64,000 nt of DNA from Eledone cirrhosa. Taxonomy: Eukaryota. Both the position numbers and the translations under genes were made by a program. Below are positions 1 through 64,000 of the stretch, piece by piece (within the stretch, counting starts at the first letter, position 1; every line of letters begins with the position of its first letter). The notes below the pieces were generated by a model, which was not told the DNA's origin, ran no database searches, and saw only the letters and a program-made list of their open reading frames with translations. The stretch lies in the NCBI GenBank assembly GCA_964016885.1, contig OZ024740.1, positions 276,644,001 through 276,708,000 of the forward strand. Direction: 5' to 3'.

Positions 1-156
1 AACATTTTAATTCTCCCCGTCAAATGACGAGTAGCTATGATAGTGTTGTTCTGTTTTTTTTTTGGCACTTTTCGACAATATCCTTCTTTCCATCTCTGGA
101 TAACAGCCAGTAGCTTCGTGAGACTGACTTGGATTCAGAAGGCATGTATTTTTTAA

Positions 157-377
157 CCCTTTAGCATTTAAACCGGCCATATCTGACCAGAATACTCTCA
201 TCCATTTCTGTTCAAACTGGCTGTAATCAGCCACCCATACTAATGTTAAGGTATTGTTCTCAAAATAAAAAATACCCAAATCTCATAGAGTCAATATTAT
301 GTGAGATAATTATGGGAGATAAAGCCTTTACCACAAAAATACAATAGTAAATATAGATTAATGTAAATGCTTAAGGG
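157..377. mobile_element. piggyBac-type MITE (221 bp)
   Basis: TIRs CCCTTTAGCATTTA (157-170) and TAAATGCTTAAGGG (364-377), 13/14 match. TTAA on both flanks (153-156, 378-381). CCC..GGG ends with a TTAA TSD are piggyBac hallmarks. Confidence 0.75.
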
Positions 378-864
378 TTAAAGGAACTCTGTACAGGACT
401 AATAACAATTTTCAAAGTTTAAAGAAGCGTTGATGCTGTATACATTAGTAAACTATATACTACATACGAAACCAAGCATTCCCTATAATACTTTAATTAT
501 GATCTATTTTTATGTACTTTTATCCTAGAATTATATTTGAGTGTTATCAAATAACATTTTAAATATGTAAAATAAAATAAAAAAATTCAAGGACGGTGAT
601 AAACAGAAGCGCCACGTATACGTAATCTTTTGTAAAGCAGTTAAATAAAGTCAAGGACTAAAACATAAAGATCCCCACATTAAATATGTAAATATATAAG
701 AATAATAACATAGATATTAATAATAAACATAATTGTCTCCATGTATGTTTAAAAGAAGAACAACAAATATTGTTTTGGTTATTGCTTGTTTAATTTTTCG
801 TTAAAATTTATTGCTGACATATTATAGCAATTGGCAGAGGAAATCCTGTTGGTTCAATTTAACG

Positions 865-926
865 TGTATGTGAGTATGTGTGTGTGTATGCATGTGTATA
901 TATGTATATGCACATACACTCACACA

Positions 927-968
<42 letters not shown>

Positions 969-1015
969 CACACACATATATATATATACACATACACATA
1001 CATATATATACACAC

Positions 1016-1090
<75 letters not shown>

Positions 1091-1092
1091 CG
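865..1092. repeat. Compound (TG)/(TA)/(CA) microsatellite, one of dozens in the window
   Basis: Direct reading. It generates the YI/HT/CV pseudo-ORFs. Confidence 0.95.
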
Positions 1093-1744
1093 TATACGTA
1101 CATGGGCACACAAGCACATAGATATAAATACTTGCTAAATATTAAAATCATATTTCTTAATATTTCTGTTATTTTTATTATATTATTTATTTCTATTTTC
1201 TTGGCTGATCAAGAATGTCGTGCTGGAACAATGCTATGAAGCATCTTACGTTACAGCTAATTAACCCAACATATTTAAATGTTATCTTTATTTTATATTT
1301 GTACATGTTAGTGTGTTTTTATTATTTTTTTTTTTTTTTTGCTGTTTGTTCTGGTTTGAAGTCTGATGTTTTATTTCTGTTTCATATTTACCTCAAATTT
1401 TGTTCATTTTTATAAATATATTTTTTCTTCGTTTCTTCATAAATTATCTTTCTGATTTCTTGATAACGACGCCTCATGATGTTTATATAAATCTTTTCGT
1501 CATAATTTATACAAATCTTTTCACCATAATTTTCTGTTTTGTATGTTTAACCCAGATCCTCCCTCTTCTTTGATGAGGTTTGAATTTGTGGTATTCTTTT
1601 TTGCACTGGTTTCAATGATTATCGGCGGCCACGTAGGTGGCGGTTTACCACATTAAAGTCGATCACATCAATCCTAGTATTTACTTGTTTTATGTCTGGT
1701 TCTTATTTTATCGCTACATTACGGGACATAAGCACACACAAACG

Positions 1745-1789
<45 letters not shown>

Positions 1790-1793
1790 AGCG

Positions 1794-1869
<76 letters not shown>

Positions 1870-1940
1870 CTGTATGTATCACGGGTTCAATTGGGGGTAA
1901 CCACAGTAAGTAAGGTACTTAATACATAGCAGAGTATAAT

Positions 1941-2057
1941 TATTTAATACAGAAATGACTTCTACAGGACTAGAACTGTTTCATTCGAAGGAAATCATCA
2001 TTCCTGATGATTTCCTTCAAATGAAACAGTTCTAGTCCTGTAGAAGCATTTCTATAT

Positions 2058-2063
<6 letters not shown>
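1941..2063. mobile_element. Fold-back PLE-terminus-like insert with HHR-like core
   Basis: About 60-bp inverted arms around TTCC (2001-2004). The right arm reads CTGATGA-TTTCCTTCAAAT-GAAAC-AGTTCTA-GTC and abuts (TA)n. Related pieces lie at 37304-37353 and about 57195-57226. Confidence 0.65.
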
Positions 2064-2101
<38 letters not shown>

Positions 2102-2104
<3 letters not shown>

Positions 2105-2236
2105 CGAAGGAAATGTGGTAAGGAACCAGGTGGACCATAACGCACCAAAGTACTCAATACTTAGGGTAGTAGAGTGGGTAATAGGAACAAGTAAGACCCC
2201 GACGGCTTAAGTTCAGCCGTCGGGGTCTTACTTGTT

Positions 2237-2241
<5 letters not shown>
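2102..2241. mobile_element. (TA)n-embedded short repeat, family B, with terminal fold-back
   Basis: Hairpin at 2181-2241. Near-identical to 36818-37031, with a fragment at 8790-8850 and diverged relatives at about 23815-23945 and 26570-26690. Confidence 0.65.
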
Positions 2242-2280
<39 letters not shown>

Positions 2281-2299
2281 TGTTTACACAAACACATAC

Positions 2300-2430
2300 A
2301 ATGCGACGGGCTGTTTCTGTAGTTTCCATCTAACAGATGGTACTCACAAGGCATTGTTCAACCCAAATCTATAGTAGAAGATACCCAAAGGGCCTCATAG
2401 TGGGAATGAACTCGAAACAACGTGGTTAGG
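2300..2430 (-). mobile_element. Decayed tRNA-derived SINE
   Basis: Shares the CAGTTTCC..CTA..CACAAGG..CCCAAG..GTGGTT skeleton with 14800-14910. Confidence 0.4.
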
Positions 2431-3110
2431 TGTTACGCTGCTTTTCATGTTTGAGGTACAACTGTAACACCGTCTAAGAGTATGCAGTTTATATAGACTC
2501 TTAGATTTGAAGCTAGGTGAGAAAATGCTTATTTTCTAAGTTGAGAGACATTTTTGGATTTTACATTGAGTGGGAAGGGATGAAAATAGATAACACTGCT
2601 CTTTATTTCCTTTTAGGGTTGGGGTTTCTTGGTTAAACCATTGTATAAGCAGTTATATTTATGCTATTGCAAAGGTAACGTAAATGAACTGGCACAGATA
2701 CTGTCAGGTATGGAAACCTAGACCCCCATCTATAATATTTGGGATATCAAGTGGACCTCGATCAAAGGCTTTTACGCCGTGATCATTTCATCGTATTTTC
2801 AAGCAATATATCTACTATTTACCCAATGAATCAAGGTTTTAAAGACGGTACTTGTAATTTGAGGGAAATTTTGTCGGTAATTTTAGTAGGTTGAGGACAC
2901 ATTGTTAAATGTATTTTCGGTTTACTTGCACAGGTTTGGCTACGGGTCGACGTAAGCTTTGTGAAGGAAATGAGGTAAATGGATGTTGTATGGGCGAACT
3001 ACTTATTTCTTGGCGGTGTATTTAATCAACTACCTGGTTTGATATCTCTACTACATGACAGTGAATTTAGCAGACTTCACTTTGTTACAAGCATTCAGAT
3101 CAGTCTAAAT

Positions 3111-3394
3111 CAGTGGTTCCCAAACACATTTTACTGACGGCGCATTTTTGAAAAAGTAAAAACAGCCTGGTGTATTTTGTACCATAAGCTGGAAAAATTA
3201 TTCAAAAGAGGTTTTCATACACAATTGAAAGGTTCTAGGCCCATTCGCCCCTTACCAATTCCCTATATGAACTTTCATACGAATTTCAGTTTGTATATTT
3301 CACATCTTAGAAGTAAATTTTAGTCTTTTGTGGTGCATCTAGTTACATTTCGCGACGCATCAGTGCGCCGCAGTGCATGGTTTGGGAACCACTG
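3111..3394. mobile_element. hAT (Charlie-type) MITE (284 bp)
   Basis: Perfect 15-bp TIRs CAGTGGTTCCCAAAC / GTTTGGGAACCACTG. The degenerate 8-bp flanks GTCTAAAT / CTTTAGAT resemble the NTCTARAN target preference. Confidence 0.8.
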
Positions 3395-4559
3395 CTTTAG
3401 ATTGTGTATAACCACTGCTTTAGATTGAGCTATAATTTCTTCCCCTCCTTTCTCCAACCAGTCTCAGAGGGCCTGCTAAAATAAATGGTGATAGGCACTG
3501 TCCTTCCTCATCTGTCTCAGTCACAAATAACGTAGTAACCATTTACTTATAATGCAATACAAGCTGAAAGATTAATTACTTAAAGAGGACTAATTTCTTT
3601 CTACTTCGGTTATTCACACTTTCCTTGTGAAAAACAACTGTAGACATTGACGAGATTCACGGTAATTGTAGTAAATTGACCGAAACATGATAAAAGCTAG
3701 AAATATTTGTTTGTCTTTTCAAACCATCATCTAATCTATCAGTTCCTCAAATCATCGAATATAACACTTTGTATTTTCTTCTTTAATCTTATTCTTCTTT
3801 TTAAAAAATTACAAAAACAAAAACAAAAATATGACTGTAATTTTCTCAGTATGTGAGAAAATGTTTACATTATTAGCTGGGAACATAGCCTTGTTTTGTT
3901 TTAGAGTTGTTAATGTTGTCGTTGCTGTTATTATTGTTGTTGTTGTTGATACTGTTCTGCTGTTCTTGCTTAACTACAAATGTTATCAGCTCTGATCGAA
4001 CAGCATTTTCTTATATGCGTAGTGTAACTAGGACAACACCATGTAATATGTCCTTAGCTTTCAGAGATAGTATGATGCTATTCTAGGAAGAGTGGACTGC
4101 TTTTTCTAGCAGGCCAAATATCCATGTAAGAAATAACCCACTGACTTATATAGCGTCTTTACAGGCGTGGTGAAGTCATATAACCTACTGGGATAGAACA
4201 TACTCCTTTCCACGCTGTATTAACAGTAATTAAGCCCAGCACTACAAGACAGCGAAACACATTAAATTTACTGTTACTGTTGTTTACAGTGATGAGATTT
4301 TATTATCTTTCTCTCTTATTCAACCTCAAACCCAAATAAGTATAAAGAATACACATACTGAGAAAGAACTGCAACATCAATAGCTCTGTTGGAATACACA
4401 ACACTAACATAAGGTATAGTGGAACAGCAGCTCTTTAAATCTGGCCACCTTTAAAATCGAGGGATTTTCACACCAAAAATCATTTAAAAAATCAGGACAA
4501 GCAAGAGAGAAAGAGAGCGAGAGAGCGAGAGAGAGAGAAAGAGAGAGAGACGGAGAAAG

Positions 4560-4624
<65 letters not shown>

Positions 4625-6503
4625 AATTCTGAGTGTAATTCTGCACCCCATCTGTCAACGTGTTCAGTATGATCATTGGCAAAGTAAAGCCCTAATATAA
4701 CTGGAAAGGTAGATTTATGGACCACGCCTCGTGGTCCAACCAGCTATCTGAGTGCCATAGGATTTGACAATCCGCCTTAATATGGAGCTATACTATAACG
4801 ATTGGCATGTCATTTACTAACAGCAAGTTGATGTAGATGTACGGCGACCTCAGCGAGATTTGAATTGAGAAATGTAATGCTGTTATGTAGTTGCCGTTAA
4901 GCATATAGACAATGTGCACTTTCTATGCCTAATATTAAGTACCGCTGCACGAAATAGAATTTGAATAGTATCACAGTAAGTAGTGTGCAAGCGCTTTGAA
5001 ATTGTGTCAAGTAGGCGCTGAATTGTGAGAATCGTTAAATATCGGAACAAAATACTTTGCGCAGTATTTGTATCGGATGCGGTATCCTGTAGTCTTTATT
5101 CCGGATCTTTGTATTTTTAGTTTTGTTAGGGTGGTTAACTTAATCTAGGACTTGGGTTTCTTAGCAGCCCCCTCCCCTCCTCTCCCTCCCCACGCCCCAT
5201 ACACACACTCTTGCAAATATTCAATCCAGATCTTCACACTACCAGTAAAAGCCCTGAAAGAATAAAGGCTAATGCACACTCTTCTTTTCTCAGGCAAGTT
5301 TCATAATTTCCTGCTCGCAATTTTCATTTTCAGCCGTTTGTTAATAATATTAAAGAGAAATGTGCACCTTTAGATGCTCTCTTACAATGAATATAGAATT
5401 AAGAAAGCTGAAAAGTTTTCATTCGTGGTAAGTAACAAAGTATAGAATTGCATTTCAATTTTAATGCTTCTAATGTCTGCAGTAGCTTCATACCACATTT
5501 TATCAGCATTATATTCTACAAATAAGGGGAAACATGCATGGATTTCAAAAGTTTCTAATTTAGCCACAAGGCAAGCAATTTGGGGCGAAGAGGAACAATG
5601 AAATTGGATTTAGCGTGATACCCGATTGGTACTTTGTTTGATCACCCACCCCGGAAAGCATGAAATGCTATGCTAAAGGCTTACCATCGATTTAAAGATT
5701 TTATAAGTACCAGCATGGTGATTAACACCAATTTAACGATATAATTAAATCAAAATTATATTTGTCATCCACAGGCAGATTATTGTTATTATTAATCTTG
5801 TCAAACTGTAAGGAGTAGAATTACACTCAATAGATGTGAGTTTGGGTTCGTCTTTCACTGGAGATTCTATGTTCAAAGTGTGTATGGCAATTGTTAGAAC
5901 AACAAATGAGCTAAAAGGGTTATACCTATAACATATTTTAGAAACACATGCTTTCAGGTGAAAACAAATCACACACACACACACATACACACACACGCAC
6001 ACACACACGCACACATACACACGTACGAACGTATGTATGTATGTATGTACGTACGTATGTATGTACGTACGTATGTATGTATGTGACTCGTTTTCTTTCG
6101 TCATTATCCTTGTTTTGGACATTGATAAAGTAAGATAAAAAATGAAATATATAGTGAGTGAATGAGAGAGAGACAGATAGATAAACAGGCAGACATACAG
6201 AAGTAGGGTCGAGGGAGAGCTGAACATAAGACTTTCGGGTGGGAAGTGAACCGTATCAAACGATCGCTACAAACATTTATACATAGTCATACAAGTTGAA
6301 CAAATAAGTTTTCGGAATTATCATGGAGATTAAGTCAGTTGGAATGTTATGGACATTCCTCATCTTTATGGACATGGAAACTTCTCGAACAAAACAAATA
6401 AACATACAAATAAACTAAACAACTATATGGCGAAAACTCTAGCGATGATGGTTCCAGTCCTGCAAGTTCTCTTAATTCTTCTGTTATCAACTTGAACATA
6501 AAG

Positions 6504-6540
<37 letters not shown>

Positions 6541-7546
6541 GTGATGTTAATAATAATAATAATAATAATAATAACAATAACAATAATAATAATATTGTTG
6601 ATAATGCCATTAAAACAAAACTTACAAAAAACGAATACAATAGAAGCACCAGAATACAATTTATTCACTAAACAACTAAAACCTGGCTGCTCGTCGGCCA
6701 ACCAAGCATATTACTTAAACGAAGGTCGCTTGGAACAATAAGGAAGCATAGATTATTTATGTTAGTTTAGTGTTTCTGTTTTAGATTTTTTTTGCTAGCA
6801 TATGTTATAAGTACTATATAGAAAATATGTGCAGCAGGAAAAACAAAATGAAACTATCATAGATTTTTTTCGCGTTTTGTTTTTACGTTTGGGTCACCCA
6901 TACAAAGGTTGAGAAAGCATTTGGTTTGAGGTTACATTGCATTAAATACAGTTGGTGATGCAATGATGAAGAAGTCACACCTGAAGATAGATTTCTTTTT
7001 TACTTTATATATTTTTCTTTTTTCTTATTTTTTCTTCTTTCTTTTCTTTGTTTCTTATTCTTTTTCTTTTGCTTCTTTTTCCATTTATTTCTTTTCTCTT
7101 TTCTTTCTTTTATTTTCTTTATTTTTCTTCTATGTAAATGCCGGCATCTCAAGATACAGAGAGTGATGTGCACAAACAACAGTTCGTTCATTGTGAAGTT
7201 GTAAAAGAGTTCACTAATGGTGGCTTGCCATTAAAGCAACAACAACATTCTCTGTCAAATTCGCCACTGTAAGACTATCAGAAGAAAACACGAAACGTTA
7301 GACTTTCCACTCCTCGCTGCAATTGAAATGATGCAAATAATCTTTTGTTTAGTTTATAATAAAAAAAAAAATCAGAAGAGCGAACAATCATGGTTCATAG
7401 GGGTAAGGGAAACCAAGGAAAATATAACTAAAAAAACCAAGAAACTATTGTGTCATACGAATACATTCTTATTTTTTTTTTTACTAGTTTTAGTCATTAG
7501 ATTGCGGCCGTGCTGTAGCATAACCTTGAAACGATTTAGTTTACCA

Positions 7547-7633
<87 letters not shown>

Positions 7634-7634
<1 letters not shown>

Positions 7635-8533
7635 TAGCAGTAAAGCCCGGCGTTGCTCGGGGTCGCTCAGTAGCTGTGTTAAAGTTACAATGTTAAGTTT
7701 CTTTCTTGGCTTAAAAACTGTAGTGTCTACTGTACAGACTTGCATGTGGTGTTTTTGATTAATATTCCCTCAACCAACAATATGCCTTATGAAGTTAAGA
7801 AAACATAACGATAACCCGAATGTTATAACAAAAGAGGATGCTGGGGATAGAAACTGCACTGGTTATTTATTAACAAAGATCGAAAATGTAAACACTGCAA
7901 CGCAGAGAAAAACATTAGCGTAACCAAATTATCAGTTATGTCTGTCTGCACGCCTATATCACCTCTCTGCACGACTGTCTGTCTGCACGCCTATATCACC
8001 TCTCTGCACGACTGTCTGTCTGCACGCCTATATCACCTCTCTGCACGACTGTCTGTCTGCACGCCTATATCACCTCTCTGCACGACTGTCTGTCTGCACG
8101 ACTGTCTGTCTGCACGCCTAACGACGAAATATTTGCTTGTTTTACGTAGTCTTTAAATAGACTTGTTTTCAAGTAAAAATATTGTTTTAAAATGCTTTTA
8201 AATGGAAATGAAGCAAAACGGAAGCTTAGTGTTCGAACTGATGAATTTTGCAGGTCAATATTTTTTAAACGCTGAGAAAGCCAGCGTAATTTTTTACGTA
8301 AGACGCTCAATGTAAACAGAACAAAGGGAAATAACTGATAACTTACGCTCAAAAATCGATACATTATATTCGATTTCGTCACATAGGGTGGGTCAATTTG
8401 AAATATTTTTTTTCCGATGTCTTCGCTAGGGCTCAATGTACAAGTATAGCAATTTCGGTGCAATTCCGTGAGAGATTCTAAGAGGAGATGTGTGCCAAAA
8501 ATCGATAGACAGACAGACAACCACAGTTTTATA
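7634..8533 (-). mobile_element. Non-autonomous Helitron-like element inserted in (TA)n
   Basis: The minus strand ends CTAG|T at 7634-7637, with a GC-rich hairpin CCCG-GC-GTT-GC-T-CGGG (7646-7661) about 10 nt inside. (GACA)n lies near the other end and there is an internal minisatellite. The 5' TC terminus is not resolvable. Confidence 0.6.
7940..8119. repeat. 37-bp minisatellite, 4 full copies plus partial
   Basis: Unit GTCTGTCTGCACGCCTATATCACCTCTCTGCACGACT. Confidence 0.95.
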
Positions 8534-8551
8534 TCTATATATATATATATA

Positions 8552-8612
<61 letters not shown>

Positions 8613-8621
8613 ATATATATG

Positions 8622-8665
<44 letters not shown>

Positions 8666-8668
<3 letters not shown>

Positions 8669-8790
8669 AGTGAAAGAATAACATGGTCGGCTGTACAAAA
8701 GGGTTTTATTTACAATATTAACAATTGTTTCATTGATCAGGTGAGTCTAAAGGTCGTTAATCACTAGAAATTGCGTTACTCGGTAATTTA
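8666..8790 (-). mobile_element. PLE-terminus-like fragment, family C
   Basis: Homologous to both arms of 41993-42405 and adjacent to (TA)n. Confidence 0.55.
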
Positions 8791-8853
8791 TACCTGGTTC
8801 CTTACCACACTTATTTTTACTACCTGATTCCTTACCACACTTCCTTCGTTATA

Positions 8854-8970
<117 letters not shown>

Positions 8971-10526
8971 TATGTATGTAAAATTAAACGGAAATAACAA
9001 AGCAAACGGCACAGTAAATGTAAGAAATATATTAATTTAACGCTTGAAATAGCAGGAAAACAGTCTTAACGTTTCGGACACTAGTCCTTAATCAGAATAT
9101 TAGAGTTAGAAATAAAAGATAAAATATAATATAAAGAGGAACTGGAAAAATGAGAAGAAAGGGGGAAAACACACATGTGCGTATTCAATCAGCCATTTTG
9201 GATATATATATATTAGCTTTAGTACGTATTTTATTGAATTACGGGACATAAACGAATTCTAAACGAACCCAGACACTCATTCTATATGTTTGGATTTATG
9301 TTTAGCTATCGAGAAATAGCATTCCTGTGAGAGTCTTGTAAATGACAAACATACACGTAGTTAATTCTATCAGAATATCTGAAGTTGAAATACAAATGCT
9401 AATCAGTTTTTAGTTGTTGGTGTCATTGTTGTTGTTATTTCGCCTTAGGTGAATCATGAGCCGATCTCTTTAGATAATTTTATTGGTCGGAAATAAAGCA
9501 GTAGATTGGTGGTAGAATCCTTTAAAGTGCCGGACAAAATACCTTGTGGTGTTTAGTTACAGTCCTTTACTTCCATATCTCACATCTCGCCAAGCTCAAC
9601 TTTGCCTTTCATTTGTCAGAGGTTGATAAAAATAAAAAAACATAATCGACTGTTCCTAATAAACAGCCTTTTGCCAAGGTATGAAATTATTATTGGTCAG
9701 AATTAACGAAACAACTTATATAATGGTTGTTTGAATACATTTTCGTAAGGTGGAATAGAGGTTTTTAACCACCTTAGAATACTGGTATTTATTTTATTGA
9801 TAGGGAAGAATTTGAACGGAGAACCGAAGGACACGCATGTTTTGGCAAAATACGTAAAATATGTTTCTTGACTCAGCTAATTAAAAAAGTATCAACAGAA
9901 ACAAAGAATGACAAGGGAAGAGTAGGAGGCTGAAAAAATGGAAAAGCAGATAAAGAGGAGATCAAGACAACGAAGAAGAAAAGTAAAGAAAAGCAGAAGA
10001 AATATTGTATCACTCATACCTGAAGTTGTAACAGATGGCAGTATTGCTGGTAGTGGTGGTACTTGTAGTAGTGCTGGTGGGGATGCGGAACTGGAAGAAG
10101 TGGTGGCAGTTAAGTTGCTGGTTGGAGTGGTAGAATTAATAACAGCAGCGATGGGGGTGTAAGTAAGAATGGTATAAAAGTAAAATAAAGGGCTAATTTT
10201 TTTAAAATAGATAAGTAGATAATAGAAAGGAAATAGAGAAAATGAAGGTGAAACAAAATGAAAGTGTCCGGAAGTATTTCTTTTATCTATATATATATAT
10301 TTTTTTTTGTTCGTCTGGTTTTCTTTTGATACAATGTTTGTCATTTCCACTCTGTGGCAGTTAGACTTAATCCGAACTAGCTTCTTTCGCTCCAGCGCTG
10401 ACTTTCTTCTTAATACAAACTAATATATATATATGTGTATGTAAAAGGTAAACAGAAATAACAACACAATCAGTACAGTATATGGAAGGGATATATTAGG
10501 TTAACGCTTGATATAGCAGGAAGAGG

Positions 10527-10560
10527 GTCTTAACGTTTCGGACGCTAGTCCTTCATCAGG
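10527..10560 (-). ncRNA. Minimal hammerhead ribozyme motif, family D element (about 10440-10665)
   Basis: CUGAUGA-A-GGAC(UAGC)GUCC-GAAA-CG-UUA. Mutated copies at about 9065-9095 (-) and 53587-53612 (+). Confidence 0.75.
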
Positions 10561-10662
10561 AGAAAGAATGAAAAATAAGATAGATTGAGGGGACGGGCGG
10601 GATGGAATTGGAAAAATGTCTTTAGATAAAAATAACAGGTCCATTCATGTTGACATCTCTTG

Positions 10663-10713
<51 letters not shown>

Positions 10714-10760
10714 TATGCACACGTATATATATATATATATATATGTATAAGTATCCACAC

Positions 10761-10834
<74 letters not shown>

Positions 10835-11256
10835 AAAATAACAGATTAAAGTTTAAGCAAATAATCGCTGCTTTCACCCTTAACGGGATCTTCTGAAACT
10901 AACAAAGTCAATCTGTAAACGCGGAAGTGAATATTTCAAAAAACGTTGCAACCGGAGGAAGACAGGAAGACGATACTTTGGTTCGTGGAAACGTTCCCTA
11001 TGCATATATCTATATATATTCATGCACACACATATATACATACATATGTACATATTTGTTATATCGAACATTAATAATAATGATCGATTCGTTTGTAAAC
11101 AAACGGCCCGATTAGAAGCTGTTTTGTGCCAGTGACCGAACGTCACCTGTCAAGGCCAACCGTAACTCACCCGGTATGCAAATGAGGCTACTCAGCCGAT
11201 GTGTAATTAAGAAAATACTGCATATGTTCAACCGTTCAACAGACTGGAGAGGTATA

Positions 11257-11297
11257 CAGTCCTGAAGAAGGGTAATGACCCAGAAACATGTTGATTG
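11257..11297 (+). ncRNA. Minimal hammerhead ribozyme motif
   Basis: CAGUC-CUGAAGA-A-GGGU(AAUG)ACCC-A-GAAAC-AU-GUU-GAUUG, with stem I CAGUC/GAUUG. A related core lies at 39706-39733 (-). Confidence 0.7.
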
Positions 11298-11442
11298 TTC
11301 CTCAAAGCCAGTCTTGAACAAACAGGTGACGATCGGTCACCGGCACGGGACAGCTTCAAATCGAGCCGTTTGTCTACAAGCGAATGGAACATTATTATTA
11401 ATATTCGATATAACCCATACGTAGATATGATATATATGTATG

Positions 11443-11481
<39 letters not shown>

Positions 11482-11533
11482 ATATATATATATGTATGTA
11501 TATATACGTATGTATATATATATATCTATCTAT

Positions 11534-11771
11534 CTAAGGCGGGTAAAATTCCCGAGATCCATAGACGAGTTCTCTCCAGCGGTCTCTGTCCCTCACTATC
11601 GCTGCCATATCCTGCATCTCCAACAGACCGGTGTCTGTCCTTAGGGCATCAACATATGTTAACCTTGGTCTTCCTCTTCTAGTGTGTCCATGTAGGGGCT
11701 CCCAAAGGAGCACTGAGTGCAATGTCAACTTTGGATGTCGGTGAGCATGTCCAGCCAACCTCAGTCTCCTC
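11534..11771 (-). pseudogene. 5'-truncated RTE-type LINE, ORF C-terminus
   Basis: RRLRLAGHAHRH..VLLWEP..RRGRPRLTYVDAL..RDRDRWRELV is a typical RTE C-terminus, followed by a short (TAGA)n tail. Confidence 0.8.
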
Positions 11772-12022
11772 TATGTATATATGGGTATGTATATATATGT
11801 GTGTATATATATATATATGTAAGTGTGCATACTTACATTTATGTGTCAGCTGTGCTAGAGCGAGAAATAAAATTCTAATTATATATATATATATAATTGT
11901 TGTGGGATGCTTAAAGCGTCCGTAAGCGGTAGGCCGTTTCAGCACTCGATGCTCTTACAGAGCAGAGTATAATATCACATAGAAAACGGAGAATCAGTGT
12001 TGCGACGAATACAATTTATTAG

Positions 12023-12115
12023 ACATATTACAATCGTTTCTCTGGCGACCAGCTCGAGGCACGATCGATGCAATGATCGAACCCGCCTCTGAAATCGCAA
12101 GTTCCTCAGATACAT
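12023..12115 (-). ncRNA. Hammerhead motif with long branched stem II, family H element (about 11895-12115)
   Basis: AUGUAU-CUGAGGA-[about 60 nt structured]-GAAAC-GAUU-GUA-AUAUGU, then AAUAAA. Second copy at 63516-63607. Confidence 0.7.
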
Positions 12116-12372
12116 CTGTATATTGTATGCGTGTATTTAAGCAAAGCGGTTGATGAAGAAAGCATTGGAAAATTCGGAATGTGCACGTCCCAATGCTAAT
12201 CGAATGTCCATCATTATAGTTGATGTTTTTAAATAAGAGAAAATCAGATAAAGTACCCCTGGAAAGAGAAGAAAAAATTGGATACAAATGCCTTTCATCC
12301 TTACGGGGTAGATAAAATAAAGTAGCAGCTGATCATAAACGGCATCTATATCACCATCATTATCACCATCAT

Positions 12373-12840
12373 ATCTTCAGTTGCTGTGTAGACATGGATG
12401 ACTTGCTTTTGGCATGCTATGACAGAAAACGCGCTGTGGTCACTGACTGACTTCCAGGCTATAAGTGCACTGGAATCTACTTTACCTACCCCCCATACAA
12501 ACTCCCCATATGTGTTGATATTCATGACCGGAATAGACCAGAGTTCTGCCTTCCCTGTACATTTTCCTATCTACCTGTCTTATTTCATTTCACTAAGGGT
12601 AAGAACATCAAATGGAGAACTATCAAATTCTCTGAGCAGCTGCACGTTGTTCCCCCTCTAGTGCAATGTCCGCACATTCGGAGTTCCGACCCTATTTCTA
12701 GTTTTAGCGTTCAGGATGAAGCACACCTCGACTCTAGATTCCTTGCGACTTGTATTGGAATCCGTAATAGGTGGCATATCCATTGCAATTCTACTTACGC
12801 TGAGATTCTTACGGAGATTTGCTTGCCTTTTCTTTAACGG
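12373..12840 (-). pseudogene. Decayed LINE apurinic endonuclease N-terminus
   Basis: Interrupted reading RVGTPNVRTL..DVLTLSEMK..TLVYSGHE..WKSVSD..IHVY resembles the GTWNVRTL..SE.RW APE motifs, with stops and frameshifts. Confidence 0.65.
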
Positions 12841-12952
<112 letters not shown>

Positions 12953-12990
12953 GTATATATATATATGTATATATATATATGTATATATAT

Positions 12991-13594
12991 ATATTGTTAT
13001 ACTTCGGGAGGGTCATGTTGCCAATAAGAAACACACGCACCAGTTGCTTTCACTTCAATTTATTATAAATTTATAAATTTATAAATTTACAAATCTACAA
13101 ACTTATAAATTTCTGGTTGGTTGGTTGGTTCCACAACCAGATAGTTGTTTATATATAGTCATAGTCCTTTCGTCACACACTCTGTGACCTCTTCAGTGAC
13201 TGGGGATTCCTTTCTTCGTTTCTGTGCCTTTCCTTTCTTCTGTCCTACGCCATTTTGTTTCTGAGAAACAAAATGGCGTAGGACAGAAGAAAGGAAAGGC
13301 ACAGAAACAAAGAAAGGAATCCCCAGTCACTGAAGAGGTCACAGAGTGTGTGACGAAAGGACTATGACTATATATAAACAACTATCTGGTTGTGGAACCA
13401 ACCAACCAACCAGAAATTTATAAGTTTGTAGATTTGTAAATTTATAAATTTATAAATTTATAATAAATTGAAGTGAAAGCAACTGGTGCGTGTGTTTCTT
13501 ATTGGCAACATGACCCTCCCGAAGTATAACAATATCGGTTTCAACACACGATTTCAGATAAAGAATCTTGCTAAACAAATTCAGAAACGAAATA

Positions 13595-13596
<2 letters not shown>
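12991..13596. mobile_element. Family E fold-back insert: 545-bp near-perfect palindrome with an HHR in each arm
   Basis: Arms 12991-13262 and 13264-13535 with a 1-nt spacer. HHR GUCA-CUGAAGA-G-GUCAC(7)GUGAC-GAAA-GGAC-UA-UGAC at 13326-13368. (TA)n on both sides. Confidence 0.85.
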
Positions 13597-14058
<462 letters not shown>

Positions 14059-14726
14059 GTAGGAGATAGATCAATATTTGTATTTATAAGCTTCTATGAA
14101 TTATGTTCTAAGTGATAGTAATGCACTGGGTAATTGCTGGCCTTGTGCCTAAAGTAGAAACAATTATTCATAAAGATGTAATGTATATTACTGACTAATT
14201 CTTATAATATGTATTTATATTGCTTCTCCTATAATTGTTGAGTTGATAGACGTTTTCAGATTGACTGCTATTTCTAGTAAAAACTTTTCCCGTCACCTAG
14301 TCTGTTTCATACGAATATGTACCTTGTCAATATTGCGCATACGTACATTATTGTGCATCAGGCTGATTTTTTATTTCGGGCTTGTATGAGATCCGACAAC
14401 AGTAAGATATACTTTGTCTTTATTAATGTTTGAAACAGAAAATACTCTCCGACGGTTAGACAAGTTTCTGGCAGAAGATGACAGTCTTAATTAATTGAGA
14501 TGGATAATTTCTGTGATTTTAGCTTGTGAAACTGCAGTTAGAGTCCTGGGTATTTTTAGATTGCTTAACAATGAATGTTTGCCTCTGGGATGATACCCGT
14601 ATAGAGTTCTTTCATTTTAAGGTACTCTAATATGCGTTTCTCTATAGTCAGCTATGAGCCTTATTTGAGATCGATCTATATTTGTATATTTATATGTTTG
14701 TATATTTATCTGTTTGTATATATATT

Positions 14727-14788
<62 letters not shown>

Positions 14789-14966
14789 TATATATATAAG
14801 GCTTCTGAACAGTTATCGTTTACCAAATTCCACTTAGAAGGTATTAGTTGCCCAAGATACAGTGCAATAGAATCACGTGGTTGTGAAGTGAACTTCTTAA
14901 CCACACAGTCAAGCAGACAGACACACACACACATGTATGTAGATATATGTGTATGAAGTGTTTTAT

Positions 14967-15030
<64 letters not shown>

Positions 15031-15303
15031 TATTTTATTTATACAGACACGATCAAATCTTCACACACACACACACACATACGCACACACACATACACAC
15101 ACACGCACATACATACATGCATGCATGCATGGAAAAGTGTGACGGATGCCTAATACTGAGTAAGACACACTGATGGCTTGCTAATTGATTTTTCTTGACT
15201 TCACTGTTTAATTTGCCGTCAAACTGACAACTCGGGGCTAAGTGCCTTTCTTGTCTGGCAACTTCTTTTCTCGATCACTCAACGTCAGATCAATAATCTC
15301 TCT

Positions 15304-15351
<48 letters not shown>

Positions 15352-15394
15352 TCTGCCTCGTTCTTCCTCTCATCTCTCTCCCTCTCTACCCCTC

Positions 15395-15449
<55 letters not shown>

Positions 15450-16023
15450 CTCTCCCCTTTTCTGTTAAGCCGAGCCGAGCCGACCAAGAAATACACATAC
15501 TAACCTTTCACAAAATCCATCTGCGCTGCTCCACTACATATTCACATACTCACACGCCAAAGGAAGAAGAAGAAATAACAACAACAACAAAAAATACACA
15601 CACACACACACACACAAAAATAACAAACAAACAGACAAACAAAAATGATGAAGATAATAATAAAATGAACAGCAAAAAGCCAATAACAAAAAAACAACAA
15701 CAACAGCAACAAACAAACAAACAAACAAACAAAAAATAAGCGAGTAGTATCAGCCTTATCACAAAGAACATTAACAACAACAGTATCAACGACAACACTG
15801 AGAATAAAACTATCCGGGACAAACACATGATCAATCATTTTTAATTACTAATCAATATCAAACCACAACCGCACCTGAGAGACGGGAGGTGGAGGTGTGG
15901 TGAGAAAAAAGGGAGACGGGTGGGAAAGCATGCGTGTATGCGTGTGTTTCGTCACTCGAATTCTACCGGCATATTTGGACTAATATCAACTGTTCTAAAC
16001 GTGTGTATGTTTGTGTGTGTGTG

Positions 16024-16111
<88 letters not shown>

Positions 16112-16180
16112 AGTTTGAAGAATAGTATCATCATCATCTTCATCGTTTAACGTCTATCTTCCACGCTAGCATGGGTTTAG

Positions 16181-16265
<85 letters not shown>

Positions 16266-16298
16266 CATATATATATATATATATGTATATATTTATAT

Positions 16299-16672
16299 AT
16301 ATACAATATATTAACAAATGGAAACTATATTTATAAAACCATATTTATTTTATTATACATATTTCAAGGGCCACCAAGATAAATTATGGTGCACTTTCAT
16401 CAGATAAAATACAATAAGGTTATCTTTTTTTAGGTATGTCAATATTTATTTATAAGACTAATCTGTACTGTATTTTATCTGATGAAAGCGCACCATAATT
16501 TGCCTTGGTGGCCCTTGAAATATGTATAATAAAATAAATATGGTTTTGTAAATATAGTTTCCATTTGTTAATATATTGTATATTTACTCCAATAATTTGT
16601 TGAGTGCTTTATATCAGTTATAAAAATATTTTAAAACTTGTTGTATCCCAACAAATTAAATATAACCTCTTC
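16299..16672. mobile_element. Family F fold-back insert with an HHR in each arm
   Basis: Arms at about 16299-16414 and 16468-16583. CUGAUGA-AAG..CACCA..UGGUG..CUU-GAAA-UAUG-UA. Related to 35025-35295. Confidence 0.75.
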
Positions 16673-16699
16673 ATATATATATATAACACACTCTCCTGT

Positions 16700-16771
<72 letters not shown>

Positions 16772-16850
16772 GATAGATAGATAGATAGATATGTATATAT
16801 TAAAAACGAAACGAGGTTTCTCATTAAAGTCTTTATAGATTATACACTGT

Positions 16851-16928
16851 TACGACTGTTTCACAGATGGGTGGCTCAGGATTCATGTAGATACTATAGA
16901 CCCGACTCCAGCCCGAGCTACTCATCAG
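16851..16928 (-). ncRNA. Hammerhead-like motif with long stem II
   Basis: CUGAUGA-GUAGCUCGGG..CCUGAGCCAC..GAAAC-AGUC-GUA in a (TA)n-flanked insert. Stem I is weak. Confidence 0.5.
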
Positions 16929-17038
16929 GTTTGTCAATCAATGAATATATATATATATATATATATATAAAAAGATGAAATCGAAAATGCAACTGGAGTC
17001 TTATTTAAAAAAAGATATATATAGTTATTTGGTTCCTT

Positions 17039-17070
17039 CACCGGTTTCGCAGTTCTTCTGCTTTTCAAAA
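17039..17070 (-). ncRNA. Hammerhead-like motif with U3:A8 variant core
   Basis: UUGAAAA-GCAG(AAGAA)CUGC-GAAA-CCGG-U, the same layout as the motif at the end of PLE-1. Confidence 0.55.
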
Positions 17071-17295
17071 GTAGAGTTGAGATGGAGGGTCTGTGGTTTT
17101 TCTCACATAGGAAAACAGCCAGGCCCCCGACGGCTGAGCTCTGGTAGTTTCGACAGCTAGATCCAGATACGGACGAGGTGTCAAATTTTCATTAAATTCA
17201 TTGAGGTGTGACGTGCGTTTCGTGATTGACCAACACGAGGTTCGATGTGTAGTGATCAGGCCCGACTCTGGAATCAAACGCTCATCAGACTTCAT

Positions 17296-17351
<56 letters not shown>

Positions 17352-17354
<3 letters not shown>

Positions 17355-18305
17355 GTATATGATTATCCAAGATGTATTAATGGTTAATCAAACATTCGAA
17401 TCACCGTTTTGTGACCACGCTCGCCAACAAGACCTGGCAACTCCGTGAACACAACCAACAGTTCACCTTAAAATGGGATATACTTTCCAGCGCAAGTGCA
17501 TATCGGAGTGGATTGAAGTACTGCAATGTAATCTTGAGCTCTTTTACATATTAAAATCCAAAAACAAACTACTTAACGATAGAATTGAACGATCATTATA
17601 CTGCAACCACAAACTAAAAGCTAAATTCTCTCACTATAAAATAACTTAACATTCGAACCCGAAACTATAACACCGCTTTCGAGCTAACAACCTTCTCTTC
17701 CCCCCACACTACAAGACAATACACTGCTTATCACTATACATGGTAACTCAGTGCAATTCCTAGATTACTACTACAAACCCAAAGTTCACTCACCACACAA
17801 ACTTCGTCTGTCCCCTCTCTACCTCTCTCTCTCTACATCCATTACACTCTCTCTCTCTCTCTCGCCTTTGGCCTACCTCCCTCTCAACATCTATGAACCT
17901 GCCCTCTGGGGCAATAAATAATTCCGACCTTAACTATCAACGCATCTCTCCAAAAGTAACCAGTATAATAAAACCCCTACCATAACATTCTGATTAAGAT
18001 ATCTACAAGCCACTCTCTCCTACTTCTCCAACCCCTGCATATCTTTCTTTCTCCCTCCCTCTTCCCTACTTTTCTCTCTTCCTTTTCTACTCTATCTTCC
18101 CCAACAACCCCACTTAAGGGTATTTACATTGTAGATTTTACCATTCTGCTCTGAGGAAACAGTGGTCACAGCATTGGATATTTGAGTTCTGCAAGTACTT
18201 GTGAATTTGCACGTAGCATAACTAGGCTGCAGTACCACCGTAGAAACACTTGTAAGCACACGGAATAAATTACCTTTTTATGATGTCTACCTGTTATTAT
18301 TCATT

Positions 18306-18310
<5 letters not shown>
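17352..18310 (+). mobile_element. 5'-truncated PLE (Hydra-clade-like endonuclease C-terminus, 3' UTR and HHR)
   Basis: From 17414: TTLANKTWQLREHNQQFTLKWDILSSASAYRSGLKYCN / frameshift / ELFYILKSKNKLLNDRIERSLYCNHKLK, stop at 17647-17649. HHR UGCU-CUGAGGA-[long]-GAAAC-ACUU-GUA-AGCA at 18147-18258, then AAUAAA. (TA)n on both sides. The clade is assigned from remembered motif spacing. Confidence 0.7.
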
Positions 18311-18387
<77 letters not shown>

Positions 18388-18395
<8 letters not shown>

Positions 18396-19119
18396 AGGTA
18401 CATACATATATGTGTACAGACGTACAGTATTATGTATATATATACATACATACACACATATATATGTACGTATGGGTTTACCGAACATTTATTATAATGT
18501 TCCGTTTGTTTGTAAACAAACAGCCCGAGTTACGCCGTACAGTGTTCGGCAACCATCGTCGCCTTTTTGTTCAACACTGACACAGGAACGATGTACTAGT
18601 TTCAAACTTGTTAGCTATCGTCAGCATCGTATACCTTCCTGTCAGATGATTGAACGTTTGAAAGTATATACTTTCCTTATGCATATTAACGGCTGAGTAG
18701 CCTAATTTGTATATCGAGTGAGTTAGTCGGCCGGGCGTACCGAAAACGATAAATGGAAAAGAATGAAACGAAATTTCATTTGTCATTCTTAGTACGGCTG
18801 ATACCTAAATATAAGTATGTGTACGTACATACATATATGTGTACAGACGTACAGTAGTATGTATATATATATACATGCACACATATATATATGTACGTAT
18901 GGGTTAACGTTCAATCATCTGACAGGAAGGTATACGATGCTGACGATAGCTAATAAGCTTGAAACTAGTACATCGTTCCTGTGTCAGTGTTGAACAAAAA
19001 AGCGACGATGGTTGCCGAACACTGTACGGCGTAATTCGGGATGTTTGTTTACAAACAAACCGAACATTATAATAAATGTTCGGTAAACCCATACGTACAT
19101 ATATATATATGTGTGCATG

Positions 19120-19157
<38 letters not shown>

Positions 19158-19261
19158 CTACTGTACGTCTGTACACATATATGTATGTACGTATACATAC
19201 TTATATTTAGGTATCAGCCGTACTAAGAGTGAGAAATGAAATTTCGTTTCATTCTTTTCCA
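18388..19261. mobile_element. Family G complex tandem/inverted insert
   Basis: 18388-18657 and 18752-18905 are both inverted copies of parts of 18906-19261. Relatives at about 25795-26005 and 63180-63360. Confidence 0.8.
18935..18975 (+). ncRNA. Minimal type I hammerhead ribozyme motif
   Basis: CGAUG-CUGACGA-U-AGCU(AAUA)AGCU-U-GAAA-CUAG-UA-CAUCG: 5-bp stem I, palindromic stem III region ACUAGU, GUA cleavage triplet. Mirror copy at 18588-18629. Confidence 0.85.
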
Positions 19262-19265
19262 TGTG

Positions 19266-19339
<74 letters not shown>

Positions 19340-19374
19340 TATGTGTATGTATGTATGTATGTATACACGCGCGC

Positions 19375-19414
<40 letters not shown>

Positions 19415-19655
19415 GAACGATGAGACCGGGGGGGAATGCCTCAAGGCAGCGGTTTGCATTCTAAACAAACATACTTTAGGGTTTCACATGTATAACAAAG
19501 TGATTTGAAAACTTCGATTAACTGAAGTTATCTTTAGAAGATATAACCGCCTCTAGGAAAAAGAGACAACCCCAATATTATCAGATAATTCAAATATTTT
19601 AGAAATAAAAACCAAGGCATGAATCTTGTCTTTAAGCCAACTAGTGAAATTATCT

Positions 19656-19685
19656 GATTGTTTCGTTCCTGTTAGATCTCATCAG
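19656..19685 (-). ncRNA. Degenerate hammerhead-like motif
   Basis: CUGAUGA-GAUCU(AAC)AGGAAC-GAAAC-AAUC. Confidence 0.4.
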
Positions 19686-20532
19686 CGGACCATATTCACA
19701 TAATTTGACTGGATTTAGAAGAGATCCGTATATATATAGAAGAGTGAAACATTAATACAGGGAGTTTTTGCTTACTAACTTCAAGACAGCTCTATTGTTG
19801 ATAATCATAATCAGCACTACAACTTACTCCCTTTTTCTATATACGCTGATCTCTTTTAAGTCTTGCTAATTGAGGTCAAAATATATCTAACACGACTGAA
19901 ATGTCCACTGCTTTCACTTGATAGCGTTAAAGATAAAATCTGGGATGCATTCATAAGTACATATAGAGAGGTGGTGTTTACATCGTAAAGTCATGCTCCG
20001 CACAGAAAAAAGTCTGATGCCATTGCAATAAATTTTACAAACACTACAGTTTTCCGTATCTCATTCCTTATTCATTTTTTTATCTCTCTTGTATTGAACT
20101 ACCAAATATCTTTGTCTCCTCCAGTTATTTTCATATGTACCAGGTCTAATATCTTATAGAAGCAGTATTCCTCCTCACTGTCAAATGGCAGAGCTGTTGA
20201 TGCTGCCTGCTCTTGTGGTATCACATTCAAAAGATAAATCCTTCAGCAATATCTTTAAAGAAACCTTAGCGACACCTACATTGTAACACTTCAATTCATT
20301 GACTAGAGAGCCGTTCAATGCATGTCCCATGAAAATCCTCTGTGCTATATTAACTTTCAAGACAGCTACTTGGCATTGAACTGTGTGGACGATATTTGGG
20401 CTTTTTTTCGACCTTTCCCAAGAACTGCTCAATAACAAAGGAATATGCCAGAGAGTATTCTCACTTCAAGCTGCCAAAGAACTTTCCCTGTACTGCTGAC
20501 GCTATAGTTCTGACAAGAAGCTTCTTGAATAA

Positions 20533-22232
20533 CACCGTGTAACAGAAAACAAATGTTTCTCTGTTCCTGGCTTGTAATCACTTTTTATGTGTTACTTAGG
20601 TCCCAAATAAATACAAAAGTGCTATTAAACAGTTAAAAGTTTGGGTTTGTAAAAATTCTAAGCTATTCACTATAATTATTTGTATGCTGGATTTTACGCT
20701 GTATGTAAGTTTAATTTGCTTATGTTAAATGATTTTTTTTATATATGTTTCAAGTTAAATTAAAATTATAAAATAAAGAGTAATACCTAAAGAAAATTAT
20801 AAAAGTGCAATAAAGTTTAAAATTGTTAAAAAGTGGATTAAAGAGATTTATTGATACTGGATTTTCGCACCCTGAATAAAGGGTAAGTTGTGTTTTAAAC
20901 ATTCGTCTCCAGGATGAAGCAGTGGAGAAAGTGCAGGTGACAAGTCAGAGAAGTCGACACGAACCTTTCTCAGGCTTTTACACTCTTAGGGATGGCCTCT
21001 GCTTCTGCCATGACGTACCTGGACTGTTTGACGTTATTGTGCCCAAGGAGTGGCGGCTATTTATAGACAGCTCCACCACAAGTTTGAAGGCTGCCCTCCT
21101 CCACAATGGAAACAAGTTCCCGACAATGCCCCTAGCTCATTCAGTCTGCCTGAAGGAAGATTACTAAAGTGTGAAAGTCCTCTTGGAATCTCTGCAACAC
21201 AACCAGTACAATTGGGAAATCATTGGAGACTTCAAGATGGTGGCTTTCCTGCTTAGACTCCAAGGAGGCTTTATCAAATTCCAATGCTTCCTCTGCCTTT
21301 GGGACAGCAGAGCCACCTCTGACCACTACAAAAGAAAGAACTGGAGCAGCGAACAGAATTTGTAGTTGGGACCCGGAACATCATGTGGCAGCCACTGGTT
21401 GATCCCAAGATTTTGCTCATGCCGCCACTGCACATTAAGTTGGGGTTGATGAAGCAGTTTGTGAAGGCTCTCAACCAACAATCAGCCGCTTTTAAGTACC
21501 TTCTTGAGTTCTTCCCCAAGTTATCTGAGACCAAAATCAAAGGTTGAACTTTTGTTGGACCTCAGATAAAGAAGGTGTCCAATAAGCTAATAGGATTGAG
21601 AGAACAGCATGGAACTGTTTCAAGGCAGTTGTTAAGGGCTTCCTGGGCAACTACAGAGCTGAAAACTACCAACAACTGGTGCAGGATCTGATAAAAGCTT
21701 TTGGCGCCATGGGATGCAGGATGTCGCTTAAACTCCATATGCTGGACGCTCACCAGGAGAAATTCAAGGACAATATGGGCGGCTACTCAGGAGAACAAGG
21801 CAAACGATTCCACCAAGATGTGAAAGAGATAGAGCGGAGGTACCAGGGCCACTACAATGAAAAGATGATGGGGTACTATATCGGGGGGCTAGTGCGGGAA
21901 TGCGACCTGGACTACAACCGCAAATCCAGGAAATCCAGTCACTTCTGATGTGTATAACTTGCTTTATAAGTGTTATTTGTTTTTACTTGTTTGCTTTTGA
22001 TAAGCTTGTGTAATAAAATAAATATATACTCTGTTGATTTAATTATATGAACTGATAAATTTAAAAAAAATGTGTTTTTTCTTGAAAAATATGAAAATTT
22101 CGAAATATCAAACTCCTGACCACAAACCCAAACTTCTGATTAAATAATAGTGTTTTTTTTTTATAATAATGGGATATAAGAAACCATGAAATGACACTTA
22201 GAACCGGGGAACAAAAAATATGTTACACGGTG
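20533..22232 (+). mobile_element. Chapaev3 (CMC superfamily) DNA transposon, internally deleted
   Basis: Perfect 12-bp TIRs CACCGTGTAACA / TGTTACACGGTG, 3-bp TSD TAA (20530-20532, 22233-22235) and a transposase remnant inside. Confidence 0.9.
20922..21948 (+). pseudogene. Chapaev3 transposase, disrupted C-terminal part
   Basis: EWRLFIDSS..SLKAALLHNGN, CFLCLWDSR, PPLHIKLGLMKQFVKAL, FVGPQI, GFLGN, GCRMSLKLH, EQGKRFHQDV..ERRYQG, read across stops and frameshifts. Confidence 0.9.
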
Positions 22233-22667
22233 TAATCAGCCATGTTCCTCGTAAGCGATTAATGATTCAAATTACAGCAGACGATGCATGTTAAATGAGT
22301 ATTATAGTGGAATTGGAGGTGCATATATTTTTAAAATCTATAATACGCTCTGAAAGAGAGATCCAGAGCCGAAGGTAACTCTAAATAAGCTCGCAAGTCC
22401 TCTACCGGAATTCCAATCTGCCAGAAATCATCTTAAGGCTGACATTGGATTTGTTTATTTTTGCCCACCAATGTGTACTCCTTTAACAGTTGTTTTTCCT
22501 GAACTCACTCAAAAGACAGCAGGGCAGTGTTCGATATGTTCCAGGACACATTTGATCTCTGACCACCAACTACTGCTCCGAGATCCCCTTCCAACTACAC
22601 ATAAGGCTACTCGACACCATATTAACGTGTGTAGCCACAGGGAAACCCAACCGCGACTGTATATATA

Positions 22668-22938
<271 letters not shown>

Positions 22939-23962
22939 GTGTATATATATACATAATATATCTGTATATATACTGTATATATATATATTGTGTGTGAGAA
23001 GATACATACACACATAAATATATACCACTGATGTAGGGACAGACAAATATTCAGCATTGAAGACAAACAAAACCTCCCGTACAGTATTTAATGCCTGTCT
23101 AAATGGCAGTCAGTGGACAAAATGACTGGCGGTGCTTAGTTACGTCTCTTTACGTCTCGTATGTTCAGAGTTTAAATCCTGTTGGTGCCGACTTTGCTTT
23201 TCGTCATTGCTGAGTTAATGAAATAAGTACCAGTTAATTACCGAAGTTAATTAAATCGCCTATATCACTCCTAAGAATTTTGTGGCTAAGTGACAACGTC
23301 AGAAATCACCATCATCTCTCTCCCCATTTCACTCTCTATTTCTCTTTCTACCTTTCTTTCTCCATTTTCTCTCCTCCTATCTCTCCCTTTTCTCTCCTCC
23401 TTTCTCTCTCCCTTTCTCTTTCTATTTCTCTCTACATTTTTTCTCCCTTTTCTCTCCCCATTTCTCTCCCTCTCCTCTCCCCCCTCTCTCCCACTTTCTC
23501 TTCCTTTTCTCTCCCCCTTTCTCTTTCCCTTTCTCTCTCTCCATTTCTCTATCTTACACTCTCTTTCTTTATATACTTGTCTGTTTGTCTGCGTTTTATT
23601 TTACTTACTTTCCTCTACGTTTGATTGATTATTTCTACGGAAATACCCAATTAAGTAGTGAATGGTAACATTTCGGTTGTGAATAAATGAAAAAGAAAAG
23701 GTTATTTTCTATAAGCATGAATTGAGTTCTTAAATTTTCAAGAATTATAATGTAAATATGAAACTGGTTAATCACTGTGAGATATTCAAATCCCTCAATA
23801 GAAATATATATATATGAATCAAGATGGATTCAGCTTGAAACTGGTTAGACTATTATATATCCGAGTACTCGATACTTGGGTAGTAGAGTAAGATTATATT
23901 ATAAAGAGTCGGGATCCGACTGAGCTCTTGCCGTTTAAATAGCTGGTATACATATACATATA

Positions 23963-24480
23963 ATTCGTTTCAGAATTTGTTTAGCAAGATTTCTTATCTG
24001 AAAACGTGTGTTGAAACAGATATTGTTATACTTTGGGAGGGTCATGCCGCCAAAAAAACACACGCACTTGCTGGTTTTCAGTACAATTTGTTATAAATTT
24101 CCGGTTAGTTGGTTGGTTCGATAAACGGAAGGTTGTTTATATATTGTCAAAGCTCTTTCGTCACACATTCTGTGACCTCCTCATTCACTAGGTTTTTATT
24201 GTGTGTCCCTCCTTTGTTCTGTCCTACACCATCTTGTTATATAACACACAAAGATAAGATGGTGTAGGACAGAACAAAGGAGAGACACAAATTAAAAACC
24301 TAATCACTGAGGATGTCACGGAATATGTGACGAAAGAGCTTCGACAATATATAAACAATCTTCCGGTCATCGAACCAGCCAATCAACCAACCAACCTGAA
24401 ATTTATAATAAATTGAAGTAAAAACCAACAGGTGCGTGTGTTTTTATTGGCTGCATGACCCTCCCAAAGTATAACAATAT
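23963..24480. mobile_element. Diverged family E fold-back with HHR
   Basis: Imperfect inverted arms centred at about 24245. CUGAGGA-U-GUCAC(7)GUGAC-GAAA-GAGC-UUC at about 24307-24342. Confidence 0.75.
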
Positions 24481-24675
24481 ATATATATATAAATACAATA
24501 TCGGAGAAAGCTTTTTAGCGATACACCGGCCAAATTCCAACTCACTCAACAAACATTAGGAAATAAGTGATTATATTCCCAATTAAGCGTTCGGGGTGCT
24601 AACTAAAAGTATTGTGTGGAAAATTGGCTGTATTATTTCATATGAGACATATCTAATATATCTCTTCCCAGACGG

Positions 24676-24790
24676 ACGTCTCGTTTCATTATAGGATTCC
24701 TACAATTTGGGTGAAATTATACCAATTTATGTAGGAGCTTGTATACCATCAATAGATATATATTCAAGTGGGCTCCTATAATTCATCATA
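24676..24790 (-). ncRNA. Hammerhead-like motif with very long stem II, first core base lost at the (TA)n junction
   Basis: (A)UGAUGA-AUUAUAGGA..UCCUAUAAU-GAAAC-GAGAC-GUC. Confidence 0.5.
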
Positions 24791-24800
24791 TATATATTTC

Positions 24801-24859
<59 letters not shown>

Positions 24860-25391
24860 CTACATATGTTAGTATTATATGCATATTACTGGTTTTATCG
24901 CCCATGAAGGTGAAGTTGGATCCAAATGAATTTGAACTGAGACTATAAAAGGATGTAAGGAAACCCAACAAACACTTTGCCGCCCCCTACTGTAACGCTT
25001 GGTTTGTATTTGAAGTTTCGTATTCAGTTTTATCTTTAAAAAAATGCTCGTTTTTCTCCTCAATGGATCTAGGTTAGAGATTACTGTATCTAATCCGATA
25101 TATTACGAATATTTGTTTTATCGACTCGGGAGTTATCAAAAACACAGTGATATCTCACGGGAGTTAAATTCAAACCATATAGTCTGGCCTTCAACTTTGT
25201 TATTTAGACAGATTTATTATATACTTGTGGGACCTGTGGAAATTCCACGTTTTATAGATTTTTCTATTTCTCTTTTTCTGCATAAATTAATAGATCTACA
25301 TAGTATTGCTTCGTTATGGTATATATTTCGATTATGACTTTCGATCTTATGCTACAGTTAGGATTGTGTAAAGCGTAACACTCTTGCCAAG

Positions 25392-25464
<73 letters not shown>

Positions 25465-25659
25465 GTTTTGCGAGGTTTTTTATATGAAATCGTGTCGAAA
25501 CAAATATTGTTATACTTTTAATAACAGAACACACTCACTGTTTGGTTGGTTTTCGCTTTTCGCTTCTGTGTCTTTTATATCGGTAACCTAATTTACTCGG
25601 TCCTCATTAATTGTTATTAATTCTGGCAATATTACACAAATATGACCCTCCCCAAGTAT

Positions 25660-25735
<76 letters not shown>

Positions 25736-26122
25736 AACGAATTGTGGTATGGAACCATATATATACATTCATAATATATATATATGTATATATATGTAAG
25801 TATGTATGTATACGTACATACATATATGTATACAGACGTACAGTAGCATGCATATATATATATATATACATATATACATACAGGTACACATACATATATG
25901 CACGCATCAGTTTAGCGGACGTTTATTATAACGCCGCTTTGTTCGTTTGTTTGTCAACAAACCGAACAGCCTGAATTTATGCCATACGGTGTTAAGGCAA
26001 CCAGCCATAAATTTATAAATTTATAAATTTATTATAATAAATTGAAGTGAAAGCAACTGGTGCGTGTGTTTCTTATTGGCAACATGACCCTCCCAAAGTA
26101 TAACTATATATATATATATATA

Positions 26123-26502
26123 AAATAAAGTTAAATAAAAGTCAAATGATTAAAATTTAGCTTCGTTTATTACTGCTATATATATTTCAGTGACAGCCAT
26201 CTTTGGCTGTGACCTCTTCAGGCAGTTTGAATTAGTATGGTATAGACAAGTACATATGTTGTTTAGGTGTATGATATTGTCAATACTCTGATATGCCCAG
26301 TTCCTTGCTGGGTTGTTAATTCACTGGGGAACTGGCTGTCACTGAAATATATATAGCAGTAATAAACGAAGCTAAATTTTAATCATTTGACTTTTATTTA
26401 ACTTTATTTTACACTACTCCGGAGTAACCAAACCAACCTGCGCACTTCGTCGAGTGCTCCAGCCTGCATACTGAGGTGTTGGTATACAACCAACATAAAC
26501 TC

Positions 26503-26510
<8 letters not shown>
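26123..26510. mobile_element. Fold-back insert with HHR
   Basis: Arms at about 26123-26199 and 26334-26410. Minus-strand ACUGC-CUGAAGA-GGU-CACAGCCA(AAGA)UGGCUGU..GAAA-UAUAUA-UA-GCAGU at 26172-26226. Confidence 0.75.
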
Positions 26511-26571
<61 letters not shown>

Positions 26572-26778
26572 TTGGGTGTGGTAAAACAGGTGAACCACAA
26601 CCCCCCAGAGTAGTCGATACTTGGGGTAGTAGAGTGGGTAATATGAAAAGATTCAGGACCCCGACAGCGGATCTCTGGTCGTTTGTATGTAGTCTTATGT
26701 ACAGTTTATTATAATAAATCTCGTACTTTTGCGCTTCTTCACCTACAATGCTTTCGTATTTGAAAATGAAATACTTTA

Positions 26779-26869
<91 letters not shown>

Positions 26870-26872
<3 letters not shown>

Positions 26873-27228
26873 CGTTTCTGAATTTGTTTAGCAAGATTCT
26901 TTATCTGAAATCGCGTGTTGAAACCGATATTGTTATACTTTGGGAGGGTCATGTTGCCAATAAGAAACAAAATGGCGTAGGATAGAAGAAAGGAAAGGCA
27001 CAGAAACGAAGAAAGGAATCCCCAGTCACTGAAGAGGTCACAGAGTGTGTGACGAAAGGACTATGACTATATATATAAACAACTATCTGGTTGTGGAACC
27101 AACCAACCAACCAGAAATTTATAAGTTTGTAAATTTGTAAATTTGTAAATTTAGAAATATATAATAAATTGAAGTGAAAGCAACTGGTGCGTGTGTTTCT
27201 TATTGGCAACATGACCCTCCCAAAGTAT

Positions 27229-27235
<7 letters not shown>
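26870..27235. mobile_element. Family E insert: inverted 3' end joined to a direct copy
   Basis: Near-identical to 13264-13596. Junction at AAGAAACA microhomology (about 26962-26969). Confidence 0.8.
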
Positions 27236-27270
<35 letters not shown>

Positions 27271-27523
27271 ATGTGCGCGCGTGTGTGTGTGTGTGCGTCT
27301 GTGTGTATGTGTGCGCGTATGTGTGTGTGTGTGTGCGCGCGCGTGCGTGTGTGCGTCTGTGTATGCGTGCGTGCGTGTGTGTGTGTGTGCGTCTGTGTGT
27401 GTGCGTGTGCGACTGTGTGTGTGTGTGTGTGTGTTAAGTATTCCCGTAGAAAAGGTAAAGGAAAGAAGAGTGCTCTATGTGTAGTACAGAGCTATTTAAT
27501 TATGTAATAAGCAACTCAATGTA

Positions 27524-28015
27524 ATGTGGAATATTAGAATTGATGTCGGCTGCTTGAAGCAGCGCTGTGCCGCCATAAAATGTTTTCATTCTTAGATAAT
27601 TTTGTTCTGTTGGTTACAATATTGGTAGAGAGAACAAGTGAAATGATCACGCTAACTGTCTCAATAGATCTTATACGAACATAGTATGGGTTAGTAATTT
27701 TCATTGACTGATTTACTATAGTGTGTGTGTGTATGTGAGCGTGTATATGTGTGCGTGTGGGTGTTCGTGTGTGCTTATGTGCTTGCGTGTTTTAATAAAC
27801 TTAGTGTATCCATGTATTAGCTACAAAGTTGTTTTTCTTTTTGTTTTCTATTGTTTTATATATAATCAAATACTGAATTCGTGAAAACTCTCGCGATGAA
27901 GGCGATAACACTTCTACGAATGTAAAGTTTCTCGAAACGTCAGATTACTTCCCAGAACGTTAGCTTTTCCAGTTTCCACTGCAAATCAACGGACTTATTC
28001 AATACACATCCTTGC

Positions 28016-28020
<5 letters not shown>
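27524..28020. repeat. Left arm of a 497-bp inverted duplication (partner 34016-34511)
   Basis: Reverse-complement match with only a few differences. Inner ends abut (TA)n. Confidence 0.9.
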
Positions 28021-28065
<45 letters not shown>

Positions 28066-28541
28066 TAAACGGAATAGAAAATGCTGACAAATTGTTCACA
28101 GTTGAAAAATGGTTTAATTAGGAATAAAAGAGTATTAGTGATTGTATGGGTTAGTATTCAGTTGTGGTTTTAAGTTTTTAAGTTTTTACCGGTTGCGCAT
28201 TTCTAAATGCTTTTCAAAAATAATTTTGAGATAGAGTGTCCGTGCTGTTTGCTCTGATCTGATTAGTTTTGGGAATTCTACCTGTTTTTATGTTAAAAAA
28301 ATGGCTCCAGCGTTATTTTTGTGTTGTAAAAATGCTTGTGGTCAAAACAATTTTGATTGGTCGGTAGAGGTCATGTGAATGTAAAAAGTTGATTTTGCGC
28401 CAAGACTGTTTTTATGTTAAAATGTTAGAAAAGTGGCTCCAGCAAAGATTATGGTCAAAACAATTTTGATTGGTCGGTAGAGGTCATGTGGATAAAAAAT
28501 TGGTTTTGCGCCAAGATTGAGAAATGACTCTTTCACAACAA

Positions 28542-28595
<54 letters not shown>

Positions 28596-28653
28596 TAGTA
28601 GTAGTAGTAAGGTATTCGATGCTGCGACAATAGCCACCAGCGATGTGTGTCAA

Positions 28654-28882
28654 CCAACAACGTAGGCCACTTATAACACCACAATACAACATGGCACATA
28701 GAAACACACACCCATACTCGCAGTACAGGAACACCCCATTCAATCTACAACCACCAACCCGAACCACATTTTACAACAACAAGGAATATAACAAGCACAG
28801 GAGACCACTTAACATCAGCAGACAACCCCTCTACCCCAACCATTTTTTAGACACAGCACACAGATACAGGCAAACAAAATAA
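28654..28882 (+). other. 5'-truncated upstream open frame (N/Q/R/P/Y-rich) overlapping the RT frame, which lies at -1
   Basis: Stop-free from the truncation junction to TAA at 28880-28882. Contains CAT TTT TTA G at 28841-28850. Confidence 0.5.
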
Positions 28883-29019
28883 CACAAGACAGGGAGGAGA
28901 AACCGATAGTAATAAAAATTATCAATCTTACTAGTGCAGAACCAACACCCAACCTTATCAACTTACTCTCCAAAGGTCTTAAATTCACACCGACCCCACT
29001 ACGTCCTAACTACTATGAA

Positions 29020-31167
29020 ATGAAGGAAGACATCACAGACTTCTGTAGAAAGTTACGACTTAGTGAACAACTATTCGACCAGTACAATGAGGATGAATCA
29101 TTAGCCAGAAATAGAAGCAATTACACCCCTTCAAAAGGTAGAAATAAAATCCTGGACGAATTCTGTGAACACATCACAAACTTCCCTTACCAACACTTGC
29201 ACAGACAAAAACACAAGCCAAACCTCAACAAGAAAGAATGGGAAGAATTAAATAGATTAAAAACCGACAGAACCATTACAATTAAAGAGGCTGATAAAGG
29301 GAGTACAGTAGTCCTAATGGAGACAGAATTCTATATCAACTTAGCGCTCTCCACTTTGGAAAACGAAACATACTACGAAAAGGCTGAACACTACAATCAA
29401 CAGAAAATTATGAGAAACCTAAAAACTCTAATCAACCAATACAAAGAAGGACTCACTAACAAGGAATTCAGCTTCATCACAGACTTCACAAGTAAATCCA
29501 GCCTTTTCTACGGTATCCCTAAAGTACATAAAAGCGAATCAATCAGTAAGGCATGCAAGGAAGCCACAGACATAGTCATCAATGTCCCCTCACCCAATGA
29601 TCTCAAATTAAGACCTATAATAGCAGGCCCCGCTTGCGAAACGCACCGTCTTAGCAACTTCATTGATACCCTTCTCAAACCCTTCCTCAAGCACATCAAA
29701 AGCTATATAAGGGACGACCTAGATATGCTCAATCACCTCCCTAATATGCCACTTTCTGAACAAACCCTACTAGTGACGTTCGATGTAGTCAACCTATACT
29801 CCAACATCCCCCACAACCTAGGAATAGAAGCTATCCAATTCTGGCTGGATAACTTCCACAATGAACTCCCACAACGCATCAAAAAAGAATTCGTGATAGA
29901 GGGACTCAAATTTATCTTGGAGAACAATTACTTCGTTTTCAATAACAAACCCTACAGGCAGAAATCTGGGACCGCTATGGGAACGAAAACAGCCCCTACG
30001 TATGCCAACCTAGTCATGGGATACCTGGAAATCACCCTCTACACTAAAGTCCTAAACAAATTTGGAAACACCCTCCACTTACACATTGAAAGGAACTGGA
30101 AGCGATATCTTGATGACTGCTTCATCCTTTGGCACGAAAACATCGAAAAACTTAAAGAATTTCACACCCTTATAAATGGGCTCAACACAAATATTAACTT
30201 CACAATGGAATACAGCCAGCAACAACTCCCCTTCCTCGACATCCTCATTAAGATCCATAACAAAAAAATAGAAACAGACATATACTACAAGCCCACAGAC
30301 TCCAAGCAATACCTCCCCTTCAACTCTTGCCACCCTAGACACGTTAAAATTAATATTCCCTACAACTTAGCCAAGAGAATCTGTACTATAGTCTCCAATA
30401 AAAACATCTGCTACTTACGGCTACAAGAACTAAAGGACACACTCATAGGCAGGGACTACCCTGCATCACTAATTGACAATGGAATCCAACGTGCCCTAAA
30501 ACTCAGTACCCAGGACCTTAGACACCCTAAAGTAAATCAACCAAAACTAAAAGCTCTTCCATACATCTCCACACACAACCCCCTCAACAACGAGGCCTTT
30601 GACACCATCCTCCAGAACATCCCTGTATTGAAAAAGGACCATAGAATGAACCAAATTCTACGAACACACGATATCATAAAAAGCAAAAGACAATCCAAGT
30701 CAATGAAAAACATCTTAACACATGCCAAAGTACTGCCAACCACAACAACGAAACCCACAGTAAAAAAATGCGATAGACCCAACTGTGGCATTTGCATCAA
30801 CCTAATAGAGGGTTCGGAATTCTATTTCAAAGATGGACAACGTTTTATAGTAAAACACAATTTCACATGTGCATCGGAAAATTTAATATATGTATTAACT
30901 TGTTCAGGTTGTCGAGAACAATACATAGGCCAGACCAAAAACAGCCTCCGCCAACGCATGACTGTCCATAGATCCCAAATTAAAATACGGGAATACAGGA
31001 AAATACCACTGAGTGAACACATTGATACCTGCGCCGCCCAAAATCATCCCAACTTCAGAATCTTTCCCCTCTACAAATTTAAAGATAATGCCACCCACAC
31101 CCAGCGCATCAGCAAGGAATCTTACTTCATTAACAAATACGGACCCCGTCTAAACACTTCTCCCTAA
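29020..31167 (+). CDS. PLE reverse transcriptase + GIY-YIG endonuclease; frame open from 28813
   Basis: IKEADKG, FYGIPKVHK..RPII, FDVVNLY, QKSGTAMG, RYLDD, PFLD, IYYKPT, SCHP, Cys linker CDRPNCGIC, IYVLTCSGCREQYIGQT..RQRMTVH..EH..E..FI..P.LN. The upstream in-frame motif IINLTS..LLSKGLKFTPTP lies before the first ATG. Confidence 0.95.
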   Translation: MKEDITDFCRKLRLSEQLFDQYNEDESLARNRSNYTPSKGRNKILDEFCEHITNFPYQHLHRQKHKPNLNKKEWEELNRLKTDRTITIKEADKGSTVVLMETEFYINLALSTLENETYYEKAEHYNQQKIMRNLKTLINQYKEGLTNKEFSFITDFTSKSSLFYGIPKVHKSESISKACKEATDIVINVPSPNDLKLRPIIAGPACETHRLSNFIDTLLKPFLKHIKSYIRDDLDMLNHLPNMPLSEQTLLVTFDVVNLYSNIPHNLGIEAIQFWLDNFHNELPQRIKKEFVIEGLKFILENNYFVFNNKPYRQKSGTAMGTKTAPTYANLVMGYLEITLYTKVLNKFGNTLHLHIERNWKRYLDDCFILWHENIEKLKEFHTLINGLNTNINFTMEYSQQQLPFLDILIKIHNKKIETDIYYKPTDSKQYLPFNSCHPRHVKINIPYNLAKRICTIVSNKNICYLRLQELKDTLIGRDYPASLIDNGIQRALKLSTQDLRHPKVNQPKLKALPYISTHNPLNNEAFDTILQNIPVLKKDHRMNQILRTHDIIKSKRQSKSMKNILTHAKVLPTTTTKPTVKKCDRPNCGICINLIEGSEFYFKDGQRFIVKHNFTCASENLIYVLTCSGCREQYIGQTKNSLRQRMTVHRSQIKIREYRKIPLSEHIDTCAAQNHPNFRIFPLYKFKDNATHTQRISKESYFINKYGPRLNTSP

Positions 31168-31345
31168 GACGAACCCACAACATACACACGTCAACATACA
31201 TACCTACATCAGCACACATCTCTACCCACATATAAACACAATGACACACGTAAACACACATGCTCTATGGTGCAATACAAAAAAATATATGTGCATATAT
31301 ATGTATGTATATATGTATATATGTATATATATGTATGTAGTGAAA

Positions 31346-31383
<38 letters not shown>

Positions 31384-31599
31384 ATATATGTGTATATAGT
31401 GAATATCATTTCACACCTTTTATTGTTAAGATTGTTGATGTTCTATTAAGAGAACCGATTTTACTGAAAAAATCGAATAATGTACACCATTTTACCAGGG
31501 GGGGAAAAAAATACTGGTCCACCCACACACGCACACACACACACACACACATATATACACAGACACATACACACGCGTACATCAACATACAAAGAGACT

Positions 31600-31634
<35 letters not shown>

Positions 31635-31804
31635 TTCTCCGTATAAGACAAAAGCTGAAAAATATCTTTTGACCTTCGAATGACTCTGCTGTGTGTATGT
31701 ACGCACACACACACACACACACACACACACTTATCTTAATAGCCATTTGACACACATCGCTGGTGGCTATTGTCGCAGCATCGAATACCTTACTACTACT
31801 ACTA

Positions 31805-31858
<54 letters not shown>

Positions 31859-32181
31859 TTGTTGTGAAAGAGTCATTTCTCAATCTTGGCGCAAAACCAA
31901 TTTTTTATCCACATGACCTCTACCGACCAATCAAAATTGTTTTGACCATAATCTTTGCTGGAGCCACTTTTCTAACATTTTAACATAAAAACAGTCTTGG
32001 CGCAAAATCAACTTTTTACATTCACATGACCTCTACCGACCAATCAAAATTGTTTTGACCACAAGCATTTTTACAACACAAAAATAACGCTGGAGCCATT
32101 TTTTTAACATAAAAACAGGTAGAATTCCCAAAACTAATCAGATCAGAGCAAACAGCACGGACACTCTATCTCAAAATTATT

Positions 32182-32213
32182 TTTGAAAAGCATTTAGAAA
32201 TGCGCAACCGGTA
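32182..32213 (+). ncRNA. Variant hammerhead-like motif in the PLE-1 terminal repeat
   Basis: UUGAAAA-GCAUUU(AG)AAAUGC-GCAA-CCGG-UA, mirrored at about 28187-28218. Confidence 0.5.
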
Positions 32214-32373
32214 AAAACTTAAAAACTTAAAACCACAACTGAATACTAACCCATACAATCACTAATACTCTTTTATTCCTAATTAAACCATTTTTCAACT
32301 GTGAACAATTTGTCAGCATTTTCTATTCCGTTTACCAATATATAATAACTTGTGTGTTACACCTCTATTCTTT

Positions 32374-32421
<48 letters not shown>

Positions 32422-32491
32422 ATGTGTGTGTGTGTATCTCTCCACCACTCCCCTACACACCCTTTGAACTCTGTTCCCACACACTTCTCAC

Positions 32492-32520
32492 CCGAGGAAG
32501 GGCTTATGCCCGAAACGTTG
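32492..32520 (+). ncRNA. Minimal hammerhead motif in a short (TA)n-flanked insert (about 32435-32612)
   Basis: CCGAGGA-A-GGGC(UUAU)GCCC-GAAA-CG-UU, with AAUAAA downstream. Confidence 0.65.
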
Positions 32521-32609
32521 TTCCCCACCAACACCGCACTCTCCAGAGCGTGAAATTAATAAACATTCGTTGTACTGCCTCTCTGTTTTGTTCCTGTTCA
32601 AATTTTTCC

Positions 32610-32659
<50 letters not shown>

Positions 32660-32681
32660 TATATATATATATATAAATGAA

Positions 32682-32887
32682 TAAACAACACAATATAATT
32701 ATTCCATTACTCAAGGTTTCACGAAGTTAGACGATTCTAACAGGAACGTCTGTTTCGTTCAATTTGTAATAGATTTTAATTTCATATCCTATATCCATAA
32801 CATCGATGAACGAAACAGACGTTTCTGTTAGAATCGTCTAACTTCGTGAAACCTTGGGTAATGGAATAATTATATTGTGTTGTTTAC
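32682..32887. mobile_element. Fold-back insert between (TA)n tracts
   Basis: About 80-bp inverted arms (32682-32761 and 32807-32887) with partial GAAAC..GUH motifs. Confidence 0.65.
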
Positions 32888-32893
32888 TACTTA

Positions 32894-32950
<57 letters not shown>

Positions 32951-32953
<3 letters not shown>

Positions 32954-33995
32954 TGGAATTAATGCTCTGAAATAGCGATATATATGTGAATATAGACATA
33001 GAATATTCGAAAATATTCTGTATGTTTATAATAAACATTTTGAAGACCTAATCGCTATAGAATAGAATACGTCACGTATTACAATTAGATTCTCGATAAA
33101 AGCAAGGGAAGTAATCTACGCGTTTCATTCTTGTTAGAAATCTTCAGGACTACATATCCAGTGCTTTTATCGAGAATGACACAGCTAGAGACTTATAGAA
33201 TACTTAGCTGTGTACAGGAACTGGTTTGAAAGAGCGGTTGCCGGTCCGGCAGAAATTAGAAATTGGAATTAATGCTCTGAAATAGCGATATATATGTGAA
33301 TATAGACATAGAATATTCGAAAATATTCTGTATGTTTATAATAAACATTTTGAAGACCTAATCGCTATAGAATAGAATACGTCACGTATTACAATTAGAT
33401 TCTCGATAAAAGCAAGGGAAGTAATCTACGCGTTTCATTCTTGTTAGAAATCTTCAGGACTACATATCCAGTGCTTTTATCTAGCTGTGTCATTCTCGAT
33501 AAAAGCACTGGATATGTAGTCCTGAAGATTTCTAACAAGAATGAAACGCGTAGATTACTTCCCTTGCTTTTATCGAGAATCTAATTGTAATACGTGACGT
33601 ATTCTATTCTATAGCGATTAGGTCTTCAAAATGTTTATTATAAACATACAGAATATTTTCGAATATTCTATGTCTATATTCACATATATATCGCTATTTC
33701 AGAGCATTAATTCCAATTTCTAATTTCTGCCGGACCGGCAACCGCTCTTTCAAACCAGTTCCTGTACACAGCTAAGTATTCTATAAGTCTCTAGCTGTGT
33801 CATTCTCGATAAAAGCACTGGATATGTAGTCCTGAAGATTTCTAACAAGAATGAAACGCGTAGATTACTTCCCTTGCTTTTATCGAGAATCTAATTGTAA
33901 TACGTGACGTATTCTATTCTATAGCGATTAGGTCTTCAAAATGTTTATTATAAACATACAGAATATTTTCGAATATTCTATGTCTATATTCACAT
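32951..33995. mobile_element. Retrozyme-like 310-bp tandem repeat, present as an inverted pair of partial dimers (4 HHRs)
   Basis: Period 310 in both arms. HHR GUAGUC-CUGAAGA-U-UUCU(AACA)AGAA-U-GAAA-CGCG-UA-GAUUAC at 33516-33558 and 33826-33868 (+), 33111-33153 and 33421-33463 (-). No ORF. Confidence 0.8.
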
Positions 33996-34015
33996 ATATA
34001 TATATATATATATAA

Positions 34016-34511
34016 ATAATGCAAGGATGTGTATTGAATAAGTCCGTTGATTTGCAGTGGAAACTGGAAAAACTAACGTTCTGGGAAGTAATCTGACGTT
34101 TCGAGAAACTTTACATTCGTAGAAGTGTTATCGCCTTCATCGCGAGAGTTTTCACGAATTCAGTATTTGATTATATATAAAACAATAGAAAACAAAAAGA
34201 AAAACAACTTTGTAGCTAATACATGGATACACTAAGTTTATTAAAACACGCAAGCACATAAGCACACACGAACACCCACACGCACACATATACACGCTCA
34301 CATACACACAACACTATAGTAAATCAGTCAATGAAAATTACTAACCCATACTATGTTCGTATAAGATCTATTGAGACAGTTAGCGTGATCATTTCACTTG
34401 TTCTCTCTACCAATATTGTAACCGACAGAACAAAATTATCTAAGAATGAAAACATTTTATGGCGGCACAGCGCTGCTTCAAGCAGCCGACATCAATTCTA
34501 ATATTCCACAT
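34016..34511. repeat. Right arm of the 497-bp inverted duplication
   Basis: Reverse complement of 27524-28020. Confidence 0.9.
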
Positions 34512-34772
34512 GTTGGTGCTGTTGTTGTTAACGTCGTCGTCATCGTATGTTTGAAGAGAGGTAGGTGGAAAGTAAAAGGGAGAGAGAGGAATAAGACAGA
34601 ATGAAAAAGGACATGAAATTTCCGAAATAGAGATTCTCATTCACTTCATTTTCTTCCAAAAAGTTTTGTTAAAGTGAAACGAAATTGTTGCTTTTTCTTT
34701 TGTTGTTGTTGCATGTTTTCAGTAGATGTATTCTTACATAAATACCTATACATGCACGCACACATAACTCTC

Positions 34773-34862
<90 letters not shown>

Positions 34863-34959
34863 AGAGAGAGAGAGATTTATGTGTGTATGCCATTATATGT
34901 ACATACACACATATGAATATATATAAATATAAATAAATATATATATATATAAATATATA

Positions 34960-35020
<61 letters not shown>

Positions 35021-35024
35021 GATA

Positions 35025-35403
<379 letters not shown>

Positions 35404-35480
35404 AGTATATATATGTATATATAAACATGAAGTCAACAGGTTATAATAATTCACTTCATTCATAATCGCTGTTATCTGTA

Positions 35481-36047
<567 letters not shown>

Positions 36048-36637
36048 ATCCCTCTCTCTCCCTCTCTCTCCCTCTCTCTCTCTCCCATCTCGCTCTCAGT
36101 CCGTCTGACTCCATCTCTCCACCTCCCTCTCCCTCCCCCTCCGCCTCTTCCTCCCCTCTTTCCTTCTATCTCCCTCCCTCCCTCCTCCCCTCTCCCTCAT
36201 TCTCTCACTTCTCACTCTCCCTTTTCCTCTCTCCCTCTATCGCTCGTCCTCTCCCCCCGTCTCTCTCTCTTCTCCCTCCTCTCTCTCTCACACACACTCG
36301 GGTGTAAAGTAATTTACATTTCCAAGTACACTCACACATTTGCACATGTTGAGTGATATAGACATAAACCCCCAAGTACACACTCATTTCCGTTCATATA
36401 CAGAATATATTTTATGCACACACACACACACACCTATATAGTAGAATCCGGAATTGTATTAAGGGTAACCTCAGTGAAAGAGGTACTCAATACATTGATA
36501 GAGTATAGGCATCTTTATATTTATATATATATATATATATATGTAGGAGGTGAGTTTTGTTGTAGTACAATAAACCATATGTTGATTTAAAACTTCACTA
36601 TTCACAAGTGTTTTTTAACCTTCATATCATGTATCCC

Positions 36638-36708
36638 TATTTTATCTGACGAAAACGCTAATGTCATCTCATGATGATATTTGTTTTTGAAATGCGCATA
36701 ATAAAATA
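36638..36708 (+). ncRNA. Hammerhead-like motif, family F-related
   Basis: UAUUUUAU-CUGACGA-AAAC..AAUGUCAUC(UCAU)GAUGAUAUU..GUUUUU-GAAA-UGCGCA-UA-AUAAAAUA. Confidence 0.65.
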
Positions 36709-36738
36709 CTTGGAACTCTTTTAACCATCTTTTGATCT

Positions 36739-36817
<79 letters not shown>

Positions 36818-36821
<4 letters not shown>

Positions 36822-37031
36822 GAAGGAAATGTGGTAAGGAACCAGATGGACCATAACGCACAAAAGTACTCAATACTTAGGGTAGTAGAGTGGTTAATAG
36901 GAACAAGTTGGACCCCGACGGCTGAGCTCAAGCTGCCTCGACGGCTAATTCTGGACTTTTTTTTTTTATTATTCCAGAATTAGCTGTCGAGGCGGCTTGA
37001 GCTCAGCCGTCGGGGTCCTACTTGTTCCTAT
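36818..37031. mobile_element. Family B insert with terminal fold-back
   Basis: Matches 2102-2241. Arms at about 36897-36955 and 36973-37031. Confidence 0.7.
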
Positions 37032-37570
37032 ATATATATATATTGAAAGGGTCCGTCAAGCTGCGGATTGTAGAGTCGGGTAAGATCGATACAGATCGAA
37101 CCTTGAGCTGATCAGTGGCGAAACGCGCGTCACCTACCAATAAATGCAATGAAGGAGTAACCAATCGTCCTTGTTATCTTTTCACTATAATACACTCTGT
37201 ATAGCTCTACACCTCAACACAGAAGTGAACCTAAACATCGAGTGCTCACCCGGGTGAACCTACTGTAACTCCAAGTTACACTCCCTAGATATATATATAT
37301 ATAAATGACTTCTACAAGACTAGAACTGTTTCATTCGTATGAAACAGTTCTATTATATATGTCATTTCTCTCTCCCTCCCTCTCCCCCTCTCTTCTCTCT
37401 CTCTCTCTCTCTCTCTCGCTCTCTTTATATATATATACATGTGTGTGTGTGTCAATGTAAATTGCACTCAATAGAATGGTTATAGAGTTGATCTATGATA
37501 TCTTACACGCACACACATGTGTATATATGTATAAATATATATGCGTACATAATTACACACACACACACAC

Positions 37571-37585
37571 ATGTATGTATGTATG

Positions 37586-37617
<32 letters not shown>

Positions 37618-38075
37618 CATGTATGTATGTATGCATGCATGCATGTATGTATGTATGCATGTATGTATGCATGCGTGTATGTATGCATGTATGTATGTAT
37701 GTATGTATGTATGTATGTATGTATGCATGCATGTATGTATGCATGCATGTATGTATGTATGTATGTATGTATGTATGTATGTATGTATGTATGTATGTAT
37801 GTATGTATGTATGCATGCATGTATGTATGCATGCATGTATGTATGCATGCATGTATGTATGCATGTATGTATGTATGTATGTATGTATGTATGTATGTAT
37901 GTATGCATGCATGTATGTATGTATGCATGTATGTATGCATGTATGTATGTATGCATGTATGTATGTATGCATGCATGTATGTATGTATGCATTCATGTAT
38001 GTATGCATGTATTTATGTATGCATGTATGTATGTATATATGCATGCATGTATGTATGCATGAATGTATGCATGTA
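37571..38075. repeat. (ATGT)/(ATGC) tetranucleotide array
   Basis: Direct reading. Source of the MYVC/HTYI pseudo-ORFs. Confidence 0.95.
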
Positions 38076-38868
38076 TGTCTGCATCTATATACCCTTTGCA
38101 TTCACTGAGTCAATTTGTTTCTCAAATGAAGAAACATGTTTAAACACTGTCTTAGGAATAGGACAATCAAGATTTAATATAAAACACACACATTTCCACA
38201 CATCAGGAGAAACGACACGCAGCCATATTAAGATTTAAAACATCCAGAGGCAAACCAAACTAAGTAAAGATATAAATGAGAACTTTATTGTAACCTTTAT
38301 TGTAACTTACAATCAGCAAGCAACATTGTAGAGAATGTTTATACAGGATTCGTAAGCTTTCAAATCGTATTCTAAGCAATTCAAAGAAATTTCCTATATA
38401 ACGACTCAGTACCTTCACCCTACCTCTCATATCAACTGTCTCCTTCTCTCATTCTTTCTCCAACCCATTCCCTATATCTGAATTATATATGCACACGTAG
38501 ATGGATACGAACACATATAATGCTTACACTTAGTGAAATGCAGGAATAGAAATCACATTCATACACATGCAGCGATAGGTTCATGTACCTACCTGCACAT
38601 ACACACACACACACATACATACATATACATACATATACATACATAGACAGCACATACTTGCGCGCACACACACACACACACACACACAGATTGCCGTCAA
38701 ATTATCCGATCTTAGGCAGGAAAAAAATTCGTACTTGGTACTAATCCTCTATGAAGGAGACAGATTGTGCCACAACTGATCAAAGTATGTCTGAGAAAAC
38801 TCCCAGCACCGCCAATAACTCAATACTTCCCTCTCCCTTTCATTTAGAAACTTTATATATATATATAT

Positions 38869-39074
<206 letters not shown>

Positions 39075-39221
39075 TATATACATATACATATACATAAATA
39101 TATATATATATATGCATATATATATCTTTACATATATATATATATATATATACATATATATATACATATATATACTGTATATATATATATACACACACAC
39201 ATATATATATATATGTATATA

Positions 39222-39287
<66 letters not shown>

Positions 39288-39375
39288 CATGTATATATAT
39301 ATATATATACAGTATATATATGTATATATATATATATGAATATATATATATATATACAGTATATCTATATATATA

Positions 39376-39449
<74 letters not shown>

Positions 39450-39521
39450 ATATATATATTTATATAAACTACATATTTTACACATTTCACAATGCTTCAA
39501 GCAAATTTTAACACCCTCATA

Positions 39522-39562
<41 letters not shown>

Positions 39563-39565
<3 letters not shown>

Positions 39566-40060
39566 ATCTGAGTTTTTGGAATATTAATAATAACATTCGA
39601 TTAGTTTGCAATTATGCAAACAAGCCTCATTTTTAAAGCCATGTCAGTAGAATGAACCCTTCATTCTTGCTCTTGTGTTGGCATGTAAACAGAACTGCAG
39701 ACACCAATGTTTCTGGGTATGACCCTTCATCAGTACACCTCACTGTTTACCTGCCAACTGTCCGAGCTAGTGAAAATATATGCTATTTTCTAAAACTGAG
39801 GCTTCTTTGAATAATTGCAAACGAATCGAATATTATTATTAATGCGGTGGATTGGCAGTATCGGTAGAGGGTCGGGCGCCATGCTTTGAAGCATAGAGTT
39901 ACCTCCCTTTATGATCTGAGTTCAAATCCCGCCGAGGTTAACTTTGCCTTTCATCCTTACGGGGTCGATAAAATAAAGTACCAGTAATGCACTGGGATAA
40001 TTGCTGGCCTCGTGCCAAAAGTAGAAACAATTATTAATATTCGAAAAACTCAGATTACAT
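39563..40060. mobile_element. Old fold-back HHR insert whose right arm is interrupted by a SINE
   Basis: Arm 39563-39635 pairs with 39792-39843 plus 40039-40059. HHR core at 39706-39733 (-). Confidence 0.65.
39844..40029 (+). mobile_element. tRNA-derived SINE with Nin/Deu-like domain
   Basis: A box TGGCAGTATCGG, B box GAGTTCAAATCC, domain GCCTTTCATCCTTACGGGGTCGATAAAATAAAGTACCAG, TSD ATTATTAAT. Confidence 0.9.
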
Positions 40061-40104
40061 TTATTGTATTCAGCCATGTAGAGCAACATTTAAAAAAAAT
40101 TTAT

Positions 40105-40135
<31 letters not shown>

Positions 40136-40313
40136 AATAAAGGACCGATGATTTCCCCAAAGCCGGTCCAATGCGGATGACAAATAAAACAAAACAAAGT
40201 AATGTTTTACCCAATGTATTTCAAAATATTTCATATCGTACGTTTTGTTTTGAACTGTTTCAGCTCCATGTTTGAAAAGGGGTTTTAACATTGAAATATC
40301 ATTTCGAATTACA

Positions 40314-41892
40314 TAGAGGGTCGGACGCCATGGCAGTATCGGTAGAGCGTCGGACGCCATGCTATGCCTCATAGAGTTACGCCTCTTTACGGTCTGAGTT
40401 CAAATCCCGCCGAGGTTGACTTTGCCTTTCATCCTTATGGGGTCGATAAAATAAAGTACCAGTAATGAACTGGGTTATTGCTGGCCTTGTGCCTAAAGTA
40501 GAAACAAATATATAAAACAATACTTTGCCATTTTTCCTGTGTGGCGCAGCCGAAACACCTCTCTGACTTAGGTGTATAGTCTGTCACTCTCTCCCTCTTT
40601 CTTTTGTTGCTTAACAATACTCAACCTTTCCCTCCTTTTGCTCTCTTTTTTGTTTTGTTGTTGTTGTTTCTATTAACTCCACCTATCAACATTGGACTAT
40701 TTTCTTTTTTATTATGTATGTATCATTATATAAATTGTTTATCATGCTCATCGTACAAGTGTTGACATGTTTATAATAAAGAATATAGATTTCAAAGATA
40801 ACCTCCCATAGGACTTCACCTTCAGTAATGCCTGTGTGGAATTTATACCATCTCAAACATAAAATTCTTCAGAAAAAATAAAATTTCGAAACAAATCATA
40901 TATTTATTAGTTCTCGATAATCTTCTCCAAAAATTATACTTTTCAAAAATTACGTGCAATTCTCATAAGTATTGCTCATAATAATGGTTTCTTATATAGG
41001 CACAAGGCTAGCAATTTTGGGGGAGGGAAAAGTCGATTTAATCGACTCCAGTCCGTTGCTGGTACTTTATTTTATCCACGTAAGAATGAAAGGCAAAGTT
41101 AACCTCGGCGGGATTTGAATTCTGAACGTAAATGGACTCAATTATATGCTGCAAAGCATGTCTGACGTTCTACAGATACCGCCCTTGTACTGTTCATAAT
41201 TGTTTCTACTTTAGGCACAAGGCCAGCAATTACCCAGTGCATTACTGGTACTTTATTTTATCGACCCCGTAAAGATGAAAGGCAAAGTCAACCTCGGCGG
41301 GATTTGAACTCAAATCGTAAAGGGACGTAACTATGCTGGAAAGCATGGCTTCCGACCCTCTACCGATACTGCCAATCCACCGCCCTTGTACTGTTCATAA
41401 TAATCATAATTATGACTTTGCCTTTCATCGTTACGGGGTCGATAAAATAAAGTACCAGTAATGCACTGGGTATTTGCTGGCCTTGTGCCTAAAGTAGAAA
41501 CAATTATTTCCTTTATAGGCACACAGCTAGAAATGTACTGTACTCCCTTACCACCCCTTAAACGAATGATGACTTGATGTTCTTGTTATTGTTAGTTATA
41601 TAATTTACTACAAAACAATAAATTACAGTAAAATTTACATTCTCTATTTTACGTTTACATTATGAACACAGAACGAGGGTGGTGGATTGGCAGTATCGGT
41701 AAAGAGCCGGACAACATGCTTTTCAGCATAGAGTTATGGCCCTTTATGATCTGAGTTCAAATCCCGCGGAGATTAACTTAACCTTTCATCCTTACGGGAT
41801 CGATTAAATAAATTACCAGTCACACACTGGGTCGATTTAATCGACTTTACCCTCCCCAAAATATTGCTGGCCTTGTGCCTATATAAGAAACC
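40314..41892. mobile_element. Cluster of five more copies of the same SINE: 40314-40507 (+), 40986-41184 (-), 41201-41385 (-), 41415-41503 (+, partial), 41677-41892 (+)
   Basis: Shared consensus. The copy at 41201-41385 is flanked by the duplication TTGTACTGTTCATAAT. Confidence 0.9.
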
Positions 41893-41992
41893 ATTATGAA
41901 CACAAACGGACAAAACAAAACTCAATATAACTATCACACACACGCACACACACACACACACACAAACGCACACACACACACATATATATATA

Positions 41993-42405
41993 GTGAAAGA
42001 GTGAAGAATAACATGGTGGGCTGTACAAAAGGGTTTTATTTACAGTGTTAACAATTGTCTCTGATCAAATCATCGGAATACTGAAGGATAACCAGTGTCC
42101 TGTGTTACACCCTTCCGACGATTTGATCAGAGACACACACTGTATTTAAGGTCGAGTGACAATTTCTAGTGATTAGCGGCCTTTAGACTCATTTGATCAA
42201 TGAAACAATTATTAATACTGTCAATAAACAAAACCCCTTTGTTCAGCCGACCATGATATTCTTCACTCTTACACTATTATTACTCCAAGAATTACCTGCA
42301 TAGGTATTCTCGTAAACTCGACACCTAACTACCTAACTAATGAAAATTCTTGTTGAGTCAAACAACGCCGTACCTGGATTACCTTAAACGATAACTTGTT
42401 ATCCT
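41993..42405. mobile_element. Family C fold-back insert
   Basis: Imperfect arms at about 41993-42058 and 42203-42275. CCGAUGA..GAGAC-AAUU-GUU variant on the minus strand. Confidence 0.6.
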
Positions 42406-42437
42406 ATATATATATATGCCAAACAAATACAATCACG

Positions 42438-42475
<38 letters not shown>

Positions 42476-42483
42476 TTCGGGAT

Positions 42484-42542
<59 letters not shown>

Positions 42543-43414
42543 TAAAGTTAGTCCTTCATCAGTGATCTTCCAACCATCATTGGTATTTCATCACTTTAAA
42601 GACCATATACCTCCGGTTGGTGCGAGCAACGGCTAAAAAAAGTCGTTGGGACACGTAAATAAAGGGGACACGAGAGTGTAAACAAACATAGATGGTGAAG
42701 AAACGAAAAGTGAGGAAAAAAGAGTCAAGTCCCAAATTTCCATGAATATAAGTTCGGTGAAATCGTGAACGAGAGAGAATAAAGACCATCAAACCTGGTT
42801 GGAATGTGAGCAAGGAAGGAATTCCGTACAGGTCTAACGGGAGGAAGAAGAAATCTAGTCTGTAAATTCGGTGAACATAAGCTCTGTGAAATCGTAGACG
42901 AGAGAGAGAAAAAAAGCGAACCTGCCTGACCAAGGTGCGAAAAAAAAGAATTACGCACAGGTCAAACGGGAAGAAGGAGGAGGAGGAGAGGTAGTAACAG
43001 AGAGTGAGTGAGTGAAGGGTGAGGAAGAGGCTAACAGAGAGAGTGACTGTTAGATATATATATATATATATATATATTTCGGGATTGTACTTGTTTGGAA
43101 AAAGAGTTGATCTGAGAATGTATATTGAAACTGGAATAATTACATCATGGAAAGTTCATAAGGATACACATTTCAACAAGCTTATTCTGTTATAATCACT
43201 TTTGTTATATTTTTTAATAATTTTGGTTGCCATATAGAAGTGAGTGGAAACGGTTTTAGTAGCAAAAGTGAATATCAAGTGAATAAAAACCTGCAGGGTG
43301 CAACTCTGCTAAGCACATAATGAATCTCTAGTTACACAAATTCATAGATATGCAACATACATTAAATTACTTCTTTCATATTCAAGCTGCATTATATATA
43401 AAAAGTTATATGAG

Positions 43415-43487
<73 letters not shown>

Positions 43488-43516
43488 TATATATATATAT
43501 GTGTATATATATATAC

Positions 43517-43561
<45 letters not shown>

Positions 43562-43602
43562 ATGGGTGTATGTGTGTGTGTGTGTATGTGTGTATATATA
43601 TA

Positions 43603-43866
43603 TCTAAAGTCTAAAGTCTGTGTTAAGCCAGAAGGCACATTTGGCCGTTGTTTATCCCGGTTTCATGGCGTGAAGCGACTGAGAGTACAAGACAGGACGC
43701 CAATCCATCGCAGGGTTAAACCTCCAGCTATTGCTGGTACTCGGCTGAGTATACTGGAGCAACGTGAAATGAAGTCTTTTGCTCAAGAACACAACACGGA
43801 ACCCAGGAATAGAACCCACGACGTTATGATCATAAGTCCAACAGTTACCACCAGGCCACGTGCCTC

Positions 43867-43868
<2 letters not shown>
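43603..43868 (-). mobile_element. tRNA-derived CORE-type SINE
   Basis: The minus strand starts GGAGGCACGTGGCCTGGTGGT..GGGTTCTATTCC (A and B boxes), followed by a TGTGTTCTTGAGCAA CORE-like segment and a (GACTTTA)n tail. Confidence 0.8.
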
Positions 43869-43944
<76 letters not shown>

Positions 43945-43956
43945 CATGTATATACA

Positions 43957-48427
<4,471 letters not shown>

Positions 48428-48428
48428 T

Positions 48429-48489
<61 letters not shown>

Positions 48490-48556
48490 GAAGGTTTAGC
48501 AAATAAGAACAAGTTTTAAGATAAATTTTAAAAAGTTCACTGTACCTGCTGTAATT

Positions 48557-48641
48557 ACCCTTACCGTACGGTTTCAAGTCTCAAAATAAATGGATAAGCC
48601 ATGCGGAAATCCATTGAAAAGAAAGACTTTCTTCAGAGGGT
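48557..48641 (-). ncRNA. Type I hammerhead ribozyme motif with complete core
   Basis: ACCCU-CUGAAGA-AAGUCU..AGACUU-GAAA-CCG(UA)CGG-UA-AGGGU, with palindromic stem III ACCGUACGGU. Confidence 0.85.
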
Positions 48642-48843
48642 TATATGTATATATATGTATGTATGTATATAAAATATATATATATTTCTCATATACCGTT
48701 TTAGAGATGTCAGCATCTTTCACAGAACACAACTGAATGCCTGCAAAATTAAGCTCGTGGGCGTGGTGGTTTTATTCCTACCATATTATATCGTGTCAAA
48801 ATGTTTCATCGTACAATTACCATGAGGTTGCCATTAAAAGTTT

Positions 48844-48890
<47 letters not shown>

Positions 48891-49051
48891 CAAACTACGA
48901 TTGTGTGTCTTGATTTAAAAGATGGCCACATTGCACATATGCTCCAAGTAGCTGGTTTTTCAGAAAATGACCATATCCACCAATATTTTTTTTATACTCT
49001 GTCTGTTACAGGATAATAGTGTGTGGGGGAGGGGGAGGGGGTGCTTGTGTC

Positions 49052-49086
<35 letters not shown>

Positions 49087-50325
49087 CTGTCTGTCTGTGT
49101 GTGTTTGTGTGTAAGGCAGAGAGTGTGAGAAATAATTTATTTTATTTCTCTCATTTTGAAATGCCAATTTTCTTTTGCGTGCTTTTAATACATAACTAAA
49201 TGTTTGCTCCGTGTTCCGTCGTTATATTCGCTGTCGTTTTATTTGTTGCAATGATAATATTTTATTCGAAATGTATTTAGTAGTCGTAATTCCAGTCGGT
49301 GTTTGTCAAAGAATAACCATTTTCTATGTAATCTCATCTATATATTTGACGAGTAAAGAAAACATGAAGTGCACCTAAGATATCTAGCAAAATGTACGTA
49401 TTGTGTGCTGCTTGATAAGATGCTCGAGTTAATGTAAGATATTTATAGTTTATAGGGGGGAATTCGTGAGTTCTCTATCCCTTCTTATCTAAGGCGAGAG
49501 GGTTTGGTGTTTTAACATAAGAAGGTTAAGACCTTAAGAAGCCTCAAAATGTCAGTACTGGTGACACTGTTGTACAACGAATTACCTGAAACAAGCTGAA
49601 AAGACTGAATTAAATAGGTTAGTGTGAACAATAATTTAGGATGAATAGCAGAACATAAACGGATATGTCTTCAGACTCACAGCTCTCAACGGCTCATAAA
49701 CAAGCTATCCAACCGACGACTTAGAAGCAATACGCTTCACTTTTGCATAAGACGCCATAGTGACAAAACGATTTTCCAGTTAATTGGGATTTAGTTATTG
49801 ACCATTTCGGAAGAAATAATTCTATTATAAGAGAAATACTAAAGTATTCGTTTAGAAATCTGGATATAATTTTTGCTGCAGTACAGAAATATATTATTAA
49901 GATTTAGTTTCAAGGCATTGGGATTTTATACTAAAGACACATACTTACATACTATAAGTATGTGTTTTTAGACTAACATTACATTTCATAACACACCATG
50001 ATATAATGACTGTAGATCAAGTTATTATATTTACATTGCTGTGATTTTATTTTTACTAGTTTTATGATATCGTGATTTTAAATAAAATAATTATTTTAAC
50101 AATGCTGTGACCTTGCATTGAAGACTTGCTGGATTTTTTCTTAAATAAAAGTTAGAAACAGACGGTAGAAAGTTTATGAAAAGGAAACAATTGGATGAAA
50201 ACAAAATGACAATATGACTATTAAAAATGAAAAACAATCACTTAAACAACAACGACACAAGTTCCACTCCACATTTAACGACTGACTAGTGACAATGTGC
50301 ATGTCCTAGCATTATGTATAATAAT

Positions 50326-50493
50326 TGTTTCTACTTTTGGCACAAGGCCAGCAATTATCCCAGTGTATTACTGGTACTTTATTTTATCGACCCCGTAAGG
50401 ATGAAAGGCAAAGTTAACCTCGGCGGGATTTGAACTCAGACCATAAAGGACCGTAACTCTTCGCTGCAAAGCAGGGCATCCGACTCTCTACCG
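50326..50493 (-). mobile_element. SINE copy, slightly 5'-truncated
   Basis: Same consensus, TSD ATGTATAATAAT. Confidence 0.9.
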
Positions 50494-50539
50494 ATGTATA
50501 ATAATAATGTCGGGATCTATATTAATTCATTAAAATACA

Positions 50540-52350
50540 ATAGGTTATGCAAAGTGCAATGTTTTGTGAAGTGTTATACACATCCAGCAGAATTTTACTT
50601 TAAAAATGATGCTAAGGAACCATACCCAATCTTCTACGTATAGCTAGACAAATATTCATCGTATCACCTTCGCACACGAAGAGAATATTCTGCAAGTGAT
50701 GCACACAATTTCCATTACAGTGGATCAAAAGCTGCCTTTATTGTTACGTTTTTTGCAAAGTATAATGACTTTAATGGCTCTAGGAAAAATCATATATCAA
50801 GTAATTTGCACAGAGATCCTCACGTTGATGCAGGAGTTTTATGAAAATCAGAACTAAACTAGAAAACAATATCGTATGCCAGATTGGCTGTGGTATAGAG
50901 AAAAAGCACTTTATTATGTGGGGCTCATGAGGTGGGGATAAATCATAACTGGAAATGTAAAAGGCCTCAATAAGTTCTACATTAAACCAGAAGATAAAAC
51001 ACTGCATAACAATTTGGAAAATTCTTCAGTTGTTCACAGTGTGTCGGTCTATGTTGAAAATGAAACTAATGTAATTTCGTGAAGAAATTATAAGGCTGGA
51101 TATTGCACCTGGACGTTTAATAATTATCCGTGAGAGTACTATCATCTTTCAGAAGGAATAATTGCCATTTAGTTTACGGTTTGTTGGTGTTGTACAATCT
51201 AGGGTTATTCGCGATTAATGTTGTGGCTTTGCATATATGGAGACAACACACAGTTCTGTAAGTGAACTGGATACAGTCTTCATTTACTATTTTACATAAT
51301 TTAGGGTTAAACCTAGAAAATCTGCTTGGTATGGAATTTAATAGTTGTGTACAATGGCAGCAAAAAACAAGATCCTATATTACAAGCTAAACTAAAGAAC
51401 AAATATTCAAAACCTGAATGTGTTCATTGTAAACTAAATCTCGTTGCGAACAACATTAATGTAGCGCCTACAAAATTCTACTATCACAGTCAAAGCTCTC
51501 ATTATTATTATTATTATTTATTTTTTCAAATCTCGCCGAGGTTGACTTTGTCTTTCATCCTTACGGGGTCGATAAAATAAAGTACCAGTAATGCACTGGG
51601 TAATTGCTGGCCTTGTGCCTAAAGTAGAAACAATTATTATTTATTTTTTCGTGTGTGTCCTAAGGAATATTTAATTCAAAGTGTGCTGTTATAAGATATA
51701 TATGTTGGGCTGCAAAAAATTTTTCACATTAATTGTGAAAATACTTTTGTTCATTTATGTATATAGTAAAAGCTTTAGGTAAAATATGCTTAAAATCTCA
51801 TCAGTCAGCTTGCTTCAAGTACAGCAAATCTTTTCAGCTGTGGTTACAATTTCCACTAATTCAAAACGACTGAATTCTGAAAGACAAGCACCCCAAGCTA
51901 CTCAACTTGAAAGTGAATAATGATGTCCAGAATCTCTTAATTGGGTTCTATGGCTACAGACAAAAGCAGAAGGAAATCTCGATGATAGTCAGAGAGCTGA
52001 CAGAAAAAAAATGAACTAATTCTTTCTAATGAGAGTGACCGACAGAAATTACGTTCTATTACTAATGAGTCGACTATATAAAATTTTCGCATATCAGTTT
52101 ATTTACAATATTTACACTACGTTATATGATTATAGGAAAGCCCATTTGCTCCTGATACTAAGTAAGCTTTTAGCCGATGTGCACTTCATCCACTACAAAT
52201 GGTGGGGCTTACAAAGGAAGAATTCATGAGGTAGATTGCAAAGCTTGAACTCTATGAAATTGAAAACATACAAACTAAAGTTGGTTTGGAATATGACCAG
52301 AAAAAAAAAGAGGTGATATGATTGATGTAAATGAAGACTTCTGCGCTAAT
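50540..52350 (+). pseudogene. Heavily decayed hAT (Tip100/ZMYM1-type) transposase, interrupted by a SINE fragment at about 51525-51635
   Basis: Ordered remnants ITGNVKGL, IIRESTIIFQKE*LPFSLRFV (51123-51185; cf. DETTDxSxxEQLSxxxRYV), LGLNLENLLG, LQAKLK..VHCKLNLV and RLQSLN. Boundaries are approximate. Confidence 0.55.
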
Positions 52351-53708
52351 TCAATGACACTGATTTATTTTATTTTCGTTGGCAAGCTATTCTTATTGCT
52401 CCAACGTTATTTGTAAAAATCTGTACAGAGAAGAGATCTATCAGACCCGAAGTCAACTTTACCTTTCATCCTTCAGAGTTCGATAAAATAAAGACTACAA
52501 AATGATCCCAGAGTTGTGTTCTGTTGTTGCTGAGACAAAGGTTTTATGTATGTTTCTTCAGTGCAGAAAATTCACATGTTATGTATGTGGTAGTAAAGAG
52601 CGGGGGAAAAAATGGAAAAACAACACAGCAAACCACCGAAGGGGCTGTTCCTGTAGTCCCATCAGACACACCGTAAAAAATTGTGAAAATAACTTCCTCT
52701 GCCTAAAAGGAATAGAAGTCAAGAAAAGGCAAGCAAAAGTGTGAGTATGAGCCTATCTTCTCTAACATCAAATTAAAATTCATCGTTCTTCGCGAAACAA
52801 GCACAAAATCTGATGTAAGTCATACAAGATCTATACAATTATACAATTATTTCGGAACAAATACAGTACAGATTAGTGAGGGATCCGATTAAACAGAGTC
52901 GATGAAAGACAGGATAAACAACAACAATTTATAACAAAGCTAAAAACAACTTAACGTAAATCGTCATCAACACATGAGACATTTTAACCACGCAGATACA
53001 AAAATTGCATACGGATACGGGCACATTTAGGAAAGCACAATTACATTGGAATAGGGCAACAAAGTAAAATATGGAAGATAAAGGGGAGCAGAATTGTACG
53101 GTCACCTGATTTGACGCAGGACGATATTTTTTATCATGCGTGTACCGACTGGATTCTCTTTCTTTTTCCTCGACGCTCGCCCCACGACCAGTCACATCTT
53201 TTATCCCACGCGGCTACTTCCTACATCCCTGTAGCTTTGATGTTTTTTGTTTCTTTAGTCCGTGGGTTAAGACGATTTTCGTCTCGGTGAGCCAATCAGC
53301 TGTTGTCTTTCCATCACCATTCTATTAAACATCGCTTCTGGCTAGCAGCATGCACGTCCATATTAAATATATATATATCCTTGTGTCACCCATTAGATAT
53401 GTGTGTATGGAATAATTATTTTGTATAATGTGTCTATATATGAATATGTATGCATAGATGTGTGAGTATGTAACTAAAGCGTAACGTACACACGTTCGAA
53501 ACGCACCAAGAAAAACATTTTTGTCCAATTCCACTCTGCCTGTCTTCTCAATCTTTCTATTTATTTTTAATTTCTTATTCTATTTACTGATGAAGGACTA
53601 GCGTCTAAAACATGAATACTCTTTTCCTACTATATCAAGCGTAAAACTAATAATATATTTCTTTATTGTACTGTGTCGTTTGCTTTGTTATTCATGTTTG
53701 TCTTTTGC

Positions 53709-53739
<31 letters not shown>

Positions 53740-53772
53740 CACACACATACACACATATATATATATATATAA

Positions 53773-53812
<40 letters not shown>

Positions 53813-53931
53813 ATAGTACGTTTATCCAGTGGGACGCCTATAAGGGTTTCAGTTGCACTAATAGGAAATGCAAGGCGCTACTCTGTGTTCTCAAAGTTGA
53901 ATATATCAACCCCAGTACTTGACTGGTACTT

Positions 53932-53963
<32 letters not shown>

Positions 53964-54017
53964 TACATATATATATATATTGTACCAAGAAACAGAAATA
54001 GTTCTATTTAAAGTAAT

Positions 54018-54201
54018 TGTTTCTACTTTAGGCACAAGGCCAGCAATTACCCAGTGCATTACTGGTACTTTATTTTATCGACCCCGTAAGGATGAAAGGC
54101 AAAGTCAACCTCGGCGGGATTTGAACTCAGATCGTAAAGGGACGTAACTATGCTGGAAAGCATGGCGCCCGACCCTCTACCGATACTGCCAATCCACCGC
54201 C
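54018..54201 (-). mobile_element. Full-length young SINE
   Basis: Perfect 18-bp TSD AGTTCTATTTAAAGTAAT. Confidence 0.95.
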
Positions 54202-56007
54202 AGTTCTATTTAAAGTAATGACCATTAATATTCGCGGTGGTGAGTCACCAGATATCTGTCGAAGAGCTTAGTTTCTTTATACCAATATTACATAATATAT
54301 GTTGGGTTTATATTGGATTCTCGTGTGTATCTTGCCTTAATTGGTGTTAACATCCCATCAAAGCTAAAAACAACATGTATGGTTTTTCAATTACATACGT
54401 TAAACTTTGAGAAATGGTTACATGTTTGCATGAAAATATAGGCAGAATCAACCTTGCCGTTTAAAATTTATGAGCTATTTTTCTTTAAGGGACGGAGCAT
54501 GTGTTCAATGCGCATGCCGTGGAAATATTGATACTTCCCAAATTTAAATGAAAAAGATCAAAAACCGCATGATAATGTAGAAATTACAGTAAGTTAGTTG
54601 GCTGGAATGACGGATGGTCAGGATGATAATTTTCCCAGCATGAACGAATGTGTCATGAAATGGGCCAAGTCGTGAATATTTTCCTCTTGGAGTTGGGTCT
54701 TAGAAGTATTAAGGTCTTTTATGTGGTTCAGAGCCTGTATCTCTTGGATGCATTAATTATTTGATATTATAATATTGCTTCGTCGTTTCCTTCAAGCTCT
54801 TTGGGTATACTCATATCTGCATACTTTAAGAATAGTATGTAGGAGTAGTAATAATATTAAGCGTTTTTGCAATTTAGTTGTGGATTTAGGTTGATTTGGG
54901 TCACGTACACAACCAGACTGATATTACATTACTAGTATAACAGGTATTCGTCCTTCTTTCTATATGAACATTTTGAAATTTTCTTGTAGTTTTGATGATA
55001 TAACATATTTTAAGTTAAGAGCACATGAATAGCTGATCTTAAAGGCACGTCTACTGATAATTTTATTATCTGAGGTTGTAGTGGAAAATGCTTATCTTCC
55101 TGTCACGAATGTCTTGCTTATGCTTGTCATAGTGTTTAATTAAAAGGGTGGTCAAGAGAGAAAGATAGCTCTACTGTGTTTCTTTTCTGGATATTTCTGA
55201 TACAGGAGGGCCGTAGTAAATCTTGTAACAGTTTCTACAATCTGAATGAGAAACGTAGCGATAGAAATAGATGAAAAAAAAACCATGCCTTCTCTTTAGT
55301 CTTTAAGAATTTATCATTACTATTCTTCATAGAATTTTAAATATAGCCTTCTCTAAAGATGCATTCGATTGGGAAGAGTTGTTACAGCATAGGATGATAT
55401 GCTTTGCCATATCTACGCCTTCCGATGATACTGGTATCAAGCAGTATCAGCCCTGTATTTCCATTGGAGAACATTGTTAGTATGGAGAAGAGACACTTAC
55501 ATGTATGGACAACAGATGTTCTTTCCACCAAAAGTCTTCACGTTTTACATTTGAAATAAACTTTTCAGAATATACAGTGTTATCGCATTCGCTTGAAGAG
55601 GTCTTATATCTCTCTCAAAAATAAAAAAAAAGAGGTAGAAGAAGCCACAGGAATATTTGTGGTTAATACTCCAAATATTGCTCGTTTATCCTCTGCATTT
55701 TAGAAAATTTAGCATCAAAATAGATGCAATCCTAAGCGCTCCTGCCCCATATGAGCGGGTTAACAATATATAAGCATCCTTCTAATTTTTCACGTCCACT
55801 ATATTATATAAGGATTTGTTTCTACAGTTTGGAACCATTTCTCTATTATCTTTCTTCCAACAAACAAAAACATTTAGTAAATATACATTTCTAGAAGGCC
55901 ACAAAAACACATTTTTATTGGAAAATTTTAATTTTTATTGTAAATTTTCCATGAAAATATATTTCAAAACGATTTTATAAAATATTCATCTTTGTTTATT
56001 TTGAAAT

Positions 56008-56008
56008 T

Positions 56009-56077
<69 letters not shown>

Positions 56078-56097
56078 AAACCACCACCACCACCACC

Positions 56098-56156
<59 letters not shown>
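56008..56156. repeat. (CTA)n-(CCA)n-(CTA)n trinucleotide repeat
   Basis: Direct reading. Confidence 0.95.
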
Positions 56157-56158
<2 letters not shown>

Positions 56159-57026
56159 GTATTATCATCATTGTTATCGTTATTATTGTGATTTTTTAAT
56201 TTTCTTTCAAATGAATCATTATAATATTTCTTTTCTAACACTTTCAAATTGTAGGCAACGCTTGACAGGTGTTAGAATTACCTGCATTTTCCTGTAAAAC
56301 ATAAAAAAGCCCACAATAACAGCAAACACACAAACGATATTCCCTTTTTTTTTTTCAATAGTATACACAGAAATAGAAGTGAAATGAAGTGAGAGTCAGG
56401 GGAGGGAGAGAGGAAACGAAATTCTTTTGTTTTCTTCTTTCTATTCATCATTTTGTATTTTTTATTTTATTTTACCTTTTACCTTCTCGCCCCCCCCCCC
56501 TCCCCTCTTTCTTTTCGTCTCACTTATTATACTTCTCTCGTGATTCATTACAATTTTTTTCTCATTTAAAGCATGTTGTAAATAATATATTTAATTCAGT
56601 CTACTTGTAAAGGATTGAATGTATTTCAACGAAGAAATTAATTAGATGAAACTCACCAACCAGAGGCCCCTCTTCTATATTATAAAGAATACGCAATGTT
56701 CATTAATATTTTGAATATCGATAGATGCTATTGTCCAATTTTTCTATTGATTCCGACCAAAAATTTTCATTTACTGCACCACCTTAAATCTTTTGAAGTG
56801 TTTATTCATATTCTTTCTCAAATCATTACATATATTTTTTTCTCTAACAATTCTTCAGGCTATTTCGTTTTTATTTCTTTATACTTAAATATTTGTTGTT
56901 GCAAATTTCTTATATTTTTTCCAGAGCTTTTCAATCACTAACTGTCTAACATACTTCTGTCCTAGCAGTTACCATTTCCCTATCTAACTACCCATCTATC
57001 TAGATTTTATAGAGCAATCCCCCCCC

Positions 57027-57067
<41 letters not shown>

Positions 57068-57127
57068 GCACACACACACACACATTATAACACACACACA
57101 CACACACACACTATCACACACTCACAA

Positions 57128-57176
<49 letters not shown>

Positions 57177-57258
57177 GTAGAGAGTGAGAGAGAAATTACT
57201 TCTACAGGACTAAAGCTGTTTCATTCATATTTTATTGTATATCATTATCTTATAACTA

Positions 57259-57441
57259 AGGGCGGTGAATTGGCAGTATCGGTAGAGGGTCGGACATGCT
57301 TTCCAGCGTAGTTACGTCCCTTTACGATCTAAGTTCAAATCCCGCCGAAGTTAACTTTGCCTTTCATCCTTACGGGGTCGATAAAATAAAGTACCAGTAA
57401 TGCACTGGGTAATTGCTGGCCTTGTGCCAAAAGTAGAAACA
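57259..57441 (+). mobile_element. Full-length SINE
   Basis: Consensus match, TSD ATTATCT(T/C)ATAACTA. Confidence 0.9.
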
Positions 57442-57509
57442 ATTATCTCATAACTATTTCTTCCTCCCTCGTCTCTCTATCCTCCCCTCCCTCTCTCTCT
57501 GAAATACGC

Positions 57510-59015
57510 TTACATGGGGATAGCCACTTAAATGGAAATGGATGTGTTTACACTTTCTTTGGAAAGCTATATCAGATGGTCAAAAGAGAGAATGAGGTGT
57601 TGACTTGGCTGTTAGAAACTCTTTCATCTCATCTTTTGAAAATAATGCCAGCGGTTTCTCAGAAAATATTATGTTATGTATCTCTTTTGAAAAAAAGAGA
57701 TAGCTAAATGTGTGTATGCTTCCACAATGAAGCTGGAGAATTAATGAGAAATGTGAAAACTACAGATAAACTAGAAATTATGGGTTACTTCAACCAGGGG
57801 ATTGAATCTGATTTCATAACATGGTTTGTCTTGGGTAAACATGGTATAGGGAAATGTAACCGAAATGAAGTTTTACTCCTTACATTTTACATTTAATAAC
57901 AAACACCTTCTTACAACAGAATAGTAAATGTAAAACAACTTGAATGCATCCAAGATCTGAAGACTGTCATCTCATTGATTATATTTTAGTTTAAAATGTG
58001 ATGTAAAAGATATATGTAGTGTGCGCACAATGAAAGGGTCAGAGTACTTGACTGATCATTGTCTAGTCGGAGCCATACTCAATCTAACTATAACACTAAA
58101 AGCTTGAGACCCTGGGAAAGAAACTTAATGTGGTAAATTTAAAGTCATTCGATGTTATCAACAATTTTCTTAATGTCTTATATAATATCACACTTGATCC
58201 GAGCAATCTTTGGGAAGAATTTAAGATAAAAGTCTTTCAAGCAGCATCTATCTCAGTTGGTATGAGATCAAGGAGATCAGTTACAGATTACAACTACGAA
58301 ATATGTGACTTACTTAAGGACAAACAAAATCTCTATCAAAACATTTTGCTCAATTAATCAATCCTAATTCTAATGACTCTTATAAGCAACTAAAAGGCAG
58401 GCTCAAAATGTTTTGAGAAATATTAAACATCACTAATGGTGGCACAAAGCCAAACAAGCACAAGAGGCAGGAGATCACGATGATACTAAGGCATTGTTCT
58501 TTTATATTAAACAAGTATATTGTCAACAATCCTCTTCAATATCACCTGTAAGAGATGCAGATGGTCAGTCACCCTTGACTGATATGGTTCCATTCAGCAT
58601 CATAGAGTAGAACACCTCTCTGAGCTCCTTAACAGACTTTCTAATGTTGACATAAATATTGAATTAACGGAAAACTTCTCAATTGTAGATGAAATGGTGC
58701 CAGATCTAACTAGAAATGATATTGCTTCTGCTGTACAAAAACTAAATGACAATAAATCTCCTAACCAGAATTGTATTAATGCCGAGGTTCTCAGGCATGG
58801 AGGTGAAAAAATAGTAGAACTTTTACGCACAGTAATATCCTTTTCCTGGAGGAAGGGAGAGGTATCGCAAGACTGGGTTGATGTTCTCTTGGTCTCCCAA
58901 TTCTATTCCGATATATAAAAAAAAATCCAATGTGGTAATTTTAGGGACAGTTCCCTATTTTCTGTTGTTGGTAAAGTTCTAGCAAGTCTCCTTTTGGAAC
59001 AGTTAAATATGTTCA
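57510..59015 (+). pseudogene. Decayed RTE/BovB-like LINE (endonuclease to start of RT)
   Basis: VLGKHGIGKCNRN, TT*MHPRS..HLIDYILV, LTDHCLV, KLNDNKSP..INAEVLRHGG, W..GEVSQDW, CGNFR..LFSVVGKVLA, with many disruptions. Confidence 0.8.
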
Positions 59016-59119
59016 TAGTGTATCGACATATATACTTTGATAACACAGACACACAAATATCTGGACAGAAAAACATATAGATTGAAATACACATTCAGAC
59101 ACATCTGAACAGGTTCATG

Positions 59120-59152
<33 letters not shown>

Positions 59153-59872
59153 GTTCCTATACACACCCGTTAATACACACACACACACACACACACACAC
59201 AGACCATGACATACTCACACAGACCATGACATACTCACACAGACCATGACATACTCACACAGACCAGACTCACTCAGAGGCCTTGACACACACACACACA
59301 CACACACACATACACACAAGTAGCCAAACATTCATCTGAATGGACGCACCTACAGATTCAGATTGTCAATATACGTAGACCAAACCACACACGCATAATA
59401 TCACAATCAAAATATATACCACTCCAACAGACATACGTACACACACACATCTGAACAAGCACAGTCGACCACACACACAGACATAACACACGAACATACA
59501 CATGTACACTCACACATCACCACTGCACAACAATACACTCACAGAAACCAAACCACAAATACACAAACATCTGATAAGAAACTCACACATATACACAAAT
59601 AGACCGTAATACACGTACGCACACGCACACACTATACACCTTGACGCACACCATCATGGATAAAATATACACCAAAGGAGCACACACATATGCACACACT
59701 TACATACATCCGAATAGGCACAAACTCATACGTACACATATAGGGACACAGACTTCACACATGTACTCGTATACACTAACCCACTTTAACACGCATTCTC
59801 CAACACACACAATGGCCAAATTACAAACAGACACATAGACACAGGCACACGTTGACAAGGCCCCCCCCTCCC

Positions 59873-59911
<39 letters not shown>

Positions 59912-62029
59912 CGCACCACCACTAACAAGTCATACACGACTCCAACATATATACCCAGAAACAAAACATAAAGACAATACGCTTACACAAACGTCTACCC
60001 TGCTTCCGAATAATACGCAACTAACACACACAAATTTAGACAGGCAGACAAACGCATTTCACATCATGCTGACCTCCAAGGACAAATCTATCGTATTTTG
60101 CTATTGAGCAAGACCTTGGCGAGATTTTCACTTTAGGTCTTTATTTTACATCAAATGGAAAATACTATTATATCTTTGTATTCGTATAGACAATTATTCC
60201 ATTCTCATCTTTGTTTTATATGTTGTATATTTTCTTTGGTGTCATTGTTACATTTTGTGTTTGGCATGTGCCAGTGAATTTGCAAGAATTTAAAACTTTT
60301 CAGAATGTGTACCCAAACACCCCCGAAAAAAAAAGTAAAAATAAAGAAAAAAAGCAATAAATGACACATGTATAGTGAGAGCTTGTTTAATATTTGGTTG
60401 ATGCTCGAGGATCGGAACTAGTTACATGGTAGGATAATTCTACCGCACAACAGATGGTGTTTTTTATCCTTACCAAACATAACCGTACGTTGTAAATACA
60501 TATATAAATAAATAAATAATAATAAAAAAACATGTAAATGTTACGGAATGTGTTGCTTCTGGTGAAGGAAAGTGTCGCTATTACCTTCTGGATGACATTT
60601 CATTTTGCTATACACCTACTGTCAAATAAAGATAATCTTCCTCTGAAGAAAATCTTAGACTATCAAGGATAACGATACCCGTCAGAAGAATATATTGTTC
60701 CTGCAAATTCAAGATGGAATAATTAGTTACTCACAAGCGTGAGAAATACAATAAAAGAAAAACATTTTAAATTCATCAACTCTTTCATACATAAAAAACT
60801 TAAAGAGAAAGAGAAAATATTACAATAAATGGCGGAAGTAAAGGAAAGTTGTAAGGGGTGAGCAATATAGATAGTATATTTCAGCTGCACTCCGTAGACA
60901 AAATAGTGAAGAGCCAATGACACTAACTGCATCATCCATTCTGCTTCACGAAGATTCTTCATCAGGCAGGATGCACTCCAATTTTTGCGGTGAAAAACAG
61001 CAGTTCAGAAATCAAGGACCTCAGAGGTCACGACGGTGGCTGGCACGAAAAGAAAGCGGTTGGTCAACTGATCATTTTGCAGAGGTTTACTGAGACTCAT
61101 AATTCTCCATGAGCTGTACTGATGTGATATAAAGATATTAAAGTATGCAACGCAACTTGATGGAATAAAGAAACAATAGTTCAGTCAATTTTTCAGATTG
61201 AAAATTAATAATTATGAAGGCGAAAAATAATTTTAATAAACGCAATGTAGAATAGGAAACAGTTACTAGATTCGAAGCTTCACACTACTTTACACTGAAC
61301 AATAAATAACCAGCTATACCACATCAGAAAACGTTAGCCAATTTACCAGATAGAAGCAATAGAACGAAAATGACATATCCCATGAATAATGTAAAATAAT
61401 TGCTATTTAAATCTCTACTTATTTACATATATCAACACACTCAGGAAATCGTGGTAATCCAGTTGGGGAAGATAAATGATATATAAGAATAAGCACAACG
61501 ATTGAACTTTTATAAGAGGAATATTTAATAATCTTGATATACTTCGAATAAACATTCTTTATGAAAGTATAGGAGCTGGATAAAACATCTGTTTTTGACG
61601 CGTTGTTGATGTGCGAAAAATTGGGGCTGACGTTTGTGTTCCATAACTTCATTTTCTCACACATTTGTTGTCATGTGTGTGCAAAAAGAAAGTGGATAGG
61701 ACATTGTGTTTTACGGTGCCCTGTGGGAGTGTCTACATTAATTATTTTTTTCCGTTGATCGTTGATGGTTGGTTTCATAGAATGTTATATTTGATACGCA
61801 GGTTTTCGAAATTTCGTTCTGCGTTTCTGTCAGTAACTACAGTGTTTTGGCCTCGGCATTTGTCTTACCCTTTTTTTTTTAAAATAAGGTACATATGTGG
61901 AGGTATTTTTAAATTCAGATATGCAACTGTTGAATAGTTATTTATGCTATTGTAAGATTCATCACCTTTAATGCAGTCGACTTAGTATACGGAATAAGCT
62001 TGCAAACGCGTGTCTGCTTTGTGGATAGC

Positions 62030-62470
62030 ATAGGTTAGTTGTTCAATATATAATTTAGCAAAGAAGGTACTGAATGAGCCACAAAGAAAAGTTTGCGGTT
62101 TGCTATGTAACAATTTTTCCACGCACATGTTATCATTAAGCAGTTCTCCAGGAAGCAAGGTTGAAATGATTGCAATGGCTTCTATGCCTTTTACCGTCAT
62201 CTACTCCTCGGTGATTTTGTATAAGATGTTCTCTCTCTATATATATATAGAGAGAGAACATCTTATACAAAATCACCGAGGAGTAGATGACGGTAAAAGC
62301 ATGTTTCTCTAGGCATAGAAGCCATTGCAATCATATCAACCTTGCTTCCTGGAGAACTGCTTAATGATAACATGTGCGTGGAAAAATTGTTACATAGCAA
62401 ACCGCAAACATTTCTTTGTGGTTCATTCAGTATCTTCTTTGCTAAATTATATATTGAACAACTAACCTAT
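62030..62470. repeat. 440-bp palindrome centred on CTCTCTC-(TA)6-GAGAGAG
   Basis: Arms differ by a few substitutions and a 13-nt insertion in the right arm. The right end abuts (TA)n. Confidence 0.9.
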
Positions 62471-62776
62471 ATATATATATATATAGAACATTCGGGACCG
62501 TCTGCTACTGATGTGACACCATGTTTGCAGGCTGTCTCGAATCGAATTTTCTATTTTCTAACTTCTATTTTTCTCTATCTCCTATCTTCCATCATATGTT
62601 TCGATTGAACGTAATCCTCTGACATAATTACATAATTCTGCAATTACCACTTGAGATCGCCTTGTTTTGCATCATAATCCAATGATAGAGCTGGACCATC
62701 GAAATATGTATAATGATTTCGCGGAATTCAACTTCTTAAGTAAATTTTCCAGTCCGACCTTCTGTTGTTGTTTTAA

Positions 62777-62862
<86 letters not shown>

Positions 62863-63130
62863 TAAAACGAATTCCAACTTTGTCTGATTTACTCGTTTTA
62901 TTTACAATCCTTTAAAATTATAATGGTATTACAATGAAATAGTATGGTAGAATATTAAATGTATAATGATTTCGCGGAATTCAACTTCTTAATGGAAAAA
63001 GATGAGTATTGACGTCAATGTACGTCGATACTCATCTTCTTCCATTTCTCCGAGGGTTCTTAACCCCACTATCAGGCTAAATAATTTCTTTAATTTCTTT
63101 AGTCAAAATACGGCGATAGCTTACATTTCT

Positions 63131-63182
<52 letters not shown>

Positions 63183-63377
63183 TACAAACAAACCAAACAT
63201 TATAATAAATGTTCGGTAAACTGATACGTACATATATATATGTGTACATGTATGTATATATATACATACTACTGTACGTCTGTATACATATATGTATCTA
63301 CGTATACATACATACTTACATTAAGTGAGAAATGAAATTTCGTTTCATTTTTTCCTTTTATTTATATATATATATAT

Positions 63378-63471
<94 letters not shown>

Positions 63472-63515
63472 AGAAAAAAACAGAATCAGTGTTGCGACGA
63501 ATGGAATTAATTGGG

Positions 63516-63607
63516 TATATTTCAATCATTTCTCTGGCGACCAGCTCGAGGCACGATCGATGTGAGGATCGAACCTGACTCTGAAACTCGCAAGGTCCTC
63601 AGATATG
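63516..63607 (-). ncRNA. Family H hammerhead motif, diverged copy
   Basis: Homologous to 12023-12115. Confidence 0.6.
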
Positions 63608-63734
63608 TCTTGATTCTACGAAGCAGATTTTCCCAGGAAAATCTGCTTAAATTATCAAATGTTCATTCTGTCGTCAAATACTCCCTCAAATCTGCACTCT
63701 CGTCATTTAATCATTCATTAATTTTTCTTACATC

Positions 63735-63922
63735 GGGGCGGTGGATTGGCAGTATCGGTAGAGGGTCGGACGCCATGCTTTCCAGCATAGTTACGCCCCT
63801 TTACGATCTGAGTTCAAATCCCGCCGAGGTTAACTTTGCCTTTCATCCCTACGGGGGTCGATAAAATAAAGTACCAGTAATGCACTGGATAATTGCTGGC
63901 CTTGTGCCTAAAGTAGAAACAA
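63735..63922 (+). mobile_element. Full-length SINE
   Basis: Consensus match, TSD TTAA(T/A)TTTTCTTACATC. Confidence 0.9.
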
Positions 63923-64000
63923 TTAAATTTTCTTACATCAAATGCCTGATCTGCTTTTTCACTCACACAGATACACACATTACAACATGCGAGATTTAAT

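Follow-up and report, generated by a model that had tools for sequence, protein, structure and literature searches.

The window analysed here is a stretch of 64,000 nucleotides of Eledone cirrhosa (contig OZ024740.1), in which the reverse transcriptase (RT) frame of a Penelope-like element (PLE) has no ATG ahead of a conserved N-terminal motif and overlaps the end of a second open frame. The question raised by this locus is how the RT and the endonuclease (EN) that follows it are translated. An earlier note, made from the sequence alone, had proposed a programmed -1 ribosomal frameshift (-1 PRF) at a T-rich heptamer; on re-reading of the sequence all of its coordinates were correct, and its interpretation is supported by comparison, through the fixation of the run of six Ts (T6) and the conservation of its phase beyond the family. 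Of the three outcomes that the note had named as refuting, none was obtained, the check for splicing being a weak one.

Identity and ends of the element

The element is a 5'-truncated copy of a young, recently amplified EN-positive (EN+) PLE (family A). Its RT-EN frame (28813-31167, + strand, -1 relative to ORF1; 784 codons from stop to stop) matched RVT_1 (E=4e-7, above the cut-off) and GIY-YIG (E=2e-6) in a Pfam search, and the PLE type of the RT was confirmed by the DKG (ADKG), YLDD and N-terminal NLS..KGLxFxP motifs. The N-terminal PLE motif IINLTS..LLSKGLKFTPTP (28918-28998, + strand), which lies upstream of the first ATG, is common to all relatives compared. A CX4CxxC linker of Neptune/Nematis type (CDRPNCGIC, 30769-30795, + strand, from the translation) was seen in 9/9 long relatives examined, the CX2-5CxxC linker being defined as in sections 3 and 6 of Craig et al. 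2021 (PMC8557442), and it suggests that the RT-EN be grouped with this type, the RT tree comprising the loci of this analysis only. The C-terminal segment (30883-31152, + strand, from translation and Pfam) carries the GIY-YIG domain, with two cysteines between GIY and YIG; since this domain is within the RT frame, the element is distinct from the EN-negative Athena, Coprina and Terminon elements, in which no EN is fused to the RT.

Of the 3' untranslated part (31168-32384, + strand), at least 31988-32384 recurs in full-length copies as a direct repeat (pseudo-LTR) immediately upstream of ORF1. An inverted copy of the 3' end of the element (31747-32409) occupies 28018-28653 (- strand; 95.5% identity over 663 columns by self-blast), at the 5' truncation point, and adjoins (TA)n; such an inverted 5' copy is a typical PLE arrangement according to Craig et al. 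2021. The pseudo-LTR, the 5' truncation and the inverted 5' copy are all hallmarks of EN+ PLEs. Full-length copies extend about 1.1 kb further upstream than the window copy, which is cut at 28654. A within-family test of shared versus private differences indicated purifying selection on the RT (35 S/9 N versus 91/241); the same test was not significant on ORF1 (p 0.27, 0.31).

The Rfam search gave no hammerhead ribozyme match and returned microsatellite noise only. A hammerhead-like core (a short helix then GAAA) was noticed by eye at about 32490-32520 (+ strand), beyond the mapped repeat; its start is non-canonical and a stem I is not evident. A similar stretch flanks one other locus (L053). 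The window also contains a second, distant RT and GIY-YIG-like element at 46060-47744 (+ strand), in two frames, 24-30% identical to the RT-EN described here.

Overlapping frames and slippery heptamer

The RT frame is closed by a TAA at 28810-28812, just 5' of its opening at 28813, and has its first ATG at 29020. The ORF1 frame is open until the TAA at 28880-28882 and overlaps the RT frame over 70 nt, so that two overlapping frames are found in place of the one ORF that encodes the whole protein of a canonical EN+ PLE. Inside the overlap, CAT TTT TTA GAC (28841-28852) holds the heptamer T_TTT_TTA (28843-28849, + strand) in the X_XXY_YYZ phase of the upstream ORF, as in canonical -1 PRF; a -1 slip at this heptamer enters the RT frame, reading FFRHST..., with a predicted fusion entry at 28849. 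The U_UUU_UUA heptamer is the -1 frameshift site of HIV-1 gag-pol. Chance does not account for it: when the 330 nt that precede KGL in a copy of the same family were dinucleotide-shuffled, phased TTTTTT[AG] came up in 2/300 shuffles.

The ORF1 protein

The upstream frame of the window (28654-28882, + strand) is the 3' remnant of ORF1 (codons ~361-436), ending in ...PNHFLDTAHRYRQTK before the stop; tblastn with the ORF1 of a full-length natural copy matched 28652-28879 at 98.7%. ORF1 has 436 aa in 11/14 translated full-length copies, of which the window keeps the last 76 codons. The upstream product is the 436-aa ORF1 and not the short basic product that had been proposed, which corresponds to its truncated end.

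Residues 1-245 of ORF1 are predicted to be all-helical (pLDDT 85), and the rest is N/R/P/H-rich, basic and of low complexity, with a net charge of +23. Homologues in families B and D have 449 and 421 aa and are 27-39% identical, close relatives are annotated in Octopus species, and a profile search gave 903 clusters at 50% identity. ORF1 had no Pfam family, no PDB sequence match and no usable Atlas match, and the structure search gave no Foldseek match at E<=0.001; the best structural match (Z 9.0), to generic three-helix bundles, was rejected as uninformative. Scanning viral contigs and metagenome contigs with ORF1 gave no locus.

Length of the T-run among copies of the family

A search with the 447-nt junction gave 1,518 candidate matches in the 3.0 Gb assembly, the best 40 being near-identical, and six Ts were present in all 30 junction matches that were fetched (best matches, hence a biased sample). 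Among 388 genomic copies, counted as those with exact flanks around the T-run, seven Ts (T7) were found in 5 and five Ts (T5) in 9; exact T6 was counted by eye in 88 of the first 100 listed copies. T6 and the -1 offset are accordingly near-fixed, and the earlier caveat of a T-run indel can be set aside: T6 is not a private indel, and T7 is scattered over subfamilies. All 14 T7 and T5 copies were fetched. The five with T7 are all 5'-truncated and 91.7-99.7% identical to the reference copy; their subfamily variants also occur in T5 and T6 copies, and they do not form a single T7 group. The rare T7 and T5 copies fit sporadic slippage after insertion or assembly error.

These counts bear on the explanation that transcriptional slippage adds one U, or that rare single-ORF T7 copies are the true masters and T6 an inherited lesion. 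T7 copies do exist, one of them 99.7% identical with an open RT, and one database homologue of ORF1 (P0082) reads FFF into the RT linker. This explanation is nevertheless hardly credible: the T7 copies are all truncated and T5 is commoner, the insertion of a U needs no fixed phase and yet the phase is kept in 21 sites, and no full ORF1-RT-EN protein was found among the 150 best homologues (longest 706 aa).

Conservation in other families and outside loci

Relatives were collected with the KGLKFTPTP pattern, which is blind to the slippery site and excludes family A. It gave 872 genome matches, of which 40 of the first 100 were fetched; phased TTTTTTA is kept in 18 of these 40 copies, from families B, C, D and H (RT identity among families A-D being 48-59%), the other 22 being truncated, mutated or with indels. 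In metagenome contigs the same pattern gave 22 loci, 17 of them with a PLE RT; matches without an RT match were dropped (5/22 metagenome loci, 2/3 genome loci and the one viral match). Phased T_TTT_TTR occurs in 15/17 metagenome PLE loci (10 TTA, 5 TTG), three of them decayed copies, and phased TTTTTTG in one further PLE on a contig of a metagenome-assembled genome (MAG), so that the total is 16/18 outside loci. The same phased heptamer, for which a search in PLEs from elsewhere had been suggested, is therefore present both in these loci and in families B, C, D and H.

The outside loci are 26-81% identical in the RT and include three small clusters; those with the heptamer, ending in TTA or TTG, belong to 11 lineages dispersed across the RT tree. 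Because they cluster by RT and share ancestry, the 18 loci represent roughly a dozen lineages and not 18 independent cases. The heptamer lies 102-258 nt before the KGLKF motif, at distances that are all multiples of three, and the shuffle chance of a phased heptamer is 0-0.09 per locus. An RT-frame stop stands directly 5' of the heptamer in 6/16. The two misses are a locus with neither T-run nor ORF1 match, probably truncated (L077), and a broken copy with an out-of-phase TTTTTTG (L078). On the MAG contig (L109, 3.9 kb, binned as Bacteroidota) the PLE RT-EN is intact and is accompanied by part of ORF1; the contig is probably a eukaryotic contamination of the bin.

Closer to the window copy, a 68-nt block that spans the heptamer (28819-28886, + strand) shows no listed difference from an ~88%-identical family of a related organism A (Logan contigs, 3 studies), at most 2 unlisted differences being able to fall inside it, and its flanks are ~15% diverged. 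This family of organism A has no frame-changing indel at the junction.

Alternatively, translation of the RT could begin anew close to where ORF1 stops, through reinitiation or internal initiation at an AUG that lies about 36 nt downstream of the first T of the run. Families D and H and one outside locus (L090) do have an in-frame ATG 12 codons past the site, and in family H it overlaps the ORF1 stop (ATGA). The corresponding position is however ATA in family A and GTG in family C, and is absent in family B; among the 12 uninterrupted metagenome loci, 8 lack any Met from the heptamer to KGL, and reinitiation leaves the invariant phased T6 unexplained. It is considered very improbable.

Sequence context of the heptamer

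No conserved stimulatory hairpin was detected by local folding (z below -2 in 1/21 sites), and a simple H-type scan gave no pseudoknot in the 21 sites; by these two methods the hairpin or pseudoknot that canonical -1 PRF has 5-9 nt downstream was not found. The earlier remark that no hairpin was obvious downstream is in line with this result. A G-rich stretch instead starts 6 nt after the heptamer in relatives (28856-28864 in the window, + strand, weakly matched in family A). Its information content (+13 to +21 from the first T) is 0.60 versus at most 0.31 in other windows, a conservation matched in 0/1000 permutations, and it is position-locked to the heptamer. It may act as a linear stimulator, reflect a constraint on the encoded protein or belong to a splice site. 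The heptamer ends in TTG in 6/16 outside loci, a departure from the usual rule for slippery heptamers that Z is not G.

The main rival of a frameshift is splicing, in which the T-run would be the pyrimidine tract of a 3' splice site, the spliced mRNA would join an upstream phase-2 exon to the RT, and the unspliced RNA would retrotranspose. It deserves weight because of the common AG phase and the branch-point-like upstream bases: in 17/21 sites the nearest AG downstream of the T-run has phase 2 for the RT frame (+8 or +14 in 16), and a branch-point-like T-N-A often stands before the run (A at -1 in 14/17, T at -3 in 11/17). In addition, PLEs retain introns according to Craig et al. 2021, and ORF1 of family A contains a strong donor-like AAG/GTAATT. 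This donor is however in phase 1, so that splicing from it would lead back into the frame of ORF1, and no strong or shared phase-2 donor was found in ORF1 of families A, B and D with a rough home-made matrix. The AG next to the run is absent in 7/16 outside sites and in family B, the first AG of an intact relative (L091) is in another phase, and the run consists of exactly six Ts with no C in 20/21 sites, in T-poor sequence. At 28850, where a check for splicing had been recommended, contigs of 4 runs of organism A (whose RNA status is guessed) run across the junction, and neither a joint nor a loose end appeared there, which argues weakly in the same direction; no RNA run was listed as containing family A. 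Taken together, these observations make splicing unlikely.

Phe-Leu near the end of ORF1 homologues

A -1 frameshift at this heptamer would involve Phe and Leu codons, and Phe-Leu (FL) was counted in the 101 long-tailed homologues among the best 150 ORF1 homologues. FL occurs within the last 40 residues in 75/101, versus 7 in the preceding 40 taken as a control; some tail columns were included in the search profile, which may have introduced a mild bias toward FL. The residue before FL is never K, E, Q, M or W, the ones whose codons are unable to end in T (0/75, background 20.5%). The codon before FL encodes His, Asn, Tyr or Asp in 40/75. These four are the amino acids of queuosine tRNAs, and an E-site effect is possible.

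Two of the 150 homologues (P0082 and P0098) continue into RT-like sequence, and a weaker search at longer lengths, like the 150 best homologues, yielded no full ORF1-RT-EN protein. The database protein P0098 joins ORF1 to the RT and omits the IINLS motif; a gene predictor that bridged the frameshift with an intron would give such a product. In the ORF1 tails of P0001, P0005-P0008 and families C, D and E, the pattern (R/Q)DT(R/G)W recurs downstream of FL in the frame of ORF1, and in several families it creates an ATG in the frame of the RT.

Proposed expression strategy

The two-frame layout, fixed across copies, is conserved in distant relatives. Judged from these sequence comparisons, the RT-endonuclease of full-length copies is probably produced by programmed -1 frameshifting at the U_UUU_UUA close to the 3' end of the 436-aa ORF1. 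Most ribosomes would stop 10 codons past the heptamer and yield ORF1p, which with its predicted helical N-half and its basic, low-complexity C-half is likely to oligomerise and package RNA, and a minority would slip on Phe-Leu (tandem slippage, UUU UUR) to give an ORF1-RT-EN fusion of ~1,200 aa, the output of ORF1p and fusion setting a gag-pol-like ratio. As no conserved structure was found downstream, the slip is expected to depend on the U-run, which is slippery by itself, perhaps with help from the G-rich stretch 6-14 nt further on. The start of ORF1 is missing from the window copy, which would not itself produce the fusion.

More speculatively, the elements could form a large undescribed branch of EN+ PLEs, characterised by a helical ORF1 family peculiar to it and by -1 frameshifting at U_UUU_UUR that needs no structure and is stimulated by the linear G-rich element at its fixed distance or by ORF1p in trans. 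If true, this tentative extension would bring a gag-pol strategy into the sister group of telomerase, together with a new kind of natural frameshift stimulator.

The proposed frameshift would correct the description of EN+ PLEs as single-ORF elements and would point to the protein that probably packages RNA in this abundant and recently amplified family. When the RT is annotated from its first ATG, a conserved N-terminal motif is lost and ORF1 becomes an orphan protein. The hundreds of natural forms of the HIV-type slippery site, seemingly without a stem-loop, would also constitute a test set for slippage determined by the heptamer and its near context.

Comparison with known systems

The element resembles HIV-1 gag-pol in its U_UUU_UUA heptamer and in the logic of a structural protein followed by an enzyme, and differs from it in being a non-viral, non-LTR element, in having UUG variants and in that no downstream stem-loop was found. 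Among PLEs, an ORF1 set apart by a frameshift is probably a feature of the EN-negative Athena/Terminon elements. The legend of Figure 1 in Craig et al. 2021 (PMC8557442) shows a PLE ORF1 separable by a frameshift with a pseudoknot (CC denoting coiled-coil), and that passage gives no clade for it. Like these two-ORF PLEs, the element described here has its RT behind a helical, coiled-coil-like ORF1 in another frame; it is EN-positive, and no pseudoknot was found in it.

With Neptune and Nematis it shares DKG, the C-terminal GIY-YIG with two inner cysteines, the CX2-5CxxC linker, 5' truncation with an inverted pseudo-LTR and (TA)n flanks, and it departs from their single-ORF description by its two overlapping ORFs. 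Canonical EN+ PLEs are described as single-ORF in the abstract of Craig et al. 2021, and Arkhipova and Yushenova 2019 (PMC6431247) divide PLEs into those with a single ORF and EN, and those with two ORFs and no EN.

Extra ORFs are nonetheless known in PLEs. An esterase has been reported in Neptune-like PLEs and in ORF1 of Penelope-like elements (Rodriguez 2017, PMC5408684; Schneider 2013, PMC3905857, relevant passages), and the killifish Neptune CL27 (PMC12602865) has two ORFs, described by the authors as non-overlapping. The extra domain in these passages is an SGNH esterase or unassigned, whereas ORF1 here is predicted all-helical with no Pfam or PDB match, and the same passages contain no mention of a frameshift. 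By eye, the supplement of PMC12602865 shows an esterase-like upstream ORF in CL27 and an RT frame at -1, opening two codons before a phased G_UUA_AAU that a GC-rich hairpin follows within ~6 nt. Passages of PMC3846280, PMC5718144, PMC6515669 and PMC11167929 add nothing on PLE frameshifting, and a search of the open-access literature gave no account of a slippery heptamer in an EN+ PLE.

The novelty implied by the earlier note holds in part: EN+ PLEs are described as single-ORF in the texts cited, but an ORF1 set apart by a frameshift already figures in the Craig et al. 2021 legend and esterase ORFs have been reported. The concept of frameshifting was thus foreshadowed for PLEs, and what appears to be new is this ORF1 family, the lack of downstream structure, and the breadth of the arrangement among EN+ elements.
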